A DNA stretch of 64,000 bases, taken from an uncultured archaeon. GTDB lineage: Archaea; Nanobdellota; Nanobdellia; Pacearchaeales; GW2011-AR1. The number at the start of each line of letters is the position of its first letter. Position 1 is the first letter of the stretch. Positions 1-64,000 of the stretch are shown piece by piece. The DNA lies in contig CAIKWG010000045.1 in NCBI GenBank assembly GCA_903831045.1, forward strand, positions 3,088-67,087. The letters run 5' to 3'. A program made the position numbers and the translations under genes. Under the pieces are notes generated by a model. The model had not been told where the DNA came from, searched no databases, and saw only the letters and a list, made by a program, of their open reading frames with translations.

Positions 1-360
1 AGAAGTTCTCCTCAAACCTATATTATTTGGAATCCTCGAACAATTCGAGCGATGTCCATCCTGCAAGAAACTCTTTTTGTAAATTCATTTGAGGCACTAA
101 AAGTAGGTGGAGAAATAATATACTCCACTTGTACTCATGCTCCAGAAGAAAACGAAGAAGTAATAGACAGATTTCTAAAAAAGCTAGGAAACAGAATAGA
201 AGTCATGGATTTTGAACTTCCAGTTAGAACACGACCAGGAATTACAAGTTGGGAAAATAAAGAATATGATAAAAGAGTGGTAAAAGCAAAAAGAGTCTAT
301 CCTCAGGATAATGACACAGAAGGATTTTTTGTATCTAAATTTAGGAAGGTGAAACCATGA
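1..360 (+). CDS. RNA cytosine-C5 methyltransferase, NOL1/NOP2/Sun family (C-terminal fragment, 5' end outside window)
   Basis: Frame 1 is open from base 1. 'GGEIIYSTCTHAPEENEEVI' and C-terminal 'TEGFFVSKF' resemble the conserved TC-motif and tail of Sun-family m5C methyltransferases. Confidence 0.6.
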   Translation, partial: RSSPQTYIIWNPRTIRAMSILQETLFVNSFEALKVGGEIIYSTCTHAPEENEEVIDRFLKKLGNRIEVMDFELPVRTRPGITSWENKEYDKRVVKAKRVYPQDNDTEGFFVSKFRKVKP

Positions 361-833
361 TTCCAACAATAAACTTTTTCAATTCAAAAGAAAATAAAGC
401 ATTTCTAGAACAGTTGAAAGAACAATTTGGAATTACTAAACTTCCAGGAAGAGTTACAAAGATAGGAAAAGAAAAAATATTTCTATTTGCAGGAAATCTT
501 GAAGAAGACAAAATAATGAAAATGCAAAAACTTATCCCAATTGAAAGAATTGGTATCTATCTTGCAAAAGAATTTGAAAGAGAATACAGACTTTCAATCG
601 AAGGAACACAAATACTAAAAGATCAAATAACAAAAAACGTTATTGAATTGAACGAAGAACAGAAAGAAACTTGGATGATGGGCCATGAATTACTAATGAA
701 AACAGATAAAAAAGGCTTTGTCATAATAAAATATAAAGAAGACATGCTTGGAACAGGTAAAGCATCGGAAGAAAAAATAGCAAACTTCATTCCAAAATCA
801 AGAAGACTGAAAGATAAAACAATTGAAAAATAA
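357..833 (+). CDS. PUA-domain protein, Nip7-like (tentative)
   Basis: ATGA overlap with the upstream methyltransferase. C-terminal 'KGFVIIKYKEDMLGTGKA...NFIPKSRRL' resembles a PUA domain of Nip7-type proteins. Confidence 0.4.
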   Translation: MIPTINFFNSKENKAFLEQLKEQFGITKLPGRVTKIGKEKIFLFAGNLEEDKIMKMQKLIPIERIGIYLAKEFEREYRLSIEGTQILKDQITKNVIELNEEQKETWMMGHELLMKTDKKGFVIIKYKEDMLGTGKASEEKIANFIPKSRRLKDKTIEK

Positions 834-834
834 A

Positions 835-1713
835 ATGGATAAAGAACAAATAATTAAGGCAGGGAAAATAGCTCAAGAAGTAAAGGTTTATGCACGATCG
901 ATCATAAAAAAAGACATGCTTCTTCTAGAAATTGCAAATAAGATAGAAGAAAAAATATTTGAACTTGGTGGAGAACCAGCTTTTCCAACAAATCTTTCAA
1001 TAAATGAAATAGCAGCTCATTACACTCCAACCTACGATGATGACACCAAAGCATCAGGATTGCTAAAGGTAGATTTAGGAGTTCAGGTTAATGGTTGGGT
1101 TGCAGATACAGCTTTTTCTCTAGACCTAGAAAATTCAGACGAAAATAAAAAATTAATTGAAGCTGCAGAAGATGGACTTAAAGCAGCAGAAAAAATACTT
1201 TCATCAAAAGCAACTCTCTCACAGATAGGAGAAGCAATAGAAACTGCAATAAATAAAAAAGGATTTAATCCAGTTTCAAATCTTTCCGGACATTCAATGG
1301 AAGAATATGATTTGCATGCAGGAATTACAATTCCAAATGTAAAGAATAATGCAACTTCTGAACTTGGAGAAGGATTGTTTGCAATAGAACCATTTGCAAC
1401 TTCGGGAACAGGAAGAATCTACGACGGAAAACCTTCTGGAATTTATCAGTTAGTTAGTGGAAAAAGTATTAGAAATCCAAATTCAAGAGAAATTTTAGAA
1501 TATATTACTGATTATTATTCAACACTTCCATTTGCTTCTAGATGGCTAGTTGAAGAATTTGGAACAAAGGCATTAATTGCTCTAAAACAATTAGAACAAA
1601 ATGAAAATGTTCTTCAGTTTAATCAATTGGTAGAATCAAGCAAAGCGAAAGTAGCTCAAGCAGAAAATACTTTCATCATTGAAAAAGATAAAGTTATCAA
1701 AACAAGTGAGTAG
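835..1713 (+). CDS. map: Methionine aminopeptidase, type 2 (M24)
   Basis: First ATG is at 835 (track start 823 is TTG). Motifs 'AAHYTP', 'GHSMEEYDLHAG' and 'FAIEPFATSG' are present, and the size is typical of archaeal MetAP2. Confidence 0.85.
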   Translation: MDKEQIIKAGKIAQEVKVYARSIIKKDMLLLEIANKIEEKIFELGGEPAFPTNLSINEIAAHYTPTYDDDTKASGLLKVDLGVQVNGWVADTAFSLDLENSDENKKLIEAAEDGLKAAEKILSSKATLSQIGEAIETAINKKGFNPVSNLSGHSMEEYDLHAGITIPNVKNNATSELGEGLFAIEPFATSGTGRIYDGKPSGIYQLVSGKSIRNPNSREILEYITDYYSTLPFASRWLVEEFGTKALIALKQLEQNENVLQFNQLVESSKAKVAQAENTFIIEKDKVIKTSE

Positions 1714-1729
1714 ATTAACTAATAAAAAA

Positions 1730-2374
1730 TTATTTCTTAGAGAATACAAAAACATTCCAAGCTGTATCCTTTACAGGCAAATCAGTAAAAGGAATAATCT
1801 CTTTTTGCATTAAATCCCTTGCAAAAGCGGTCTTGAAAGCGCTTATAGAATGTTCTGTGTAAGTTAAATAAAATTTTGTACCAGAATTAAATTTTTTTAA
1901 AAAATTGTATGCAGCTTTTGCATCTCGAATACAATCATAAAATAAAGAATTTGAAAGATAGACTTTATTAAACTTAGAAAAATTTGGCCTCACTCTAAAA
2001 AAATTTCCTTCCTTCAGAGTTAAATGTTCTAAATTATTTTTGACTAATTCGGGGTTTATGTTAGAAAAATATTCATTTCTAAGCCCATAATTTGGTAGAT
2101 ACTTACCACAATCATTTCTCCCAATAGCTAAAGACCTAAAAAAAGAAAGATCGCTATCTTGAGAATTTTTTAAATCCTTAATTCTTGCTTCTACAAAAGC
2201 TAATTGATAAGGATTGTAATCTACAGCACAAACCTTAGCCCCATGTTCAATGAACATAAAAGGCACATCTCCCCCCCCACAGATAGAATAAATATTGTCT
2301 TCTGGTGAAGGTTTTAATCCTTCTCTAATTGCAAAAATGTTTTCATTAGTAACAGGAAATCTGCAAGATATCAT
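1730..2374 (-). CDS. SAM-binding-fold protein, DUF3419/BtaA-like (tentative)
   Basis: 'SICGGGDVPFMF...AKVCAVDYNPYQLAFVEARIKDL' resembles the N-terminal region of the DUF3419 family. The match is weak and by eye only. Confidence 0.35.
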   Translation of the reverse strand: MISCRFPVTNENIFAIREGLKPSPEDNIYSICGGGDVPFMFIEHGAKVCAVDYNPYQLAFVEARIKDLKNSQDSDLSFFRSLAIGRNDCGKYLPNYGLRNEYFSNINPELVKNNLEHLTLKEGNFFRVRPNFSKFNKVYLSNSLFYDCIRDAKAAYNFLKKFNSGTKFYLTYTEHSISAFKTAFARDLMQKEIIPFTDLPVKDTAWNVFVFSKK

Positions 2375-2427
2375 AAAAAAAGTTTACAATACAGAATATA
2401 TAAAGTTAATTATAATAGAAAAATCAA

Positions 2428-2841
2428 TTATTTTTCTCCCCTAATCTTCTCAGCTACTTCATCCAACTTACTAAAATTCTCTGATGCTCCAAGAAACCAT
2501 AACTTAAGTTTATCTTCTTTATATCTTGGAAAAACATGAAAATGAATATGCATAACTTCCTGTCCTGCAGCAACTCCAGAATTATTTAGGATATTAATTC
2601 CTTCTGCATTTAGTTTATCTTTTAACATTAGGCTAATTCTTTTACAAGATTTGTTTAATCCTGCAATAACTGATTCAGAAACATCAAACATATTTTCATA
2701 ATGCTTCTTAGGAATAACAATTGTATGCCCATCACAAATAGGATCAATACTCAAAAAAGCCAAATAATTCTCATCTTCCCAAATCTTATTACAAGGAATT
2801 TCCCCATTTGCAATTTTACAGAATATACAATCTTCAGCCAT
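2428..2841 (-). CDS. HIT-family (histidine triad) nucleotide hydrolase
   Basis: Histidine triad 'HIHFHVFPR' and N-terminal 'CIFCKI'; 137 aa. Confidence 0.85.
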   Translation of the reverse strand: MAEDCIFCKIANGEIPCNKIWEDENYLAFLSIDPICDGHTIVIPKKHYENMFDVSESVIAGLNKSCKRISLMLKDKLNAEGINILNNSGVAAGQEVMHIHFHVFPRYKEDKLKLWFLGASENFSKLDEVAEKIRGEK

Positions 2842-2875
2842 AAATAAACAAGAAAAAAAGAGTTTTTAGTTTTTT

Positions 2876-3076
2876 CTAATTTAATTTAGAATAATAATCA
2901 GTATCATACTTTTTATAAAAAGTAACTAATCTATTTCGATTGTCAATATAATCAAGAGTATCTTTTAATTTTTCTTTTGTTCTATCCAATGTGTTTTCAA
3001 TACCTTCCAACATCTTCATTACTAAATTGTAAAATTCTTCTTCAGACAAATCTTCTAAATTAGGCTTAATCTCCAT
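2876..3076 (-). CDS. Hypothetical small acidic/helical protein
   Basis: ORF only. Track start 3121 is TTG, and the first ATG gives 'MEIKPNLEDL...'. Confidence 0.3.
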   Translation of the reverse strand: MEIKPNLEDLSEEEFYNLVMKMLEGIENTLDRTKEKLKDTLDYIDNRNRLVTFYKKYDTDYYSKLN

Positions 3077-3123
3077 AATTTCAAAACAAATTAACAGTTT
3101 AAAAGAATTATTGTAATGCAAGT

Positions 3124-3735
3124 TTAACTTTTTATTGAAAAAAAGAGGCCGGAAATACCCAAAACAAAAAGAATAACGCCTAGCACTCCAAATGATGAAG
3201 AGCTAAGACCAGTTACAGCTCCAGTAAAACTATTAACTCCAACAGCCAGTCCTGCAAAGGTAGCAATCCCAAAAATAGAAGTTAAAATCTTATTTGTAAG
3301 ATTATTTCCTTTATGTTCTTCAAGAAAATCAGTAATAAGTTTTTCATTTTTTGCTGGAATTTTCATTCCAGATTCTATTCCTGTATTGTAAGCCTTTTGC
3401 AATCTTCTCACAACAGAATTTCTATTCCCATAACCCATTCTATCATAAAGAATTGCTCCCATATGTGCTACAATAGGATTATTTTCCTTGACTCCTGTTT
3501 TTAGTAATTCTTCTGCTACGGCCAAAGCTTCTCCAGTTTCTTCATCTCTGAATTTTTCCCCCTTCGCCCACTTGGTCACATAATATTCAGCTTTATTTGG
3601 CAATTCAAATTCTAAAGGGACAGAAAATAAACCAACTTTTAATAAAAATTTTTGATAATCATCGGACTTAGAGTTTTTGTAATGCTCATACTCTTTTTTA
3701 TAACCTTTTTTAAAATTATCACTCACCTTAGACAT
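3124..3735 (-). CDS. Hypothetical protein with hydrophobic C-terminal anchor
   Basis: 203-aa ORF. The C-terminal ~50 aa are hydrophobic ('ILTSIFGIATFAGLAVGV...VILFVLGISGLFFSI'). No recognisable catalytic motif. Confidence 0.4.
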   Translation of the reverse strand: MSKVSDNFKKGYKKEYEHYKNSKSDDYQKFLLKVGLFSVPLEFELPNKAEYYVTKWAKGEKFRDEETGEALAVAEELLKTGVKENNPIVAHMGAILYDRMGYGNRNSVVRRLQKAYNTGIESGMKIPAKNEKLITDFLEEHKGNNLTNKILTSIFGIATFAGLAVGVNSFTGAVTGLSSSSFGVLGVILFVLGISGLFFSIKS

Positions 3736-3765
3736 TAATAGAATAAATTATTATTATTTATATAT

Positions 3766-6081
3766 TTAACCTAAATAACCATCATCTTTTCTGTCTGTTG
3801 CTGATTTTGCAGATTTGATAAAGCTCTCTTCCATTTTCTTGTAAGTTTCAATTGATCTCTTAGTTACACTTGGATTTACCTTTGTCAAAGCTTCATCAAA
3901 ATGTTTCTTAAATACTTCCTTAGAGTTTATATCCTCACGAAGAGCAATCATTGCTGCTTCACGAACCAACCCCTCAATATCTGCACCTGTGAATCCATCC
4001 AACTCTTCTGCAAAATGTTTAAGGTTTACATTTTTAGCGAGAGGCATATTTCTAGTGTGAATCTTAAGAATAGTTTCTCTTCCTTCTACTCCTGGAGCAT
4101 TTACTAAAAGTATCTTATCAAATCTTCCCGGTCTCAGTAATGCAGTATCTAACATGTCGGGTCTATTTGTAGCTCCAATAATTAAAACATCAGTCATTTC
4201 TTCAAGGCCATCCATCTCTGCTAATAATTGATTCAGAACTCTTTCAGTAACCTTTTGCCCACTGTCCATTCCTCTTTTCCCTGCAAGTGAATCTATTTCA
4301 TCAAAGAAAATAATACATGGAGCAACTTGTCTTGCTCTTTCAAAAATCTTTCTAACTCCTTCTTCAGATTTACCAACCCACATGCTTAACAGTGAAGGAC
4401 CCTTAACCTGTATGAAGTTAGCTTCTGATTCTTTTGCTACCGCTCTTGCTAACAGAGTTTTACCTGTTCCAGGAGGGCCATAAAGTAAAATTCCTCTAGG
4501 AGGTCTAATTCCCATTCTCTTAAAACTTTCAGGATGCTTCATTGGCCATTCAACCGCTTCCTGCAAATCTTGTTTGATTGAATCTAATCCACCAACCTGC
4601 TCCCACCCAACATTTGGAGTCTCAACAAGAACTTCTCTCATTGCAGAAGGTCTAACAACTCTCAAGGCATCCTTGAAATCTTTTTGATAAACAATTAATT
4701 GTTCTAATATTTCCTTAGGAATTTCTTCCTCATCTAATTTAATTTTATTAAGATTTTTTCTTAAAACCACCATTGCAGCTTCTTTAGTTAAAGATTCTAA
4801 ATCTGCACCAACAAATCCGTGAGTCAGAGAAGAAATATCCTTCAGATTAACATCTTTTGCAAGAGGCATTCCTCTTGAATGAATTTTTAGAATTTGCAAT
4901 CTTCCATCTTTATTTGGAACTCCAACTTCAATTTCTCTATCAAATCTTCCTGGTCTTCTCAAAGCTTCATCAAGAGCATTGATTCTATTTGTTGCACCAA
5001 TAACAATAACTTTTCCTCTAGCCTTAAGCCCATCCATCATTGTTAAAATCTGAGAAACAACTCTTCTTTCAACTTCTCCCTGAACATCTTCTCGCTTCGG
5101 AGCAATTGCATCAATTTCATCAATAAAGATTATTGAAGGTGCATTTTTTTCAGCTTCTTCAAAAATAGTTCTAATTTTCTTTTCAGATTCTCCATAAAAT
5201 TTAGACATAATCTCTGGACCGTTTAATAAAATAAAATGTGCTTCTGTTTCGGTTGCCACAGCTTTTGCTAATAAAGTTTTACCTGTTCCGGGAGGACCAT
5301 ATAACAATACTCCTTTAGGGGGAGTAATCCCAAGTCTATTAAAAATTTCTGGATGCTTCATAGGAATTTCAACCATTTCTCTTATTTTTTTAATTTCTTC
5401 ATTTAATCCTCCGATATCTTCATAATGAATCTCTTGAATATTCTCTTCAACAACATCTACTGCCTTCGGATTAAGTATTACTTCAGTATTCTCGCTTACA
5501 ATAACAGGAACATTAGATGGGGTTGTGTTCACTACTAAAAATTTAAGATTGGTTACTCCTCCTCCAAAATTTCCAAAACCAAATCCTCCAAGAATATCTC
5601 CAAGATTACCGAAAAGATCATCTATTTCTCCCCCTTCTCCTCCGCCCATTAAATCTTGTCTTTTTTGAACACCACCAATTACTACCATATCTCCCTTAAC
5701 AAAACTTCTACCAAGAAGTCCCCTTCTTAAACTATCGGGGTCTCCTTGAACCATTAATCCTTTTTGTGCAGGAGCGATTGTAACTTTTTTTGCTTCCTTA
5801 ATATCTGCTTTAGAAACAAGAATTTCATCTCCAATACCTGTTCTAGCATTTTTTCTTTGAATTCCATCTATTCTTATAATTCCTTCACCAACATCTGCAG
5901 GATATGCTTTATCTACAATCGCTACACTAATTTTAGTTCCATTAATTAGAATAAAATCTCCTCTCTTAACTCCGAGAGTTCTCATAACTTCAGGGTCTAT
6001 TCTTGCAATTCCTTTGTAAGCATCATCTTGCAATGCTTCGGATACTTTTAATTTAACTTCTACATTTTTTGTTTTTTCCAT
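3766..6081 (-). CDS. cdc48: Cdc48/VCP-type AAA+ ATPase (two AAA domains)
   Basis: Two Walker A motifs 'GPPGTGKT' and Walker B motifs 'IIFIDEIDA' and 'IIFFDEIDS'. N-domain '[23 protein letters not shown]'; 771 aa. Confidence 0.95.
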
Positions 6082-6605
6082 TATTCTTCTTCTCCAATTT
6101 CAATATCATTTTCATTTTCATCTTTGTCTATTTTAATTAATTGTTTTTTATTTCTTTCTGGATGCGCAGAATCAGAAAATTCTCTCGCATGCAAAACTGG
6201 TTTATTATTTTTAACAACATGAACTTCTCTAGATTTAATAACTCTTGAATTTGGTTCTCCTTCTTCACTGGTATTAAACATTAATCTAAGTCTTCCTGCA
6301 TTTTCAAAGGAGAGTCTAACCATGTCATCAATCATGCTTTCCTGATCTCTCATAAAGTCTACAATCTCACGCGGAATTGAAACAGCATAGGAATTTCCAA
6401 CCATCCTCATCTTAACATTAAATTCTTTCTGTTTAAGTCTCATAAAATTTTCATATTCAGCTTTATCCTGAGGATGAACAATAGCTTCTCCACATTTAGC
6501 ACATTTTTTTGCTCTTAGATTAAAACCATTTTTAGAAATAAGTACGGTCTCCATAGGTTTTTCACAATGCTTGCATAAAATCTGATTGTCAAATATATCC
6601 ATCAT
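6081..6605 (-). CDS. Zinc-ribbon + SpoVT/AbrB-like domain protein
   Basis: 'CKHCEKP...CAKCGE' zinc ribbon, '[16 protein letters not shown]' AbrB-type motif and an acidic tail. Its stop codon shares base 6081 with the cdc48 ATG (TAATG). Confidence 0.55.
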
Positions 6606-6702
6606 GTGTATACAGATAAGTGTATACTATTTAAATGTTTTGATAAACTTCCATTTAAATTATACACAAAATTTTAAAAACAAATCTCTTCCTTAATGTA
6701 AT

Positions 6703-7053
6703 ATGAATCTAAAAAAAATATTAGAAAATAAAAAAATTCAACTAAAGTTTAAAAAAATTAATCCAAATGAGATATTCGAAGAAGAATTATCCAAGATTTC
6801 CTTAAATTATCAAGAACAAAAAAATTTTGAAAAATACGCATTAGATGAAAGAGGCGTTCATCCATTATTTGATAAATATATTTCTGCATTTAAAAAAGTG
6901 GATGAAATACTTTTAAACCTCTCATGGGACGATGCAAGAAAATATGTTTCTTTAATGAATAGAGAAACAAATAGAGCTTTTTACTTTTCCACAATAAAAG
7001 GACTCTGGAAATGTAAAGGACCTTCTCCAGATATAGAAATTGGCCATGAATAA
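6703..7053 (+). CDS. Hypothetical protein
   Basis: 116-aa ORF with an ATG start in an otherwise empty interval. No motif recognised. Confidence 0.35.
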   Translation: MNLKKILENKKIQLKFKKINPNEIFEEELSKISLNYQEQKNFEKYALDERGVHPLFDKYISAFKKVDEILLNLSWDDARKYVSLMNRETNRAFYFSTIKGLWKCKGPSPDIEIGHE

Positions 7054-7092
7054 ATCCACCAACCTTAAAAACTAATAAATCTTTTCTATTAA

Positions 7093-7728
7093 ATGGAAAA
7101 AAGAGGGTCAAAATTTAAGAATTTCTGGAAAAAGTTTTGGTTTACAGTTTGGGGAGATAATTCATTTAAGGGTTGGATAATCTCTATAATATTTTTGTTT
7201 CTTCTAATCAAATTAGTTTTCTTCCCATTAATGAGTTTAACAACTGGAACAAAATTACCTCTGGTTATTGTAGAATCATGCTCGATGCATCATCAAGACA
7301 CAATCTTTGGAAATTTTGATAGTTGGTGGTCAAGACATGAATTGAAATATTTTAAGGTTGCAATTGATATAAATGAATTTGAAACTTTCACAATGAAAAA
7401 AGGATTTACCAAGGGAGACATTCTTTTTGTAACAGGAGTTAAACCAGAAAAAATTAAGGTAGGAGATATAATTATATTCCAAACAGATGGATACAAAACC
7501 CCCATAATTCATAGAGTAATAAGAATATATTCAAAAAATAATCAGACCATTTATAGCACAATGGGAGATAATAATAATGGGCAACTTCCTGCAGAAAAAG
7601 AGATATATGCAAATCAAATTATAGGAAAAGCAAGATTTCAATTAGTACCATATGCTGGTTGGGTAAAATTAATTTTCTATGAACCTCTTAGAGCTCAAAA
7701 TGAAAAGGGAACCTGCACTGAGAATTAA
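7093..7728 (+). CDS. Signal peptidase I (archaeal/Sec11-type S26)
   Basis: N-terminal TM segment, catalytic-Ser box 'VESCSMHH', then 'GDILFV', 'IIHRVI' and 'MGDNN'. Confidence 0.75.
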   Translation: MEKRGSKFKNFWKKFWFTVWGDNSFKGWIISIIFLFLLIKLVFFPLMSLTTGTKLPLVIVESCSMHHQDTIFGNFDSWWSRHELKYFKVAIDINEFETFTMKKGFTKGDILFVTGVKPEKIKVGDIIIFQTDGYKTPIIHRVIRIYSKNNQTIYSTMGDNNNGQLPAEKEIYANQIIGKARFQLVPYAGWVKLIFYEPLRAQNEKGTCTEN

Positions 7729-7826
7729 TAATAATCTCAAAACTCCTCTTTTAAACATTTAGCTCGTGCTTTTAGGGACACTTCATTAAACACAACTTTT
7801 TTAAACAAAAAAAGAGTAGAACATTA

Positions 7827-8141
7827 ATGGAATTTTGTCCCAAATGTGGTGCTGTTTTAGTACATAAAAAAAGTAGTAATGAATGCCCAAGATGTAAATA
7901 TGTAAAGAAAGGCGCAACATCATTAGCAACATCTGAAAAAACTTTTGAAAAAAAAGAGATTGCAATTGTAAAAGACAAAGATAAGGGAATGGATGTAATG
8001 CCAACAACCTATGAAAAATGTCCAAAATGTGGTTGCGATAAAGCATATTTCTGGTCTGTTCAAACACGGGGAAGCGACGAGGCAGAAACAAAATTCTTCA
8101 AATGTGTTAAATGCACTCATACTCGAAGAGATTATAGTTAA
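7827..8141 (+). CDS. tfs: Transcription factor S / RNA polymerase subunit M
   Basis: N-terminal 'CPKCG...CPRC' ribbon. C-terminal TFIIS-type ribbon 'CPKCGC...QTRGSDEAETKFFKCVKC' has the acidic DE loop. Confidence 0.85.
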   Translation: MEFCPKCGAVLVHKKSSNECPRCKYVKKGATSLATSEKTFEKKEIAIVKDKDKGMDVMPTTYEKCPKCGCDKAYFWSVQTRGSDEAETKFFKCVKCTHTRRDYS

Positions 8142-8170
8142 ATTAAAAAGCAATTTCTACAAAGCAACAA

Positions 8171-8179
8171 TTTTTTAAA
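8171..8179 (+). promoter_or_regulatory. TATA-like box upstream of tRNA-Lys
   Basis: 'ttttttaaa' is centred about 28 nt upstream of tRNA position 1. Confidence 0.4.
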
Positions 8180-8202
8180 CTCACTCTTGCTCAAAATACC
8201 AT

Positions 8203-8277
8203 GGCTCCGTAGCTCAGTCTGGTTAGAGCACTGGACTCTTAATCCAGGTGTCGTGGGTTCAACTCCCATCGGGGCCA
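8203..8277 (+). tRNA. tRNA-Lys (anticodon CUU)
   Basis: Hand-folded cloverleaf: GGCTCCG TA GCTC AGTCTGGTTA GAGC A CTGGA CTCTTAA TCCAG GTGTC GTGGG TTCAACT CCCAT CGGGGCC A. All stems pair. CCA is not encoded. Confidence 0.9.
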
Positions 8278-8295
8278 TAGTTCTTTAAAATAAAT

Positions 8296-8359
8296 GGAGT
8301 TGTGGTTGCTGGACTCCTAGAACCCGCTGGAGGTTGTAGTTCAACTCCCATCGGGGCCA
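8296..8359 (+). ncRNA. tRNA-linked conserved element, copy 1 (core plus duplicated tRNA-Lys 3' end); function unknown
   Basis: 8339-8361 is an exact 23-nt repeat of 8257-8279. Core 8296-8338 is ~88% identical to 35371-35413. Candidate 8-bp hairpin 8317-8324/8332-8339 with a 7-nt loop. Confidence 0.4.
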
Positions 8360-8362
8360 TAA

Positions 8363-8370
8363 TTTTTTTT
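8363..8370 (+). terminator. Oligo-T run (T8) after the tRNA-Lys/element unit
   Basis: Eight consecutive T directly after the element. Archaeal RNAP commonly terminates at oligo-T. Confidence 0.4.
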
Positions 8371-8528
8371 AGAATACATTTAAGTTAGTAATAAATTATC
8401 CGAATAATAAAAAGAATAAACTTCCTAATATAAAATATTCTTCAGAATAAATTCAGTTAAAAAACCATTTTATCTTCTAGCTTTTAACTAAACTTCTCAT
8501 TCAAGGGGCAGGTAGTAATCACCTCTAC

Positions 8529-8795
8529 CTATCGTATGATTGATTGAATCTTTTCAATAGCTTCAGCAGCTTCTTGACCTTTCTTAGTGAGTTTGATTAA
8601 TTTTATTCGCCCCTTTTTATCAAACTCAACTAATCCAAGATCTTCTAAGATCTGTAGGATCTTCACTGCGTGGCTATATGTACAATCAACTTCCTTAGCC
8701 AAAACACTACCATACCTCAATCGTGTATTCTTCTTCAGAGAGACCAACATCATTGCTGGCTTTCGTCTGAAAAAGACATCGAAATTGTCTTTCAT
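8529..8795 (-). CDS. Small winged-helix DNA-binding protein
   Basis: 88 aa. 'RYGSVLAKEVDCTYSHAVKILQILEDLGLVEFDKKGR' has an HTH-plus-wing pattern (ArsR/MarR-like). Confidence 0.5.
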   Translation of the reverse strand: MKDNFDVFFRRKPAMMLVSLKKNTRLRYGSVLAKEVDCTYSHAVKILQILEDLGLVEFDKKGRIKLIKLTKKGQEAAEAIEKIQSIIR

Positions 8796-8945
8796 TTTTC
8801 AGATTGGATATTTAATGTATATATCCTGATATATACTTCCTTTTAAACCTTTTCAAAACTCTATGTTCTAACATAGGGTTACAAGATATAGATATTAATC
8901 AGATGAGAAACCAAAATTTATTAACCTCTTTTAATATAAACAATC

Positions 8946-9548
8946 ATGAAAATACTTGCAGTGGGAGACTTACATGGAGATAGTGGCTTAGCAAGAAAAC
9001 TAGCAGAAAAAGCAAAAAAAGAAAATGTAGATCTAGTAATTATAACTGGAGATTTAACTTTTCTAGAACAATCTACTTATCAATTAATTGGACCCTTTGA
9101 AAGAGAAGGAAAAGATGTTTTGATTATTCCTGGAAACCATGAATCTAATGCTACGATGAATTTTTTAGAATCAAAATACATGAAAACAAAAAATATTCAT
9201 GGAGCTCATTCAGAAAAAAACGGAATAGGATTTTTTGGAGTTGGATATGCAACAACTGCAGGACCTTTTGCAATTGAAGAAAAAGAAATGATGCATTTAT
9301 TAAAAAAAGGTCATGAAAAGATTAAGCATTTAGAAAAAAGCATAATGGTAACCCATATGCATCCAGAAGGAAGCTCTTCTGAAAAAACAGGATTTAAGGG
9401 TTCAAGCTCAATAAAAAAAGCAATCAAAGAATTTCAACCAGATGTTGCATTGTTTTCTCATATTCACGAAGCAGGTGGAGTAGAAGATAAAATTGGCAAA
9501 ACAAGATTGATTAATGTTTCAAGAAAAGGAACTATTTTTGAGATTTAA
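8946..9548 (+). CDS. Calcineurin-like metallophosphoesterase
   Basis: Motifs 'AVGDLHGD', 'ITGDLT', 'PGNHE', 'VTHMHP' and 'SHIHEAGG'. Confidence 0.75.
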   Translation: MKILAVGDLHGDSGLARKLAEKAKKENVDLVIITGDLTFLEQSTYQLIGPFEREGKDVLIIPGNHESNATMNFLESKYMKTKNIHGAHSEKNGIGFFGVGYATTAGPFAIEEKEMMHLLKKGHEKIKHLEKSIMVTHMHPEGSSSEKTGFKGSSSIKKAIKEFQPDVALFSHIHEAGGVEDKIGKTRLINVSRKGTIFEI

Positions 9549-10396
9549 TTTCTCTTTCCAGATTCAAAGGCTCTTCGAGTTGCTTCTTTCATTTTAATTA
9601 AATCTTCTAAAGAAATATTTTTAAAATTATTCTCAAGGTACATTTCAACTGCCCCAATTAAATCTGATAATTCTTGCAAGGCCATTAATTTATTTTCCTG
9701 AGTAACTGCATCCTTAAATTCTAAAAATTCTTCATTAATCTTAGAATAACTTCCTATTTCTCCTTTGGGAATATCCTTTAGATGGTATGATTTTTTTTCC
9801 AATCCCAAAACTTGACTAAGCCTAGGTTCTGCAACACCAGTTCCATATATCCAAGAAAAATTATCGTAATTTCTAAGCCCATAAGATCCAAGTTCAATTT
9901 GACTTTTCTTAGATAGTATATCTTTTCCTTCAAAAGTATCGATTATTTCAATATCAAGATATTTTTTAAAAAAAGACTCTGCTGTCTTTAAAACATCATG
10001 AACATTATTTTCAAATTTGTCCTTAGAAAAGTTCCCATATCCCAAGAAATCAATAAGCTCTACTTTCTCAAACCAATTAAAGTGAAGATTATCAAGAATT
10101 TTTTCATCTCTGAAACAAGGAGTACAACAAACATATTTTCCAGGAACCAATTTATTCTGCATTATTAATTCTAAAAAAGATTGTTCTCCAGAAGCAACAT
10201 TACATCCAAGAAAATTATCAAACAATTTAACTCCTTTTGGAGCAGTTATTGTATTTGCTTTTTCAGAAACAATCCATGGCACTTCAAGATATTCAAAACC
10301 TTCTGAAACATAAAACTCAATAGCATGAGAAATCTTAGAGTAATCTATTTTAAAATTACTCTTCAAAAAGTGTTCCAAATAAGGTTTTAATTCCAT
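9545..10396 (-). CDS. Class II aminoacyl-tRNA-synthetase-like catalytic core fused to MazG-like all-alpha NTP pyrophosphohydrolase domain
   Basis: Motif 1-like 'EGFEYLEVPWIV', motif 2 'CFRDE..LHFNWFEKVE' and motif 3-like 'GTGVAEPRLSQVL'. C-terminal 'EEFLE-x15-ELSD' acidic pairs. No tRNA-binding domain. Confidence 0.55.
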   Translation of the reverse strand: MELKPYLEHFLKSNFKIDYSKISHAIEFYVSEGFEYLEVPWIVSEKANTITAPKGVKLFDNFLGCNVASGEQSFLELIMQNKLVPGKYVCCTPCFRDEKILDNLHFNWFEKVELIDFLGYGNFSKDKFENNVHDVLKTAESFFKKYLDIEIIDTFEGKDILSKKSQIELGSYGLRNYDNFSWIYGTGVAEPRLSQVLGLEKKSYHLKDIPKGEIGSYSKINEEFLEFKDAVTQENKLMALQELSDLIGAVEMYLENNFKNISLEDLIKMKEATRRAFESGKRN

Positions 10397-10952
10397 TTTC
10401 TATTTTTTTTGAATATTTAATAATTTCAGTTAAATCTCTATTTCCATAAATAATTCCAACTTCCCCATCATTAGTTTCCCCCTTGAATTCGCAAGCCACA
10501 CAAGGATTTCTCAGAATAGAATCTTTATCAGGATTAGAATCAATACCCATAGGAGATTTACAAGTATGCCTTAATTTCCAAGTTAATTCTTCTGTTTTCC
10601 GATTATAATTTCCCCCAAGATAGGGATACTTTCCAGAAATCAAAATAGATTCTGGATGAAATTCAATTAGATAATTGATTTTATTTGCATTGACTTTTAT
10701 TTCAGAAATATTTCCATTTTCAATAACCAATTTTGCAAGATTGATTTTAAGCTCTCTATTTGAAGTTTCAAAATACAAATTTAATAGTCTATACTCATTA
10801 TTCATAGCATTATACTTATCCCAAACGTCTCCAGCAAGCTCACTTCCATAATCTTCAACTATACTTTTAGTAAGTTGATATTGATATTCTACTTCTTCCT
10901 TTAATTTTTCTATTCTTTTCTTTAATTCTAGTTCAATTTTTTTATTTTCCAT
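10356..10952 (-). CDS. ORFan, coiled-coil N-terminus (operon paralog family, member D)
   Basis: 198-aa ORF starting with 'MENKK' inside the repeated junction. Its C-terminal 'LTEIIKYSKKIENGIKTLFGTL' resembles the tails of the 11597-13315 proteins. Confidence 0.5.
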   Translation of the reverse strand: MENKKIELELKKRIEKLKEEVEYQYQLTKSIVEDYGSELAGDVWDKYNAMNNEYRLLNLYFETSNRELKINLAKLVIENGNISEIKVNANKINYLIEFHPESILISGKYPYLGGNYNRKTEELTWKLRHTCKSPMGIDSNPDKDSILRNPCVACEFKGETNDGEVGIIYGNRDLTEIIKYSKKIENGIKTLFGTLFEE

Positions 10953-11172
10953 TTTCCACTTCTCCTTCCAAACTTTTTTGTTTTTTGTAAGCTACACAGT
11001 TAAGATAATCGTCACATCCCGAATCACAATCTGGATGACCTTGAGGCATTCCATACTCTCCATAATAGGTTCTTAACGTACAAACATAACTTCCTAAAGA
11101 AGAGTAAAGTAAATCATAACCCTCAAATTGAGAGTATGGACAATCTTTTCCACATTGTTTTTTATTTTCCAT
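10942..11172 (-). CDS. Cys/Tyr-rich mini-protein C1 (CPYS family)
   Basis: ATG at 11172 gives 'MENKKQCGKDCPYSQF...'. It has 6 Cys and ends 'EGEVENGK'. It overlaps both neighbours by 11 nt. Confidence 0.5.
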   Translation of the reverse strand: MENKKQCGKDCPYSQFEGYDLLYSSLGSYVCTLRTYYGEYGMPQGHPDCDSGCDDYLNCVAYKKQKSLEGEVENGK

Positions 11173-11374
11173 TTTCCACTTCCTTTTCTTTTTGCATTCG
11201 ATAAACTTCACATTCAAGATGATTAGTTTTTGGACAAATAAGATATCCTAAAGGTTCATAATAATGATCATAAAGTATTCCTAAAGGAAGACATTGATAA
11301 TTCCCTAGAGAACGCAGAGGATCATAAAGATCAAATTTAGAATAAGGACAATCCTTTCCACATTGTTCATTCAT
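11162..11374 (-). CDS. Cys/Tyr-rich mini-protein C2 (CPYS family)
   Basis: ATG at 11374 gives 'MNEQCGKDCPYSKF...'. It ends 'KEVENGK' and is a paralog of C1. Confidence 0.5.
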   Translation of the reverse strand: MNEQCGKDCPYSKFDLYDPLRSLGNYQCLPLGILYDHYYEPLGYLICPKTNHLECEVYRMQKEKEVENGK

Positions 11375-11600
11375 TTTTGACTTCCCCATCCAATTTAATT
11401 TTATTAAGATATTCTAAACATTTCAAATATTCTACACATTCACATCTCAAAAAGATAGATTCGTTCGCAAGAGCATTCTTATTTTCTTGAATAGTACATT
11501 CCCCATATTCTATTGGAAATGGAATTCCAGGAGAGAGATAATAATCTTCATAGTCAATAAGGACGTAAGGACAACCTTCAGAAAAACTATTTGTTATCAT
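11367..11600 (-). CDS. Cys/Tyr-rich mini-protein C3 (divergent CPYS family)
   Basis: '...SEGCPYVLIDYEDYY...' with 5 Cys; ends 'LDGEVKNE'. ATGA overlap with the upstream gene. Confidence 0.45.
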   Translation of the reverse strand: MITNSFSEGCPYVLIDYEDYYLSPGIPFPIEYGECTIQENKNALANESIFLRCECVEYLKCLEYLNKIKLDGEVKNE

Positions 11601-12124
11601 CCTACCAACATCTCACTCATTTTAATTATATTTTTAAGCTTAGCCATTATAGATGGTTTCAAATTCTTAGATTTATAAAAATCCAATAATTTTTCATAAG
11701 AATTAGGAAAATTTATTCCAGATTTAGAATTATACTCATACAGAACATTCATTTTTCTTTTTGCAGCATCTTCATCCTTTAACAAAATATCAACTGCAAA
11801 TTCTCCTATTGGTTTTGAAGCAGAGAATTTAAATCCCTTAGTATAGAATTCTTCAGGTTTATTCTCTCTATCCCAAGGATGCATAATTTCAAAACCTTCT
11901 TGTAAATTAACTACCTCACATTCTAGCATTTGAGAATAATCAGAAGTGTAAATTTTTAATTCTTTTTCCAGTTGAGAAAAAGATAAAACTGGAAATCCAA
12001 TATTTTCCAAAAACCCTTTCAATTTTTCACTATCCTTAATTTGCTTTTCTAAATCTTTTTTTTCCTGCTCCAAAGATTTAATATAATCATTCATTTCATT
12101 AAACGAAGTTAAAGCCATATCCAT
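11597..12124 (-). CDS. ORFan, coiled-coil N-terminus (operon paralog family, member B)
   Basis: ATG at 12124 lies 1 nt after the upstream stop (track start 12175 overlaps it by 50 nt). The tail 'YEKLLDFYKSKNLKPSIMAKLKNI' resembles A1/A2. Confidence 0.5.
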   Translation of the reverse strand: MDMALTSFNEMNDYIKSLEQEKKDLEKQIKDSEKLKGFLENIGFPVLSFSQLEKELKIYTSDYSQMLECEVVNLQEGFEIMHPWDRENKPEEFYTKGFKFSASKPIGEFAVDILLKDEDAAKRKMNVLYEYNSKSGINFPNSYEKLLDFYKSKNLKPSIMAKLKNIIKMSEMLVG

Positions 12125-12125
12125 T

Positions 12126-12746
12126 TTACCAACAACTCCATTCACTTTCTTCAGGATTTTTCTTCCTAATTTCATTTATTTGATTATAAAGACTCAAAAG
12201 CAAATCCTTCTTTACACCATGATTTTGATAAAATTCAATTATCTTATCAACATGCACAGGATGAGTTCTTTGATATCTCTCCCAATCACCATGAAGAGAG
12301 GCTCCAGAAACAGTATGTTTAGTTTGATATATTACATTCAGATAATCATATGGTCCAACATCGTGCTCATGTCTGCAAAAAATAGGCATCATCAGTTTAG
12401 AGTTTTCATCTTTTAATTCAAAGTAAAAATCAAAAATGCAAAATTTATCTTCATCACTATAATTTATTCCAGAATAATTATAACGCCCTCTTGCTTCTTC
12501 TATTTTAATTTTTTCTGCAAGCGAGTAATCCCTTGAAATAAATTCTTCTCTTTGAAAGCTTTTTCTTGAATGCCCAACCAACCTCTCGTCAGTCAAAGTT
12601 TCTACTAAGATTTCCCCAGAAAATTTCCTTAAAATTTCTGTTTGATTTTTTAATTTTTCAAGATTTTCTAAAATTTCTGTTTGATTTTTGATTCTCTCAA
12701 ATTCTTCTATTTTAGGTTTGAAATATTCTTCTAATTTTTTTGTCAT
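12126..12746 (-). CDS. ORFan paralog A1
   Basis: Clear paralog of 12743-13315 ('RDYSLAEKI', 'FCIFDFYFELKD', 'FCRHE', 'FYQNHGVKKDLL'). ATGA overlap with A2. Confidence 0.55.
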   Translation of the reverse strand: MTKKLEEYFKPKIEEFERIKNQTEILENLEKLKNQTEILRKFSGEILVETLTDERLVGHSRKSFQREEFISRDYSLAEKIKIEEARGRYNYSGINYSDEDKFCIFDFYFELKDENSKLMMPIFCRHEHDVGPYDYLNVIYQTKHTVSGASLHGDWERYQRTHPVHVDKIIEFYQNHGVKKDLLLSLYNQINEIRKKNPEESEWSCW

Positions 12747-13315
12747 CTTCTTCCTCCAAGAATTATTTCAGCAGGCTTTGCTTTTCGAAGATCATTTATT
12801 TGCGTATAAAGGTCAAAGAGAAGTTCTTTTTTTACTCCTTTAATTTCATAAAAACTTATTATTTCATCGAGAGGTTTTGGATGAAATCTTCTGGTAGTTT
12901 CAAATTCATCATAATGACCTCGATAAGAAGTATGAGTATTATAGATAACATTCATTTTATCAAATTCAAGATTTTCATGTCTACAATAAACTGGAATGCA
13001 AAGATTATATTTATCATCTTTTAGTTCAAAGTATAGATTAAAAATACAGAATTCTTCGTCATCTGAATCTTTCACTCCTCCAGGAGTATAGTGCCCAGAT
13101 AGGTTCATTATCTGGATTTTTTCTGCAAGTGAATAATCTCTGGTAATACACTCTGCTCTCTTTCTATCACGCTCATTATATCCAGAAAGCTGATCAGTTA
13201 AAGTATCTATGAATAGCTCTCCAGGAAATTTTTCAAGAAGTTCTTTTTGTCTTTTTATTTTCTCAAGCTCGTCTAATTTAGGTTTGAAGTGTTCGTCTAA
13301 GTTTTTTGTTACCAT
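12743..13315 (-). CDS. ORFan paralog A2 (first gene of operon)
   Basis: 190 aa. Shares 'RDYSLAEKI', 'FCIFNLYFELKD', 'YCRHE' and 'FYEIKGVKKELL' with A1. Confidence 0.55.
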   Translation of the reverse strand: MVTKNLDEHFKPKLDELEKIKRQKELLEKFPGELFIDTLTDQLSGYNERDRKRAECITRDYSLAEKIQIMNLSGHYTPGGVKDSDDEEFCIFNLYFELKDDKYNLCIPVYCRHENLEFDKMNVIYNTHTSYRGHYDEFETTRRFHPKPLDEIISFYEIKGVKKELLFDLYTQINDLRKAKPAEIILGGRR

Positions 13316-13423
13316 CTTAATTATCCCTAGACTTGTATTATTAATGACTCTTTCTGTACAAAATTTGTCAATAGTGTTGTATAAAACATAAAATATTATA
13401 AATAGAAGAAATCAAGAAACATT
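13316..13423. promoter_or_regulatory. Divergent control region between the ORFan operon and the wHTH regulator
   Basis: 108-bp AT-rich gap between head-to-head starts (13315 minus, 13424 plus). TATA-like 'tattataaata' lies ~25 nt upstream of 13424. Confidence 0.4.
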
Positions 13424-14266
13424 ATGCTAAACAATGAAACAATTCAAAAAATAGAAAAATTTGTTTCTCAAAAACCAAGAAGTGTTCAAGAGATTGCAAC
13501 ACATCTGGATAAAAATTGGAGAACTGCAGATAGATATATCAAAGAAATTGAAGATGAAACAGGAACAATCTCCACACGAACATTTAGAGAAGGAACCAGA
13601 GGAGCACTAAAAATTGTTTATCTTCTGAATCCAGATAAAATAAGCTCTTCAAAATTCCAAGAAGAATTAGAAGAAAGAATAATGAGACTTAGAAGAAAAG
13701 AAGAATTCTCTGCTTTTGATATATTCCAGTGTGTTCCAGAAAAAAATAAATTAGCAATTGTAGAAGAAGAAATATCCGAAGCATCTACTAATCTTCAAGA
13801 ACTAATATCTATCCTAAATGGAACAGAAAAAGAATTAAAACTCTTTTCAGGAAATCTTTCTTGGATTAATCTAAAAAAAGGAAAAATAGATTTATTCAAT
13901 ACATTAGAAAAACTTGTAAAAAGGGGAGTTAGAATTAAGGTCCTTTGTAGAGTCGATTTAGATGGGGTAGATAATATAAAACAAGTTTTACAATTAAATT
14001 ACAAATATGGGAAAGAACTAATAGAAATAAGACACCGAGAGCATCCAATTAGAGCATTTGTCATTGACAATACATCAATCAGATTGAAGGAAATAAAAGA
14101 ACCAACAGGGAAGATAAAAGAATTAGATAAAAAGAAATTTATCTTTTATACCATCCGAGATAAAGAATGGGCAGAGTGGCTATCAAAGATATTCCTTAAA
14201 ATGTTCAACACATCAATTAGTGCTGAAAAAAGAATCACAGAGCTAAATAAACTCATAAAAAAATAA
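13424..14266 (+). CDS. Putative transcriptional regulator (N-terminal winged helix, TrmB-like architecture)
   Basis: 'PRSVQEIATHLDKNWRTADRYIKEIE' HTH. The C-terminal ~170 aa are unassigned and resemble TrmB-type effector domains only loosely. Confidence 0.45.
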   Translation: MLNNETIQKIEKFVSQKPRSVQEIATHLDKNWRTADRYIKEIEDETGTISTRTFREGTRGALKIVYLLNPDKISSSKFQEELEERIMRLRRKEEFSAFDIFQCVPEKNKLAIVEEEISEASTNLQELISILNGTEKELKLFSGNLSWINLKKGKIDLFNTLEKLVKRGVRIKVLCRVDLDGVDNIKQVLQLNYKYGKELIEIRHREHPIRAFVIDNTSIRLKEIKEPTGKIKELDKKKFIFYTIRDKEWAEWLSKIFLKMFNTSISAEKRITELNKLIKK

Positions 14267-14322
14267 AAACCCCAAAACTATAAATCTTTTAAAACCTCTA
14301 TTCTAATAGAATATATAAGAAA

Positions 14323-16764
14323 ATGCTAAAACCCAAAAAAACAAAGCAAGAACAAGCAGTGGAAGCTCACCTTTTTGAAAACAAGGATATTAAGCAGATC
14401 ACAGAAAAAAAAGTAAGTTCAGAACCAAGAAGAGAAGATTTACTTAGAAATACAACCGAAAAGGAAGTTACAACTTCTAATCAAACTATAGAAAAACCAA
14501 GAAAGGTTGTAGAAAAGAAAACAAAAAGAATCAATCCAAGAGATTTAGAAACAGTAGAAAAAATTGGAGAAGGATTATCCAAGGCCAAAAGAAAAAAAAC
14601 AAAGATTAATTCAAAAGGAAAATCATTCAAATCTAAAAGAACCGTAGTAAAAAGGGAAGCCTATCTCCCTCCGAAAATAATTCTAAAAAAGGGTGGCTAT
14701 GAACTAGTAATTACAGAAAAACCTCAAGCAGCAGCAAAAATTGCAGCAGCTCTAGGAACTGCAACAAAAAGAGAAATTAAGGGAGTTCCATATTATGAAG
14801 TAACACGAGATAAGAAAAAAATAATTGTTGCATGTGCAGTAGGTCATTTGTTCACTCTAATGCAAACAACTTCAGGTTCAGAAGTTCCAACTTTCTCAAT
14901 CGATTGGGTTCCGAATTTTCAAGCAAAAAAAGGAGATTTCACAAAAAAGTATTATGAAGTTCTTTTGGCCCTAGCAAAAAATGCAGGAAGTTTAACAGTT
15001 GCAACAGATTATGATATTGAAGGAGAAGTTATTGGAACAAATGTAGTAAGATTAATTTGTAATCAACCAGATGCAAATAGAATGAAATTTTCGACACTAA
15101 CTACAAAAGAATTAAACAAAGCTTATGATGAAAAATTACCTTCGCTTGATTGGGGCCAAGCGACTGCAGGAGAAACAAGACATTTCTTGGATTGGTATTA
15201 TGGTATCAACCTATCTCGTTCTTTAATGAATGCAATAAAGACAACTGGAAAGTTCAGAATAATGTCTATTGGTAGAGTGCAGGGACCAGCACTAAATATG
15301 ATCGTTCAGAAAGAAAGAGAAATTCAAGAATTTAAACCAGAACCCTATTGGCAAGTATTTGTTATACTAGAAAAACCAGAAATTGAATTAAAATATGTAA
15401 AGGATATTTTTGATAAAAAAGAACTAGATAAGTTCAAGGATTTAGAAGGAAAAACTGGAGAAGCAAGAACAGATAAGACAGAACAAATTCTTCCTCCAAA
15501 TCCGCCTTTTAATTTAACAACATTACAAACAGAATCATATAGGCTTTTTGGATACAGTCCTTCAAGAACCCTACAACTTGCACAAACATTATATCTAGCA
15601 GGATTGATTTCTTATCCAAGAACTTCATCTCAACAATTACCAGATTCAATTGATTACAAACCAATTTTAGAAACACTAAAAAAACTTTACAAAGTTGCTA
15701 AATTAATAAAAAAAGAAAAACCAATACAGGGAGAAAAAACAGACCCAGCCCATCCTTCTATTTATCCAACTGGAAACCAGCAAGTTCTTTCTGGAGATGA
15801 AGAAAAGATATACGACTTAATTGTAAGAAGATTTTTATCTCTATTTTGTGAAGATGCAATAATTGATAAAAAAAGAATAGTTGCTAAAATAGAAAAATTT
15901 GATTTTACAACAAATGGAGCAGAAATAAGAAAGAAAGCCTGGTTAGAGATTTATCCTCAAAAAATTAAAGAAACTCAAATTCCAGATGTAACTGGAACAG
16001 TTAAAGTAAAATCCTCACGAACAGAAGAAAAGGAAACTCAACCTCCAAAAAGATATTCTCAAGCTTCGATAGTATCAGAGCTAGAAAAAAGAAATCTGGG
16101 AACTAAGGCAACTCGTGCAGCAATTCTAGAAACACTCTATGACAGAGGATACGTTAAGGAAAAATCAATTGAAGCAACACCCTTGGGAATTTCTTTAATT
16201 AGCACGCTAGAAAAATATTCTCCAATAATTATTGATGAAGAATTAACAAGAGGACTGGAAGAAGACATGGAACATCTTGCAGAATCTAAAGAAAAAGATC
16301 TAAAGAAAAAAGAAGAAAATATTCTAGAAAAAGCAAGAGAAATTATAAGAAAAATAACCACAGACATGAAACAAAAAGAAAATAAAATAGGAGAAGAATT
16401 ACTTCAAGCTCAAACAGAATTAAGAGAAATGGAGCAAAAAGAAAATACATTAATCCAATGCCCTAAATGTCACAAGGGAGATTTAAGAATTACCTACTCA
16501 AGAAAGAACAGAAAATTCTTTGTAGCCTGTTCAGCCTATCCTGATTGTAAAAACACATATTCTCTTCCTCCATACGGAGCATTAAAGAGAGTAGACAAAG
16601 TTTGTGAAGATTGTAATTTTCCTATGTTAATGTCTCTAAGAAAAGGAAAAGGTCCATGGATATTCTGTTTTAATCCAGAATGCCCAAAAAACAAAAAGAG
16701 AGTTGAAGAATACAACGAAAAGAAAGAAAGAGAAAATACAGAAGCTTCTAATCTTTCTGCCTGA
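14323..16764 (+). CDS. topA: DNA topoisomerase I/III (type IA) with Lys-rich N-terminal extension
   Basis: Toprim 'LVITEKPQAA' and 'ATDYDIEGE'; active-site 'ISYPRTSSQQL'. C-terminal zinc ribbons 'CPKCHKG...CSAYPDC' and 'CEDCNFP...CFNPEC'. Confidence 0.9.
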   Translation: MLKPKKTKQEQAVEAHLFENKDIKQITEKKVSSEPRREDLLRNTTEKEVTTSNQTIEKPRKVVEKKTKRINPRDLETVEKIGEGLSKAKRKKTKINSKGKSFKSKRTVVKREAYLPPKIILKKGGYELVITEKPQAAAKIAAALGTATKREIKGVPYYEVTRDKKKIIVACAVGHLFTLMQTTSGSEVPTFSIDWVPNFQAKKGDFTKKYYEVLLALAKNAGSLTVATDYDIEGEVIGTNVVRLICNQPDANRMKFSTLTTKELNKAYDEKLPSLDWGQATAGETRHFLDWYYGINLSRSLMNAIKTTGKFRIMSIGRVQGPALNMIVQKEREIQEFKPEPYWQVFVILEKPEIELKYVKDIFDKKELDKFKDLEGKTGEARTDKTEQILPPNPPFNLTTLQTESYRLFGYSPSRTLQLAQTLYLAGLISYPRTSSQQLPDSIDYKPILETLKKLYKVAKLIKKEKPIQGEKTDPAHPSIYPTGNQQVLSGDEEKIYDLIVRRFLSLFCEDAIIDKKRIVAKIEKFDFTTNGAEIRKKAWLEIYPQKIKETQIPDVTGTVKVKSSRTEEKETQPPKRYSQASIVSELEKRNLGTKATRAAILETLYDRGYVKEKSIEATPLGISLISTLEKYSPIIIDEELTRGLEEDMEHLAESKEKDLKKKEENILEKAREIIRKITTDMKQKENKIGEELLQAQTELREMEQKENTLIQCPKCHKGDLRITYSRKNRKFFVACSAYPDCKNTYSLPPYGALKRVDKVCEDCNFPMLMSLRKGKGPWIFCFNPECPKNKKRVEEYNEKKERENTEASNLSA

Positions 16765-17212
16765 TAAAAGAATATTTATTAAAAATATTTTTGTCTAACT
16801 TTAGTTTTCCGGAAGCATCTTCAAGAGGAATTAAAGAACCAGAAAAAAATTTCAAATTAACTAACACCTCATTATTCGCTAACAATTCTTCCAATTTTCC
16901 CAGACTATCTGGTAAGCTGACCTTGCCAATACACATCCCTTTTAATCTTCTTGAAGAAAACCCCTTTTTAACCTTAAGAGAATCTTTTCCAGAAAGGTAG
17001 TTCAGGTGATAAAATCCAGCAAAAAGATAGGAATAATCTTCTAATTTTTTATCTAATTCTCCTCTCTCAACGGAGGGAAAATTTTCTTTGAATTTTTCTA
17101 ATTCTTCATACCAAACAGGCTCCATCTTTATCACAACATTTCCTTTGGGAGGAAAAAAAACATACCTAATTCCATGATAGGCAGAAAATCCTGCTAATAG
17201 ACTTATGCTCAT
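16748..17212 (-). CDS. Hypothetical protein with N-terminal TM segment
   Basis: Track start 17266 is GTG and overlaps nreA. The first ATG at 17212 gives 'MSISLLAGFSAYHG...'. Confidence 0.35.
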   Translation of the reverse strand: MSISLLAGFSAYHGIRYVFFPPKGNVVIKMEPVWYEELEKFKENFPSVERGELDKKLEDYSYLFAGFYHLNYLSGKDSLKVKKGFSSRRLKGMCIGKVSLPDSLGKLEELLANNEVLVNLKFFSGSLIPLEDASGKLKLDKNIFNKYSFIRQKD

Positions 17213-17256
17213 AAATAATGAACCAAATGAAGGTTTAAAAAAATTTATATCCAAGA

Positions 17257-18465
17257 TTAAAACCACTTTCTCAAGCTTGTCTGGGATTTCATATTAGAAA
17301 GTAACTTACTTTTGGAATAAATTAAATCATTATCAAAGTCATATTTTATTTCAGCAATTTTCTTTGCACTTTCAAGAAGTTCTTCATTAGTTTCAAATTT
17401 CATAACCCCTCTAGCAAGAGCCTTTCTAACACTCTCCCTCACAACCCACACTCCAAGAGCAGCCCAATAGGAAGGAGTTTCTAATCTAATCACAAGTACA
17501 CTTGCCTGTTTTCTAATTGAATTAAGATATTCTAATATAGGCAAACGTGAAGCATAATAACCTCCAACACAATTAGAAGCATAATCTTTTCTTCCTTCAT
17601 AGCCTTCATAGTCAGTAGAGGCTTTCATTTCAGAAGTTGGATTCCATGAACTTCCGGGATAATATAATTCAAATAATTCATAGGTCCAAACACCAGGAAA
17701 AAGTAAAATTAAATATTGATTTCCTAAAAATTCTCCAAAAAATAATTCATGGTTTTCAATCCAAGGATATTCTCTTACAGATTTCCACAGATATTTTCCA
17801 ATCGTATCATCCGTAGCAGTGATACTCCAACGAGTAGGAACCATCTTTTTATCTTTCTTCAATCCGAGAACCCCGACGGATAAAATCTTTGCTAAAGAAT
17901 ATTCATCAAAATTATTTTTATACAAATAATTCATACCTTGAACAGATTTTATATCATCATTAATAACCTTATCAACTTTTTGTTCAATTTTAACATTAGA
18001 AACAACCTTAGCATCTTTCAAATCAGCTTTCATTCCATGCGGAGTTAGAACTTTATCGTTCTTTCTTCCAAATTCCAATCTATTTTTTAATTCAATTTCA
18101 ACATCAACAGGTCTAGATGCAATAGCAATATCTTTTGCAATTTCAACAAATCTTTTATTTAATCGAACATCATGAACTTTGGATTTAAAGCGAGAATTAA
18201 GTAAGCCCTCACGTAAATGCACCACATCAGATATAGAAAAATTTTCTTTAGCCCAATATTTCATATCATCATAAACCCAGGCATTATCATCTCTTTCAAG
18301 AGGACTCATAATTCCAACATTAACATTAGGATACTGAAGTTTAGAACCAACGAAAACAGAAGGCGGGCTAATGGATTCAAACTTGGATATTTTCTTTAAA
18401 TCATTATAATTAAACTTGAACTTTGCTGCTTTGGTTACTGCTTCAAATTTAATATCAGAGCTCAT
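17257..18465 (-). CDS. nreA: Archaeal DNA-repair protein NreA family
   Basis: 'SPPSVFVGSKLQYPNVNVG', 'PTRWSITATDD', 'GGYYASRL' and 'LGVWVVRES' match the conserved blocks I recall for the Nre (DUF650/651) family. Confidence 0.7.
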   Translation of the reverse strand: MSSDIKFEAVTKAAKFKFNYNDLKKISKFESISPPSVFVGSKLQYPNVNVGIMSPLERDDNAWVYDDMKYWAKENFSISDVVHLREGLLNSRFKSKVHDVRLNKRFVEIAKDIAIASRPVDVEIELKNRLEFGRKNDKVLTPHGMKADLKDAKVVSNVKIEQKVDKVINDDIKSVQGMNYLYKNNFDEYSLAKILSVGVLGLKKDKKMVPTRWSITATDDTIGKYLWKSVREYPWIENHELFFGEFLGNQYLILLFPGVWTYELFELYYPGSSWNPTSEMKASTDYEGYEGRKDYASNCVGGYYASRLPILEYLNSIRKQASVLVIRLETPSYWAALGVWVVRESVRKALARGVMKFETNEELLESAKKIAEIKYDFDNDLIYSKSKLLSNMKSQTSLRKWF

Positions 18466-18487
18466 AAAAATTAAAGAGAATTTAGTA

Positions 18488-18505
18488 TTAATAAGGATTT
18501 ATTGT
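18488..18505 (-). promoter_or_regulatory. Upstream motif/TATA region of nreA (shared with radB)
   Basis: On the minus strand it reads ACAATAAATCCTTATTAA. Its proximal end lies 22 nt upstream of the nreA ATG, and it is near-identical to 19710-19726. Confidence 0.45.
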
Positions 18506-18520
18506 CTCTGAAAGATAGAA

Positions 18521-18994
18521 TTATTTAGGAAGAAAAAGATTAAAATGTCGGTTATATTGATCTAAATTATAAATAGAAAAAATTTGATTATTTTCAGTTT
18601 CATTATCTAACATCTTAATATAGGCCAATTTTCCTTTAACATTTTTCAAATCTGTATAATCGGCTGGAACCACAATTTTTCCCACATGAACTATCTCTGA
18701 CTCAGAAGGCTCTGTACATCTTACTAAACCAAACTCTTTCTTTTTTCCTTCACCCGCATTTTGGTATTGTAATTGAATCTGATAAAACCCAATAAAATCT
18801 TTTTGATAATCAACAAAATTCTTCAAACAATGAAGACTAAACTTTTCTTCATTTTTATCAAAAAAACTCTTAAAATCTTGCCAATCAATAGAATCAATTC
18901 CAATAAATTCTTTTACTCTCATAATAAAAGTATAAATTTTTCGTTTATAAAGATTATTACACTCAAAACAATCCTCTTCTGAAGATTCCCTCAT
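18521..18994 (-). CDS. Hypothetical protein
   Basis: ORF between radB and nreA. Track start is TTG. The first ATG (18994) overlaps the radB end by 32 nt; an alternative ATG is at 18922. Confidence 0.4.
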   Translation of the reverse strand: MRESSEEDCFECNNLYKRKIYTFIMRVKEFIGIDSIDWQDFKSFFDKNEEKFSLHCLKNFVDYQKDFIGFYQIQLQYQNAGEGKKKEFGLVRCTEPSESEIVHVGKIVVPADYTDLKNVKGKLAYIKMLDNETENNQIFSIYNLDQYNRHFNLFLPK

Positions 18995-19688
18995 TTTTAA
19001 TGATAAATCCAATTTCTTTTTCAGGAAGATTTCTATGTTTTAACAAAACTGCTTTCTTACCTCTATCATTTTTTAATTCGATTATGCACTTACACCAATA
19101 CTTAAACAAATCACCTCCAACAATATTCATTTTTCTTTCAACTCCATTTCTAAAATCATCCTCAGATAAAAAATCTCCATAAACTTGATTAGTAATTATA
19201 ACGGGGATTTTTTGCTTTCTAGCAATTTCTGCTAGCATTCTCATTTGCATTGCAACCTCTCGATTAATCTCTTTGACTTTATCCCCCTCTCCAGATTGAA
19301 TTGCATCTCCTATCTCAAGTCTATACAACATAGCCATAGAATCAACAATAATCAAACCTGCATGCTCTTTCTTAATTTTATCAAGAAGTTTTTCAAACAC
19401 CTGCCTTTGCTCATCAAAATTTGTGGGCCCTAGTAATAAAATATTCTCAAGAATTTCTTCATATTTATCTCCAACAATTTGTTTAACTCTCTCAACAGAA
19501 AATCCTCCTTCCGTATCAATAAATATAACTTTATTTCCATGCCTAGATTGACTACATGCAGCAAGAATTGCAAAATTAGTTTTTCCACTTCCAGGAGGAC
19601 CTGCAATCATAGTAATCACATCATTCTCATAACCCCCAAAAAGCCATTTATTCAAATCATAACTTCCAGTAGAAATTTTTTCTGTCAT
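18963..19688 (-). CDS. radB: RadB-type recombinase paralog (RecA/RadA family)
   Basis: Walker A 'GPPGSGKTNFA' and Walker B 'LIIVDS'. About 240 aa with no N-terminal HhH domain. ATG at 19688 (track start is TTG). Confidence 0.8.
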   Translation of the reverse strand: MTEKISTGSYDLNKWLFGGYENDVITMIAGPPGSGKTNFAILAACSQSRHGNKVIFIDTEGGFSVERVKQIVGDKYEEILENILLLGPTNFDEQRQVFEKLLDKIKKEHAGLIIVDSMAMLYRLEIGDAIQSGEGDKVKEINREVAMQMRMLAEIARKQKIPVIITNQVYGDFLSEDDFRNGVERKMNIVGGDLFKYWCKCIIELKNDRGKKAVLLKHRNLPEKEIGFIIKNEGIFRRGLF

Positions 19689-19709
19689 AAAATTCAAACA
19701 AAATTAGAA

Positions 19710-19726
19710 TTAATAAGGATTATTGT
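19710..19726 (-). promoter_or_regulatory. Upstream motif/TATA region of radB (shared with nreA)
   Basis: On the minus strand it reads ACAATAATCCTTATTAA. Its proximal end lies 21 nt upstream of the radB ATG. Confidence 0.45.
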
Positions 19727-19727
19727 T

Positions 19728-20204
19728 CTATTGAAATTCAAGCAAACATCTACCATTACCCATTTTTTTGATTATTCCATTAAGAGAATATTCCCAAGAA
19801 GGTTTTCCCCTTTCAACGAGAACCTTCATTTTATTTTCTTTCGTAAAGGAGTATAATTCTTCTAAAGTTTCAGGCATTACAACTCTTCCATGCAAATTGA
19901 ATTCACCAGGTATTTCTTTACTTGCCAAAAGTCTTAATGTTAAATCCTCTGGAGCTCCATTCATATGTGACTGAATTTCAAATCTAGCCCCTCTGAAATT
20001 GTCCAAATAATTCCAAACTGTCTTGTAGACTGAAGAAGTGTGAGAAATTCTATTCAATGCCCAGGGAATACTATCCAGAGTATTCTGTCTTTCTAATGTA
20101 TTGAAGAAATCTTTAGAATAATGATAAGAAGATTGATCGTTTTTCAAAACTTCAAAAAGTTCCCCTACTTTGGGTTGATGTAAATGTAAATAATTTCCAG
20201 ACAT
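19728..20204 (-). CDS. Hypothetical protein
   Basis: 158-aa ORF with an ATG start and 'tttataaaa' about 25 nt upstream. No motif recognised. Confidence 0.4.
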   Translation of the reverse strand: MSGNYLHLHQPKVGELFEVLKNDQSSYHYSKDFFNTLERQNTLDSIPWALNRISHTSSVYKTVWNYLDNFRGARFEIQSHMNGAPEDLTLRLLASKEIPGEFNLHGRVVMPETLEELYSFTKENKMKVLVERGKPSWEYSLNGIIKKMGNGRCLLEFQ

Positions 20205-20247
20205 TTTAAAATTAATAAGAATAGGGTTTATAAAAATTACTATAAGT

Positions 20248-20511
20248 TTATTTTAACTTTTTAAAATCAGCTTTAAATTTATCAAGCTCTTTGGTAATAT
20301 CTTCAGCAGCATCTTTGATTAATTTCTTAACATCCTTGCCCTTAGATTTAACTTTCATAATTGGTTGTTCAGTAGGATGTTCTCTTTTCCAAGCTGCAAA
20401 ACTAACATTTTCATTTTGATTAAGATAAACTCTAAGAAGTTCAGCAATTGTTAAACTTCCAACTCTAAACTCAATTTCGTCTTTTGACTCACTAAGAATT
20501 TCAAATTCCAT
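20248..20511 (-). CDS. rpoL: DNA-directed RNA polymerase subunit L (Rpb11-like)
   Basis: ATG at 20511 gives 'MEFEILSESKDEIEFRVGSLTIAELLRVYL...FAAWKREHP', the typical RpoL pattern. Track start is TTG. Confidence 0.7.
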   Translation of the reverse strand: MEFEILSESKDEIEFRVGSLTIAELLRVYLNQNENVSFAAWKREHPTEQPIMKVKSKGKDVKKLIKDAAEDITKELDKFKADFKKLK

Positions 20512-20592
20512 AATAACAAATCTAAACAATGGTTTATAAAGATTTTGTTTAAGAATCAACTAGTAGAAACAACAAGAATAACTCAAGAAATC

Positions 20593-21399
20593 CTACTTCT
20601 TCTTGCTAAAAATCAAATCATTAATCTCTTTTTGACTTAAATCTTTTTTTACAGGAGCAGCCTTTGGTGCTTCCTTAGGAGATTCAACAGGTTTCTCTTC
20701 AACAGGCTGTTCTTCTTCTTTCATCTCTCCATCTTCTTTTTTTTCTTCCCCATCTTGCTCAGGAACTTCTTCTTTTTTCTTTTTCTTGAATAGTTTAGAA
20801 AAGAACCCTTCTTTCTTCAAATCTCCAACAGTTAAATCACTTGGAACCTTTGATTCCTGTGCTAAAAGTGCAGGATTGAAGAGTTTTTTAGGTTCTTTGA
20901 ATAATTGAATTTTCAAAGCTTCTTCTACTTTACTTATTAGATTTTCATATTCTTGAGGTAAAATTCCTTTTTCTAAAAATTCTATAGCAACGGCAGGTTC
21001 ACAAATTCTTTCTGCAAGATCCTTCTGACTAATTTTGTAATGCCTTCTTTTCCTCATTACAACCCAGTGGAAGTTAGGAACAAGGTCACTTGGATCAACC
21101 TTTACTTCACTTAGATTTTGTCTATAATTCTTCTCTATTAAATCATTTAAAGAAACATCATGTAAAGTTCTTCTTGGAGCCTTGGGAACTTCTTTCTCAA
21201 CACTCATATTATTCATTTTAGCAAGTCTTTCTCTAACTGTTGCCTGAGGAATTTTATTAGGATCTCTTCTTTCAACAACAGGCATTTCATTTTCCTTAAA
21301 ATAGCATCTTCTACAAACGGGAACAACACCTTCTTTTCCTACAACTTCGTATAAAATTGCCCTTTCTTCAGAAATTCCACAAAAATAACATTCCCTCAT
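20593..21399 (-). CDS. Zinc-ribbon + HTH protein, MBF1-like, with long K/E-rich tail
   Basis: 'CYFCG...CRRC' ribbon and an XRE-type HTH 'ISQKDLAERICEPAVAIEFLEKG'. The C-terminal region is low-complexity K/E/P. Confidence 0.45.
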   Translation of the reverse strand: MRECYFCGISEERAILYEVVGKEGVVPVCRRCYFKENEMPVVERRDPNKIPQATVRERLAKMNNMSVEKEVPKAPRRTLHDVSLNDLIEKNYRQNLSEVKVDPSDLVPNFHWVVMRKRRHYKISQKDLAERICEPAVAIEFLEKGILPQEYENLISKVEEALKIQLFKEPKKLFNPALLAQESKVPSDLTVGDLKKEGFFSKLFKKKKKEEVPEQDGEEKKEDGEMKEEEQPVEEKPVESPKEAPKAAPVKKDLSQKEINDLIFSKKK

Positions 21400-21453
21400 G
21401 CAAAATTATATGAAACATCCCTTTTTTAATATTGCTATACTAGAATATCTAAA

Positions 21454-22110
21454 TTATTGCAAATATTTCTCTAAATCTTGAGCAGAAGTAAGCTCACTAA
21501 ACACGTATTTCTCGTCGATAATCACCACAGGATATTCTGTGATATTTTTATCTGCAATTAGAAGTTTTAGTGAACTTAGATTATTATCTGATGCGATTGG
21601 AAGCAAAGCAACCTTGTTTCCTTTGTCTTGTTTCACTTCATAGAGAATTCTTGACCAAACATTTTGCTGAGCTTTCTTAACCAAGTCATCTTGATTATAA
21701 GTATAAAGATAAACTATTGTGTGATATTGAGTTGGACATTTTTCTTTTAGCTTAATGAAGTTAATCCAAAGATATGTTCTCATCATATCATATTTTTTAT
21801 GTTCTGATTTGATACTTTCAGTAATTTTTCCAGAAGCTTCATATTCTTCAAGCTTAATTGCTTCTTCATACACTCTATCTAAGAGGTTAAAATTTGCTTG
21901 AGTAAAGTCAGTACAAGTAACTCCCTTTGATTCCATAAGCTCATTTAAAGCTAAAACATCCATTAACGAAACTTCGGATGCAGTGAAATAAGCATTTGCT
22001 TCAGAGAACTTCTTTTCTTCAAAAATAACCCCTGCGTACATACCAGCAATGAAAACTACGACTGTTAAAATTAATGCTTGCATGAATACCCATCGAGTTG
22101 TGTTTACCAT
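21454..22110 (-). CDS. Membrane-anchored hypothetical protein
   Basis: N-terminal TM 'WVFMQALILTVVVFIAGMYAGVIF'. Overlaps the GT2 gene end by 7 nt. Confidence 0.4.
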   Translation of the reverse strand: MVNTTRWVFMQALILTVVVFIAGMYAGVIFEEKKFSEANAYFTASEVSLMDVLALNELMESKGVTCTDFTQANFNLLDRVYEEAIKLEEYEASGKITESIKSEHKKYDMMRTYLWINFIKLKEKCPTQYHTIVYLYTYNQDDLVKKAQQNVWSRILYEVKQDKGNKVALLPIASDNNLSSLKLLIADKNITEYPVVIIDEKYVFSELTSAQDLEKYLQ

Positions 22111-23339
22111 ACTTTCTTACCTCGAATTAATTTATATGCAGAGGTTATTAAAATTATCGGATATATAATTAAATAGAAAAACATGTAAACAGTCATAGCT
22201 CCAAACCCTGGCCTTCTATATTTAGGATCTTCTTTTATACTAAAAAACGCGATTAGAGTGAATATAAAACTAAGTAAGAATACTGTAATTCCAAGGAAAA
22301 CCAAAACGTTTGGTGTTAGATTAATATCCCTTAATGTTAACATAACGGCATTTGTTTGAACAGAATAACTTGTAGCGAATATCTTCAAAATCAAAGTTCT
22401 AATTAATCTATAAGCAATCACACTAATTCCAAACACTCCTATCAACCAAGAAAAAATGAAAAATGGTAAAACGAAAGCACCCAACATCCCATTCTTGAAA
22501 AAATGTTTTTTATATTTGAAAATAGTTTGAACTCCACCCATATTCCATCTCAATCTTTGTTTAAACCAAACCTTAACTTTACTAGGAGCAATGGAATAAA
22601 CCTTTGAAGGAACACACATTTTGACTTTATATCCATGAGCTAAAAAATTCCAAGTAATTTCAATATCTTCAGTTAAATTTTTTTCATCAAATCCCCCAAT
22701 CTTTACAAAATATTCTCTTCGATACATAGCAAGAGGACCAGGAGTTACATAAATTGAATCAACAAATTCCAAAAGTTTTCTACTAAATTTAATCACAATA
22801 TATTCAATGGCCTGCAATCTTTCTAAAAAATTACCTCTATTGTATACAAGCACTGTAGAAGTTACAGCTCCAACTTTCAAATCATCAAAGAATCCAACCA
22901 TCTTACCAATTGAACCAATCTCTGGAAAACTATCTGCATCACTAAAAGCAATCAATTCTGTTTTTACAAATTTTGCACCATAATTTTTAGAACCAGCAGC
23001 ATTACCAGTGTTTTTTGGTGTCTGAACTGCCATCACTAAGCCAGGATATTTTTTTTCATACTGCTTCATAATTTTATAAGAATTATCTTTACTTTGATCA
23101 TCAACAACAATAATTTTTTTCAGATAGGGATACCCGTTATCAACTATATTCTGAATTGTCTGCCCAATACTTCCCTCTTCATTATAACATGGAACAACAA
23201 TTGAAACCCCATATTTTTTTTTAGAAATAGGATACCAGAATATTTTTTTCCTATTTTGAATATAAATTAAAATAAACAAAAATAGAAAGTATAATGCAAT
23301 AAATGAATAGACCAGATATACTTTTGTTAAAAATTCCAT
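22104..23339 (-). CDS. Family 2 glycosyltransferase, membrane-integrated processive type
   Basis: 'VSIVVPCYNEEGSI', 'FSDADS' and 'QRLRWNMG' (QxxRW), with TM segments flanking the catalytic domain. Confidence 0.8.
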   Translation of the reverse strand: MEFLTKVYLVYSFIALYFLFLFILIYIQNRKKIFWYPISKKKYGVSIVVPCYNEEGSIGQTIQNIVDNGYPYLKKIIVVDDQSKDNSYKIMKQYEKKYPGLVMAVQTPKNTGNAAGSKNYGAKFVKTELIAFSDADSFPEIGSIGKMVGFFDDLKVGAVTSTVLVYNRGNFLERLQAIEYIVIKFSRKLLEFVDSIYVTPGPLAMYRREYFVKIGGFDEKNLTEDIEITWNFLAHGYKVKMCVPSKVYSIAPSKVKVWFKQRLRWNMGGVQTIFKYKKHFFKNGMLGAFVLPFFIFSWLIGVFGISVIAYRLIRTLILKIFATSYSVQTNAVMLTLRDINLTPNVLVFLGITVFLLSFIFTLIAFFSIKEDPKYRRPGFGAMTVYMFFYLIIYPIILITSAYKLIRGKKVW

Positions 23340-23350
23340 ATTGACTCCAA

Positions 23351-23902
23351 TTAATCTTCTGATTCTTCAACAGAATCATCCTTTAAAGGGTTTTCTGCAC
23401 TAGAAGACACATTAAAATAATCATAGAATTCTTCAGATAAACTAAGAATGTTAGTATGTCCTTCTTTTTTAGCTTTCACCAAGTCCAGATCAATAAATTT
23501 TTTAACATGCTCATAGGCCTTATTCCCTCGAATCTTAATAATTACAGATTGCTTGATTGGTTGTTTATACGCAATTAAAGCCAAAGTCTCTTGCTCTGCC
23601 TTTGAAAATTCAGATTTTCCAGTTGCAAGTTTAGCAATGATAAAAGAATAATCAGGTTTTACATCCATCTTCCACATATTGGACTTTTCAACAATTTCAA
23701 TAGCAGAATCTTCTGCATTATATTTATCCTTTAATTTATCTAGAGCTTCCCTTATTATAAGAGGATTGAAATCAGAAAGAGCAATCAATTCTTGCATCGT
23801 TAAAAATCTCCCAGAAACAAACAAAACGGCTTCAATAATTCTCTGTACCTCTTTTTCTTTTTCACCATCCAGCTCTTGAGCCGTTTTACTACTCATGTCC
23901 AT
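23351..23902 (-). CDS. scpB: Segregation and condensation protein B
   Basis: 'IIEAVLFVSGRFLTMQELIAL' and a second winged-helix region 'ETLALIAYKQPIKQSVI'. Confidence 0.7.
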   Translation of the reverse strand: MDMSSKTAQELDGEKEKEVQRIIEAVLFVSGRFLTMQELIALSDFNPLIIREALDKLKDKYNAEDSAIEIVEKSNMWKMDVKPDYSFIIAKLATGKSEFSKAEQETLALIAYKQPIKQSVIIKIRGNKAYEHVKKFIDLDLVKAKKEGHTNILSLSEEFYDYFNVSSSAENPLKDDSVEESED

Positions 23903-23973
23903 CCCATTAAAAAACTTCGCAAATTTAAAAACCTTGTCAATAAATATTTAAGACTCTACACCCTCAAGTTAAT

Positions 23974-25371
23974 ATGAAATTTAAACTTCCTTGGTTAAAG
24001 GACAAATATTTTCTAACTTTTATCGGAGTGATTCTACTTTTTTTAATTATTAAAATATCCCAAATTGGATTCAAATTTAGTGATGAGAACATTTATTTTT
24101 ATATGGGAAAATTGATATTGGAAGGCCAACTGCCTTACAGAGATTTCTTCTTTGCAAGTCCCCCAGTTCAGATATTCGGAACTGCAGGATTTTTAGGATT
24201 ATTTGGCACCCATGTAATTCTTCTAAAAATTCTTCCGATAGTTGCCTGTGTAGTTAGCAGTATCTTTCTATTTGTTATTGTAAAAAAGAAGTTTAATTCA
24301 CTAACTGGCCTAATCGCATCCACGCTGTATTTATTCTCATTCGTAATTCTAACAACAACAGATCATTCAACAGGAATTCATCTAACAACAATGCTGGTAG
24401 TGATAAGCTATTACTTTCTTGATAGAGAAAAATATTTTTTGGCAGGGGTCATAGCTTCACTTGCTCTATTAACCAGATTATATGCTGCAATTGCAATAAT
24501 CGGACTGATGATTTATCTTCTGATAAAAAATAGAAAAGCTTTATTAAAATTTATTCTAGGAATAGCAGTAATATTTATCCCGGTAAATCTCGCTTTAATT
24601 CTAATGTTCAAAGAAAGTTATCTAAATTCTGTTTTTTTATATCATTTACTTAAATCAGCAGGCATCTCAAAGCTAAACATTTTTGCATTTTTCCTAAAAT
24701 GGGACATTCTATTAGTTCTTTTATCCTTATCTTCCCTATTTTTTAAGAATAAAAAAAGATTATTATTGCCTTTTATTACTACAGCCACAATTTTTTTATT
24801 TTATTTATTCTATGCAGACATTTACTATTTATACCTAGGACTGATGATCCCCTTCCTAGCAATTTTAGGAGCAAGCACGATACATAATCTAACTGAAAAA
24901 ATACAAGAAAAAAATAGATTTATTATAATTATTCTTATTCTCGTAATCCTAATAACTCCAACTACCTGTTTTTATCTCCGGGATCATGCTCAGGCATCTA
25001 AAATAACTTTTACTTCTGAAATCACAGAATTTGTCAAAAACAATACAAGCCCTCAAGAAACAATTTATGGAAGTTTTGAGATAACCCCCCTAATCGCGCT
25101 ATTCTCAGATAGGAAGATTGCAGGAAATTATATTGATACAAATGAAAAAACCTTTCTAAGCGGGATATACAATGTAGAAAATAGAACCAATGAGCTGAGA
25201 GGAAATGTGAGTCTAGTAATCATGAAAACACTATTGGACCAAAATGGAAACCCTCTTTATTTAGAAAAAATCGTTAGTTCTGATTTCCTGTTAAAGGAAT
25301 GCAATTTAACCAAGATCTATCCAATAAAAAAAGATTATGAAGATAATGCAGTCATCATATATACTTGCTAG
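23974..25371 (+). CDS. GT-C fold membrane glycosyltransferase (ArnT/PMT_2-like)
   Basis: More than 10 hydrophobic segments. The first loop 'SDENIYFYMGKLILEGQLPYRDFFFASPP' is typical of this family. Confidence 0.6.
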   Translation: MKFKLPWLKDKYFLTFIGVILLFLIIKISQIGFKFSDENIYFYMGKLILEGQLPYRDFFFASPPVQIFGTAGFLGLFGTHVILLKILPIVACVVSSIFLFVIVKKKFNSLTGLIASTLYLFSFVILTTTDHSTGIHLTTMLVVISYYFLDREKYFLAGVIASLALLTRLYAAIAIIGLMIYLLIKNRKALLKFILGIAVIFIPVNLALILMFKESYLNSVFLYHLLKSAGISKLNIFAFFLKWDILLVLLSLSSLFFKNKKRLLLPFITTATIFLFYLFYADIYYLYLGLMIPFLAILGASTIHNLTEKIQEKNRFIIIILILVILITPTTCFYLRDHAQASKITFTSEITEFVKNNTSPQETIYGSFEITPLIALFSDRKIAGNYIDTNEKTFLSGIYNVENRTNELRGNVSLVIMKTLLDQNGNPLYLEKIVSSDFLLKECNLTKIYPIKKDYEDNAVIIYTC

Positions 25372-25471
25372 AAGCCGAAATTTAGTTTAAAAAATTAAAG
25401 CCATAAGATTAAAAAAGACATATTACTTTAAAGAATTAGATAAATAAGGGTTGACAAATAAAAGAGATAAA

Positions 25472-26026
25472 ATGTTTGGAAGTAGAAGAAGAAGAGAAAG
25501 ATATGCAAATAGAACCTATAGAAGACATTCTGGATTTAGGAAAATATTCTTTTTTATAATAATACTATTGATAGCATTAGTTTTTATGAGAGCAAAAGGA
25601 TTGAGAGAAATAGATGATGTTTCTCCGAGTATTCCCTGTGAACAGGCTTACATGGACAAAGCAAATATTCTCTGGGTAATTCCAGATTATAATGGAACTT
25701 CAATTGCGAATAATCCAGAATGGTGCCAAAAGATAATTGCAATGAACAAGACTCTTGGACTTCATGGAGTAACACACAACTATGATGAATTTCAAGGAAA
25801 TATTACTAAAACACAAATGGAAAAGGCAATAGCAGATTTTCAAACATGTTTCAAACAAACTCCAACAATGTTCAAACCACCACAATTAAAAACTTCAAAA
25901 GAAAATTTAGAGCTAATTAAGCAATATAACATGACCTACAAGGGATCATTTAATCAAGTAATACACAAGGTTTATCACTGTGACAATACTGGAAAATTAC
26001 CCAACTGGTTTCATAATATTTTTTAA
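25472..26026 (+). CDS. Membrane-anchored protein, possible DUF2334/polysaccharide-deacetylase-like
   Basis: ATG at 25472 (track start is TTG). R-rich N-terminus plus TM. 'LGLHGVTHNYDEF' is weakly reminiscent of DUF2334. Confidence 0.3.
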   Translation: MFGSRRRRERYANRTYRRHSGFRKIFFFIIILLIALVFMRAKGLREIDDVSPSIPCEQAYMDKANILWVIPDYNGTSIANNPEWCQKIIAMNKTLGLHGVTHNYDEFQGNITKTQMEKAIADFQTCFKQTPTMFKPPQLKTSKENLELIKQYNMTYKGSFNQVIHKVYHCDNTGKLPNWFHNIF

Positions 26027-26079
26027 TATATATAATTCTATACAATAAAGAATAAAAACTATTAAAATTCTAAACTTCT

Positions 26080-26664
26080 ATGAAGAGTTTAGCCAAAATT
26101 TTATTGCCCCTTGCATTTCTATCAATGCCTTTGGCGGCTTCAGCTCAAACTCCCAAACCAACCTATTTCAAAATAGGAACCGCAGTTTCTCAATCACATA
26201 ATAGTTCAATAAAAAGTAATTTTAAAACTCCAATTGGATATGAATTGGTTATTGGAAAGGAGCTTCTTCCAGAATTAACTGCAGAAATTTCCGAAAGTCA
26301 AGTTTGGGCTAAAGAAATAAATAATTCAGGATACAAGCAGAGAATAAGTCTTTTAGGAATTGGGCCTAATATTCTATGGACTCCAGAATTTAATGGAGCT
26401 AAGGGATTATATTTTGGAGGAGGAGTTAAATATAAAATTTTAAAGTCTATCTGGACTCCTGAACCAATTAATGGATTTAGTCAAAATGAAAAGTCCGAGT
26501 CAGTTGATGGTTTAGGATTTTCAATAAAATTCGGAAATGAATTCAATCTTGGAAAAAGAGCAAAGCTATACATTGAAACCGAATATGATCAAGCTAAAAT
26601 AGATAGAGATGGTGAAAAAACAGATATAGGCACAACAAAGCTTAGTCTTGGAATAAGATTCTAA
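26080..26664 (+). CDS. Secreted beta-barrel protein resembling bacterial 8-stranded outer-membrane proteins
   Basis: Signal peptide 'LLPLAFLSMPLAASA|Q', alternating amphipathic strands, and C-terminal 'KLSLGIRF' ending in Phe (OMP beta-signal-like). Confidence 0.55.
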   Translation: MKSLAKILLPLAFLSMPLAASAQTPKPTYFKIGTAVSQSHNSSIKSNFKTPIGYELVIGKELLPELTAEISESQVWAKEINNSGYKQRISLLGIGPNILWTPEFNGAKGLYFGGGVKYKILKSIWTPEPINGFSQNEKSESVDGLGFSIKFGNEFNLGKRAKLYIETEYDQAKIDRDGEKTDIGTTKLSLGIRF

Positions 26665-26702
26665 AAGAGAATATTTATAATTATAAAATTCTATTATTAA
26701 TT

Positions 26703-26948
26703 ATGCCAACAAAAAAGCAGATGCAAGATTTAGAAAGATTTGATTTTCTTTGGGGTCACCCAAGCTATCAAGGCAGAGAACACGATTCCTCTCCGTTAAC
26801 TGAAAAAGATTATGAATCTGAAATAAATAACGAGAATTATAATTCTGGTGAAATTTTAGGAACAATAACCTATGACCCAATTAGCAAAGAATTGAATATA
26901 ATTCCGCTTGAAGAAGATAACAAAAAAGGATTAGAAAAAAAATTATAA
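26703..26948 (+). CDS. Hypothetical small protein
   Basis: 81-aa ORF with an ATG start. No motif. Confidence 0.3.
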   Translation: MPTKKQMQDLERFDFLWGHPSYQGREHDSSPLTEKDYESEINNENYNSGEILGTITYDPISKELNIIPLEEDNKKGLEKKL

Positions 26949-26955
26949 ATTAAGT

Positions 26956-28050
26956 TTAATTCTCCAACTTAAATCTTAAAAAAGCTCCAGCACCAGATAA
27001 CTTACCGAATTGATCTCCTTCTTCAGTTTCTGTAGAAATCATTTCAATTTCAGTTCCAGCACTAATAGCCAAATCTCTCAGTTCTTTAATTTTTGAAAAT
27101 TCCAAATCTTTTGAAATTAAAAGCAAACTAACAGCCCCATATTCAAGAGACTTTCTAACATCTTCATATTTGTAAGCAGTTTTATCTGGAGTTTGCCCAA
27201 GAGATTCAAAGAATTTATCTAATATTTTTTTCTCTTTTGTAATTTCTTGACTAGCTAAAATGTCGTTACTATTCTCAACCAATTCATGTAATCCAGATTC
27301 AGAGGTGTCCCCCTGGTCCTTAACTCCAATGATTAATTTTTGCAATTTATTCATTAAATATTCCCCATCTACAAATTCATCTTTTGTTGGAATGGGACCG
27401 CCAATCAAAATACCTTTTAATTTAGGATCATCATAAAATAAATTCTTCATTTCATCTGCAATTCGTTTATAGAATTCTTTAGTCAGTCCTTCAGTAATTC
27501 TATGAAATCGCTGTGCACTCTGCCCCCCAGCCTTAACCTTAGATGGAACACCAGAAGTCATTTTTTGAAGAAATTCTACTCGCTTTCCAGTTAGTCTTCC
27601 AATTGTTGCTTCTTTTCTATCCATTACAAGAAGAGCATAGGTCTCTCCAGCAGCAAGCATTTCTTTTAGAGGATCCAGAACAAAATCTTTATCACATCTA
27701 TACATTCTTATCATAACTGGTTCTGGAGGTTCAATGTCCCACATTCTCAGATCATCTTGACCCTCAGTCTGAGAAATATTGCCAGCAAACAGAGCCGATC
27801 CATTTTCAGGAGTAAATTTCAATGTTTTAAGATGACGCACAATTTTTTCAAGAGCATCGATAACATTTTTACGAGTTGCAGTGGACTTAATATTTTTAGC
27901 AGTTGATTTTTCTGCTTCAAGTTGTCTTTGCACTGCATTGACATCATAACCTGCAGAAATATATACAGTAATAAGCTCGGTATGTCTTCCCTTGTACTGA
28001 CTAAGTTCATTTATTTGTTCTTCAAGTTGATTTTTAGTTAGTTTAACCAT
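26956..28050 (-). CDS. prf1: Peptide chain release factor aRF1
   Basis: 'NIKS' stop-codon recognition motif and 'GGQSAQRF' GGQ motif. Confidence 0.9.
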   Translation of the reverse strand: MVKLTKNQLEEQINELSQYKGRHTELITVYISAGYDVNAVQRQLEAEKSTAKNIKSTATRKNVIDALEKIVRHLKTLKFTPENGSALFAGNISQTEGQDDLRMWDIEPPEPVMIRMYRCDKDFVLDPLKEMLAAGETYALLVMDRKEATIGRLTGKRVEFLQKMTSGVPSKVKAGGQSAQRFHRITEGLTKEFYKRIADEMKNLFYDDPKLKGILIGGPIPTKDEFVDGEYLMNKLQKLIIGVKDQGDTSESGLHELVENSNDILASQEITKEKKILDKFFESLGQTPDKTAYKYEDVRKSLEYGAVSLLLISKDLEFSKIKELRDLAISAGTEIEMISTETEEGDQFGKLSGAGAFLRFKLEN

Positions 28051-28087
28051 ATTATTTAGAGAAAATCTTATGTTTTAAAGCTTGGGG

Positions 28088-30430
28088 CTAGAGAAATTTA
28101 ACTTCAAAAATTTTCCCAGCCTTAATCTCTTTAGAATTTGTAACATTTTCAAAATCTCCTTCCATCTCCTTAACAAGTTTCATTTGATCCTTATTAAAAG
28201 TCAAAATACATTCTGCATTCATTGGCTTTTGATTTTTTGATTTTTCCTGTCTAACATTAGAGATAAGTTCTAAAATTTTATCCCAAGAATCTTCCTTAGA
28301 TTTATCTTCCTTGGATTCTGGCCATTTAGAAGAATGAATAGAATTATCCTTTTCGTTTTTTTTAAAACTAGTTTGATAAATTTCCTCCGTGATAAATGGC
28401 ATTATTGGAGCAAGCAATTTGTTGATAACAAGCAGAGAACTATAAAGAGTATATTGAGCAGAAAGTTTCTTATCCCCCTCTCCTTGATAAACTCTCCTCT
28501 TAACAATCTCTAAATAATTATCACAAAAATCTTTCCAAAAAAATTGCTCAATTTCTTGTTTAGCCCGAGAGTATTCATAGTTTTCAAAATCCTCAGTCAC
28601 TGATTTAATTAAAAGATTAATTCGCCTTAAAAATAATTCATCAATGGGTTCTAATTTTTTAGGTTTTTTCTTTCCATTATAATCCTGTAAATTCATAAAT
28701 ACAAATTTAGATGCATTAAGAAGTTTGTTAATCATTTTTTTTCCAGCAATTAAATCTTTTTCCTGATAATCTAAGTCCATTCCAAGTTTAGACCCAGCAG
28801 CCCAGAATCTCAAAGCATCAGCTCCATACTCTTCTAGAACTTTTTTCGGATCAATTACATTTCCCTTAGATTTACTCATTTTTTCTCCGCCCATAGAAAC
28901 ATTACCAGAAATAACAATATCTTTCCACGGAATCTTTCCCTCATGAAGATAAGCTCTTACAATTGTATAAAATGCCCAGGTTCTTATTATATCATGAGCC
29001 TGAGGTCTCAGTGCAAAGGGCAATTTAATTTTTCCATCCGCAAGATTGCTAGCAATTACTGGACTCATAGAACTTGTAGCCCAAGTATCAAGAACCATTT
29101 TTTCGGGAACAGCATTAATTTTACATTTAGAACATTTTTTAGATAACACTAGAGGATCAACGGGCAATTCTTTTTCTTCTGCTAGAATTATCTCCCCACA
29201 CTTCGGACATTCCCATACTGGAAAAGGAATACCAAAATGTCTATTTCTAGAAATAGACCAATCCCATTCTAATCCATTAACCCAATTAACATATCTTTTT
29301 TTCATAAATTCGGGATACCAATTAATCTTATCTGCCTGTTTAACTAACTCTTTCTTAATATTTAAAATTCTAATAAACCACTGATCAGCTTCAATAAATT
29401 CAATATCCGTTCCACATTTATCATGAACATTTACAATGTGAGTAACTTCTTTTTGCTCAATTATTAAACTTTCATTTTTCAAATCTTCAAGAATTTTTTT
29501 TCTAGCATCTTTGATTAAAAGATTTTCATAACCTGCTACATTTAGTTTTCCATTTTTTTCAATAACAAGTTTAGGAGTAAGTTTGTATCTGTTAATTGCA
29601 TCAACATCAAATTTATCCCCATAGGAACAGACCATCATTGCCCCAGTACCCTTATCAATTTGAGCAGATTCATCTTCAATAATTGGAACTTCTATTCCAA
29701 AAAGAGGAACCATTGCTTTTTTACCAACATATTTTTTATATCTCTTGTCCTTTGGATTTACAAAAACTGCAACACACGCCCCAAGCAATTCTGGTCTCGT
29801 TGTTGCAATAGGTAAAATTTCTTTTCCAACTAAAAACTTTAAAGTAGAAAACAATGAAGTCCCTTCTTTATCCTCTAATTCTGCCTGAGCAATAGAAGTT
29901 TGACATTCTGGACACCAGATAGTTGGAAACTTTTTCTTATAGATATGCTTGCCTTTGTAAAGATTAATAAAACCTTTTTGAGAAATTTTTCTAGAATCAG
30001 CATCAATTGTAGAATAAACCTTACTAAAATCACAAGAAATACCCAAATCCTTCCAATCTTGAACAAACTGAGGAAGAACATCTTTTAGAATCTTCAAACA
30101 AAGCTCAATGAATTCAGTTCTACCCATTTCTTTACTTTTTACTTTGTTTAGTTTTTCAACTAATCTTTCAGTGGGTAAACCATTATCATCCGTTCCAAAT
30201 GGATAAAAAACATTTCCTTGAGACATTCTTCTAAATCTTGCAATAAAATCTTGTTGAGCATAACTGAATGCATGTCCGATGTGCATTGCTCCAGATACGG
30301 TTGGAGGAGGAGTATCAATTGAATAAATATCTTTATCGCTCAGATTTTTACTAACATAAACTTTTTCCTTATCCCATAATTTCTTCCATTTATCTTCCAC
30401 AAGTTTAAAATCAAAATCACTTTTAGCCAT
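28088..30430 (-). CDS. valS: Valyl-tRNA synthetase
   Basis: Class I 'HIGHAFSY' and 'KMSKSKGN'. 'PPPTVSGAMHIGH' is ValRS-like. An editing-domain insertion is present. Confidence 0.8.
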   Translation of the reverse strand: MAKSDFDFKLVEDKWKKLWDKEKVYVSKNLSDKDIYSIDTPPPTVSGAMHIGHAFSYAQQDFIARFRRMSQGNVFYPFGTDDNGLPTERLVEKLNKVKSKEMGRTEFIELCLKILKDVLPQFVQDWKDLGISCDFSKVYSTIDADSRKISQKGFINLYKGKHIYKKKFPTIWCPECQTSIAQAELEDKEGTSLFSTLKFLVGKEILPIATTRPELLGACVAVFVNPKDKRYKKYVGKKAMVPLFGIEVPIIEDESAQIDKGTGAMMVCSYGDKFDVDAINRYKLTPKLVIEKNGKLNVAGYENLLIKDARKKILEDLKNESLIIEQKEVTHIVNVHDKCGTDIEFIEADQWFIRILNIKKELVKQADKINWYPEFMKKRYVNWVNGLEWDWSISRNRHFGIPFPVWECPKCGEIILAEEKELPVDPLVLSKKCSKCKINAVPEKMVLDTWATSSMSPVIASNLADGKIKLPFALRPQAHDIIRTWAFYTIVRAYLHEGKIPWKDIVISGNVSMGGEKMSKSKGNVIDPKKVLEEYGADALRFWAAGSKLGMDLDYQEKDLIAGKKMINKLLNASKFVFMNLQDYNGKKKPKKLEPIDELFLRRINLLIKSVTEDFENYEYSRAKQEIEQFFWKDFCDNYLEIVKRRVYQGEGDKKLSAQYTLYSSLLVINKLLAPIMPFITEEIYQTSFKKNEKDNSIHSSKWPESKEDKSKEDSWDKILELISNVRQEKSKNQKPMNAECILTFNKDQMKLVKEMEGDFENVTNSKEIKAGKIFEVKFL

Positions 30431-30524
30431 AATTCACTTAATTCCCCAAGATTTAAAGGCTTTTCTGTATAAGAATAATTATCCTTACAATAACTTTTAA
30501 AAACTACCTATTATTCTTTAATCC

Positions 30525-30680
30525 ATGGCAAACACAGGAATTAACTTACCTTCAGGATTTGGGGGTTTAATGCGTTATAATGAAGAGTATCATACTAAAT
30601 TTAGTTTAAAACCAGCTCATGTAATAGGATTAATTGTTTTCATAATTCTTCTAAGAATTGGTTTGGGATTCATATTCTAA
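30525..30680 (+). CDS. secG: Preprotein translocase subunit Sec61-beta (SecG), 51 aa, absent from ORF track
   Basis: Hand translation gives MANTGINLPSGFGGLMRYNEEYHTKFSLKPAHVIGLIVFIILLRIGLGFIF. 'GLMRY..E....KP.HVIG' plus a C-terminal TM fits archaeal Sec61-beta. Confidence 0.65.
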   Translation: MANTGINLPSGFGGLMRYNEEYHTKFSLKPAHVIGLIVFIILLRIGLGFIF

Positions 30681-30681
30681 A

Positions 30682-31008
30682 ATGTTTGGTGGAATAAACC
30701 CTTCGCAAATGCAAGGAATGATGAAAAAAATGGGCATCTCCCAGGAAGAAATTTCTGCAAATAGGGTGATTATTGAAAAAAAAGACGGCAAAAAGATTAT
30801 TATTGAAGATCCTTCAGTTATGAGAGTAAAGATGCAAGGCCAAATAAGCTTTCAGATTTCTGGAGAAGAAAAAGAAATAGAAGAAAAATATTCTGAAGAA
30901 GATGTTAAAACAGTTATGGAAAAAGCTGGTTGCACAAAGAAAAAAGCTATAGAAACACTTGAAAAAACAGGCGGAGATTTAGCAGAATCAATTTTGGAGC
31001 TAAGTTAA
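30682..31008 (+). CDS. nac: Nascent polypeptide-associated complex protein (NAC + UBA)
   Basis: ATG at 30682 (track start is TTG). NAC domain 'VIIEKKDGKKIIIEDPSVMRVKMQGQ' and a C-terminal UBA-like 'EEDVKTVMEKAGCTKKKAIETLEKTGGDLAESI'. Confidence 0.8.
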   Translation: MFGGINPSQMQGMMKKMGISQEEISANRVIIEKKDGKKIIIEDPSVMRVKMQGQISFQISGEEKEIEEKYSEEDVKTVMEKAGCTKKKAIETLEKTGGDLAESILELS

Positions 31009-31206
31009 ATGGTAAGAGTAGATAAAACAAAAGATTTTTTAGAAAGAATTAGATTAGCAGGAGTAACAAAGTATTATCCTAGCACTCAAGAAGATTATGA
31101 AAATATGCAAAAAATGGATGAAAACTTAGAAAAAGTGAGAAGAGATTATATTGTGAAGGATTATCTTTCTGAACTTGATGCCCAAAATTGTTATTTTACC
31201 GCTTGA
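31009..31206 (+). CDS. Hypothetical small protein
   Basis: 65-aa ORF whose ATG immediately follows the nac stop (TAAATG). Confidence 0.3.
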   Translation: MVRVDKTKDFLERIRLAGVTKYYPSTQEDYENMQKMDENLEKVRRDYIVKDYLSELDAQNCYFTA

Positions 31207-31300
31207 TTATTAGTTCACTTAAAAGTTAAATAAAAGCCTTTATAAAGCATAACTATAAAAACTCCGGGTTCTTTCTATTCTAAATTTTATATTTGAGCAA

Positions 31301-31741
31301 ATGGAAGAAATTATTCAGGAAAAAATAAGTGCAGATCACCTTCTCTATGTGAGTTTAAAATATACAAAAACCTGCGACGTAATTTTGAACTTATTATTAA
31401 GATGGAGAAAAATGATTGATACAAGCATAGAAAGAATTCTCAAACATGCTCTAAAAAAAGGAAAACTAACTAAAGTTGAAGAAAGCCCAATAGGAAAATT
31501 AAATCAGATAAAAACTTTATTCAAGAAAGATGAAAATTTCCAAAAAACAATTGACTTCTTTATGATGCTCAAAAAAATTGAAGAATTAAAAAAAGAGAGG
31601 ATTGGGGAATTCAGAAAAAATGTTGCACTCAAAGTTACTTTTAGAGGGGAAGAAGTTTTAATAAATCTCGAACAGCTCAAGGTTTACGCCGATATGCTGG
31701 AAAAATTTATAAGTACAACAAAACAATTTGTTCTATCCTAA
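31301..31741 (+). CDS. Hypothetical helical protein
   Basis: 146-aa ORF preceding the MinD-like gene. No motif. Confidence 0.35.
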   Translation: MEEIIQEKISADHLLYVSLKYTKTCDVILNLLLRWRKMIDTSIERILKHALKKGKLTKVEESPIGKLNQIKTLFKKDENFQKTIDFFMMLKKIEELKKERIGEFRKNVALKVTFRGEEVLINLEQLKVYADMLEKFISTTKQFVLS

Positions 31742-31748
31742 TTTCAAA

Positions 31749-32516
31749 ATGAGAAAAAAAATAATTGTGATTACTTCCGGTAAAGGCGGTGTCGGAAAGA
31801 CAACAACTGCCATTAATTTGGGAGCAGCTATTAACTATTTTGGAAAAGATGTATTAGTTATAGACGCAAACCTTTCAACTCCAAATATTGGAATACATTT
31901 GAATTCCCCAGAAGTACCAATAAGCCTAAATCATATTATTCAAAATAAAGCGGAAGCCTATGAAGGAGTTTATGAACACGAATCTGGAATGAAGATTATT
32001 CCATCTTCTTTATCTGTAAAAGAATTAAAAAAGATAAAACCAGAAAGATTAAAAGATTTTAAAGAAGATTTTAAACAACTTGCAGAATATATTATTCTGG
32101 ACAGTGCCGCAGGATTAGGGCATGAGGCTCAATGTGCGATAGAAATGGCAGATGAGATAATTCTAGTAACCAATCCGGAAATGCCTGCAATAACAGATGC
32201 ATTAAAAACATTAAAAGTTGCTGAAAGTTTAAATCGAAACATTAAGGGGATTATTGTGACAAGGGTAAAAGGAAATAGTTCTGAAATGAAATCTGATGCT
32301 GTAAAAGAAATGTTAGAATTCCCAGTTCTAGGAATGGTTCCGGAAGATAAAGCAATGCAAAAAGCTCTAAGCCTAAGAGATGCCATTGTTCATACTCATC
32401 CAACAAGTAAAGCCGCCAGAGCTTACAAAGAGATTGCAGCAAAGCTAATTGGAGAAGAATATGATTCTAGAAAAGATAAACCCAATTTCTTCAAATGGAT
32501 TCTTAAAAAAGTATAA
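31749..32516 (+). CDS. minD: MinD/ParA-family P-loop ATPase
   Basis: ATG at 31749. Deviant Walker A 'SGKGGVGKTT' and 'IILDSAAG' Walker B. Confidence 0.8.
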   Translation: MRKKIIVITSGKGGVGKTTTAINLGAAINYFGKDVLVIDANLSTPNIGIHLNSPEVPISLNHIIQNKAEAYEGVYEHESGMKIIPSSLSVKELKKIKPERLKDFKEDFKQLAEYIILDSAAGLGHEAQCAIEMADEIILVTNPEMPAITDALKTLKVAESLNRNIKGIIVTRVKGNSSEMKSDAVKEMLEFPVLGMVPEDKAMQKALSLRDAIVHTHPTSKAARAYKEIAAKLIGEEYDSRKDKPNFFKWILKKV

Positions 32517-32639
32517 ACTTACCTAAATTCATTTCGAATAAATTTAACTAATCTAACAACTGCAAAAGGTAAAACAACAATTGCCACAAAAGTTCCATAA
32601 AGATAATCAGAAAATTCTTCAGAATTCATAGAATTTTAA

Positions 32640-34532
32640 TCACCCAATTCTAACACCGTTTTCAATATCTTTTTCAGGAGAAATTAGGACAACCTTTGAA
32701 TGATCAGATGTTGAAGCAGCCAAAAGCATCCCCTGAGATTCAACTCCCTTCATTAATCTTGGTTTCAAATTTGAAAAATAAATAATTTTTTTACCTTTAA
32801 GTTCCTTATCAGAATAATACTGCTTAAGTCCTGCACAGATAGTTCTTTTTCCGAGTTCACCAACATCAAGACTTAATTTCCACAGCTTATCTGCTCCTTC
32901 AATTGATTCAACTTTTTCTATTTTTGCAACTCTTAAATCAATTTTGTCCCATTCACTAAAATCAACACTGCCTAATCCTTCTCCAACCATTTTAATTTTA
33001 GGTTCATTTGATTTATTAATCTTATTATCTTTCTTTTTTTCCTCTGCTCTTTCTTTAGATTTTTCTTCTTTAAACTCTTCTTCTTCAGTTTCTATTTTAT
33101 TAAATAAAACTTCTCTTTTTTTAATTTCAGTTTTAGAATTCAGAGATTTTCCAAGTTCTTTTAATTCAAATTTAAATCCGCCAAAATCTTCTGCTATTCT
33201 TTCACAGCTAGCAGGAATAAAAGGCCATAGCAGAATTGCAATTTTCTTGATTGAATCTGCTAATTCATAAAGAACCTTCTTATCTTTAGTTTCCCAGGGT
33301 TTTTTCTCTTGGACATATTCGTTACATCTATCAATAAACCTAAATATTTCTCCGAGAGCTTTATCAATTTCAAATTTTTCCATTAAATCTTTAATTTCTT
33401 CTACATTGAGTTCATTCACAAGCTTGTTATCACATTTCTGCATCCCATTTTTTTCAATTAATCCCTCTACTCTAGAAATTAGATTTCCCAATTTGTTTGC
33501 AAGTTCGTTGTTATGTCTTTCAATCAATGCGAATTCTGAAAAATCTCCATCCTCTCCAAAAGAAGCCCCTCTCATTAAAAAATACCTAACAGAATCTGGA
33601 TTTCCAGTAAGAGAAATTAGTTCATCAATATTAATTACTTTTCCAACAGATTTAGAAATTTTTTCCTTATTAAAAGTCCACCATCCATGAGCAAAGACTT
33701 GCTTAGGCAATTCAATTCCAGCAGACATCAAGAATGCAGGCCAATAAACAGTGTGAAACCAAATTATATCTTTACCAATGAAATGAACATCTGCAGGCCA
33801 ATATTTTTCTTTGTCTTTTCTTCTAGTTGCAGAGTAGTAATTAAATAATGCATCGAACCAAACATAACAAACATGCTTTTTATCAAAAGGCAATGGAATT
33901 CCCCAATCAAAGTTAGTTCTAGATATTGACAAATCTCTAAGGTCTTCTTTAACTCGATTGATAATTTCAGATTTTCGGTATTCAGGAGAAATAAAGTTTT
34001 TATTTTTTTTATAAAAATCCAAAAGCTTCTTTTGATATTTACTTAATTTGAAAAAATAGGTTTGCTCTTTAATTATTTCTGCAGGTTTTTTATGAATCGG
34101 ACAGCAACCATTAACTAAATCTTTTTCAGTATAATATGCCTCACAGCCAGTACAATAAAATCCTTCATATTCTCCAAGATAGATATCTCCGTTTTCATAA
34201 ACTTTTTTTAGAATTTCTTGAACTACTTTTTCATGATCTTTGTCAGTAGTTCTAATGAATTGGTCATAATCAATGTTTAAAGATTTCCATGCATCCTTAA
34301 ATTTAGGAATTAAGCCATCAACAAATTCCTTTGGTTTTTTACCTGCTTTTTTTGCGGTATCTGCAATTTTTTTTCCATGATCATCAGTTCCGGTCAAGAA
34401 AAAAACATCACTGCCAAGAAGTTTGTTCCATCTACTTACAACATCCGCTACAATTGTGGTATATGCATGACCGATGTGAGGAATGTCATTGGTATAATAA
34501 ATAGGAGTTGTAACATAAAATTTTTTTGCCAT
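32640..34532 (-). CDS. metG: Methionyl-tRNA synthetase with C-terminal Trbp111/EMAP-like tRNA-binding domain
   Basis: 'HIGHAYT' and 'KISKSVG'. Zinc knuckle 'CTGCEAYY...CCPIH'. A K/E-rich linker is followed by 'LRVAKIEKVESIEGADKLWKLSLDVG'. Confidence 0.9.
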   Translation of the reverse strand: MAKKFYVTTPIYYTNDIPHIGHAYTTIVADVVSRWNKLLGSDVFFLTGTDDHGKKIADTAKKAGKKPKEFVDGLIPKFKDAWKSLNIDYDQFIRTTDKDHEKVVQEILKKVYENGDIYLGEYEGFYCTGCEAYYTEKDLVNGCCPIHKKPAEIIKEQTYFFKLSKYQKKLLDFYKKNKNFISPEYRKSEIINRVKEDLRDLSISRTNFDWGIPLPFDKKHVCYVWFDALFNYYSATRRKDKEKYWPADVHFIGKDIIWFHTVYWPAFLMSAGIELPKQVFAHGWWTFNKEKISKSVGKVINIDELISLTGNPDSVRYFLMRGASFGEDGDFSEFALIERHNNELANKLGNLISRVEGLIEKNGMQKCDNKLVNELNVEEIKDLMEKFEIDKALGEIFRFIDRCNEYVQEKKPWETKDKKVLYELADSIKKIAILLWPFIPASCERIAEDFGGFKFELKELGKSLNSKTEIKKREVLFNKIETEEEEFKEEKSKERAEEKKKDNKINKSNEPKIKMVGEGLGSVDFSEWDKIDLRVAKIEKVESIEGADKLWKLSLDVGELGKRTICAGLKQYYSDKELKGKKIIYFSNLKPRLMKGVESQGMLLAASTSDHSKVVLISPEKDIENGVRIG

Positions 34533-34616
34533 AAAAATAAATATTCACAGGAATATATAAAAGTATTTAATAGAAAACTAAAAGTTTTTTAAAGGGTGAT
34601 TCTTAGATAGACAATC

Positions 34617-35243
34617 ATGGTAAGAAAAAAATGTACAAATTGCAATGGAAGAGTTAAGAGTTCACACAATTTTTGCCCAAATTGTGGAAAAGCAATGAAG
34701 CAAGATGCTTTTGAAGACTGGGGAATGCTGGGCAAGAACGATGCGATTAGCCAACAGGATGAATTAGCAATGATGCTTCAAGGAATGGGAGGAGGAATGC
34801 TTGGAAAAATAGTAAACACAACAATGAAAATGCTAGAAAAAGAAATGACCAAAGACACCCCAACCCAAAATAAAAAATCCAATGTAAGAGTAATGATAAA
34901 TGGAAAAGAGATTCCGATGCAAGAGAAAAAACAACCGAAAGTCCCAATAAAAATTATGCCAATAGATTTTTCAGAAGATGCTCAAAAAAAGTTTAGCAAA
35001 TTAAAAAAATCTGAACCAAAAACAAATCTTAAGAGATTAGGAGACAAGATAATCTATGAATTGGAGACTCCTGGAGTTCAATCTATTAAAGATATCTCAA
35101 TTATAAGATTAGAAAAAGGGTTAGAAGTAAAAGCAGTTTCAAAAACTAAGGCTTATCAAAAGTCAATAAAGATAGATCTTCCACTCACAAAATATCAACT
35201 TTTAGAAGGAGTTATTACACTTGAGCTAGAAGCAAAAGAGTGA
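34617..35243 (+). CDS. Zinc-ribbon protein with possible Hsp20/ACD-like C-terminal domain
   Basis: 'CTNCNG...CPNCG' at the N-terminus. The C-terminal beta-rich 'IIYELETPGVQSIKDISIIRLEKGLEVKA' is loosely ACD-like. Confidence 0.35.
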   Translation: MVRKKCTNCNGRVKSSHNFCPNCGKAMKQDAFEDWGMLGKNDAISQQDELAMMLQGMGGGMLGKIVNTTMKMLEKEMTKDTPTQNKKSNVRVMINGKEIPMQEKKQPKVPIKIMPIDFSEDAQKKFSKLKKSEPKTNLKRLGDKIIYELETPGVQSIKDISIIRLEKGLEVKAVSKTKAYQKSIKIDLPLTKYQLLEGVITLELEAKE

Positions 35244-35290
35244 TTCATAACTTTTATAAATCCCCCTAAACTTCTTTTTTGGTCTAACCT

Positions 35291-35365
35291 GATCCTGTAG
35301 CTCAGCCTGGTTAGAGCGCTGCTCTGATACGGCAGAGGTCCACGGTTCAACTCCGTGCAGGATCA
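35291..35365 (+). tRNA. tRNA-Ile (anticodon GAU)
   Basis: Hand-folded: GATCCTG TA GCTC AGCCTGGTTA GAGC G CTGCT CTGATAC GGCAG AGGTC CACGG TTCAACT CCGTG CAGGATC A. Confidence 0.9.
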
Positions 35366-35370
35366 TTTCG

Positions 35371-35433
35371 GGAGTTGGGTTGCAGGACTCCAAGAACCCG
35401 CAGGTGGTTGTTGTTCAGCTCCGTGCAGGATCA
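35371..35433 (+). ncRNA. tRNA-linked conserved element, copy 2 (core plus duplicated tRNA-Ile 3' end); function unknown
   Basis: 35419-35435 exactly repeats 35351-35367. The core matches 8296-8338. Hairpin 35391-35398/35406-35413 carries a compensatory A:T where copy 1 has T:A. Confidence 0.4.
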
Positions 35434-35471
35434 TTGAAAAAACTTCTAAAACAAGTTTTTCCCGATAAAAA

Positions 35472-35483
35472 CCTTTAAAAACC
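35472..35483 (+). promoter_or_regulatory. TATA-like box upstream of rpl15e
   Basis: 'cctttaaaaacc' is centred about 26 nt upstream of the ATG at 35503. Confidence 0.4.
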
Positions 35484-35502
35484 AATTTTATCTCAAATAA
35501 AC

Positions 35503-36150
35503 ATGACAGAAAAAAAAGAAACTAAAAAGCCAGTAAAAAAAGTAGCTAAAGAAGTAGTTAAGGCAGCACCTCAAGCATCTGCAAGAGGGATGTACTATTA
35601 TATTAAGCAAGCTTGGAAAAAGCCGGATGATAAAACTCTTAGAGAAAGAATGATTGCATGGAGAGCTTCAGATGTGTTTACAAGAGTAGACAAACCATTA
35701 AGACTGGATAGGGCAAGAGCTTTAGGATACAAAGACAAAACTGGATATGTTGTAATAAGAGTAAGACTAAACAGAGGAGGACATGTTAGACCAAGACCAA
35801 ACAAAGGAAGAAGATCAAAAAGAATGCATACAAACAAGAATCTTAAGATGTCTTACCAATGGATTGCAGAACAAAGAGTTTCAAAAAAATTCACAAATTT
35901 AGAAGTATTAAATTCTTATCCTCTTGGAAAAGATGGAAAACATTATTTCTTCGAAGTTATATGTGTTGATCCTCAAAGACCAGAAATAAAAAATGATAAA
36001 ACAATAAACTGGATAACAAAACCTCAAAATCAAAATAGACCAGAAAGAGGAATTACAACTGCTGGTAAGAAATCAAGAGGATTGGAAAACAAGAGTCCAA
36101 CTTCAAAAGTAAGACCTTCAGTTAGAGCTGGTAAGGGTAGAGGAAAATAA
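35503..36150 (+). CDS. rpl15e: Ribosomal protein L15e
   Basis: 'YYYIKQAWKKP', 'RASDVFTRVDKPLRLDRARALGYK' and 'YVVIRVRLNRGG'. Confidence 0.9.
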   Translation: MTEKKETKKPVKKVAKEVVKAAPQASARGMYYYIKQAWKKPDDKTLRERMIAWRASDVFTRVDKPLRLDRARALGYKDKTGYVVIRVRLNRGGHVRPRPNKGRRSKRMHTNKNLKMSYQWIAEQRVSKKFTNLEVLNSYPLGKDGKHYFFEVICVDPQRPEIKNDKTINWITKPQNQNRPERGITTAGKKSRGLENKSPTSKVRPSVRAGKGRGK

Positions 36151-36198
36151 TTCTTTAGAACATAAAAATTTATAAATAGATTCTAATTAACAAACAAC

Positions 36199-36483
36199 AT
36201 GTCAGATCCATTCAGTTACTTAAAGATGTATAAAGAATTGACCCCATATTTCGAAGCAGTTGAAAAAATAAAAACTGGCGAATATATTTCAGATTTAGAA
36301 GATATAAAAAAAGCATGCATTAAAGCCAATCATAAAAATATTTCTTGGGGAGATAAAGGATTAGAATGTATTCCAGAAGTACAAATGCTCTTCAAAATTA
36401 CTCTAGCAGAAAATGAATCTAATAAAAACGGCGGTTCTGAAACCTCTATTACAAGAAAAAGAACATTGGAAAAAAGGTTTTGA
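36199..36483 (+). CDS. Hypothetical protein
   Basis: 94-aa ORF. No motif. Confidence 0.3.
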   Translation: MSDPFSYLKMYKELTPYFEAVEKIKTGEYISDLEDIKKACIKANHKNISWGDKGLECIPEVQMLFKITLAENESNKNGGSETSITRKRTLEKRF

Positions 36484-36534
36484 TTAAAATCCATTCTTAA
36501 AAAATTATTTAAACCCTAGCTATCTAACTATTTT

Positions 36535-37116
36535 ATGGAATTTAAAGGGAGTGAGACAGAAAAAAATTTATTAAAATCTTTTGCTGGAGAAAGCCAAGCA
36601 AGAAATAGATATACATATTTTGCATCTGTCGCTAAAAAAGAAGGCTATGAACAAATATCTGCAATATTTTTAGAAACAGCAGATAATGAAAAGGAACATG
36701 CAAAAATATTTTTTCAGTATTTAGCTAAATCCGAGGGAAAACCAGTAGAAATAACTGCAAGTTATCCAGCAGGAAAAATAAGCAAAACACAAGAACATCT
36801 TTTGGCAGCTGCAAATGGAGAATTAGAAGAACATTCTAAATTATATCCTGAATTTGAAAGAATAGCAAGAAAAGAAGGATTTAAGGAAGTTGCAGATTCA
36901 TTCAAGGAAATTGCAGAAGTTGAAGAACAGCACGAAAAGAGATATAGAAAATTATTAAAAAATATTAAAGAAGGAAAAGTTTTCAAAAAAGATAAAGTTG
37001 TAAGGTGGAAGTGTAGAAATTGTGGTTATGTTCATGAAGGCAAAGAAGCTCCAAAAAATTGTCCTGCATGTAAACACCCTCAAGCATACTATGAAGTTCT
37101 AGAGGAGAATTATTAG
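36535..37116 (+). CDS. rbr: Rubrerythrin
   Basis: Ferritin-like diiron 'ETADNEKEHAK' and 'EVEEQHEKRY', plus a C-terminal rubredoxin 'CRNCGY...CPACKHP'. Confidence 0.9.
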   Translation: MEFKGSETEKNLLKSFAGESQARNRYTYFASVAKKEGYEQISAIFLETADNEKEHAKIFFQYLAKSEGKPVEITASYPAGKISKTQEHLLAAANGELEEHSKLYPEFERIARKEGFKEVADSFKEIAEVEEQHEKRYRKLLKNIKEGKVFKKDKVVRWKCRNCGYVHEGKEAPKNCPACKHPQAYYEVLEENY

Positions 37117-37377
37117 ATGCCAATAGTTATCTGCCAAAGCTGCGGAATGCCTTTAACAAATGAGCAAAATAAGGGCACAAATGAAAATAAAACATTAAAC
37201 GATGAATTCTGTAAATTTTGTTTCCAAGATGGAACTTTTGTCCATCCAGAAAGAACAATGGAAGATCAAATAGAAATAGGCGTTGAAATGTCTAAAAAAC
37301 TTTGGATGCCAGAAGATAAGGCAAGAGAAATTGCGTTTGAAACAATTCCAAAATTAAAAAGGTGGCAAGAACAATAA
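37117..37377 (+). CDS. Putative zinc-ribbon domain protein
   Basis: 'CQSCGMPL...[11 protein letters not shown]' four-Cys pattern. Lies between rbr and dfx with no gaps. Confidence 0.5.
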
Positions 37378-37736
37378 TGACAAATCAAGAAGAAGTTTAC
37401 AAATGTGAAATCTGTGGAAATATTGTAGAAGTTCTGCATGAAGCAGGAGGACAATTAGTTTGCTGCGGCCAATCAATGAAACTTCAAAAAGAGAATACTG
37501 TTGAAGCTTCAAAAGAAAAACATATTCCAATCATCAAAGGAAAAAAAGTATTGGTTGGAGAAATTGCACATCCAATGGAAGAAGGACATTATATTGAGTG
37601 GATTGAAGCAACCGACGGGAAACAGACAATAAGAATTTTTCTAAAACCAAAGCAAAAGCCAGAAGCCGAATTTTGTTTTAAACCAAAATCAGCAAGAACA
37701 TACTGTAATCTTCACGGACTTTGGAAGAGTCGATAA
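37377..37736 (+). CDS. dfx: Desulfoferrodoxin (2Fe superoxide reductase)
   Basis: ATG at 37377 overlaps the upstream stop (TAATG). Desulforedoxin '[12 protein letters not shown]...CCG' and SOR centre 'KHIPI', '[13 protein letters not shown]', 'CNLHGLW'. Confidence 0.85.
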
Positions 37737-37740
37737 AAAA

Positions 37741-38976
37741 TTATTTTGAACTAAGATCACTTAACTTTCTAACCGTTATTGCTTGTTTATATTCGTCCAG
37801 AGTAGGAGTCCCTTCTTTTAATCCCTCTTTGATTAATCTAGCCCCACAAATTCTTTCAGCATATCCACAAACATCTTTTATATTTCTTCCAGAAAAATCA
37901 TCTGTATCTTTAGCTAATTTTTCTAAAGATTTTTTATCTAATTGTTTTGCATAGGTTTCAAAAATAAGTCCTCTTTCATCAATAGTAGGAAGAGGGAAGT
38001 AAATCATAGTATCAAATCTGCTAAGTAATGCTGGGTCTATTATAGGCTTTCTGTTTGTAGCTCCAAGCAAAAGACTTTTTCCTTTAGCTTCTATTCCATC
38101 AGTTTTTTTTAAAATAACTGAAAGAACTCTTTTAGAAGATTCATTGGAATCTCCTCCATCTCTGTCTTCGGATATAGCATCAATTTCATCAATAAACAAA
38201 ATTGAACGAGGATACAAATCTGCTGCTTCAAAGATACCTGCCATTCTGTTTTCACTTTCACTGTACCATTTACTCAAAAAAGCTTTAAGTGGAACATAAA
38301 TAAACGGAACATTTATTTGTCCTGCAATAACTTTTGCAGAAACAGTTTTACAAGTTCCAGGAGGACCATAAAATAAAACAGCCTTAGGTAAATTTGATTC
38401 TTGCATTTTTCTAGTTTTATCTGTGATTCCGTTAAAAATTTCAGGGTTAGTAAACGGCAGAAGCACGTTTTCTTGAAGTTGCTTTTTTATCTCATCATAT
38501 CCGGCAATAGAATCCCAAGTTAACTCTTTACGAGGTAGATAAATTGAAGCTCCAAACTCTTCTAGAAGTTTTTTTGGATCTTTAACTTCATTTTTAACAT
38601 TTAGTTCAGCATATAAACTTAAAATAGTATCCAGTTCTTCCTTAGATATTTTTCCAAATTTGTTATAAGTAACTGCATGAACAGGACCTTCATAAAAACT
38701 AACTGAAAAATTAAGAGAAGGATCTTCTAATGTAAAGGAAATTCCAGGAGCTCTTCTTGCTTCAAGTCTAGAACTATGTTGAGTAAATTTTTGTTGTATA
38801 TCATAAAGATCAATTTCTTTTTTTATAGGAAAATAAAAGGTGATAGTTTCATCTTTATCCCCCCTGCTAACCCTTCTATCAATACTCCATTCAGATAAAG
38901 AACCACATTTATCCTCAAGATCCTTCATGAAGTTATCTGTATACTCCTTAGCTTGCAGGAAATTATATTCTGTCAT
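37741..38976 (-). CDS. Single-domain AAA+ ATPase with unassigned N-terminal domain
   Basis: 'LFYGPPGTCKT' and 'ILFIDEIDA'. I prefer the ATG at 38976, because the track start at 39048 would lie only 6 bp from the divergent lig ATG. Confidence 0.6.
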   Translation of the reverse strand: MTEYNFLQAKEYTDNFMKDLEDKCGSLSEWSIDRRVSRGDKDETITFYFPIKKEIDLYDIQQKFTQHSSRLEARRAPGISFTLEDPSLNFSVSFYEGPVHAVTYNKFGKISKEELDTILSLYAELNVKNEVKDPKKLLEEFGASIYLPRKELTWDSIAGYDEIKKQLQENVLLPFTNPEIFNGITDKTRKMQESNLPKAVLFYGPPGTCKTVSAKVIAGQINVPFIYVPLKAFLSKWYSESENRMAGIFEAADLYPRSILFIDEIDAISEDRDGGDSNESSKRVLSVILKKTDGIEAKGKSLLLGATNRKPIIDPALLSRFDTMIYFPLPTIDERGLIFETYAKQLDKKSLEKLAKDTDDFSGRNIKDVCGYAERICGARLIKEGLKEGTPTLDEYKQAITVRKLSDLSSK

Positions 38977-39054
38977 TGAAAAATGAATACAATTAACCTT
39001 TTTAAACATTTTGAATAGAATTATACTTAAAAACTCTTTCTCCTTCATTTCTTC

Positions 39055-40767
39055 ATGCTCTATAAAACACTTGCAGAAACCTATGAAAAACTTTCTTCTA
39101 CAACCAAGCGTTTAGAGAAAATAGATATCCTTGCGGAATTCCTAGAAAAAGTTTCAGAAAAAGATGGAGAACTTCTTTATCTTCTTCAGGGAGAAATTTA
39201 TCCAGAATATGACGAAAGAAAAATAGGCATTTCAAATCAGTTAGCAATCAAAGCACTTTCAAAGGCAACTGGCACTAATTCAAAAAAGATTATTCAAGAG
39301 TGGAAAAAAATAGGAGACCTCGGAGAAGTCGCAAGAAAATTAACAAAAACCAAATCCCAAACTACTCTTCAAACACATATTTTAACAACCCAAAAAGTAA
39401 TTGAAAATTTAAGAAAACTTCCAGACCTAGAAGGAAAAGGGACAGTGGATAAAAAAATATCTCTTATAACCGAATTACTAACCTCTGCATCTTCAATAGA
39501 GTCAATTTATCTGATGAGAACTCTAATTGGAGATTTAAGGATAGGTGTTCAAGAGTCAACAATAAAATACGCAATAATAAAAGCATTTTTTCCAAATGAA
39601 GAAAACGCAGATGAAATTGTTCAAAGAGCAATAGATAAATCAAATGATATTACAGAAATATTCCAATTAGCAAGAAAAAAGAAATTAAAAGAATTAGAAA
39701 ATATCTCTCTAGAAGTAGGAAAACCAATTAAAGCAATGCTTGCACAAAAAGCAGCTTCAATAGAACAAGCATTTGAAGCACTGGGAAAACCCATGGCAGT
39801 GGAATATAAATATGATGGATTTAGATTATTAATCCACAAGAATAAAGATAAAATAATTTTATTCACAAGAAGATTAGAAAATGTAACTAAACAATTTCCA
39901 GAGGTAGTAGATTATATTAAGGAATATATTGGGGGAGAGTCTTTTATTCTAGATTCAGAAGCGGTAGGATTTGATAGGAAAACAAAGCAATATACCGGAT
40001 TCCAAGCAATATCTCAAAGAATAAGAAGGAAATACGATATTGAAAAGGTACAAGACAAACTTCCAGTAGAAGTAAATATTTTTGATATTTTATATTATAA
40101 CGGAAAATCCCAACTGGATAAACCCTTTGAAGAAAGAACACAGTTAGTCAGAAAAATAATTACTAATCATCCATACAAGATAATAGCCTCAAAAATGATT
40201 ATTACTTCTGATGAAAAAGAAGTAAACAAATTTTACAAAGAAGCCCTTGCAAATAATCAAGAGGGAGTAATGCTCAAAAATCTTAAAGCAGAATATAAAC
40301 CCGGAAGAAGAGTAGGAAATATGCTTAAACTGAAACCTGAACAGAGAGATTTTGATTTGGTAATTACAGGTGCAGAATGGGGATCGGGTAAACGTTCAGG
40401 ATGGCTTTCATCTTTCAACCTTTCATGTAAATCAGGAAAAGAATTTTTAGAAATTGGAAAAGTAGGAACAGGAATTTCAGAAAAAGAAACAGAAGACAAT
40501 AAGATAACTTTCCAAACTCTAACCGAATTGCTAAAACCTCACATCATAGCAGAAAAAGGAAAAGAAGTTACAATAAAACCAAAAGTTATTGTATCAGTAA
40601 CCTATCAAGAAATTCAAAAATCTCCTAATTACAAATCAGGAGTTGCGCTAAGATTCCCAAGATTTGTAGCCCTAAGAGAAGACAAACCTCTTGCAGAAAT
40701 AACAACTCTAGAAGATATAGAAGCTGAATTAGGCTCTCAAAGAAAAGAAAGTTGGAAGTATGGATAA
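39055..40767 (+). CDS. lig: ATP-dependent DNA ligase
   Basis: Adenylation motif 'EYKYDGFR', then 'LDSEAV', 'EGVMLK' and 'LKLK'; 570 aa. Confidence 0.9.
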   Translation: MLYKTLAETYEKLSSTTKRLEKIDILAEFLEKVSEKDGELLYLLQGEIYPEYDERKIGISNQLAIKALSKATGTNSKKIIQEWKKIGDLGEVARKLTKTKSQTTLQTHILTTQKVIENLRKLPDLEGKGTVDKKISLITELLTSASSIESIYLMRTLIGDLRIGVQESTIKYAIIKAFFPNEENADEIVQRAIDKSNDITEIFQLARKKKLKELENISLEVGKPIKAMLAQKAASIEQAFEALGKPMAVEYKYDGFRLLIHKNKDKIILFTRRLENVTKQFPEVVDYIKEYIGGESFILDSEAVGFDRKTKQYTGFQAISQRIRRKYDIEKVQDKLPVEVNIFDILYYNGKSQLDKPFEERTQLVRKIITNHPYKIIASKMIITSDEKEVNKFYKEALANNQEGVMLKNLKAEYKPGRRVGNMLKLKPEQRDFDLVITGAEWGSGKRSGWLSSFNLSCKSGKEFLEIGKVGTGISEKETEDNKITFQTLTELLKPHIIAEKGKEVTIKPKVIVSVTYQEIQKSPNYKSGVALRFPRFVALREDKPLAEITTLEDIEAELGSQRKESWKYG

Positions 40768-41145
40768 TTATTCATTTAATTTAAAATAATCATCAAATGT
40801 TTTAGGTATTTCCTCAATACCTACTGGCTTTACCATCCACTTTAAGATTCCTGGAACCCATCCAGATTTCAAAAGAGATTCAGGAGAATCATAACCGCTC
40901 AAAACAATAATTGGAGCACTTGGATTATAACCTTTAGAGATAGTAATTAAATTAAAAACAGAATAATCTTCATTTTCATATTTGGCATCAAAAATAGCTG
41001 CATCATAATCTGCAGATTCATCCATATATTTATGAGCTTCATGAGGAGATGCAAAGGATTTAACCGAATATCCTTGATCACATAATGCATTTTTTAGGAA
41101 TCTTCTTAATATTGCATCATCTTCTACTAACAAAATCTTTCTTAA
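40768..41145 (-). CDS. Stand-alone response-regulator receiver domain (CheY-like)
   Basis: ATG at 41145 gives 'MLRKILLVEDD'. 'AAIFDAKY' is the putative phospho-Asp site; 'VLSG' and 'VKPV' supply the conserved T/S and K. Confidence 0.65.
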   Translation of the reverse strand, partial: LRKILLVEDDAILRRFLKNALCDQGYSVKSFASPHEAHKYMDESADYDAAIFDAKYENEDYSVFNLITISKGYNPSAPIIVLSGYDSPESLLKSGWVPGILKWMVKPVGIEEIPKTFDDYFKLNE

Positions 41146-41229
41146 CATAAAACAAACTTTCCAAAGAACTTTATAAAACTTCCTTTCTAGCCCAATAAAA
41201 TCTATAAACTTCAACCTACTAAAAAATCA

Positions 41230-42312
41230 ATGCAAGAACCAAGAAATTACCTCTCAGTTGCATTAAAATTAATTTTAATTTTGTCAATTCTCAGTTCAAT
41301 TTATTACCAACTCTGGCATCTTCTTTCAGCAAATGTATTTCTCCTAATTTTAATATTTATTCCAGATATTTTAAAGAGTTCATCAAAAGTAGTTTTTCCA
41401 AAAGAATTTGAATGGACCCTAATGATATTTATTGTTCTCACAATAATCTTTGGAAGAACAAAAGGAATAATTGCTCCTATAGCCTTTGGAATAGGAATTT
41501 CATTTATTGGATTTATAATGTCAATGATATTATATTCAACAAATAGAGTTAAGCAAAACAGATTCTTGATTACAATTTTTTCTTTTAGTCTAGCAGTAAC
41601 TTTCGGAGCAACAATAGAACTTGTAAAGTATTATCTTAAATTAGCCCTAGGTCAACCAATCACCACAAGCGTTTATACTTTTTCAATGTCTACTCTAACC
41701 TATGTAATTGCAGGAGCTCTGCTATCCTCCCTTGTAGGTTATTTTTACATGAAAACTGAATTGACTCCAATAAAAAAGCTAGTAAATAAATTCAAATCCA
41801 AGAATCCAGATATTTTTGAAAGAGAAACAGATGAAAAAGAGTTAGAAGAATTGATCAAAAAAGGAGAAAATGAAAAATTAGAATTTAAATCAACACTAAG
41901 AACAAATTTGCATACAAATCAACCAGATAGAAAAATAGAACATTCCGTTCTAAAAACAATTGCAGCTTTCCTAAATTCCAAAGGTGGAGAACTAATCGTT
42001 GGAGTTGAGGACAATGGAGAAATTTTAGGAATAGAAAAAGACAATTTTGAAAATGTAGACAAATTCAATCTTCATCTAATGAATCTAATTAAACAAAGAA
42101 TAGGAAAGAAACATTTAGAATTAATTAAAGTAGAAACACTAGAAATTCAAAATAAAAAACTAATCAAAATAGAATGCAAGCCATCAAATAAACCAGTTTT
42201 CCTTTCTCAAGATGACCAGGAAGAATTTTATATAAGAATTGGACCTTCAACAGTACTGGTTATAGGAAGCGAATTGATAGAATACGTTAAAAAAAGATTT
42301 GAAAAAAAGTGA
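41230..42312 (+). CDS. Membrane protein with C-terminal AlbA_2/Schlafen-type putative DNA-binding domain
   Basis: About 6 TM segments in the N-terminal half. C-terminal 'GENEKLEFKSTL...AAFLNSKGGELIVGVEDNGEILG' is typical of the AlbA_2 domain. Confidence 0.55.
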   Translation: MQEPRNYLSVALKLILILSILSSIYYQLWHLLSANVFLLILIFIPDILKSSSKVVFPKEFEWTLMIFIVLTIIFGRTKGIIAPIAFGIGISFIGFIMSMILYSTNRVKQNRFLITIFSFSLAVTFGATIELVKYYLKLALGQPITTSVYTFSMSTLTYVIAGALLSSLVGYFYMKTELTPIKKLVNKFKSKNPDIFERETDEKELEELIKKGENEKLEFKSTLRTNLHTNQPDRKIEHSVLKTIAAFLNSKGGELIVGVEDNGEILGIEKDNFENVDKFNLHLMNLIKQRIGKKHLELIKVETLEIQNKKLIKIECKPSNKPVFLSQDDQEEFYIRIGPSTVLVIGSELIEYVKKRFEKK

Positions 42313-42320
42313 AATTATTT

Positions 42321-42617
42321 TTATTCTTTTCCAAATTCAAAATTAGTTACATTAAATTCAACTCTGCTGGAATTCCAAGAGCACTGACTTTCCAATCCTC
42401 TTTCTGTTTCCACTAGATGATGCAATTGACAAGAATAAGAAGGAAAATCCTCATCAAAGAACATACCAATTCTTTGTTTACAGATAACTGAACCAGGTTT
42501 GTAAATATCCCCACCAACAGTTAATTCATTAGATAAAATTCTAGAATAAGGACATCCAAAAGAAGCAACTTTTAAGTTTTCTATATATTCTTTTAATGCA
42601 TTATCTCCAGTGCTCAT
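42321..42617 (-). CDS. Hypothetical Cys-containing protein with 'GCPYS' motif
   Basis: ATG at 42617 (track start is TTG). 'SFGCPYSRIL...VIC' loosely parallels the CPYS mini-proteins at 10942-11600. Confidence 0.35.
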   Translation of the reverse strand: MSTGDNALKEYIENLKVASFGCPYSRILSNELTVGGDIYKPGSVICKQRIGMFFDEDFPSYSCQLHHLVETERGLESQCSWNSSRVEFNVTNFEFGKE

Positions 42618-42700
42618 AAAAAAATTTACAAGATTCTTGTTTATAATAATATCTAGTATAGAAAATATACAATAAAATAAAGGTTTTTGCTCCAAAAACC

Positions 42701-42708
42701 TTTATAAA
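42701..42708 (+). promoter_or_regulatory. TATA-like box upstream of tbp
   Basis: 'aaaaaccTTTATAAAcccc' is centred about 28 nt upstream of the ATG at 42733. Confidence 0.4.
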
Positions 42709-42732
42709 CCCCGTATTTCTTTATAAAGGATA

Positions 42733-43320
42733 ATGGTAGCATCAAAATCTAAAGAGACCAAATCAAAAAAAGATTCTGAGTATAAAATTCAAAATATTGT
42801 AGCAACTACTTCTCTTGAGAAACCAGTTCCATTAACAAAGCTTGCAAGAACTCAACCCAATACCGAATATAACCCAGAGACATTTCCAGGATTAGTTCTA
42901 AGAATTAAGGAACCAAAATCTGCAGTGTTAGTATTCTCATCAGGAAATTTAGTATGCACAGGAACAAAATCTGTTGCTCAAGTTAGAAAAGTTATTGATG
43001 AAGTAATTAAACAATTAAAAAAGATAAATGTTAACGTAACAATAACTCCAAAAATTACAGTTCAAAATATTGTTGCTTCAGGTACAATTAATCTAAAGTT
43101 AAACCTAAACTTTTTAGCTCTAGAAATGGAAAACACAGAATATGAACCAGAGCAATTTCCAGGTTTAGTTTACAAATTAGAAGAACCAAATGCAACATTC
43201 CTTCTTTTCTCAAATGGTAAGCTTGTTTGTACAGGAACAAAGAATAAAGAACAATTAGAAGAAAGTATGGACCAACTTCTAAAGAACGTTAAAACTGCTC
43301 TTAAGAATTATAATAAGTAA
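42733..43320 (+). CDS. tbp: TATA-box binding protein
   Basis: Two direct repeats: 'IQNIVAT...FPGLVLRI...LVFSSGNLVCTG' and 'VQNIVAS...FPGLVYKL...LLFSNGKLVCTG'. Confidence 0.95.
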   Translation: MVASKSKETKSKKDSEYKIQNIVATTSLEKPVPLTKLARTQPNTEYNPETFPGLVLRIKEPKSAVLVFSSGNLVCTGTKSVAQVRKVIDEVIKQLKKINVNVTITPKITVQNIVASGTINLKLNLNFLALEMENTEYEPEQFPGLVYKLEEPNATFLLFSNGKLVCTGTKNKEQLEESMDQLLKNVKTALKNYNK

Positions 43321-43359
43321 ATTTTATAAATTCTCAACAATCTCTCTTTTTGATTAAAA

Positions 43360-43923
43360 ATGAAGAAACTAACTTCAATTTTATTAGCAATCCCTCTGGC
43401 CCTTGGCTTATCCTATTCTCAAGAGATACCAAAAACAATTACAAAAAATCCCCCTTTCTTTGAAAACGCAAAAGAAATAAGAATAAATACAGAATATATC
43501 AGAACTTTTTACAACGGGATTTATAATGGAGGAGGTTATGGCCCAGGGCTATTAGATTATGCAAAAGAAGTTCAAAAAGACTCAACCAAAGCAAGAGAAT
43601 TAATGCCAGCTCGGATAGTCTCTTACTATTTACTAACAAAAACCGGAAAAGATACAATAATTCTGGATGTGAATAATGAAAATTTTTCTCCCCATTATTT
43701 TAGCCCAGGAGTTTATTCCAAGGGTGATGCTTCAACACTTATCTATCTAAGAGATTCTTTACATCCAAGAGTAGTATTGAGTATAGTCAAAGCTTTAGTA
43801 AATGAAAAGGGAGACACTCTAAGTCTAATAAAATGGAAAAATGCTTGGAGTCCATCAAAATATTACTCAAAATATGGCTTAGAAGGAGTGAATAAACCAT
43901 CTCAGATAAGAAGAATCAGATAA
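43360..43923 (+). CDS. Secreted hypothetical protein
   Basis: Signal-peptide-like 'MKKLTSILLAIPLALGLSYSQ'. No other motif. Confidence 0.4.
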   Translation: MKKLTSILLAIPLALGLSYSQEIPKTITKNPPFFENAKEIRINTEYIRTFYNGIYNGGGYGPGLLDYAKEVQKDSTKARELMPARIVSYYLLTKTGKDTIILDVNNENFSPHYFSPGVYSKGDASTLIYLRDSLHPRVVLSIVKALVNEKGDTLSLIKWKNAWSPSKYYSKYGLEGVNKPSQIRRIR

Positions 43924-43954
43924 TCTGAAAAACTACTTTTCAATTCATATAAAT

Positions 43955-43963
43955 CTATAAAAA
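43955..43963 (+). promoter_or_regulatory. TATA-like box upstream of mcm
   Basis: 'ctataaaaaccc' is centred about 26 nt upstream of the ATG at 43985. Confidence 0.4.
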
Positions 43964-43984
43964 CCCAATGAACCTCAATTTCTC

Positions 43985-46039
43985 ATGGAAGAGGAATTTG
44001 AGTTAACAGGAGAGGATAGAAACAAAGAGCCATCTTCAAAGCAGGAAGAATTGATTAATGATGCAAAAGGATTTATTGATTTTTCAAAGAAAAATCTAGC
44101 CCATTATTTTAGAAACGAAAATAACGTGGTTTTTATTGATTTTCAACAGTTGGCAGAATACTCAAGTACGCTTTCTGATGAAGTTTTAAAGAACCCAGAT
44201 GAAGTTTTACGTTACATTGAGCTAGCAATCGAAGAAATGGGCTTGGCTTCAAACGTAAGAGTAAGACTCTACAATCTTTTTGAAAGTCAAGAAGTAAGAA
44301 TTAGAAACATAAGATCAAAACACCTAAATGAACTAATTGTAGTTGAAGGAATTATTAGACAAGCTTCCGATGTAAGACCCCAAGTAGTAAATGCGAAGTT
44401 TGAATGTCCGAGTTGTGCCACAGTTATTTCTGTTTTACAAATTGAAAAAAAGTTTAGAGAACCAACCAGGTGTTCCTGTGGAAGAAGGGGAGGATTCAGA
44501 TTAATATCAAAAGAGATGGTAGACACCCAAAGATTAATTGTTGAAGAAGCACCAGATATGATTTCAGGAGGAGAGCAACCAAAAAGAATTAATGTTTTTG
44601 TTAAAGAAGATTTGGTGGAACCACGAATGGAAGATAAAACAACTCCAGGTTCTAGAGTAAAAGTTATTGGAGTTCTAAAAGAAGTTCCCGTTCCCCTAAC
44701 AACTGGAGGATTGTCAACTAGATTCGATTTAGCTGTAGAAGTAAATAATCTTATTCCACTGGAAGAAACTTTTGAAGAGTTAGATATTACCGAAGAAGAT
44801 GAAAAGCAAATTCAAGAACTGGCTGCAGACCCATTGATATTTGAAAAATTAAGTCAAAGTATTGCTCCAAGTGTTTTTGGATATAAAGAAATTAAAGAAT
44901 CTTTAGTTTTGCAATTATTTGGAGGAGTTCAAAAACAAATGATGGAAGGACAAAAAACAAGAGGAGATATTCACATATTAATGATTGGTGACCCCGGTGT
45001 AGCAAAATCTGTAATCCTTGGATTCATGGCAAGTATTTCTCCGAAAGGAAGATATGTTGTAGGAAAATCCACATCGGGTGCAGGATTGACAGCAACAGTT
45101 GTAAGAGATGAATACCTCAAGGGTTGGTCTTTAGAAGCAGGAGCGATGGTTCTAGCAAACAAGGGACTAGTTTGTATTGATGAATTAGAAAAAATGGACC
45201 CGCAAGATAGGTCAGCCATGCATGAAGCAATGGAACAGCAAACAGTTACAATTTCAAAAGCAAATGTTCAAGCAACTTTGAAAGCTCAAACTTCAGTTCT
45301 TGCAGCGGCAAATCCAAAATTTGGAAGATTCGATCCAACTCAAGGAATCCCACAACAAATAGATTTACCTCCTGCATTGATTAACAGATTTGATGTTATT
45401 TTTACGATGAGAGATGTACCAAACAAGGCCCATGATGAAAGAGTTGCTACACATATTTTAGATGAACACAAGACAGTAGCAAAGCAGATGATAATTGAAA
45501 GAGAAATTTTTAGGAAATATGTTGCCCATGCAAAACAGAAAGTTAAACCAAAATTATCAGAAATTGCGATTAAGACAATGAAAGATTTTTATGTGGGACT
45601 TAGAAACAGACCGATGTTAGAAGGACAAGAAATGAGAACAATTCCTATTTCTGCAAGACAATTAAATTCTCTTATCAGAATGGCAGAGGCTTCAGCAAAA
45701 TTAAGATTATCCGAAGAAGTAACTGAGAAAGATGCTGAAAAAGCAATCAATCTAATGAAATATTATTTAGAACAAGCAGGCTATGATGAAGAAACAGGTC
45801 AGATTGATCTAGATAAAATTTCTGGAAAGATAAGATCTTCTCAAAGAAATAAAATATATTTAGTGCGAGACACCATTAATGAGCTAAGGGGAGAAATCGG
45901 AGAACAGATACCTGTAGAAAAAATAGAAGAAGCACTGAAAGACAAAATGAATACTGATGAAATTGAAGAAGCCTTGGAGAGGTTAGCAAAAGAGGGTAAT
46001 CTTTTTAGACCTAGACACGGCTATGTCCAAAAAACATAA
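43985..46039 (+). CDS. mcm: MCM replicative helicase
   Basis: Zinc motif 'CPSC...CSCG', Walker A 'IGDPGVAKS', Walker B 'VCIDELEKM', 'SARQLNSLIRMAEA', and a C-terminal wHTH. Confidence 0.95.
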   Translation: MEEEFELTGEDRNKEPSSKQEELINDAKGFIDFSKKNLAHYFRNENNVVFIDFQQLAEYSSTLSDEVLKNPDEVLRYIELAIEEMGLASNVRVRLYNLFESQEVRIRNIRSKHLNELIVVEGIIRQASDVRPQVVNAKFECPSCATVISVLQIEKKFREPTRCSCGRRGGFRLISKEMVDTQRLIVEEAPDMISGGEQPKRINVFVKEDLVEPRMEDKTTPGSRVKVIGVLKEVPVPLTTGGLSTRFDLAVEVNNLIPLEETFEELDITEEDEKQIQELAADPLIFEKLSQSIAPSVFGYKEIKESLVLQLFGGVQKQMMEGQKTRGDIHILMIGDPGVAKSVILGFMASISPKGRYVVGKSTSGAGLTATVVRDEYLKGWSLEAGAMVLANKGLVCIDELEKMDPQDRSAMHEAMEQQTVTISKANVQATLKAQTSVLAAANPKFGRFDPTQGIPQQIDLPPALINRFDVIFTMRDVPNKAHDERVATHILDEHKTVAKQMIIEREIFRKYVAHAKQKVKPKLSEIAIKTMKDFYVGLRNRPMLEGQEMRTIPISARQLNSLIRMAEASAKLRLSEEVTEKDAEKAINLMKYYLEQAGYDEETGQIDLDKISGKIRSSQRNKIYLVRDTINELRGEIGEQIPVEKIEEALKDKMNTDEIEEALERLAKEGNLFRPRHGYVQKT

Positions 46040-46083
46040 ACTCGCACATAAATATTTAAAAATCTTCAGTTCTTCCCAAAACC

Positions 46084-46713
46084 ATGACAGACCAATTTAA
46101 AAGACACATAGCATACAAGTTAAGAATAGGAGACATACTTCTAGGCAAGCCTATTTTCGATAATGATAAATTCATTAATCTAGAACTTGGAGATAAAAAA
46201 ATAGTAAGAGTGAATGTAATAGGGAATATTGTGGATAAATATGAAGCTGATGGAGATAAAAAGTATATCTTTTTCACATTGGATGACGGATCTGGTCAGA
46301 TAAAATTAAAGATATTTGGAGAAGAAGGATTGAAAAAATTCAAAGGTGTTCTGCAAGGTCAAACAGTTGCAGTAATTGGGACAATAAGAAGCTGGAATAA
46401 TGAAACCTACATTCAGCCAGAAATAATTAAAGAACAGGATTCAAGATATTTATTGGTGAGAAAGTTAGAAATAGAAAAACACAGAAAAGCTTCTGCTCCA
46501 AAAATAGAAGATAAGAAAGAAATAACTGCAATAAAAGATCAAATTTTAGAGAAAATTAAAAAAGCAGAAAATGATGGTGGAATTGACAAGGAAAAAATAA
46601 TTATGGATTTAAGAAATGTTTCTCCGGACATAATTAATCAAGAAATTCAAAAACTTCTAGAAGAAGGAATTATATTTGAACCACGACCAAGCAGACTGAG
46701 ATATTTAGGATAG
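46084..46713 (+). CDS. OB-fold protein, RPA-like single-stranded DNA-binding subunit (tentative)
   Basis: OB-like 'VRVNVIGNIVDKY...FFTLDDGSGQIKLKIFG...VAVIGTIRSWN' plus a C-terminal wHTH-like tail. Adjacent to mcm. Confidence 0.45.
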   Translation: MTDQFKRHIAYKLRIGDILLGKPIFDNDKFINLELGDKKIVRVNVIGNIVDKYEADGDKKYIFFTLDDGSGQIKLKIFGEEGLKKFKGVLQGQTVAVIGTIRSWNNETYIQPEIIKEQDSRYLLVRKLEIEKHRKASAPKIEDKKEITAIKDQILEKIKKAENDGGIDKEKIIMDLRNVSPDIINQEIQKLLEEGIIFEPRPSRLRYLG

Positions 46714-46715
46714 AA

Positions 46716-47054
46716 TTATTTTTTCTTTCTTAGCATTTTCCCAAACATTTTTTCATATTCCATCTGAATTTCTTCAAATTTTTCAAGATATTTATACTCA
46801 TTTGGAGCATCATAAGAATCAAAGTCCGTGTTAATTCTTAGAATTAAATCTTTTTTTCTAAAATAAGGAAAATGCTTCACACTTACTCCCTTCTTTTCAT
46901 AGAAAGTGAGATATTTAAAAGAATCAGAAAAAACTCTTTCAACCAGGTCCATAGTTTTACCTTCTTTTATTTTTATTTCCAACCTAACCTTTCTAAGCCA
47001 ATCTTGTATTTCTTCCTTTCTTTCTCTTTCTTCTTTAGTTAATATTTTCATCAT
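46716..47054 (-). CDS. Hypothetical protein
   Basis: 112-aa ORF. No motif. Confidence 0.3.
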   Translation of the reverse strand: MMKILTKEERERKEEIQDWLRKVRLEIKIKEGKTMDLVERVFSDSFKYLTFYEKKGVSVKHFPYFRKKDLILRINTDFDSYDAPNEYKYLEKFEEIQMEYEKMFGKMLRKKK

Positions 47055-47121
47055 AACTTTATCATAAAGATGGAGTTTAAATCAATTTCCATATTCAAAT
47101 CATAAATTTTCCTCTCAAAAA

Positions 47122-47130
47122 CCTTAAAAA
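47122..47130 (+). promoter_or_regulatory. TATA-like box upstream of aIF2-beta gene
   Basis: 'aaaaaCCTTAAAAAcccc' is centred about 26 nt upstream of the ATG at 47152. Confidence 0.4.
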
Positions 47131-47151
47131 CCCCTCTAAATTCTAGATTCT

Positions 47152-47562
47152 ATGGAAAACTACGAATCTTTGTTAAATGATGCCTATTCTAAAGTTAAGG
47201 TTGTTGAAGGTTCAGGAGAAAGATTTGAGATGCCCGCAGTTGAAGGATTTTTTGAAGGAAAAAAAACAATAATTACAAACTTCTTTCAAATTGTTGCTCA
47301 TCTGAGAAGAGATGCCGAACATTTACAAAAATTTCTATTGAAAGAACTTGCAACCCAAGGACAAATTGAGGGAGATAGATTAATTCTTAATAATAAAATA
47401 TCCAGTAAAAAGATAAACCCTAAGCTGGAACAATATGTAAATGAGTTTGTACTATGCCAAGAATGTAAAAAACCGGATACAAAAATTATTAAAGAAGGAA
47501 AATTAACATTAATTCACTGCTTAGCCTGTGGAGCAAAACACCCCATAAGGGGAAAAATATAA
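47152..47562 (+). CDS. eif2b: Translation initiation factor aIF2 subunit beta
   Basis: 'FEMPAVEGFFEGKKTIITNF' and the C-terminal zinc ribbon 'CQECKKPDT...CLACGA'. Confidence 0.85.
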   Translation: MENYESLLNDAYSKVKVVEGSGERFEMPAVEGFFEGKKTIITNFFQIVAHLRRDAEHLQKFLLKELATQGQIEGDRLILNNKISSKKINPKLEQYVNEFVLCQECKKPDTKIIKEGKLTLIHCLACGAKHPIRGKI

Positions 47563-47603
47563 ATTTAAAAAAAGAATTCACTTAATAAAAATATAAAAAC
47601 AAA

Positions 47604-47608
47604 GGAGG
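47604..47608 (+). promoter_or_regulatory. Shine-Dalgarno-like GGAGG
   Basis: GGAGG lies 9 nt upstream of the ATG at 47618. It is one of the few clear SD sites in the window. Confidence 0.4.
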
Positions 47609-47617
47609 ATAAAAAAA

Positions 47618-47812
47618 ATGGTTGAAGCTTATTGTGTAAAATGTAAGAAGAAAGGACAGAAAATGAAAGATGCACAAATGACTCAGACTGCAAGAGGCGG
47701 ATTCATGGCTAAAGGAAAATGCCCTGTTTGTGGAACTGTAATGTGTGCAATGATGTCCAAAGACAATGCTGAAAAGGCAATGAAAAGCGGCGAAGCTAAA
47801 AAAGCTTTTTAA
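47618..47812 (+). CDS. Small zinc-ribbon protein
   Basis: 'CVKCKKK...CPVCG' four-Cys ribbon; 64 aa, basic. Confidence 0.45.
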   Translation: MVEAYCVKCKKKGQKMKDAQMTQTARGGFMAKGKCPVCGTVMCAMMSKDNAEKAMKSGEAKKAF

Positions 47813-47843
47813 GCAAAAATAATTTTTTTAATTTTATTTTAAA

Positions 47844-48140
47844 ATGTTTGTGAAAGTAATGAACTCCTATAGAACAATAGTCGCAGCATGCGATAAAGAA
47901 TTAATTGGAAAAATGTTTGAAGAAGGAAAACTACAATTAAATCTTAAAGAATCATTCTATCAAGGAGAAGAACTTGAAAAAAAAGAAATGGTAGACCTTC
48001 TAAAAGACTATGCTCAAGAAGATGCTACATTTAATCTAGTTGGAAAAAAAGTAATTAATTGCGCCTTGAAAGCAGGTGTGATTAAAGAAGAAAACGTTGG
48101 AACAATTCAAAATATTCCCTATGCATTAATATTATTATAG
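47844..48140 (+). CDS. DUF424-family conserved archaeal protein
   Basis: 'IVAACDKELIGKMFEEGKLQLNL...FYQGEE' matches the pattern I recall for DUF424. Confidence 0.5.
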   Translation: MFVKVMNSYRTIVAACDKELIGKMFEEGKLQLNLKESFYQGEELEKKEMVDLLKDYAQEDATFNLVGKKVINCALKAGVIKEENVGTIQNIPYALILL

Positions 48141-48332
48141 AAATGGTTTTTCCTCAATAAGAGTAGTATACCCTCTTAGAGTGTAATAGAGTTTAGTTAA
48201 TCTAGAAAAGAAGAGATTAGGATAAATATGAACCATTTTGTTTTCTTTATCGATATTTAATTCAGGACCAACTGACTTCCAAATAGCAATAAATTCTTCA
48301 TCCATTACCTTTGAAATATCTTCTAACTTCAT
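48135..48332 (-). CDS. Hypothetical small protein
   Basis: 65-aa ORF. Weak support. Confidence 0.25.
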   Translation of the reverse strand: MKLEDISKVMDEEFIAIWKSVGPELNIDKENKMVHIYPNLFFSRLTKLYYTLRGYTTLIEEKPFL

Positions 48333-48412
48333 TCCAGCTAAAAATATTAAGTATTTATATTAATTATTATACTCAGCAATAATCTTATAAACTGCAATTT
48401 CTCTCTATAATT

Positions 48413-48730
48413 ATGTCACACGAAGAAGAAACAAATGAACCAATAATTCAAAGAGCTCCACTTCCAAGAGGAGAAGAAATTATTGGAGTGATCGAACAAA
48501 GACACGGTGGAAACAAAATGAAAGTAAATTGCCGTGATGGAAAAGATAGAGTTTGTAGAGTTCCTGGAAGACTAAAAAGAGCCCTCTGGCTAAGACCTGG
48601 AGATGTAGTAATAGTTGAACCCTGGGAACTTGACAAAGATAAGGGAGATGTAATTCTAAAATACAAACCTGCTCAGATTAATTGGCTAAAGCAAAATGGC
48701 TATCTAGAAACAGAAAGTGAAGAGTTCTAA
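48413..48730 (+). CDS. eif1a: Translation initiation factor aIF1A
   Basis: S1-like OB 'GEEIIGVIEQRHGGNKMKVNCRDGKDRVCRVPGRLKRALWLRPGDVVIVEPW'. Confidence 0.9.
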   Translation: MSHEEETNEPIIQRAPLPRGEEIIGVIEQRHGGNKMKVNCRDGKDRVCRVPGRLKRALWLRPGDVVIVEPWELDKDKGDVILKYKPAQINWLKQNGYLETESEEF

Positions 48731-48732
48731 AA

Positions 48733-49263
48733 ATGAAAACAATAATATCAGAAAAATTTCTACGAGTAATTAAAAATAAGAAGAAACTGGAAAAAGTTCT
48801 AAATGTGCAGATTTCAAATCGAGGAAAAGAAATTACAATTGAAGGAGAACCCGCAGAAGAACATGTTGCACTTCAAGTTCTAGATGCATTAAGTTTTGGA
48901 TTTCCATTTTCAACAGCAATTTCAATAAAAGAAGAAGATAAAGTTCTGGAAGTAGTAAATATAAAAGAGCATACCAACAGAAAAGATTTTGCAAGCATAC
49001 GAGCAAGAATAATCGGAAAAGAAGGAAAAGCTCTGAGAACTCTCTCTAATCTTACTGGATGCGATTTAGAATTAAGAAATAATCAGGTGGGAATCATTGG
49101 TGAATCCACCCTAATGAAACATGCAAAAGACGCACTAATATCCTTAATTCGAGGAGCAAAACACGGAAATGTTTATACTTTTTTAGAAAGAACTCCAATT
49201 GCATCAGATGAAGATTTGGGATTAAAAGAAAAGCCCAAGAAGAAGGCAAAAAAAGCAGAATAA
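48733..49263 (+). CDS. KH-domain RNA-binding protein (Dim2/Pno1-like)
   Basis: Two KH-like modules ('ARIIGKEGKALRTL'). The position immediately after aIF1A is conserved in archaea. Confidence 0.6.
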   Translation: MKTIISEKFLRVIKNKKKLEKVLNVQISNRGKEITIEGEPAEEHVALQVLDALSFGFPFSTAISIKEEDKVLEVVNIKEHTNRKDFASIRARIIGKEGKALRTLSNLTGCDLELRNNQVGIIGESTLMKHAKDALISLIRGAKHGNVYTFLERTPIASDEDLGLKEKPKKKAKKAE

Positions 49264-49268
49264 AAACC

Positions 49269-49276
49269 TTTAAATA
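49269..49276 (+). promoter_or_regulatory. TATA-like box upstream of tRNA-Asn
   Basis: 'aaaaaccTTTAAATAac' is centred about 30 nt upstream of tRNA position 1. Confidence 0.4.
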
Positions 49277-49301
49277 ACAAAATTCTCTAAAAATTCTATA
49301 T

Positions 49302-49419
49302 GCCCTGATAGCTCAGTTGGTTAGAGCGAACGGCTGTTAAGTCAGAGAAAAACTGACTCACAAGAAATTGTGATTTCGCAGCAACCGTTAGGTCGTAGGT
49401 TCGAGTCCTACTCGGGGCG
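49302..49419 (+). tRNA. tRNA-Asn (anticodon GUU) with 44-nt intron at canonical 37/38 position
   Basis: Exon 1 is 49302-49339 (GCCCTGA TA GCTC AGTTGGTTA GAGC G AACGG CTGTTA). The intron is 49340-49383. Exon 2 is 49384-49419 (A CCGTT AGGTC GTAGG TTCGAGT CCTAC TCGGGGC G). Confidence 0.85.
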
Positions 49420-49467
49420 TTATTTCTTTCCCATTAAACTTAAAATCTCGCTTTACTATTTATTTTA

Positions 49468-50595
49468 ATGCACTTGTTCAAAAAACCAAAAGTACTTCTG
49501 GCAATGTCCGGAGGAGTCGATTCTTCTGTAGCAGCGCTCCTTTTGAAAAGAAAAGGCTATGACGTTTATGGGACATTTATGAAAAACTGGTCTGATACAA
49601 AAAACAAGATTACTGGTCAGTGCGCCTGGGTTGAAGAAAGAGATCATGCCATAAAGATTGCAACGAGATTAGAAATTCCATTAATTACTCTTGATTTTGA
49701 AAAAGAATACAAAAAAGAAGTTGTAGATGAAATGTTCAAAAAATATAAAGCAGGTATAACCCCTAACCCAGATATTGACTGCAATAAAAAAATAAAATTT
49801 CCTCTGCTTCTAAAAGAAGCTCAAAAAAGAGGAATTAATCTAATCGCCACCGGACATTATTCTAGAATAAAAAAAAGAAAAGGAAAATGCGAACTCCACA
49901 GAGCAAAAGATGAATCCAAAGATCAATCATATTTTCTATATGCTCAAAATCAAAATGAACTTTCACATACTTTATTCCCGATAGGCAACCTAACAAAGAA
50001 GAAAGTAAGAAAAATTGCAGAGAGAAATAAATTTCAAAACTTTGACAAAAAAGGAACAGTAGGAATTTGTTTCATTGGAAAAATAAACCTAAAAGATTTC
50101 CTGTCCAAAAGAATAAAATCAAAAAAAGGAAAGATTCTTGACCCCCAAGGAAAAATAATCGGAGAGCATGACGGAGTTTATTATTATACAATTGGGCAAA
50201 GGCTAGGTCCAAGATACGGATTTGAATTAGAAAGAAAAAATGAAAAAACCGGAAGAATGGAAAGATGGTATGTTGCAAAAAAAGACGTTAAGAAGAATAT
50301 AATAATCGCAGCTCCAGAAGGACATCCACTTTTAGAAAAAGACAAAATAATTGTAAAAGAATTCCATTTAATATCCGAAGATGAAAAAACATTTCTAAGA
50401 GATATTTCAAAAAATCCAAAACAAATATGCTCAAGAATTAGGCAGGTTGGAGAATTAATCCCAAGCGTAATATCCTATAAAAATAAAAAGATAATTGTAA
50501 CATTAGATAAACCAATCACTGGAATTTCCGAAGGTCAAGCAATTGTAATCTACCAAAAAACAAAATGCCTTGGTGGAGGGGTTATTAGTTTCTAA
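49468..50595 (+). CDS. mnmA: tRNA-specific 2-thiouridylase MnmA (bacterial-type)
   Basis: PP-loop 'AMSGGVDSSVAA', 'ATGHYSR' and 'KDQSYFLY'; 375 aa. Confidence 0.8.
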   Translation: MHLFKKPKVLLAMSGGVDSSVAALLLKRKGYDVYGTFMKNWSDTKNKITGQCAWVEERDHAIKIATRLEIPLITLDFEKEYKKEVVDEMFKKYKAGITPNPDIDCNKKIKFPLLLKEAQKRGINLIATGHYSRIKKRKGKCELHRAKDESKDQSYFLYAQNQNELSHTLFPIGNLTKKKVRKIAERNKFQNFDKKGTVGICFIGKINLKDFLSKRIKSKKGKILDPQGKIIGEHDGVYYYTIGQRLGPRYGFELERKNEKTGRMERWYVAKKDVKKNIIIAAPEGHPLLEKDKIIVKEFHLISEDEKTFLRDISKNPKQICSRIRQVGELIPSVISYKNKKIIVTLDKPITGISEGQAIVIYQKTKCLGGGVISF

Positions 50596-51797
50596 ATCTC
50601 ATTAATCAAACAATGAATATTACCCTGTTTAATCCAAGAATCATTTTCCACAGGAATAACTTCTAATCCACAACTCTGAAAAAATTCCTTGGCTTGTTTA
50701 TTTCTAAAATAATTAATATCGTAAATGCTATTAGAGTTTGGAAATATGGGCATGAGAATTTTTTTCTTTCCTTCATTCATAAACAATCTTGAATTTATAT
50801 AAGATTGATAATTTAAAATTTGCCAATAGCTTGCTGGCAAAGAAAAAGTTTCATAACCCAATTTATTAAATTTATTTTTTATTTCATTAAGCATTTTTTT
50901 AGAATAATTCAATGATTTCTCCAAAAGATTGGAAACCAATTCTCCATTGGCTCCATAGGAAGAATAATTAAGATAAAACTCTTTTTCAAAAATAGATAAA
51001 TCCCCTTCTGATTCGTTATAAAAATCTTTAATAGAATATTTATCTAAATTTAAAATTGCTACCTTACCAGAATCAACAAAGGTAAAACATTGATCTAGAT
51101 GAAAAAGAGGGGTTTCGTTAGAATCATAATTAAAAAAAACAACACTATCTGCTCCAAACTCTTTTTTGTAGTTCATAATCTTTTCATTTTTATTTAGATT
51201 ACGAAAGTTAGAGAATTTATCCCCCACAAAAAGAATATTTTTTCCCCTGAAAGAATCATAGGTCACACTACCTCCTTCAAAATTATTAAGAGAAATGATA
51301 TAATCTTCATAATCTTGTTCAAGCAAATTAATAAAAGAACTATATGAGTTTACAGAAGAAGAACTGTTCATAGAAAAATAATTAGGAAGAATAACCCTCT
51401 CATTTTTGTCCGTTACCAAAAATTCAAACAAATCCTGAGCCCAAGCCTGTCTAATCCTTCCTTCAGATTTATAATAAATAGGGTTTATTTTATTCCCTTC
51501 AACTGGAAGAGTTTTTGAAAAAGATTCGAATTCTTTTTTATAACTTTCTGCAACTAAAAAATCTACATCTGAATATTTTAACACTTCTTTTATGAGATTA
51601 GCCTGATATTTAATCTCTGGTTGAAATTTCATAAAAACATTTCTTAATTCTCTTTTATATTCTGGAATAAAATTTTCAACGTGAGATATAGGAAAGTCCA
51701 GATAATTCTTTTTATCTAGTTTATCCCCCCCAATAAAAGGCATAGCAATCAAAGAAGAAAATAAAACTCCTCTAGCAAATTTTTGAATTAAGCTCAT
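50592..51797 (-). CDS. Guanidino-group-modifying-enzyme superfamily protein (agmatine/arginine deiminase-like), N-terminal hydrophobic segment
   Basis: C-terminal 'GNIHCLINEI' (catalytic Cys context) and 'HLDQCF'. N-terminal 'GVLFSSLIAMPFIGG'. Tentative. Confidence 0.4.
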   Translation of the reverse strand: MSLIQKFARGVLFSSLIAMPFIGGDKLDKKNYLDFPISHVENFIPEYKRELRNVFMKFQPEIKYQANLIKEVLKYSDVDFLVAESYKKEFESFSKTLPVEGNKINPIYYKSEGRIRQAWAQDLFEFLVTDKNERVILPNYFSMNSSSSVNSYSSFINLLEQDYEDYIISLNNFEGGSVTYDSFRGKNILFVGDKFSNFRNLNKNEKIMNYKKEFGADSVVFFNYDSNETPLFHLDQCFTFVDSGKVAILNLDKYSIKDFYNESEGDLSIFEKEFYLNYSSYGANGELVSNLLEKSLNYSKKMLNEIKNKFNKLGYETFSLPASYWQILNYQSYINSRLFMNEGKKKILMPIFPNSNSIYDINYFRNKQAKEFFQSCGLEVIPVENDSWIKQGNIHCLINEI

Positions 51798-51829
51798 AAT
51801 TTCGCAAGATAAAGATATTATTTAAAGAT

Positions 51830-52393
51830 TTATTTACCAAAAATTTCTTTTCCTGCATCAAGCATAGTGGAATAAATATATCTTCTATAATAAGGGTATT
51901 GTTCTTTTAATCCTTCAACTCCAAAATTAAAGATTTCATTCAAAGCTATCCCAACCGCAGGAGAACGATTTTGCCCTTTTTTGCAATGTATCAAAACAGC
52001 CTCAGCCCCCTTACTAAGATTATCAAAATCATTAATTATTTTGATAGCATCAGACTTTTCAAAAAGAATCACTCTATCATAAGCGTGCCCTCTTGATTCT
52101 AGCAATCCTAATAAACTTTGTTTTGTCATCAGAGGATATTTTTTTGAAAGATTCTCCCAACTATCAGCTAAAGTTCCATTAAAATAAGAATCATTTAAAT
52201 CAACCCAAGAATATTCTTTCCATTCTCTAGGCCAAATATCATCAAAACAATAAGTTTTAATTTGCATCCAGTTATCACTTTCCCTGAGATTATCAAATCC
52301 ATAATCCCAACTACCTTCCAGTCTTATTGCATAGGTTTTCTTGTTAGGAATATGTTTCATAGCTTCTTCAAGAGATTTAATTAGGAGCTCCAT
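51830..52393 (-). CDS. Cys-based phosphatase (PTP/DSP-like)
   Basis: CX5R signature 'HCKKGQNRS'. Confidence 0.55.
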   Translation of the reverse strand: MELLIKSLEEAMKHIPNKKTYAIRLEGSWDYGFDNLRESDNWMQIKTYCFDDIWPREWKEYSWVDLNDSYFNGTLADSWENLSKKYPLMTKQSLLGLLESRGHAYDRVILFEKSDAIKIINDFDNLSKGAEAVLIHCKKGQNRSPAVGIALNEIFNFGVEGLKEQYPYYRRYIYSTMLDAGKEIFGK

Positions 52394-52470
52394 AAAAAAA
52401 TCAATAAATTATAGTTCTTAAATTCTATGATAAAAACAAATCTTAAAAACCCACCTTACCTTATTATTTA

Positions 52471-53037
52471 ATGAAATTAGATGAAGCAATTCAATCGCGA
52501 AGAAGCATTAGAAAATTCAAAGAAAAGAGACCAGACTGGAGAGATATTATGGAAGCTCTTGATGCAACTCGGTATGCCCCAATGTCCGGAGACATCTTTT
52601 CCTTAAAATTTATTTACATAGACAACGAAAAAACAATTTCTGAAATTGCAAAATGGTCTGGGCAAGATTTTATTGCTCAAGCAAAATGTGTAGTTGTTTT
52701 TATTAGAACTCCAACAAAAACAAAATTGAGTTTTAAGGATAGAGCAGAATTGTATCTCCCACAACAAGCAGGTGCTGCAATACAAAATTTTCTATTAAAA
52801 TTAGAAGAAAAAGGTCTTTCAACCTGCTGGATTGGACATTTTGATAACGAAAAAATAAAACATCTACTAAAGATACCAAAAGACAAAGAAGTTGAAGCTT
52901 TATTCCCAATTGGATATGCAAAAGAAAAACCTTCAACACGAAGAGCCAGAAGAGATTTTTATGAAATGATGTTCTTCAATGAATGGGGTAATGAACAATT
53001 CGGAGAAGTTAAATCCAAAAGAACTTTGGAAGTTTAA
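52471..53037 (+). CDS. Nitroreductase-family flavoprotein
   Basis: 'RRSIRKF' N-terminal signature; 188 aa. Confidence 0.75.
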   Translation: MKLDEAIQSRRSIRKFKEKRPDWRDIMEALDATRYAPMSGDIFSLKFIYIDNEKTISEIAKWSGQDFIAQAKCVVVFIRTPTKTKLSFKDRAELYLPQQAGAAIQNFLLKLEEKGLSTCWIGHFDNEKIKHLLKIPKDKEVEALFPIGYAKEKPSTRRARRDFYEMMFFNEWGNEQFGEVKSKRTLEV

Positions 53038-53126
53038 ACTCTAAAATAAATTTCTATTAAATTTATAAAAGAATAATCTAGATTATAGCATCTATGCAAT
53101 TCTAAAAAATATTATAAAAAAAAGAA

Positions 53127-53150
53127 GCCCGAAACCCCCTAGTTCCGGGC
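53127..53150. terminator. GC-rich hairpin between convergent genes
   Basis: GCCCG (53127-53131) pairs with CGGGC (53146-53150) in an otherwise AT-rich gap between the nitroreductase and ftsZ 3' ends. Confidence 0.25.
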
Positions 53151-53190
53151 GATCTAATATAAAAACAAAATCAATCTTTATTAATCTTAC

Positions 53191-54279
53191 TTATAGAATA
53201 TCGATTCCTAGATCTGACATTTCCCTTGAAATTGACATGCCTCCTCTCGAAGTTCCTTCGTCAAAGTCCTTTCCAAGCACGTATGGTGATTTAACACCAG
53301 TCATGATTGTAATTACTCTTATTTTTCCAACGAAGTCCTTTGAGATTCTTGCACCAATAATAACGTTAGCTTCAGCGTTAAGGTTTTCAGAAACTGTTCT
53401 ACCAATTACATCGAATTCTTCTAATTTTAAATCAGGTCCACAAGTAATATGTATCAAAGCACCAGTAGCACCTTTGTAATCCACGTCAAGTAGAGGATGT
53501 GTAAGTGCTTGTCTAACTGCTTCGTGTACTCTATCTGTAGCATCTGATTCACCAATACCAATAACTGCAACTCCTCCACCTTTCATGATAGAAGATACAT
53601 CAGCATAGTCTAGGTTAATCAAAGAAGGCAAAGTAATAGTCTCAACAATACCCTTTACCATTGTACTAACCAATTCGTTAGCAACTGCGAAAGCTTGTTC
53701 TAAAGGAAGTTGTCCTGCAATATCTACAAGTCTATTATTATCTAAAACAATACATGTGTCTGTAGCTTCTCTCAACTCAGCTAAACCAAATTCAGCTTTG
53801 TCGATTCTTGCTTTTTCTGATTCGAAAGGCATTGTAACAACACCGATAACAACTGCACCAGTTTCTTTAGCCAATTGAGCTATAACTGAAGCTGCACCAG
53901 TACCTGTTCCACCACCCATACCTGCTAAAACAAAAACCATATCAGCACCACCAACTGCTTTTTTCAAATCAACTAAAGCTTCTTTAGCTGCTTCTCTACC
54001 CTTCATTGGTTTACCACCAGCACCAAGACCCCTAGTCAATTCCTTACCAATAAGGATTTTCTCATCAGCCTTAGTTACACTTAAATGAAGAGCATCAGTG
54101 TTTGCACCGTAAACAGTAGCACCGTTGATACCTTTGTTAAATAACCAGGTAACCATATTACATCCACATCCACCCACACCAATAACTTTAATGTTAGCTT
54201 TACCAGCTCTTAATTCATCAAAATTAATACTATGAGTTTCAGAATTTTGTATTGCTTCTTTAGCAAAACTTAATACCAT
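53191..54279 (-). CDS. ftsZ: Cell division GTPase FtsZ
   Basis: Tubulin signature 'GGGTGTGAA', then 'NTDALHL' and 'IKVIGVGGCGCN'. Confidence 0.95.
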   Translation of the reverse strand: MVLSFAKEAIQNSETHSINFDELRAGKANIKVIGVGGCGCNMVTWLFNKGINGATVYGANTDALHLSVTKADEKILIGKELTRGLGAGGKPMKGREAAKEALVDLKKAVGGADMVFVLAGMGGGTGTGAASVIAQLAKETGAVVIGVVTMPFESEKARIDKAEFGLAELREATDTCIVLDNNRLVDIAGQLPLEQAFAVANELVSTMVKGIVETITLPSLINLDYADVSSIMKGGGVAVIGIGESDATDRVHEAVRQALTHPLLDVDYKGATGALIHITCGPDLKLEEFDVIGRTVSENLNAEANVIIGARISKDFVGKIRVITIMTGVKSPYVLGKDFDEGTSRGGMSISREMSDLGIDIL

Positions 54280-54449
54280 TTTTTATTCCTCCTTTGTACA
54301 TTTTTTGTTTTTTCACTATGTGAAATCCCCTATTTATAGAAAATAAATTCTCAACTATTTAAATACATTTAGTTTATTTAGTAAATATTTCGCTAAAAAC
54401 TAACTTTTTAAGGAAAATGTCTAAAAAAATTTAAATACTAGCAAAATAT

Positions 54450-55250
54450 ATGAATTTTATGGAAAAGAGGTTTGTAGCTTTAGAAATAGGAATTCTTATG
54501 CTTTCTCTTTTATCCGTTTCTATATTTGTTTTAGCAGATTCGAAACCAAAAACAATTACAGGCCATAGTTTCTTTGATGTCTATAACCAACCAGGTGAAT
54601 TTTTATTTGAAAACAGCTGCTCTAGTCAAGGTGGAATCTGCACGGCTAAGAATCTCTTTGGAGGCTATTCTTGTGGTACATCAAGAATGAAGTCTACACT
54701 TTATTCCTGCCCAATCGGTCAAGGTTGCTGCTTATCAAAAGAAGTAGAATCCCAACCAGAAAATACAATTCCTGATTTAGAGCAATTCGAAACCATTCCA
54801 GAGATAGTTAATCAGGATAGAAATGTTACAAGAAATATCACCAATGGTTCCTATAAAGGAATTCTTGGAGAAGCCTATGCAGAAAGTTCTCCAGAAACAA
54901 ATGTATTTGCAGGCTATGAAGTTCAATATGATGATGCAGGAGTTTTAATCTATGAACTAACTAGTGCAAAAACAATCCTTGCTGTTGGAGTTGATACGAT
55001 AATTAACCAAACAGATAACACAATTACAATTTCTACTCCCGCATCAGCAGATGTTAAAAAATTGGATTGCAAATGTAAATCTCAAGCAAAAGCTACATGC
55101 AGCCCAACTTCAAATGGATGTCAAGTAGATAAGATGAAGACTGGTCCTTATTATGGATGTTCTGGCCTTTGCAGGGGAGAAGGCTGCCAAGGAGGATGTG
55201 CTTTTTATGATAAATCCGGTAAAGAAGTTGGAGATCTAGCGCATCAATAA
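54450..55250 (+). CDS. Secreted Cys-rich hypothetical protein
   Basis: N-terminal TM/signal 'ALEIGILMLSLLSVSIFVLA' and Cys clusters at both ends ('CSSQGGICT', 'CSGLCRGEGCQGGC'). Confidence 0.4.
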   Translation: MNFMEKRFVALEIGILMLSLLSVSIFVLADSKPKTITGHSFFDVYNQPGEFLFENSCSSQGGICTAKNLFGGYSCGTSRMKSTLYSCPIGQGCCLSKEVESQPENTIPDLEQFETIPEIVNQDRNVTRNITNGSYKGILGEAYAESSPETNVFAGYEVQYDDAGVLIYELTSAKTILAVGVDTIINQTDNTITISTPASADVKKLDCKCKSQAKATCSPTSNGCQVDKMKTGPYYGCSGLCRGEGCQGGCAFYDKSGKEVGDLAHQ

Positions 55251-55793
55251 TCTTAATTTTTCTAATTTATCCCACCCTCTCTTCAAACTGCCATTAGCTC
55301 TTTCTAGAATAAGTTTAAGGAATCTTTCATCAACCAATAACCCTCCATTTGTGGCTAAGGGAAATTCAATTTTATCCGAGCCCATAAACTCAACAATAAT
55401 ATTCTTTCCAAAAGAGATAGCTCCAAATTTTTTCCAGCCAGCCTTTTGCCCAATCTTCATTAAAGCTTCAGCAGAATCCAAGTCTCTACAAGCAATGTGA
55501 ATGATAGCCGGTTCAAATTTAAATTTAACAGCAGATTTTGGAAGTTTAAGACTCTTGAAAAAATCCCCCCCAACCATTTCATGGGAAACCTTCAAAAATA
55601 ACCCCCTGCCCTTCTTTTCCTGATCCACCATTATCAAAATTCTTCCAGAGCAAGATGAAGTTGTATAATAATTTGGAAGGTCATTGATGGATTGACAAAG
55701 TTCCAAAATATGCCTGTCCCAACTTCCTTTTGAAGACTTGTCTATTTTGGCCAACACCTCTTGCTTTCGTTGCTGAAATCTGTCTCTAATCAT
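55236..55793 (-). CDS. taw3: tRNA wybutosine/wyosine-synthesizing protein 3 (Taw3/TYW3)
   Basis: 'YYTTSSCSGRI' signature; 185 aa. Confidence 0.7.
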   Translation of the reverse strand: MIRDRFQQRKQEVLAKIDKSSKGSWDRHILELCQSINDLPNYYTTSSCSGRILIMVDQEKKGRGLFLKVSHEMVGGDFFKSLKLPKSAVKFKFEPAIIHIACRDLDSAEALMKIGQKAGWKKFGAISFGKNIIVEFMGSDKIEFPLATNGGLLVDERFLKLILERANGSLKRGWDKLEKLRLLMR

Positions 55794-55907
55794 AAAAAGA
55801 AGTAAGCAAAATCCTATTTAATCCTATCTTTTGCCAAAAAATTCTTGTCTTTTTTTAGGAAATAAAAAGATTTAAATACTGATTAAAATTAAGTTCGTAA
55901 AGCAAAA

Positions 55908-57023
55908 ATGAAACGCAGCAACAAACTAAATGAAGAGGAGCCACCTCTACTAGATTCTAGTCATTTGATAGACTCTCCGACGATAACAGACATTAATTCT
56001 CTTAAAAAATCTCTCGCAAAAAAGCATATAACTCTTTCTGACAAGGAAACAAAAAATATTGAAGAAGTAATAAAAAAATATCCCATGAGAATAAGCCCAT
56101 ATTATTTCTCATTGATAAAAGAAAAAAATGATCCCGTGTGGAAACAGTGTATTCCAGACATAAAAGAAATCACAGATACCAGAGGAGAAGAAGATCCTCT
56201 AATGGAAGAAAATAAAATTCCTTTCTTGACCCACAGATATCCCGATAGATGTTTACTTTTAATTTCAAATACCTGTGCAATGTATTGTAGATTTTGTACA
56301 AGAAAAAGAAAAGTTGGAGAACTCAGAAAAAATCCTTCAATGAAAGAAATTGAAAAAGCAATTGATTATATTAAAGAACACAAAGAAATTAGAGATGTAA
56401 TTTTATCCGGAGGAGATCCACTTCTAGTTGGAGATGCATTTTTGGAAAAAGTTTTAATTGCATTAAGAAAAATACCTCACATTGAAATGATAAGAATTGG
56501 AACACGTGTTCCCTGCGTGATGCCTGAAAGAATAACTCCAAAATTATGCAGAATGTTAAAAAAATATAATAGAAAACCAATCTTATACATTAACACTCAT
56601 TTTGAACATCCAGATGAAATAACTGAACAAACAGAAAAAGCTTGCTCAATGTTAATTGATTCTGGAATACAATTGGGAAATCAAAGCGTTCTATTAAAGG
56701 GTGTGAATGATAAACCAGAAGTGTTCAAAACATTGAATAGAAAACTTCTTTCAATAGGAGTTAAACCATATTATCTCTATCAACCAGATCCAGTAAAAGG
56801 AACTTTTCATTTCATCGGTCCAGTTGAAAATGGAATAAGGATAATTAAGGAAGATCTAAGAGGACACACAAGTGGAATGGCAGTACCGCACTTTGTTATT
56901 GATGCTCCCGGTGGAGGAGGAAAAATACCTCTAATTCCAGATTATGCAAGAATACAAAAAGATGGGTCTGTAAAAATGAAAAATTATCAGGATAAAGAAT
57001 TCAAATATCCTAAAACAAGGTAA
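55908..57023 (+). CDS. Lysine 2,3-aminomutase family radical SAM enzyme (KamA/EpmB-like)
   Basis: 'CAMYCRFCTRK' CxxxCxxC cluster and 'SGGDPL'. The C-terminal 'GGGGKIP' is typical of KamA-family proteins. Confidence 0.75.
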   Translation: MKRSNKLNEEEPPLLDSSHLIDSPTITDINSLKKSLAKKHITLSDKETKNIEEVIKKYPMRISPYYFSLIKEKNDPVWKQCIPDIKEITDTRGEEDPLMEENKIPFLTHRYPDRCLLLISNTCAMYCRFCTRKRKVGELRKNPSMKEIEKAIDYIKEHKEIRDVILSGGDPLLVGDAFLEKVLIALRKIPHIEMIRIGTRVPCVMPERITPKLCRMLKKYNRKPILYINTHFEHPDEITEQTEKACSMLIDSGIQLGNQSVLLKGVNDKPEVFKTLNRKLLSIGVKPYYLYQPDPVKGTFHFIGPVENGIRIIKEDLRGHTSGMAVPHFVIDAPGGGGKIPLIPDYARIQKDGSVKMKNYQDKEFKYPKTR

Positions 57024-57025
57024 AA

Positions 57026-57727
57026 TTATCTTACTTCATATTTATCAAACTCTTTTTTCAAAGCAGCCTTGGTCATTCTAGGATGCCTTCTACAGTGATA
57101 TTCTATTTGTAAAGCGTGTCTGTGAGCTTCAGGATAGTTCATACCTTTACGCATAAGATTTCTTTCATATACCTCATGCAATAAAACAAACTTTATTTCT
57201 CTCCTAGAAAGATCATCGTCAATCCAGATTTCATTTTTAGGAACAAAAGAATAAACATCGTCGTGTCCTCCCTCGGTGAAATCTAAGAAAAATATTCCTC
57301 GAACAATCTCTCCATGAACAATCCAGACATTACATTTATCATTACTATACTTTCTTGAATGTCTTTTGTAAACAAGTTTAAGGTATTTATCTTTTTTTCT
57401 GGAAACTTTTATTTTATTTTTAACTAACAGATAAGCACTTCTTTCCTTTTTTTCAACTTTATTTGCAACTGCAATGGCTTTTTTGTGGCTCATTCCACGA
57501 GCCATAAGACGATTAATTACTAACATAGTGGTAATATAAAATTTATCTTCAACTCTTGAAGCTCCCTGATCAATCCAGAATTCATCTTTAGGAATGAATT
57601 TAAATTGATAATGTTGAGCATAGTTAGTAAAATCTTCATTCATATTTTTCCTAACATAGATTCCATCAACGATATAAACACTAAATCCTGCAACTTCTTT
57701 TAATTTGTATAAATATGGTTTTTTCAT
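57026..57727 (-). CDS. Hypothetical protein made of two tandem ~100-aa repeats
   Basis: 'VYIVDGIYVR..FIPKDEFWIDQ..RLMARGMSHKKA' aligns with 'VWIVHGEIVR..FVPKNEIWIDD..RNLMRKGMNYPEA'. Only the second repeat has 'HEVYE'. Confidence 0.45.
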   Translation of the reverse strand: MKKPYLYKLKEVAGFSVYIVDGIYVRKNMNEDFTNYAQHYQFKFIPKDEFWIDQGASRVEDKFYITTMLVINRLMARGMSHKKAIAVANKVEKKERSAYLLVKNKIKVSRKKDKYLKLVYKRHSRKYSNDKCNVWIVHGEIVRGIFFLDFTEGGHDDVYSFVPKNEIWIDDDLSRREIKFVLLHEVYERNLMRKGMNYPEAHRHALQIEYHCRRHPRMTKAALKKEFDKYEVR

Positions 57728-57728
57728 T

Positions 57729-58394
57729 TTATTCCTTATCTAAAATCTCACACCTAATTCCCTCTCTTTCACAAAGTTCCTTGAATTCTTTGGCATCATG
57801 TTCAGATCCAACCATTTCCCCCCAATGAATTGGAATAACAATTTCTGGTTTAATTAATTTAGCTGCTTCAAAAGCTTCTTCAGCATTCATAGTAAATCTT
57901 CCCCCAATGGGAAGCAGAGCAACAAAACTTTTGCTTGGTTGATTATATCCAGTAAGTTTCTGCATTTCAGGAATAAAATCCGTATCCCCTGCATGATAGA
58001 TGATTATATCATTCATTTTGATAATATACCCTAGCAAATTTTCTTTTTTCGGATGAAAATTTTTATCAATATTATATGCCGGAAAGCTAGAAATCTTTAT
58101 TTTTCCATATTCAAATTCTTGATCAGGCTCAACAATCTGCATTCGAAGAGGTAAATCAAACCTAGCAATTTTACTCTGACATCCGGCAGTCATCAATAGA
58201 ATAGTTTTTTTATCAACAATTTTATTCAAATCATTAAAACTACAATGGTCATAATGATCATGAGTTAGTAAGATAATGTCTGCTTTAGGTAATCCTTCTT
58301 TTATTTGATAGGGGTCAATATAAATTACCTTTGAGTTTTCGATTAAGAACCCTGAATGACCAAGCCATCTAAGCTCTATCCCCCCTATTTTCAT
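57729..58394 (-). CDS. Metallo-beta-lactamase-fold hydrolase (UPF0173-like)
   Basis: 'LLTHDHYDHC' metal-binding motif; 221 aa. Confidence 0.75.
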   Translation of the reverse strand: MKIGGIELRWLGHSGFLIENSKVIYIDPYQIKEGLPKADIILLTHDHYDHCSFNDLNKIVDKKTILLMTAGCQSKIARFDLPLRMQIVEPDQEFEYGKIKISSFPAYNIDKNFHPKKENLLGYIIKMNDIIIYHAGDTDFIPEMQKLTGYNQPSKSFVALLPIGGRFTMNAEEAFEAAKLIKPEIVIPIHWGEMVGSEHDAKEFKELCEREGIRCEILDKE

Positions 58395-58420
58395 ATAATC
58401 TTTTTAAGGAAATCTAATTT

Positions 58421-59896
58421 TTAAAACTTAGTATTTTGAGAAATAAAAAGTTTAGAAGTACGTAATCTTTTTAAAAAAGTATCCAAGTCCTTTTCCATTA
58501 ATTTTGCCCCAGCTGCCTGTCTATGCCCCCCACCATTTGCGTCTTCAAGACCTTCTGTACATTCTTTCATTAAAAGTGAAACATCAACTATCCCTGCATT
58601 GGATCTTGCATTGGCATGTATTCCATCTTTCCATTTCTGATAAAAAACAAATACCCCTTGATTTTTCATTTTGGAAATCATGGTTGCAATAGTAGAAGAT
58701 AATTTAAAATTAGATACAACTTCATAAATATGCAAATCCTTTTTTTTGTCAAACTTTTCGTTTTCAAAAAAATCATTTACAATCCTTTCTATTTCTTCCT
58801 CTACAATATCATGAACCTGACTCAACTGATCTAAATCACGAGTTTTAATAATTTCATAAACATGCTCCAGAGTTTCATTATAGTAAGTGGTTGCAGAATT
58901 TATCTTTCTAGCATTAATTCCAGGGATAGAACCCGAAATATTATCAAAAGTTATCCCAGGATAAAGTCTTTTCATAATTTCAAAATTTTTTGGAACACGA
59001 TAGGAATAATCCGAGAACATTGCAGCTCCAAGTAACCATTTCCATTCTTCTGTATCAAAAACTCCCTGACCAATATCGTAAATTAACATAGTTGCGCAGT
59101 CTTCACTAGAAGATTTTATTATATTATCTTTAAATTGGAAATTTTCATTCATAGGATGATGATCTAAAATAAAGAAATCCATTTCTTTACTCATTTCTTC
59201 TAGCCCTTCGGAATCTATGGTATCAACTCCAAGGTCACAGAAAAAAACTTTAGTTATTTCTTTTTCATGAAGTTTAAATAAAATTTTCTTAACCATATCT
59301 GCATGTATATCAAAAAATTCAATTTCTACGGCTCCAATATTTTTTGATTCCAATATCTCTTCCAGAAAAACAGCAGAAGCCAATCCATCTACATCGTTGT
59401 GCGTTAAAATTGCAACCTTATCTCTAGGAGTAATCATTCCAATAAATTCATAGAATCTCTTCTTACTCCCAGTTAGATAGTTTATCCAAGGCAAAATTTT
59501 TCCTTGCTCAATTAAAAAATGAATATTTGGAGCAACATTAAACTTTCCTTCCATAATATCTCTAACAAGCAACCATCTTACTTCATGATTCTCATATTCA
59601 AAACCCCTGAAATCACGGATATCCTGATTCAGTTCAACACGAAAATGGTTCAGCTCTATTTCAACATCTTCTCCAGTCACGGGCCTTTTATCAACAGTCA
59701 TCGTTGGTAAACTCTCAAGAATTTTTCCTTCAAAGTTAGTTTCTTCTTTTAATTCCCTTAAGACACAATCAACAAGTTCTTCTCCAGGATGCAGAGTTCC
59801 TCCAGGAAGTTTATAGAATTCATCTTTCCAATCCCTACTAACTAAAAGTCTCCCATCCTTCACAATAACTGGCCCCGCAGCAATGATTTTTTCCAT
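58421..59896 (-). CDS. NUDIX hydrolase fused to DHH/DHHA1 phosphoesterase
   Basis: Nudix box 'GGTLHPGEELVDCVLRELKEETN'. DHH motifs 'THNDVDGLAS' and 'LDHHP'. DHHA1 'GGGHRQAAGA'. Confidence 0.75.
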   Translation of the reverse strand: MEKIIAAGPVIVKDGRLLVSRDWKDEFYKLPGGTLHPGEELVDCVLRELKEETNFEGKILESLPTMTVDKRPVTGEDVEIELNHFRVELNQDIRDFRGFEYENHEVRWLLVRDIMEGKFNVAPNIHFLIEQGKILPWINYLTGSKKRFYEFIGMITPRDKVAILTHNDVDGLASAVFLEEILESKNIGAVEIEFFDIHADMVKKILFKLHEKEITKVFFCDLGVDTIDSEGLEEMSKEMDFFILDHHPMNENFQFKDNIIKSSSEDCATMLIYDIGQGVFDTEEWKWLLGAAMFSDYSYRVPKNFEIMKRLYPGITFDNISGSIPGINARKINSATTYYNETLEHVYEIIKTRDLDQLSQVHDIVEEEIERIVNDFFENEKFDKKKDLHIYEVVSNFKLSSTIATMISKMKNQGVFVFYQKWKDGIHANARSNAGIVDVSLLMKECTEGLEDANGGGHRQAAGAKLMEKDLDTFLKRLRTSKLFISQNTKF

Positions 59897-59926
59897 TTAT
59901 ATCTTACGGGGAAGAACTATTTAAGA

Positions 59927-60670
59927 TTATTTAAACCTAAGCATGAGATAACTTGCGAGGATAATCAATCCTCCTCCAATCCAAACAAGAACAGTAGGAA
60001 CTTCTCTAAAAAACAAAAAGGCAAAAACAACTGGGAAAATAATTTCTAATAAAATAAAAATTCCTGCAGCCTTGCCCTTAACTTTTTCCAATCCCTTAAA
60101 TAAAAAAACAAAAGGAATAGCAGTTAAAAAAATACCTAAAATTAAAACTATTCCTAAATCCAAATAAGTAAATTTAGGAAAATCAATAAATAAAAGAGGA
60201 AGTAAAAAAGGAATTGCAATAACATTTTGCCAAAAGGTTAAAGAAATTTTATCATATTTTTTAAAAGTTTTTGAAATTACATAAACCCAAGCCATTCCAA
60301 TTCCTGCTAAAAGTCCAGCAATAGACCCAATTAAGCTTTCTCGAAGAAAAAGATTTTGAGGAGAAACTACAAAGATTAATCCAATAACTGCAATGAGAAT
60401 GATTAAGATATCAATCTTTTTTATCTTTTCTTTTAAAATAAGTGCAGAAAATAAAATCATCCAAACTGAAGAAGAATATAATAATAAAACTGCTGAAGCA
60501 ATGGATAAAAATTGTATTGCTAAGAAATAACCCAAAATGATAAATCCATGCACTGCTCCAAAAAAGAATAGTTTAGTTTTTTCATATTTAGGCCACACAA
60601 ATTTTTTATTAAATATTAAGTAAAAAAATAAAATTGCTAAAGCAGCTATAAACACTCTAAAAAAAGACAA
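59927..60670 (-). CDS. EamA/DMT-family transporter (N-terminus apparently displaced by a frameshift, see findings)
   Basis: About 8 TM segments across two EamA-like halves. Track start is TTG. The likely true N-terminus is encoded in another frame at 60722-60774. Confidence 0.6.
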   Translation of the reverse strand: MSFFRVFIAALAILFFYLIFNKKFVWPKYEKTKLFFFGAVHGFIILGYFLAIQFLSIASAVLLLYSSSVWMILFSALILKEKIKKIDILIILIAVIGLIFVVSPQNLFLRESLIGSIAGLLAGIGMAWVYVISKTFKKYDKISLTFWQNVIAIPFLLPLLFIDFPKFTYLDLGIVLILGIFLTAIPFVFLFKGLEKVKGKAAGIFILLEIIFPVVFAFLFFREVPTVLVWIGGGLIILASYLMLRFK

Positions 60671-60796
60671 ATTATAAGGACCAAGATTATTTCCAAATCT
60701 AACAATAATTGGGATAAACCCCCCAAAATAGAAGCAATAAAAATTTGTAAGAAACCAATAGTTTGTTTATTCATAGATAAAATAAATGAAACATAT

Positions 60797-61726
60797 TTAT
60801 AATCTTTTTGAAGAATAAAAACTCACTCTCTTAATTTTTCCATTTTTCTCATTAATATCAACTAAAACCTGAGCATTTTTTCCAAAACCTGGATTAATAA
60901 CGAGAGTTTTCCCAATTTTATCTTTTCCGGCACATTCATGAATATGCCCTCCAACACAGATTAAAGGTTTACACTCTTCACAGAACTTTCTAGCAATGCT
61001 AGAACCAAGATGCTTTTTATGAGCATAGGATTCTTTATTTTTTACTATATCCAGTTTTGTTTTGAATGGAATATTATGAGAAATAAAGAAAACAGGAAAT
61101 TGCTTATTTCTTTTTCCATGAGCATTTTTCAACTTGCCATAAAGCTTTTTGGATTCATAAATTAACATTGCCCTTTCTCTTTTATTTAGGTCCATACTTC
61201 TTTTTCTATCTGATAAAATCTCTGGCCCCGAACTTAATCCATACCCCACAAAATTGAGCTCTCTAAAAAAATAATTTTTAAAATGGCAATCATGAACATT
61301 TTTTAACCCCTTCAACAATTTTTTATTTGCTTTTCCATAAAGATAAAAATCAAAGAATGCTTTCAGATAATTGTAGGAACTTTTATCCATATCCTTAATT
61401 TTAGTTTTACCATAGCTTTCATCCCAATTTCCAGGAACGAAAAATACTGGTTTTCCAAAACTATCCAGATATCTTAAAATTTCATGCCCTCGAGAAAGAG
61501 ATTCACTGACTATTCTATTAAAACCTTTTTTTCCTACTTTAGAAATAATAAATTCGTCCATTCCAGAAACCTCTTTTCCCTGCCTCAATAAATTAAAGAA
61601 TTTGTTCAGATAAGGTCTAAACCCCCTGTCATCACAAACATCTCCAATCTGAACAATGCAATCAAAATCCTTAAATCCGATTACGGGCTTTTTACCATGT
61701 AAATCTCCAATCACAAGAATCTTCAT
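60797..61726 (-). CDS. Calcineurin-like metallophosphoesterase
   Basis: 'VIGDLHGK', 'GDVCD', 'GNWDE' and 'GGHIHE'. Confidence 0.7.
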   Translation of the reverse strand: MKILVIGDLHGKKPVIGFKDFDCIVQIGDVCDDRGFRPYLNKFFNLLRQGKEVSGMDEFIISKVGKKGFNRIVSESLSRGHEILRYLDSFGKPVFFVPGNWDESYGKTKIKDMDKSSYNYLKAFFDFYLYGKANKKLLKGLKNVHDCHFKNYFFRELNFVGYGLSSGPEILSDRKRSMDLNKRERAMLIYESKKLYGKLKNAHGKRNKQFPVFFISHNIPFKTKLDIVKNKESYAHKKHLGSSIARKFCEECKPLICVGGHIHECAGKDKIGKTLVINPGFGKNAQVLVDINEKNGKIKRVSFYSSKRL

Positions 61727-61833
61727 AACAAAAAAAGTAAAAATAACTATAAAAATCTTTCAAATTGCCAAAAACTAAAACTAACCAGTAGTGAGCATAA
61801 ATTTATAAAAAAACCAAAACTCTCTTTTTTACA

Positions 61834-62073
61834 ATGGCAATGAGTGGAGACGTAAATAACTACATTGGGGCAATTAAAGCACACGCTTCAACAGTGAAGG
61901 AAACACCCTTGGCTGTAAACGGCAGAAGACAAACTGTAATTGACCAACAAAACAAATGTGCTATCTGCCATAAGGAATTAAATCCTTATTACAGCAAGTA
62001 CCTGATAGAACCGGGATCAAGAAAGGGCAAAGTAATTTGCTCAAATTGTGCAATTCCAATTCAAAAGAGATAG
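61834..62073 (+). CDS. Small zinc-finger-like hypothetical protein
   Basis: 'CAICHKEL...CSNCA' four-Cys pattern; 79 aa. Confidence 0.35.
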   Translation: MAMSGDVNNYIGAIKAHASTVKETPLAVNGRRQTVIDQQNKCAICHKELNPYYSKYLIEPGSRKGKVICSNCAIPIQKR

Positions 62074-62254
62074 TTATTCAAATAGGGGAAAATTCTGAAT
62101 AGATTTCACCAGTGAGAGAACTAATTATTAATCTTCTTCTGACCAGTCATAATCTTCTTCATCTTTCTTATCTAGAAATCTCCAAGAACCTTCTTCTTCA
62201 AACATTATAATTTTTTTAAGCTGAACATGCATTTAAGTTTATTTGAGAATTAAT

Positions 62255-63550
62255 TTAAGGGTTTAGTCTGTTCATGGTTCTGGGAAATGCAATTGCATCC
62301 TTAACATCTTCTAAACCACAAATCCATTTGATAACTCTCTCAGTACCCATACCAAATCCAGCATGAGGTATGCTCCCATATCTACGAGTATCTAAATAAT
62401 AAGAATAATCTTCAATTTTTTCCCCCTTACTTTTCAAAGTTTTGATTAATTCATTCATATCTGTGTCTCTTTCACTTCCACCCATAATTTCATGATTTCC
62501 TTCTGGAGCAAGTAAATCAAAACAGACTGCCACTTTAGGATTTTTAGGATCTCTTGGTTTATAGAACGCCATTGTTTCTTTTGGATAATGTGTCACAAAA
62601 ACAGGAGTATCATAATCTTCCAATAGTCTCTCTTCTTCCACAGTTCTCAAATCTTTACCCCATTTAATCTTAATATTTTTTTTCTCATCTAATATTTTAA
62701 GAGCTTCATCATAGGTTATTCTTGGAAACTTCTTTTTGATAGTAGGTTCTAATTTTTTAATATCTCTTCCGAGAATTTCTAATTCAAGTTTATTATCTTC
62801 AATAACCCTTTTGAAAATATGTTTGATTAATCCTTCAGCATATTCCATTAATTCGTCAAGATTTATCCATGCCACTTCCATTTCATGCATCCAAAATTCA
62901 GCCAAATGACGAGAAGTTTTAGATTTCTCAGCTCTAAATGTTGGAGCCATCGTATAAATTTTTTCCAATGCAAACATAGCTGCTTCAGCGTACAATTGCC
63001 AAGTTTGAGTCATAAAAGCTTTTTTACCAAAATAATTAACTTCAAACAAAGTGGGTCCTTCTTCTGCTCCTCCTGGAATTAAAACAGGAGATTGAAATTC
63101 GTAGAAACCAAGACCATGATAGTATTCGTGAATTGCATTAAAAACAGTACTTCTAATCTTTAAAATAGCAGTCATCTTTCTACTTCTCAACCACAGATGT
63201 CTTCTATCTCCGAGTAATTCTTCATTCAAATCTTTATTGATAGGATAATCTTCAGCAATTTGGATAATATTTATTTTATCAACAGCAATTTCATAACCTG
63301 TTGGAGCCCTCTTATCTTCTTTAATTTCTCCCTCAAGCTCAATAGAACTTTCAATTTTCAGCCCATCAATATCTTTCCATTGTTTTTCAAAATTTTCTTT
63401 TTTAAGAACACACTGAATAATATTAGAAGAATCTCTCAGAACAATAAACTTCATAGCATTGCTTCCTCTTTCTCTATAAACCCAACCACGCACAGCTACC
63501 TTACCCTTGCCCTTCTTTATTGCATCCTGAACGGAAATAAATTTTGTCAT
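62255..63550 (-). CDS. asnS: Asparaginyl-tRNA synthetase
   Basis: Class IIb: N-terminal OB, motif 2 'FRAEKSKTSRHLAEFWMHE', motif 3 'GFGMGTERV'. 431 aa, typical of AsnRS. Confidence 0.8.
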   Translation of the reverse strand: MTKFISVQDAIKKGKGKVAVRGWVYRERGSNAMKFIVLRDSSNIIQCVLKKENFEKQWKDIDGLKIESSIELEGEIKEDKRAPTGYEIAVDKINIIQIAEDYPINKDLNEELLGDRRHLWLRSRKMTAILKIRSTVFNAIHEYYHGLGFYEFQSPVLIPGGAEEGPTLFEVNYFGKKAFMTQTWQLYAEAAMFALEKIYTMAPTFRAEKSKTSRHLAEFWMHEMEVAWINLDELMEYAEGLIKHIFKRVIEDNKLELEILGRDIKKLEPTIKKKFPRITYDEALKILDEKKNIKIKWGKDLRTVEEERLLEDYDTPVFVTHYPKETMAFYKPRDPKNPKVAVCFDLLAPEGNHEIMGGSERDTDMNELIKTLKSKGEKIEDYSYYLDTRRYGSIPHAGFGMGTERVIKWICGLEDVKDAIAFPRTMNRLNP

Positions 63551-63664
63551 CTTGTATTGAAAAGAAAGATGGATTTTTAATTATTGCTATTAGAATTATT
63601 ATTCAGTTCTAAACACAAAATTGCTTCCATCGTTTAGCTAATAAAGAAGTATTTATAAAATTAT

Positions 63665-64000
63665 CTAAGGATTTAATCTTTGAGTATCTCTTGGCAAGAA
63701 AGTAACTTCTCTAACATTTTTCAAACCCAACATTAACATCAAAAATCTTGTTGGACTAATTGCAAACCCCCCATGAGGAGGGCATCCAAATTTAAAAAAG
63801 TTAAGATAATCTTCGATAAGTTTTAAATTAATTTTCTTTTCAATCGCTTGTTCTTTTAAGATATCATGTCTATGTTCTCTTTGAGCTCCAGTTGTAACTT
63901 CTGTTCCCTTCCAGATTAAATCAAAACTCTTAGTCAATCCATTTTCATGCCTCATATGATAAAAAGGACGAGCACTCCAAGGATAATCTTTTACAAAAAC
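63665..64000 (-). CDS. aspS: Aspartyl-tRNA synthetase (C-terminal fragment; 5' end outside window)
   Basis: The frame stays open to the window edge. 'GAQREH', 'FGCPPHGGFAISPTRF' and 'FLPRDTQRLNP' (motif 3 region). Confidence 0.75.
   Translation of the reverse strand, partial: VFVKDYPWSARPFYHMRHENGLTKSFDLIWKGTEVTTGAQREHRHDILKEQAIEKKINLKLIEDYLNFFKFGCPPHGGFAISPTRFLMLMLGLKNVREVTFLPRDTQRLNP

Follow-up and report, generated by a model that had tools for sequence, protein, structure and literature searches.

RecX and DinI are small, acidic bacterial modulators of the RecA filament, and neither is known to have a Cys-metal site. Their genes lie beside recA and can be co-translated with it. DinI comprises about 80 amino acid residues with an acidic C-terminal helix. 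Archaeal zinc-finger micro-proteins, for example those of the Haloferax volcanii HVO_2753 type, have paired C(P)xCG knuckles. LysW combines a Zn site with an acidic C-terminal tail, and the amino acid:carrier-protein ligases are truncated SerRS homologues. As to gene arrangement, there are archaea in which SD motifs serve mainly for re-initiation at overlapping gene pairs (PMC6728339), and short overlaps are enriched among the subunits of heteromeric complexes (PMC10666635).

The window, which is the whole 64-kb stretch of DNA analysed here, comes from an uncultured, AT-rich DPANN-type archaeon and contains an operon of eight tightly overlapped genes on the minus strand in the order H-G-F-C3-C2-C1-D-E (Table 1). 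The overlaps are 4 nt for H/G and F/C3, 8 nt for C3/C2, 11 nt each for C2/C1 and C1/D and 41 nt for D/E. The three ORFs that a sequence-only reading had described as tandem genes of Cys-rich mini-proteins were found as described and are termed C3, C2 and C1. The ATG of C3 overlaps the stop codon of F (ATGA). For C2 the longest ORF begins at 11389, and the start at 11374 (MNEQCGK) agrees with the gene call P0127 and with the N-termini of the homologues. The lack of a signal peptide that had been noted is plausible from the sequence: the N-termini are polar and a hydrophobic stretch is absent.

Table 1. Positions of the operon genes, the junction repeats and the divergent gene in the window
Feature	Positions	Strand	Description
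E	9545-10396	minus	283 aa; closes the operon; 41-nt overlap with D; two genes 3' of C1
D	10356-10952	minus	198 aa; N-terminal coiled-coil-like region, conserved C..CxxC segment
Junction repeat copy 2	10938-10962	minus	C1 tail EVENGK-stop / D start MENKK
C1	10942-11172	minus	76 aa; MENKKQCGKDCPYSQF...EGEVENGK*; ORF and translation
Junction repeat copy 1	11158-11182	minus	C2 tail EVENGK-stop / C1 start MENKK
C2	11162-11374	minus	70 aa; MNEQCGKDCPYSKF...KEVENGK*; matches gene call P0127
C3	11367-11600	minus	77 aa; MITNSFSEGCPYVL...DGEVKNE*; ORF and translation, database gene call P0128 the same
F	11597-12124	minus	probable start MDMALTSF, which gives about 175 aa; longest ORF to 12175; FGH paralogue family
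G	12126-12746	minus	206 aa; FGH-family paralogue; internal tandem duplication of 39 nt (13 aa) at 12630-12707
H	12743-13315	minus	190 aa; FGH-family paralogue; first gene of the operon
Intergenic region	13316-13423		108 nt between H and the divergent wHTH gene
wHTH protein	13424-14266	plus	280 aa; divergent; only weak HTH and PLD-like matches

Two exact copies of the 25-mer GAAGTGGAAAATGGAAAATAAAAAA are present in the window, at a distance of 220 nt, and no further match was found within the 64 kb at up to 3 mismatches. Two matches were obtained in 0 of 100 dinucleotide shuffles, which confirmed the exact repeat. One frame of the 25-mer reads E-V-E-N-G-K-stop and the +1 frame M-E-N-K-K, so that it forms the dual-coding stop/start junction that had been proposed. 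The junction bears AAAATGGAAAATAA, and copy 1 of the repeat runs from the purine-rich GGAAGTGG via the ATG to the TAA stop. The C2/C1 and C1/D overlaps share the sequence ATGGAAAATAA, in which the upstream stop lies 8 nt past the downstream ATG, whereas the C3/C2 overlap has another sequence, ATGAATGA. The earlier view that the whole array is joined by the exact repeat therefore holds for the C2/C1 and C1/D junctions, but not for C3/C2.

An SD-like purine element, GGAGAAGTGG, and the ATG of the next gene both fall within the final seven codons of the upstream gene. Nineteen cassette junctions were taken from the window and the related loci L001-L005 and L012. A G-rich purine cluster (GGAG, GAGG, GGGG or AGGGAAG) was present 7-16 nt 5' of the ATG in 16 of them. 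The other three, the F-to-C junctions, had no more than GAGG or (G)TAGG adjoining the ATG or close to it. Among the long ORFs of the window, which contains no 16S rRNA 3' end (anti-SD) so that SD elements are assigned by motif, such a motif was found in 8 of 60, and the background was 11%. Its presence at the junctions and scarcity elsewhere fit an archaeon that uses SD mainly for re-initiation (PMC6728339). The junction RNA was predicted to be unstructured, with fold z-scores of +0.67 for copy 1 and +0.89 for copy 2, and no Rfam family was found in the region. That C1 and D are fused by a frameshift was also considered but is an unnecessary assumption: a proper stop is present, the ATG is in frame and has an SD-like element, and the D homologues begin at this ATG. 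The sequence of the exact 25-nt repeat strongly argues that it is a translational-coupling junction, where a ribosome that terminates on one gene would start again on the following one (termination-reinitiation). It is an ordinary overlapping stop/start signal and not evidence for a peptide-modification pathway.

Since the acidic tail (L-E-G-E-V-x-N-G/E-K) carries the SD-like element and the next ATG, it is most probably in the main the protein-level shadow of a nucleotide signal. Non-homologous proteins in the upstream position have the same kind of tail, as in L012 (77 aa, ..EVIKNE, and 99 aa, ..GSKKNE), in L001 (72 aa, ..GEVIKNGK) and in H, where the tail LGGRR encodes GGAGGAAGAAGATGA, an SD-like element with the start of G. 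In L003, L004 and L005, one G-to-A change converts ENGK/MENKK to ENEK/MKNKK and thereby alters the tail and the next start together. Among the orthologues, other segments are better conserved than the junction. The tail thus tracks the downstream start and is shared by unrelated proteins in the same position, and the proposal that it marks substrates or precursors at the protein level was not borne out. A tail resembling EGVEN or LEGEV is kept in some distant family members that have no obvious overlapping downstream gene (P0138, L019). The tail may have a role at the protein level as well.

C1 starts with MENKK followed by QCGKDCPYS, C2 with MNE followed by QCGKDCPYS and D with MENKK followed by IELEL. 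C1 bears the N-terminus of D in front of the QCGKDCPYS body because, as we propose, the duplicated unit consisted of a C body plus a junction. The array would have grown by tandem duplication or unequal recombination of this unit, which would also have grafted the MENKK start of D onto C1. The number of C genes is 1 in L002, 2 in L001 and L004 and 3 in the window. With the composite C1 and the copy number of 1-3 in the relatives, the idea of a unit duplication that carried the junction along has found good support. The two junctions of this genome are more alike than the same junction compared across genomes, which points to a recent duplication or gene conversion in addition to the dual-coding constraint.

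C3, C2 and C1 are tandem paralogues of an uncurated protein family of about 70 residues. An iterative homologue search with alignment of the Cys residues had been suggested; the profile search of 1.84 billion representatives (E ≤ 1e-3) yielded 33 relatives, nearly all of 65-100 aa. C3 and C2 matched the family HMM with E-values of 1.7e-16 and 9.7e-22, respectively. C3 is the most divergent copy, with 25% identity to C1, and a C3-like orthologue stands at the same position in L004. C2-like orthologues were found in L005 and P0130, and the C1 orthologues are 72-92% identical with a dN/dS of 0.12-0.29. In the alignment of 37 sequences, four Cys are conserved family-wide (in C1 numbering C11 in 'CP[YH]', C31, C49 and C59), except that P0129 lacks C31 and P0157 lacks C11. 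These Cys are single and widely spaced (about x19, x17 and x9). With a median pI of about 4.8 the proteins are acidic; they are also rich in aromatic residues, and conservation and purifying selection span all of the about 70 residues, with a peak in the middle of the protein (YGEYG.PQGHPDC). It could be argued that the C frames are chance ORFs or pseudogenes, with the repeat as a low-complexity coincidence, in a DNA that is AT-rich (29% GC) and around a repeat that is A-rich. However, the dN/dS is well below 1, six related loci retain the reading frames, the four Cys persist in distant homologues and no shuffle reproduced the repeat. This explanation, to which we assign a negligible probability, is already refuted, and the genes are real and paralogous as the sequence-only reading had held.

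Nothing significant was found for C1-C3, D, F, G and H in Pfam, NCBIfam, PHROGs and PADLOC, no match to the PDB was obtained by sequence or profile for C, D or the FGH family, and all 37 aligned C members gave zero matches to Pfam. The zinc-ribbon models of Pfam and NCBIfam did not match the C family and two CxxC knuckles are absent. Pfam and the alignment of the 37 members also showed neither a PP-binding domain nor a conserved Ser motif for phosphopantetheine. C1 fits a WhiB-like Fe-S pattern (C-x17-C-x3-C-x5-C), but this was dismissed for the family because only the C1 subgroup has C53. In the AlphaFold prediction that had been suggested, the AF2 model was unusable with 11 sequences (pLDDT 43), and with the 37-sequence alignment C1 was modelled at moderate confidence (pLDDT 70.7, pTM 0.49). 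A Foldseek comparison of this model with the PDB and BFVD returned nothing with E below 0.3.

The operon is made up largely of lineage-specific paralogue families, and its gene content varies among close relatives. In six loci (the window and L001-L005) D follows immediately 3' of the final C gene; it is missing in L012/13, and its dN/dS is 0.26-0.48. No match to D was found in Pfam, NCBIfam, PHROG, PADLOC or the PDB, and no kinship to the FGH family was detectable by hhalign. With a D fragment the GTDB species genomes yielded nothing, and a metagenome scan yielded three loci. Samples in which this lineage occurs include ERR14789959, SRR8925765 and Ga0172367.

The operon of the window adjoins topA-nreA-radB, with RadB at 18963-19697 (RadA, RadB, NreA and TopA were identified by NCBIfam). 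A homologue of the wHTH protein lies directly upstream of C-containing operons on the opposite strand in three lineages of 29-60% GC, the window clade, L006/7 and L016/17. The window protein is 75% identical to the L006 homologue, and its N-terminal domain is 57% identical to that of L016. This wHTH protein is a candidate regulator. In three lineages, L014/15, L019 and L021-23, radA adjoins C-family genes. The C gene lies upstream of radA and overlaps it in L021-23, and it lies downstream in L014/15 and L019. L019 and L021 are fairly close kin (RadA 84% identical). The radA-linked members belong to other subgroups with 28-37% identity to C1, and radA is not within the window.

From the Cys pattern and these neighbours we tentatively suggest, as a possible though doubtful reading, that the C proteins are small protein-binding domains stabilised by a metal, probably as Zn(Cys)4. 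A role tied to recombination or repair, or to the regulation of these, would follow from the radA and wHTH neighbours and from topA-nreA-radB beside the operon. Synthesis of the C proteins would be kept at a constant ratio to that of the coiled-coil proteins from the neighbouring genes. Going further, the four-Cys 'CPY' family might be a new class of small metalloproteins that pair with the RadA-family recombinases of archaea or modulate them, ancestrally coupled in translation to radA and then amplified in a wHTH-controlled operon beside topA-nreA-radB in this DPANN lineage. We regard this as unlikely. If it were true, the family would be a functional analogue of the bacterial DinI and RecX, L021 would be ancestral-like with the C tail carrying the radA ribosome-binding site, and the array of the window would be a tunable set of paralogous modulators.

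The nearby adenylating-type enzyme that the sequence-only reading had noticed is E. Its class II aaRS-like core, with FRDE as motif 2 and GTGVAEPR as motif 3, is fused to a helical domain that is MazG/PRA-PH-like. The motifs CFRDE and YGTGVAEPR are invariant in the family alignment, and 287 homologues of E were found. Weak Pfam matches (tRNA-synt_2, PRA-PH), PHROG matches (phrog_4806 at 6e-39, phrog_6408 at 1e-30) and the match of the family profile to the SerRS core in the PDB (5e-6) agree with this assignment. E has no anticodon-binding domain and is therefore not a canonical aaRS. The C proteins could accordingly be imagined as substrates, precursors or acceptors of E, perhaps together with a radical-SAM enzyme, with a modified tail or modified Cys, after the models of LysW/LysX, the amino acid:carrier-protein ligases, EpmA/EF-P and Cys-rich RiPP precursors. 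In favour of this, E has a true class II adenylate-forming fold and belongs to the operon of the C genes, and the more distant L006/7 has a tight same-strand cluster of E, a radical-SAM gene and the genes of a 106-aa C-like and a Zn-ribbon protein. However, E is missing from several cassette-bearing relatives (L001, L003 with another gene instead, L005 and L012/13) and also from L016/17, and it is widespread without C genes, so the link, which had been offered as inference only, is not supported. L008/9 has E and a radical SAM and no C-like ORF, and E-like cores stand alone on the phage-like contig L010/11. Neither the L006 radical-SAM gene, whose 221-aa product lacks SPASM-type extra Cys clusters, nor the 'GGSDF' zinc-ribbon proteins have an orthologue in the window. 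The tail is already explained by the junction, and the conservation of the whole 70 residues with its peak in the middle does not resemble a leader/core layout. PP-binding and LysW-like signatures are absent. We judge a substrate role of the C proteins to be very improbable.

Two further explanations concern the surroundings of the operon. The C proteins might be regulatory micro-proteins that bind or modulate the divergent 280-aa wHTH protein, with the operon as its regulon. The recurrence of the divergent wHTH gene in three lineages across such a range of GC content is in favour of this, but no such regulator lies near the radA-linked members (L021), and a regulator gene that lies divergently beside an operon as a rule signifies 'regulated by' and not 'binds to'. 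This explanation is improbable. Alternatively, H to D could be a variable island of defence, mobile or viral origin with the C proteins as acidic inhibitors or DNA mimics. The content indeed varies among close relatives (FGH 1-3, with one in L002; C 1-3; D, E and J present or absent), the gene order is different in L012, the families are restricted and fast-evolving and the proteins are acidic. Against it, PADLOC gave no significant match and the PHROGs none for C, D and FGH, and these three were not found in IMG/VR (pattern scan), nor did GenBank phages and PLSDB plasmids yield relatives (tblastn). The GC content equals that of the flanks, an integrase, repeats or att-like flanks were not seen, and conserved housekeeping-type genes flank the site. 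An island of this kind is quite unlikely. Taken together, it is rather probable that the C genes are tandem four-Cys paralogues with a coupling junction copied by duplication and a tail that is mostly a by-product; a metal-stabilised accessory role is the doubtful part of this reading.

The dual-coding repeat is neat but ordinary: tandem duplication copies a coupling module and grafts one N-terminus onto another gene. 'Conserved C-terminal tails' in overlapping operons can accordingly be nucleotide-level artefacts and not protein motifs. The analysis defines an uncurated archaeal family of about 70 residues and four Cys, with about 37 members recovered, no relatives in Pfam or the PDB and radA and wHTH genes as recurrent partners. 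Hypothetical genes of this kind dominate DPANN genomes, and a testable lead that ties one of them to recombination or repair would be of moderate value for the fields of archaeal DNA repair and small proteins.

Compared with the LysW and amino acid:carrier-protein systems, the C locus likewise encodes a small protein near an ATP-dependent ligase, and among solved structures E comes closest to SerRS cores. It differs in that it has no EDWGE tail, CxxC zinc ribbon, ATP-grasp partner or phosphopantetheine-binding domain, the C proteins having single spaced Cys and a tail (..EGEVENGK) that ends in Lys, and in that E is dispensable at the C locus of the relatives. With the Cys-rich RiPP precursors (SCIFF/ranthipeptides, QhpC-type) the C genes share small Cys-rich products and, in the L006 cluster, a radical-SAM gene. 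Unlike these, the C proteins are conserved over their full length with predicted secondary structure and without a leader/core split, and an obligatory maturase was not found, as E is optional and a radical SAM is missing from the window. The HVO_2753-type micro-proteins resemble the C proteins as cytoplasmic archaeal proteins of less than 100 aa with four Cys, no enzymatic domain and a probable partner-binding function, but the C proteins have four single Cys about 19, 17 and 9 residues apart and no zinc-ribbon or fold match. The likeness to RecX and DinI is a works-like analogy only, in that small acidic proteins are encoded by genes that abut or overlap the recombinase gene, here radA in three lineages; sequence or fold similarity was not detected and the window copies do not adjoin radA.

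A close parallel to the junctions is found in the coupled overlapping gene pairs (Huber et al. 2019, PMC6728339; Huber et al. 2023, PMC10666635). As here, these are co-directional with the start codon within the upstream 3' end, and the upstream coding sequence contains the SD motif, also in archaea whose leading genes rarely use SD; their protein products frequently interact. In the present array the overlaps measure 8 and 11 nt, whereas 4 or 1 nt are commonest. In addition, the whole module of SD, ATG, stop and first five codons was here duplicated with the gene, and its copying would have produced both the exact repeat and the N-terminus donated to the new copy.

The C genes are three of eight head-to-tail ORFs that run on the minus strand from 13315 down to 9545 (see the table), with spacings at H/G, G/F, F/C3, C3/C2, C2/C1, C1/D and D/E of -4, +1, -4, -8, -11, -11 and -41 nt. 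The window has a GC content of ~31%. F, G and H belong to a single family with the common motifs DYS, KMNVxY and FYxxKG, and D forms a separate family. A fourth family of this variable H-to-E cassette, J, was found in the related loci L003, where it takes the place of E, and L012, where it lies mid-operon. The F, G, H, D and J families gave no database match, and the cassette gene content varied between close relatives. G and H are tandem paralogues whose 5' ends are 79% identical over 89 nt. Gene G contains a 39-nt tandem duplication (12630-12707, minus strand, 82% identity), and its 13-aa repeat (..IKNQTEILEN / LKNQTEILRK..) falls in the coiled-coil N-terminus.

Coordinates of genes and loci (window positions, unless a related locus L is named)
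Feature	Location	Strand	Remarks
Metallophosphoesterase	8946-9548		borders operon block at one side
E	9545-10396	-	283 aa
D	10356-10952	-	198 aa
C1	10942-11172	-	76 aa
C2	11162-11374	-	70 aa
C3	11367-11600	-	77 aa
F	11597-12124	-	about 175 aa
G	12126-12746	-	206 aa
H	12743-13315	-	190 aa
Winged-HTH (wHTH) protein	13424-14266	+ (opposite strand)	280 aa; conserved; borders operon block at other side
Archaeal DNA topoisomerase I (topA)	14323-16764	+	NCBIfam
NreA	17257-18465	-	NCBIfam
RadB	18963-19697	-	NCBIfam
tRNA match	49302-49419	+	118 nt, 58.8 bits, Rfam; no ARAGORN call
Regions with E homologues	L006:5001-6487; L008:5001-6509; L010:5001-5561		
J	L003:677-1183; L012:4022-4513		163-168 aa, motif W.KIP...DL.[ST]G.LVS
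GGSDF Zn-ribbon genes	L006:6841-7128; L016:517-729 and 740-958		CxxC...CPxC, identical GGSDF C-terminus
C-like genes beside radA	L014:231-654; L019:804-1016; L021:4001-4216		radA at L021:4209-5249

C1, C2 and C3 are genuine genes, as seen from their orthologues, low dN/dS and distant relatives with conserved cysteines. The C1 orthologues were 72-92% identical, and a codon-level analysis of C1 over four orthologues gave a dS of 0.62-1.27, a dN of 0.13-0.18 and a dN/dS of 0.12-0.29, equal to or lower than that of D (0.26-0.48). A profile from 11 close members, run with no word index on 1.84 billion representative proteins, yielded 33 at E<=1e-3, nearly all of 65-100 aa. In an alignment of 37 family sequences, C49 and C59 were invariant, and C11 (in CP[YH]) and C31 were kept in >90%. 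The core motif was D..CP[YH]..[FW]..[DE]D...S.G.Y.C...GE[YF]G...DY..C...[DN][HY]..C..[FY]L. Homologues with a conserved Cys pattern, on which the sequence-only reading had hung, were found. The members are acidic, with a median pI of about 4.8, and aromatic-rich. None was matched by Pfam, and the family gave no match to NCBIfam, PHROGs, PADLOC or PDB profiles. An AF2 model from the 37-sequence alignment was moderate (pLDDT 70.7, pTM 0.49). It showed three short strands and, over residues 60-73, a C-terminal helix, and had no Foldseek match in PDB or BFVD.

The 25-mer GAAGTGGAAAATGGAAAATAAAAAA, which links C1 to C2 on one side and to D on the other, occurs exactly twice (10938-10962 and 11158-11182), with no third site in the window even when three mismatches were allowed; none of 100 shuffles produced two matches. 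It is dual-coding: the upstream frame, GGA-GAA-GTG-GAA-AAT-GGA-AAA-TAA, reads G-E-V-E-N-G-K-stop, hence the tail EVENGK, and the +1 frame gives the start MENKK. The C3/C2 junction is a related but distinct variant (GGGGAAGTCAAAAATGAATGA) with an 8-nt overlap. What the sequence-only reading had stated at the sequence level was all correct on checking. An alignment anchored at the downstream ATG covered 21 gene junctions, 19 of them cassette junctions, taken from the window and from related loci; the upstream stop lies a few bases 3' of the ATG. A G-rich purine cluster (GGAG, GAGG, GGGG or AGGGAAG) was located 7-16 nt before the ATG in 16 of the 19; the other three, the F-to-C junctions, instead had GAGG or (G)TAGG adjoining the ATG or close to it. 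Such a tetramer at -16 to -4 was present in only 8 of 60 long window ORFs (background 11%). Overlapping pairs typically carry intragenic SD motifs, even where archaea skip SD on leading genes, and are translated by termination-reinitiation (Huber et al., PMC6728339). As aligned here, the purine-cluster distribution at the cassette junctions is the pattern described in that study. Compared with shuffled controls, the junction RNA showed less structure (z = +0.7 to +1.6).

The acidic tail also occurs in proteins that occupy the slot of a C gene without being recognisably C-like. In L012 a 77-aa and a 99-aa protein end ..KEVIKNE and ..GSKKNE and neither was matched by the family HMM, and a 72-aa protein of L001, with a family-profile E of only 0.09, ends ..NGEVIKNGK. 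In H, an unrelated protein, the end is ..LGGRR, for which the DNA reads GGAGGAAGAAGATGA. A single G-to-A change in L003, L004 and L005 turns the tail ENGK into ENEK and the next start MENKK into MKNKK together, and a distant member in L021 ends ..LDGGVRNG-stop, with the purine tract GGGGGGGTAAGGA just upstream of the radA ATG. Judged from these reading frames, the results show that the tail tracks the junction and not the protein family. P0138, a distant C-family member in L019, retains ..EGVENKVE although it has no clear overlapping partner, so the tail may also have some protein-level role.

At the N-terminus, QCGKDCPYS is preceded by MENKK in C1 and by MNE in C2, and D begins with MENKK followed by IELEL. 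The simplest history would be a tandem duplication of a unit reaching from just past a C start to just past the D start; by copying the C body plus the junction, the new copy would have gained the first five codons of D. One C gene precedes D in L002, two in L001 and L004 and three in the window, and L005 has a C2-like copy immediately before D. In related genomes, a C gene after another C begins MENK and one after F begins MS or MN. The N-termini, the copy-number variation and the junction alignment support the paralogue array, its dual-coding coupling junction and the unit duplication that had been proposed. The best-conserved part of the gene among orthologues is not the junction, at which L002 and the window differ in 3 of 25 positions, but the block YYGEYG.PQGHPDC, so the perfect identity of the two junctions within the genome suggests that a recent duplication or gene conversion has acted besides the dual-coding constraint. 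Unequal recombination that changes the copy number could plausibly use the repeated junction as its substrate.

The tails had further been read, tentatively, as a signature of precursor peptides or substrates for the adenylating enzyme E. Motifs 2 and 3 of class II enzymes are present in E, whose C-terminus carries a MazG/PRA-PH-like domain; the two parts of E each match a PHROG family (6e-39 and 1e-30), and a profile of 24 members matched the SerRS catalytic cores best in PDB (5e-6). By these matches, E joins a minimal, SerRS-like class II aaRS core to a MazG/PRA-PH-like domain. At least 287 homologues were found, of 175-195 aa (core only) and about 270 aa; one sits in a phage-like 214-kb contig. 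The steady partner of E in relatives is a short (221-233 aa) radical-SAM gene, consistently next after E. The linkage of E and C is loose in both directions. C occurs without E at loci with visible cassette flanks (L001, L003, L005, L012/13 and L016/17), and no E was present either in the short contigs L014/15 and L019 or in the radA locus L021. HMM scans in all six frames showed E without C in L008/9 and L010/11. Since the linkage is loose and the tail is explained by the junction, the proposal that the C proteins are substrates of E loses its basis, is unsupported and has a low probability, although one cluster keeps it alive. In the more distant L006/7, the wHTH gene directly adjoins E, followed by a 221-aa radical-SAM, a 106-aa protein with a clearly C-like C-terminal half and, last, a Zn-ribbon ending GGSDF. 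The N-terminal extension of this C-like protein (L006:6540-6640, ..NKIRVYSRSQKEF) is similar to the N-terminus of J (..EKIREYSESQLENW), a hint that cassette families may exchange domains.

The wHTH protein is highly conserved, and its C-terminal half gives a weak PLD/DrmC-like match. Its gene always lies upstream of the variable operon and on the other strand. The L006 homologue is 75% identical, and in L016/17, from a 60%-GC archaeon, a homologue of the N-terminal domain (57% identity over 61 aa) lies upstream, on the opposite strand, of two GGSDF Zn-ribbon genes and one C-like gene. The GGSDF genes accompany C-like genes and wHTH in two very different archaea (39% and 60% GC); none was found in the window.

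The only recurrent neighbours of the C family are wHTH and radA. Distant members adjoin radA in three lineages and on either side: two C-like genes follow it after a 4-nt gap in L014/15, one follows after 28 nt in L019, and in L021-23 a C-like gene downstream of the RPA gene precedes radA and overlaps its start (8 nt in L021). The RadA assignments pass the NCBIfam equivalog cut-off (387 and 438 bits versus 259). The L019 and L021 RadA proteins are 84% identical, yet the C gene lies on opposite sides, which argues against plain inherited synteny. In the window, topA, nreA and radB are about 2-8 kb from the C array. They form an adjoining DNA-metabolism cluster (14323-19697) of topoisomerase I (+), a 172-aa unannotated ORF, NreA (-) and RadB (-). 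This gene order is repeated in the syntenic contig L001, where RNA polymerase subunit L, a RadA/RadB-family ATPase and Nre are present. The 118-nt tRNA is probably intron-containing and fits an archaeal genome, and homologues of one local protein carry the label "Candidatus Woesearchaeota archaeon". Together with the topoisomerase I, NreA and RadB genes and the gene content of L001, these features mark the window as archaeal. No D relative was found among GTDB genomes, searched at one per species; the lineage is probably thinly sampled there.

With low confidence, we favour a reading in which the C proteins would be small, acidic, protein-binding factors with predicted metal stabilisation. They would be made in a fixed proportion with their operon partners; complex subunits are enriched for short gene overlaps (PMC10666635). 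The recurrent radA and wHTH neighbours, with topA, nreA and radB nearby, favour a putative role that touches recombination or repair, or its regulation, and the radA link is a testable lead. In conclusion, the mechanism at the junction is ordinary, if unusually tidy in its form. Curated databases lack the C family, but its general kind is familiar: small Cys-rich archaeal proteins of unassigned function.

What the first reader, a model, noticed from the sequence alone, without database searches (positions are those of the whole stretch)
35291..35435. Second copy of the tRNA-linked element after tRNA-Ile: compensatory change supports a hairpin, with concerted changes in two GC(T/A)GG pentamers
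Seen in sequence: 35419-35435 exactly repeats 35351-35367 (tRNA-Ile 3' T-stem strand, acceptor strand and 3 further nt). The 5 nt just upstream (35414-35418) extend the match with a single A-to-G change in the T-loop. Aligning the cores shows one 1-nt indel and five substitutions, all A<->T. Two of them are a compensatory pair within a candidate 8-bp hairpin with a 7-nt loop. Copy 1 has T8318:A8338 and copy 2 has A35392:T35412. The rest of the stem is C-G, A-T, G.G mismatch, A-T, A-T, C-G, C-G in both copies. Two more substitutions change the pentamer GCTGG to GCAGG at both of its occurrences (8308-8312 and 8326-8330 versus 35382-35386 and 35400-35404). One occurrence is upstream of the hairpin and the other is in its loop. 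Alternative mutually exclusive pairings for the 5' end exist: GGAGT/ACTCC locally, or GGAGTTG with CAACTCC/CAGCTCC in the duplicated T-loop. With only two copies, the structure is a hypothesis.
Basis: seen in the sequence. Interest (0 to 1): 0.6.

Follow-up and report, generated by a model that had tools for sequence, protein, structure and literature searches.

The report
Structured mini-repeat inserted behind tRNA-Ile
The stretch behind tRNA-Ile is one copy of an undescribed 33-41-base hairpin element of tiny symbiotic (DPANN) archaea. It spreads between genomes, supplies a ribosome-binding site when it sits in front of genes, and here is most likely a harmless insertion that duplicated the end of the tRNA gene.

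Summary
The "core" (35378-35413) is one of three copies in this genome; the others follow tRNA-Lys and tRNA-Arg. It belongs to a family of 192 instances (147 distinct) in Pacearchaeota/Woesearchaeota-type genomes and metagenomes, with no Rfam match.

The inner AACC/GGTT pairs never vary. The outer pairs occur as C:G, U:A, A:U and G:C. Subfamilies carry compensated insertions.

The "concerted pentamer" idea is wrong. Position 25 varies freely. The real partner of the first pentamer's W (position 7) is position 28, with U:A or A:U in 139 of 147 sequences.

The element is not tied to tRNAs. In 65 instances it ends so that its GGAGG lies 6-9 nt before a start codon (L11, S3Ae, aRF1, SRP54 and others). 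It also forms tandem arrays and lies inside tRNA introns.

Sister genomes show empty sites behind tRNA-Ile and tRNA-Lys. The Ile copy is therefore a 68-nt insertion made of a short spacer, an inverted copy of the T-loop, the element and a 22-nt target duplication.

Best reading: a mobile, structured Shine-Dalgarno-bearing module, with the tRNA-linked copies as by-products. The mobility mechanism is unknown.

The parts
35291..35365 (+). tRNA-Ile(GAT), intact. Its T-loop-to-3'-end segment plus 2 flank nt (35346-35367, TTCAACTCCGTGCAGGATCATT) is the first copy of the direct repeat.
   Evidence: ARAGORN; Rfam RF00005 at 67 bits
35368..35370 (+). 3-nt spacer (TCG) between the first repeat copy and the inverted T-loop copy
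   Evidence: Read from the sequence. The spacer is 17 nt at the Lys copy and 9 nt at the Arg copy.
35371..35377 (+). a' = GGAGTTG, the reverse complement of CAACTCC (T-loop plus the first CC of the T-stem). It can pair with the real tRNA's T-loop (15-nt loop) or with the downstream duplicate.
   Evidence: At other loci it tracks each tRNA's own sequence: GGATTTG, GGAATCG, GGATTCG, GGAATTGAAC. An exact inverted run of at least 7 nt occurs in 33% of matched flank pairs against 4% of mismatched pairs.
35378..35387 (+). Element 5' arm GGTTGCAGGA (family consensus GG-N-TGC-W-GGA). Position 7 is A35384.
   Evidence: Conserved in all 147 distinct family members
35388..35390 (+). Linker CTC, which varies from 0 to 8 nt across the family
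35391..35398 (+). 5' strand of the hairpin stem, CAAGAACC
   Evidence: Covariation counts
35399..35405 (+). 7-nt loop CGCAGGT (consensus CGC-N-GG-W). Position 28 is T35405, the partner of A35384. With the next GG it reads GGTGG here, a spoiled Shine-Dalgarno; most copies in front of genes read GGAGG.
   Evidence: 7:28 is U:A in 103 and A:U in 36 of 147 sequences, with no T:T. A28 to T28 is 62:3 before ORFs against 82:43 elsewhere, p = 1.7e-6.
35406..35413 (+). 3' strand of the hairpin stem, GGTTGTTG
35414..35435 (+). Second copy of the tRNA-Ile T-loop-to-3'-end segment (TTCAGCTCCGTGCAGGATCATT; one A-to-G change in the T-loop). It acts as a target-site duplication.
   Evidence: The same-genus genome G142 has the tRNA followed directly by the L15e promoter, with no duplicate.
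35436..35461 (+). Inverted repeat GAAAAAACTT..AAGTTTTTC ending in a T-run. It is the likely terminator of the tRNA-Ile transcript, which would then include the element as its 3' trailer.
   Evidence: Read from the sequence. Inference only; not tested.
8296..8361 (+). Sister copy behind tRNA-Lys(CTT): a' GGAGTTG 8296-8302, element 8304-8339, 22-nt duplicate 8340-8361, then T8 at 8363-8370
   Evidence: Empty sites in 7 of 8 same-genus genomes, where the T-run follows the tRNA directly.

Best explanation
Positions 35378-35413 are one copy of a small structured repeat family (33-41 nt, called E here) of Pacearchaeota/Woesearchaeota-type DPANN archaea.

**Anatomy (shown).**
- A conserved single-stranded 5' arm, GG-N-TGC-W7-GGA.
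- A variable linker.
- A 7-12-bp hairpin whose four inner pairs (AACC/GGTT) never vary and whose outer pairs covary.
- A conserved 7-nt loop, CGC-N-GG-W28.
- One long-range Watson-Crick pair, W7:W28. It would stack on the top of the stem and gives an H-type pseudoknot topology.

**How it works (inferred).**
- E is a duplicative, horizontally spreading module. Its 3' shoulder (G26-G30, GGAGG) serves as the Shine-Dalgarno sequence when E ends 0-3 nt before a start codon.
- The stem then occupies the spacer between the Shine-Dalgarno sequence and the start codon. The fold can therefore set or gate ribosome access.

**The tRNA-Ile copy.**
- It is a by-product of the element's spread, not a tRNA accessory.
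- A 68-nt insertion (spacer, inverted T-loop copy a', E, and a 22-nt duplicate of the tRNA 3' end) landed in the 3' flank of an intact tRNA gene.
- tRNA 3' flanks are a general insertion hot spot in this genus.
- The copy carries the GGTGG variant, has no ORF behind it, and is probably just transcribed as a 3' trailer.

**Origin of the flanks.** The signature [a b] s a' E [a b] is most simply explained by a mechanism that copies the target itself, such as replication template switching around the hairpin. An element that brings its own attachment site explains it less well. This last step is the least certain.
For: **Family and structure.**
- There are three copies in the genome, each behind a tRNA with its own duplicate.
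- The family has 192 instances, 147 of them distinct.
- Covariation: 14:36 occurs as UA 29, CG 19, AU 14 and GC 6. 15:35 occurs as AU 35, UA 31, CG 4 and GC 3. 0 of 500 shuffles reach the observed covariation score.
- The G.G mismatch becomes A:U or G:C in other subfamilies, and 39-mers carry a compensated A/T insertion.
- 7:28 is U:A or A:U in 139 of 147 sequences. The metagenome search pattern left both positions free to be A or T, yet T:T occurs 0 times and A:A 4 times.

**Shine-Dalgarno use.**
- 65 instances precede an ORF start. In 61 of these, G30 lies 6-9 nt from the start codon, which is ATG in 61.
- GGAGG against GGTGG is 62:3 before ORFs and 82:43 elsewhere, p = 1.7e-6.
- Genes behind E include L11, S3Ae, aRF1, aIF2-beta, EF-1-beta and SRP54 (Pfam), and they recur across contigs.

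**Mobility.**
- E occurs in 33 of 401 genomes of the class and in 3 of 23 genomes of the genus.
- Copies 34-36/36 identical occur in genomes whose aRF1, S3Ae and L11 proteins are only 45-56% identical to those of this genome.
- E also forms tandem arrays and lies antisense inside tRNA introns.

**Insertion.**
- Empty sites exist for tRNA-Ile (G142) and tRNA-Lys (7 of 8 genomes).
- Other inserts with duplicates occupy the same sites in sister genomes.
- A flanking direct repeat of at least 10 nt occurs in 68% of tRNA-linked copies against 3% of controls.
- a' tracks the first 6-10 nt of the duplicate wherever that duplicate starts. The same signature occurs at the 5' end of a protein gene.
Against: - An RNA-level role is therefore inferred only.
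- G.U and A.C counts in the stem are 26 against 21, so there is no strand-specific signal that would separate RNA from single-stranded DNA structure.
- The hairpin is not thermodynamically exceptional.
- No TATA-like motif sits at a fixed distance from E.
- E precedes L11 in only 2-3 of 23 E-positive genomes. It is not a conserved regulon element.
- Six of eight intron copies are antisense, which an RNA function cannot explain.
- No enzyme for mobility was found. Y1 transposase shows no association.
- The 7:28 pair has no helix around it. Its neighbours G8/G27 cannot pair.
Confidence: 0.55

Rival explanations
1. E is a purely selfish DNA repeat of the REP/BIME or MITE type. The hairpin and the 7:28 contact are read on single-stranded DNA by a transposase acting in trans. 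The GGAGG and its spacing to start codons only reflect where insertions are tolerated or targeted.
For: - Distribution is patchy even within the genus.
- Near-identical copies occur in distant genomes.
- E forms tandem arrays and occurs antisense in tRNA introns.
- Target duplications flank it.
- G.U and A.C counts in the stem show no strand bias.
- From general knowledge: IS200/IS605 and REP systems do read a hairpin together with nucleotides 5' of it.
Against: - All 65 ORF-linked copies are in sense orientation with spacing of mostly 6-9 nt, and they are strongly enriched for GGAGG over GGTGG.
- Y1 transposase (PF01797) is present in 3 of 10 E-positive and 3 of 10 E-negative genomes tested.
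- No E-like hairpin lies next to the genome's own Y1 gene.
- Copy number is 1-14 per genome, not hundreds.
- E has no terminal inverted repeats of its own, and the duplication length varies from 8 to 35 nt.
Confidence: 0.2
2. The tRNA-Ile block is an att scar. An integrative element crossed over in the T-loop, as tyrosine-recombinase elements do, or entered as a folded single-stranded hairpin site a'-E-a in the manner of CTX-phi or integron attC. It brought its own copy of the tRNA 3' end and has since been deleted down to about 46 nt.
For: - A direct repeat running from the T-loop to just past the 3' end is the classical signature of T-loop-crossing integrases (Williams 2002, as cited in PMC9897764).
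- Strand exchange between a folded a':a stem and the tRNA T-loop would produce exactly the order a b s a' E a b. This is my own derivation.
- Sister genomes carry other inserts of 50-210 nt with duplicates of 9-40 nt at the same tRNAs.
- The conserved AAC/GTT triplets with covarying outer pairs resemble attC R boxes (general knowledge).
Against: - No integrase or any ORF lies between the repeats, and no kilobase-scale version was found in the loci held.
- At least 15 different tRNA species carry E with their own cognate duplicate and a'.
- The duplicate can start in the T-stem, the acceptor stem or the anticodon arm, or in a protein gene, and a' follows it each time. An element would therefore need a separate lineage for each target.
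- The junction lies after the whole stem, not at the GTT.
- No real matches were found in 2.9 million viral contigs.
Confidence: 0.12
3. One reading: a tRNA-linked functional RNA. On this view E plus the duplicated 3' end is a structured trailer that acts on the tRNA, for example in processing, stability or decoy pairing.
For: - The orientation is always the same as the tRNA in 25 of 26 3'-flank copies.
- The T-run terminator follows the second copy, so the block is probably co-transcribed.
- a' can pair with the real tRNA's T-loop, forming a hairpin with a 15-29-nt loop. This resembles the P0 hairpin that precedes E in other subfamilies.
Against: - 20 of 23 genomes of the genus have no E at all. 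One sister genome shows the empty tRNA-Ile site and 7 of 8 show the empty tRNA-Lys site.
- Most E copies are not next to tRNAs.
- The same tRNA flanks hold unrelated inserts in sister genomes.
- The duplicate decays: A to G here, and worse elsewhere.
Confidence: 0.08

Closest known systems
Small structured intergenic repeats of bacteria (REP/BIME with RAYT transposases, pneumococcal BOX and RUP, neisserial Correia/NEMIS, ERIC)
   Same: - Short, multi-copy and hairpin-forming.
- Intergenic, often in tandem or modular arrays.
- Co-transcribed with neighbouring genes and able to alter their expression.
- Patchy across related genomes.
   Different: - Only 1-14 copies per genome.
- Strict sense orientation and 6-9-nt spacing to start codons, with the Shine-Dalgarno sequence inside the element.
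- An isolated long-range covarying pair.
- Direct plus inverted duplication of the target.
- No association with a Y1/RAYT gene.
- The host is archaeal (DPANN).
attL/attR tRNA gene fragments left by integrative elements (Reiter 1989; Williams 2002; reviewed in PMC9897764)
   Same: An intact tRNA gene is followed by a partial copy that runs from the T-loop to just beyond the 3' end.
   Different: - The insert is 46-60 nt instead of kilobases.
- There is no integrase.
- An inverted copy of the start of the duplicate lies on the other side of the insert.
- The same insert occurs at many different tRNAs and in 5' leaders.
Minimal Shine-Dalgarno-gating RNA folds, such as the 34-nt preQ1-I riboswitch (an H-type pseudoknot) and RNA thermometers
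   Same: - Size of 33-41 nt.
- A hairpin whose 3' shoulder holds the Shine-Dalgarno sequence directly before the start codon.
- Conserved loop and tail nucleotides joined by a long-range pair in pseudoknot topology.
   Different: - No sequence or Rfam match.
- The second 'stem' is a single covarying pair.
- The downstream genes are diverse.
- Copies are mobile and often lie where there is nothing to regulate.
- No ligand or protein partner is known.
Folded single-stranded recombination sites (integron attC, CTX-phi attP)
   Same: A hairpin with conserved AAC/GTT triplets and covarying outer pairs. Folded-hairpin recombination would give the observed order a b s a' E a b.
   Different: - There is one box, not two, and a 7-nt loop.
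- The junction is not at G/TT.
- No IntI-like gene was examined or found.
- The targets are too varied for a pre-formed site.

Membership tests
Rfam families (any described RNA family) | A match to a curated covariance model | tested here: not met
   In the window only tRNAs reach the gathering score. No credible hit at E up to 10 over 35360-35520. No hit at E up to 1 in six loci of the 33-35-nt subfamily.
REP/RAYT (REPIN) system | Co-occurrence of the repeat with a RAYT/Y1 (IS200-type) transposase gene | tested here: not met
   PF01797 is present in 3 of 10 E-positive and 3 of 10 E-negative genomes. The E-rich genomes G116 and G114 have none. No E-like hairpin lies beside the genome's own Y1 gene on C50. 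These are incomplete MAGs, so absence is weak evidence.
REP/RAYT (REPIN) system | High copy number, with copies typically in inverted pairs | tested here: not met
   There are 1-14 copies per genome. Arrays are direct repeats, not inverted.
MITE | Terminal inverted repeats belonging to the element, and a target-site duplication of fixed length | tested here: not met
   The 36-mer has no terminal inverted repeats. The flanking inverted repeat is copied from each target. Duplications range from 8 to 35 nt and are absent from 95% of ORF-linked copies.
att scar of a tRNA-integrating element | A direct repeat covering the 3' part of the tRNA gene | tested here: met
   22-23 nt at the Ile, Lys and Arg copies. 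A repeat of at least 10 nt occurs in 68% of tRNA-linked copies.
att scar of a tRNA-integrating element | An integrase gene or element body between the repeats, or a full-length relative elsewhere | tested here: not met
   Only 46 nt lie between the repeats. No distant repeat of any tRNA 3' end exists in the genome or in the loci held. Viral contigs gave only chance hits.
Archaeal BHB intron | A bulge-helix-bulge at both junctions, and an interrupted tRNA | tested here: not met
   The upstream tRNA is complete at 67 bits. By inspection, the sequence after the putative 5' site cannot pair with exon 2 to form the 4-bp central helix. No dedicated BHB search was run.
Riboswitch or cis-regulatory leader | A conserved structured element at a fixed position in 5' leaders, with covariation | tested here: met
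   65 sense copies lie 6-9 nt before start codons. Covariation is shown.
Riboswitch or cis-regulatory leader | Presence in the transcript, and a ligand- or protein-dependent effect on expression | not testable with these tools
No TATA-like motif sits at a fixed distance.

The most novel reading that the evidence does not exclude
E is a new kind of genetic element: a horizontally mobile 'ribosome-binding-site cassette'. On this reading it is a roughly 36-nt pseudoknotted RNA fold that carries its own Shine-Dalgarno sequence and converts leaderless or weakly led genes of DPANN archaea into strongly led or regulated ones. It would spread by a so far undescribed insertion route that copies the target both directly and in inverted orientation ([a b] s a' E [a b]).
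Probability: 0.25. Interest if true: 0.8.

Novelty: new variant of a known kind. Interest (0 to 1): 0.62.

Why it matters
- **A lead into DPANN regulation.** DPANN archaea are uncultivated or barely cultivated, and almost nothing is known about their non-coding RNA or how they control translation. E is a compact element of 33-41 nt. It has unusually clean covariation, a defined long-range contact and a clear positional rule relative to start codons. It is therefore directly testable by probing and by reporter or cell-free translation assays.
- **A possible new mutational route.** Near-perfect identity between genomes whose essential proteins are only about 50% identical points to horizontal movement of a regulatory module without any gene. 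The flanks, a direct plus an inverted copy of the target, do not fit standard transposition or integration. They may reveal a mutational or mobility mechanism specific to these small genomes.
- **A practical point for annotation.** The partial tRNA copies beside E, and beside other mini-inserts in this genus, can be mis-annotated as tRNA genes or pseudogenes.

Tried and rejected
1. **Concerted change of the two GCWGG pentamers.** Rejected. Position 25 varies independently, and 7 pairs with 28.
2. **Alternative helix G1-T4 with A18-C21.** Rejected. T3 changes to A or C without compensation.
3. **Alternative helix 5-9 with 20-24 (GCWGG/CCCGC).** Possible on paper, but position 22 does not covary with position 7.
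4. **Local GGAGT/ACTCC pairing.** RNAfold prefers it in the two window copies. It is absent at the Arg copy and elsewhere.
5. **BHB intron reading of tRNA + insert + duplicate.** The upstream tRNA is complete, and by inspection no central helix can form.
6. **REP/RAYT link.** No association was found.
7. **Viral origin.** The three viral-contig hits are chance matches without the hairpin.
8. **Long integrated elements bounded by the tRNA and E plus duplicate.** None was found.
9. **Complementarity or mimicry with 16S rRNA.** The loop region resembles both 16S termini, but I could not turn this into a test.
10. **E starting at the transcription start.** No TATA-like peak sits at a fixed distance.
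11. **G.U against A.C bias as a test of RNA against DNA.** Uninformative at 26 against 21.
12. **Filled-versus-empty comparison for a 5'-leader copy in G307.** The downstream gene has no DNA-level orthologue in the genus.
14. **Chance hits from the loose genome-collection pattern.** It also hit GC-rich bacteria by chance. These were excluded because they lack the 5' arm and the stem.

Full report
**1. The observation**

- tRNA-Ile(GAT) ends at 35365/35366.
- 35419-35435 repeats 35351-35367 exactly. With the five preceding bases (one A-to-G change) the duplicate covers 22 nt, from the T-loop to two bases past the discriminator.
- Those two bases are genomic flank, not CCA, so the copy was made from DNA.
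- Between the two copies lie TCG, then GGAGTTG (35371-35377), then a 36-nt core (35378-35413).
- The core differs from the one behind tRNA-Lys (8304-8339) at positions 7, 15, 25, 28 and 35, all A<->T changes.
- A third copy, outside the window on contig C42, follows tRNA-Arg(CCT). It has that tRNA's own 22-nt duplicate and GGATTTG in place of GGAGTTG.

**2. It is a family**

- A pattern search of 301 genomes of the order found the 36-mer in 10.
- A covariance model found relatives in 33 of 401 genomes of the class, but in only 3 of 23 genomes of the genus.
- A scan of one genome per species found it in MAGs labelled Pacearchaeota, Woesearchaeota and Nanoarchaeota.
- Together these gave 192 instances, 147 of them distinct.
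- Nothing in Rfam matches.
- Three hits in viral contigs are chance matches.

**3. Anatomy**

All members share the same parts:
- a 5' arm, GG-N-TGC-W-GGA;
- a linker of 0-8 nt;
- a stem of 7-12 bp;
- a loop, CGC-N-GG-W.

The four pairs next to the loop (AACC/GGTT) never vary. The next pairs do vary.
- The G.G mismatch of the 36-mers is A:U or G:C in other subfamilies.
- The 39-mers carry an extra A on one strand and an extra U on the other.

On 74 distinct sequences aligned to the model:
- 14:36 is UA 29, CG 19, AU 14, GC 6;
- 15:35 is AU 35, UA 31, CG 4, GC 3;
- 92.5% of cells pair, against 75.8% in shuffles;
- no shuffle in 500, and no slid register, approaches the covariation score.

That alignment is fitted to the model, which favours the structure. 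However, an ungapped count outward from the loop gives the same picture.

It is not unusually stable (z = +0.3 to +0.6), so the evidence is evolutionary and not energetic.

**4. The pentamers**

- Position 25, the W of the second GCWGG, is T, A, C or G, with no tie to position 7.
- Position 7 is tied to position 28, the last loop base: U:A 103, A:U 36, G:U 1, A:A 4, T:T 0, other 3.
- The metagenome pattern allowed A or T independently at both positions, so this is not a search artefact.
- Both states occur with every stem type. Positions 7, 14/15, 28 and 35/36 interleave along the sequence, so recombination between subfamilies cannot explain the two couplings.

I read 7:28 as a direct base pair that stacks on the C21:G29 end of the stem, which is an H-type pseudoknot topology. 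Its neighbours never vary (C6, G8, G27, G29) and G8/G27 cannot pair, so no longer helix can be shown.

**5. Where the element sits**

- 65 instances lie directly before an ORF start.
- 25 lie 3' of a tRNA in the same orientation.
- 8 lie inside tRNA introns, 6 of them antisense.
- 15 lie inside tandem arrays.
- The rest are mixed. Some are flanked by duplicates of a tRNA 5' end or of the 5' end of a protein gene.

For the ORF-linked copies:
- G30 lies 6-9 nt from the start codon in 61 of 65, and the codon is ATG in 61.
- G26-G30 therefore works as a Shine-Dalgarno sequence, and the 3' strand of the stem fills the spacer.
- GGAGG against GGTGG is 62:3 before ORFs and 82:43 elsewhere (p = 1.7e-6; instances are not fully independent).

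The genes behind the element include L11 (five contigs), S3Ae (four), SRP54, PheRS-beta, aRF1, aIF2-beta, EF-1-beta and a presenilin-type peptidase.

In this genome the same genes have no E. They have promoters close to the ATG or a plain GGAG.

**6. Mobile or conserved?**

- Copies 34-36/36 identical to the tRNA-Lys copy stand in front of genes whose products are only 45-56% identical to this genome's orthologues.
- The outer stem pairs are free to change elsewhere, so such identity points to recent horizontal spread.
- The patchy presence within the genus agrees with this.
- E precedes L11 in 2 of 23 E-positive genomes, plus one decayed copy. That is far above random expectation but far from a conserved regulon.
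- In some genomes copies are identical and arrayed. In others (G114) they have diverged with compensation.

I conclude that E spreads by duplication and transfer, and that it is retained where its Shine-Dalgarno sequence is useful.

**7. The tRNA sites**

- Sister genome G142 has tRNA-Ile followed at once by the L15e promoter.
- Seven of eight sister genomes have tRNA-Lys(CTT) followed at once by a T-run.
- In this genome the T-run follows the second copy.
- The Ile and Lys blocks are therefore insertions of 68 and 82 nt respectively.
- Other genomes of the genus carry unrelated inserts of 50-210 nt at the same two tRNAs, with duplicates of 9-40 nt.
- About ten other tRNAs of this genome do the same.

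tRNA 3' ends are thus a general hot spot, and E is one of several passengers.

**8. The flank signature**

- A direct repeat of at least 10 nt flanks 68% of tRNA-linked copies, 5% of ORF-linked copies and 3% of control positions.
- Just 5' of E (0-3 nt away) there is often an inverted copy, a', of the first 6-10 nt of the duplicate.
- a' follows the duplicate wherever it starts: in the T-loop, T-stem or acceptor stem, or in a coding region.
- Exact inverted runs of at least 7 nt occur in 33% of matched flank pairs and 4% of mismatched pairs.
- The order is [a b] s a' E [a b].

An element that carried its own attachment site would need a separate lineage for each target. A process that copies the target fits better, for example template switching around the hairpin during replication. 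That remains inference. Strand exchange with a folded a'-E-a hairpin would give the same order and cannot be excluded.

**9. What the Ile copy does**

Probably nothing for the tRNA.
- It has the GGTGG variant and no ORF behind it.
- Its duplicate has begun to decay.
- It is absent from sister genomes.
- It is likely transcribed as a trailer up to the T-run after 35461. This was not tested.

**10. What could not be done**

There is therefore no transcript or population evidence.
- No mobility enzyme was identified. Y1 transposase shows no association.

**11.

I re-derived its claims independently. New here are:
- the 7:28 pair;
- the Shine-Dalgarno statistics;
- the subfamilies;
- the empty sites;
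- the intron and antisense copies;
- the target-tracking inverted repeat.

Noticed in passing
Own genome, contigs C13, C14, C16, C42, C51, C55 (outside the window): About ten other tRNA genes (His, Val, Gln-TTG, Leu-CAA, Leu-AAG, Leu-TAG, Ser-TGA, Cys, Thr-TGT) are followed by short inserts, often with a partial duplicate of their own 3' end. Several inserts begin with an AGCGAAGTGAGAG-like motif. Many end in an xAACC-loop-GGTTx hairpin just before the duplicate.
   Followed up: partly
L114, L151-L153, L187, L202 and L158-L159 (33-41-nt family members, mostly 33-35 nt; other genomes): A second hairpin (P0) ends 0-4 nt before the element. Its 7-bp stem differs in sequence at almost every locus. 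Its 16-18-nt loop is conserved (..cGGAGGCAAaGAAAa). Together the two hairpins make a leader of about 75 nt with no Rfam match.
   Followed up: partly
L111, L149, L120 and others (other genomes): Copies of the element lie inside the introns of tRNA-Glu and tRNA-Arg(GCG), mostly antisense to the tRNA. They form the apical part of the intron.
   Followed up: partly
L169, L222, L231, L262 (metagenome contigs): The element is followed, at Shine-Dalgarno distance, by a conserved 5-codon mini-ORF M(A/P)SYT-stop. A second copy of the mini-ORF and a short palindrome lie just upstream.
   Followed up: no
L185 5790-5835 and 6760-6800; also L117, L121, L136, L139, L186, L230: A shorter palindrome, xAACC(G)TAGGTTx, recurs next to the element and directly before start codons.
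   Followed up: no
Own genome, contig C3 (16S rRNA termini): The loop region of the element (AACC-C-GC-N-GG-W-GG) resembles both ends of the organism's 16S rRNA: 5' GATCCTGCTGGCGG and 3' AACCTGCAGATGGATCA. This may be chance or mimicry.
   Followed up: partly
window 49302-49419: Rfam calls a third tRNA of 118 nt, presumably intron-bearing, that ARAGORN without intron search missed.
   Followed up: no
window 35436-35461: The inverted repeat GAAAAAACTT..AAGTTTTTC lies between the tRNA-Ile duplicate and the L15e promoter. It looks like a palindrome built on the original T-rich flank seen in the sister genome G142.
   Followed up: no
L188 and L207 (metagenome contigs): The signature [a b] s a' E [a b] also occurs at the 5' end of a protein gene on the opposite strand. 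It comprises a 34-nt duplicate of the gene start and a 9-nt inverted copy. The orthologous site is occupied in a second contig by a different subfamily of the element.
   Followed up: partly
L103-L106 (same-genus loci behind tRNA-Ile): Runs of 100 N (withheld sequence) fall inside the repeated insert regions of several sister genomes. Those inserts could therefore not be read in full.
   Followed up: no
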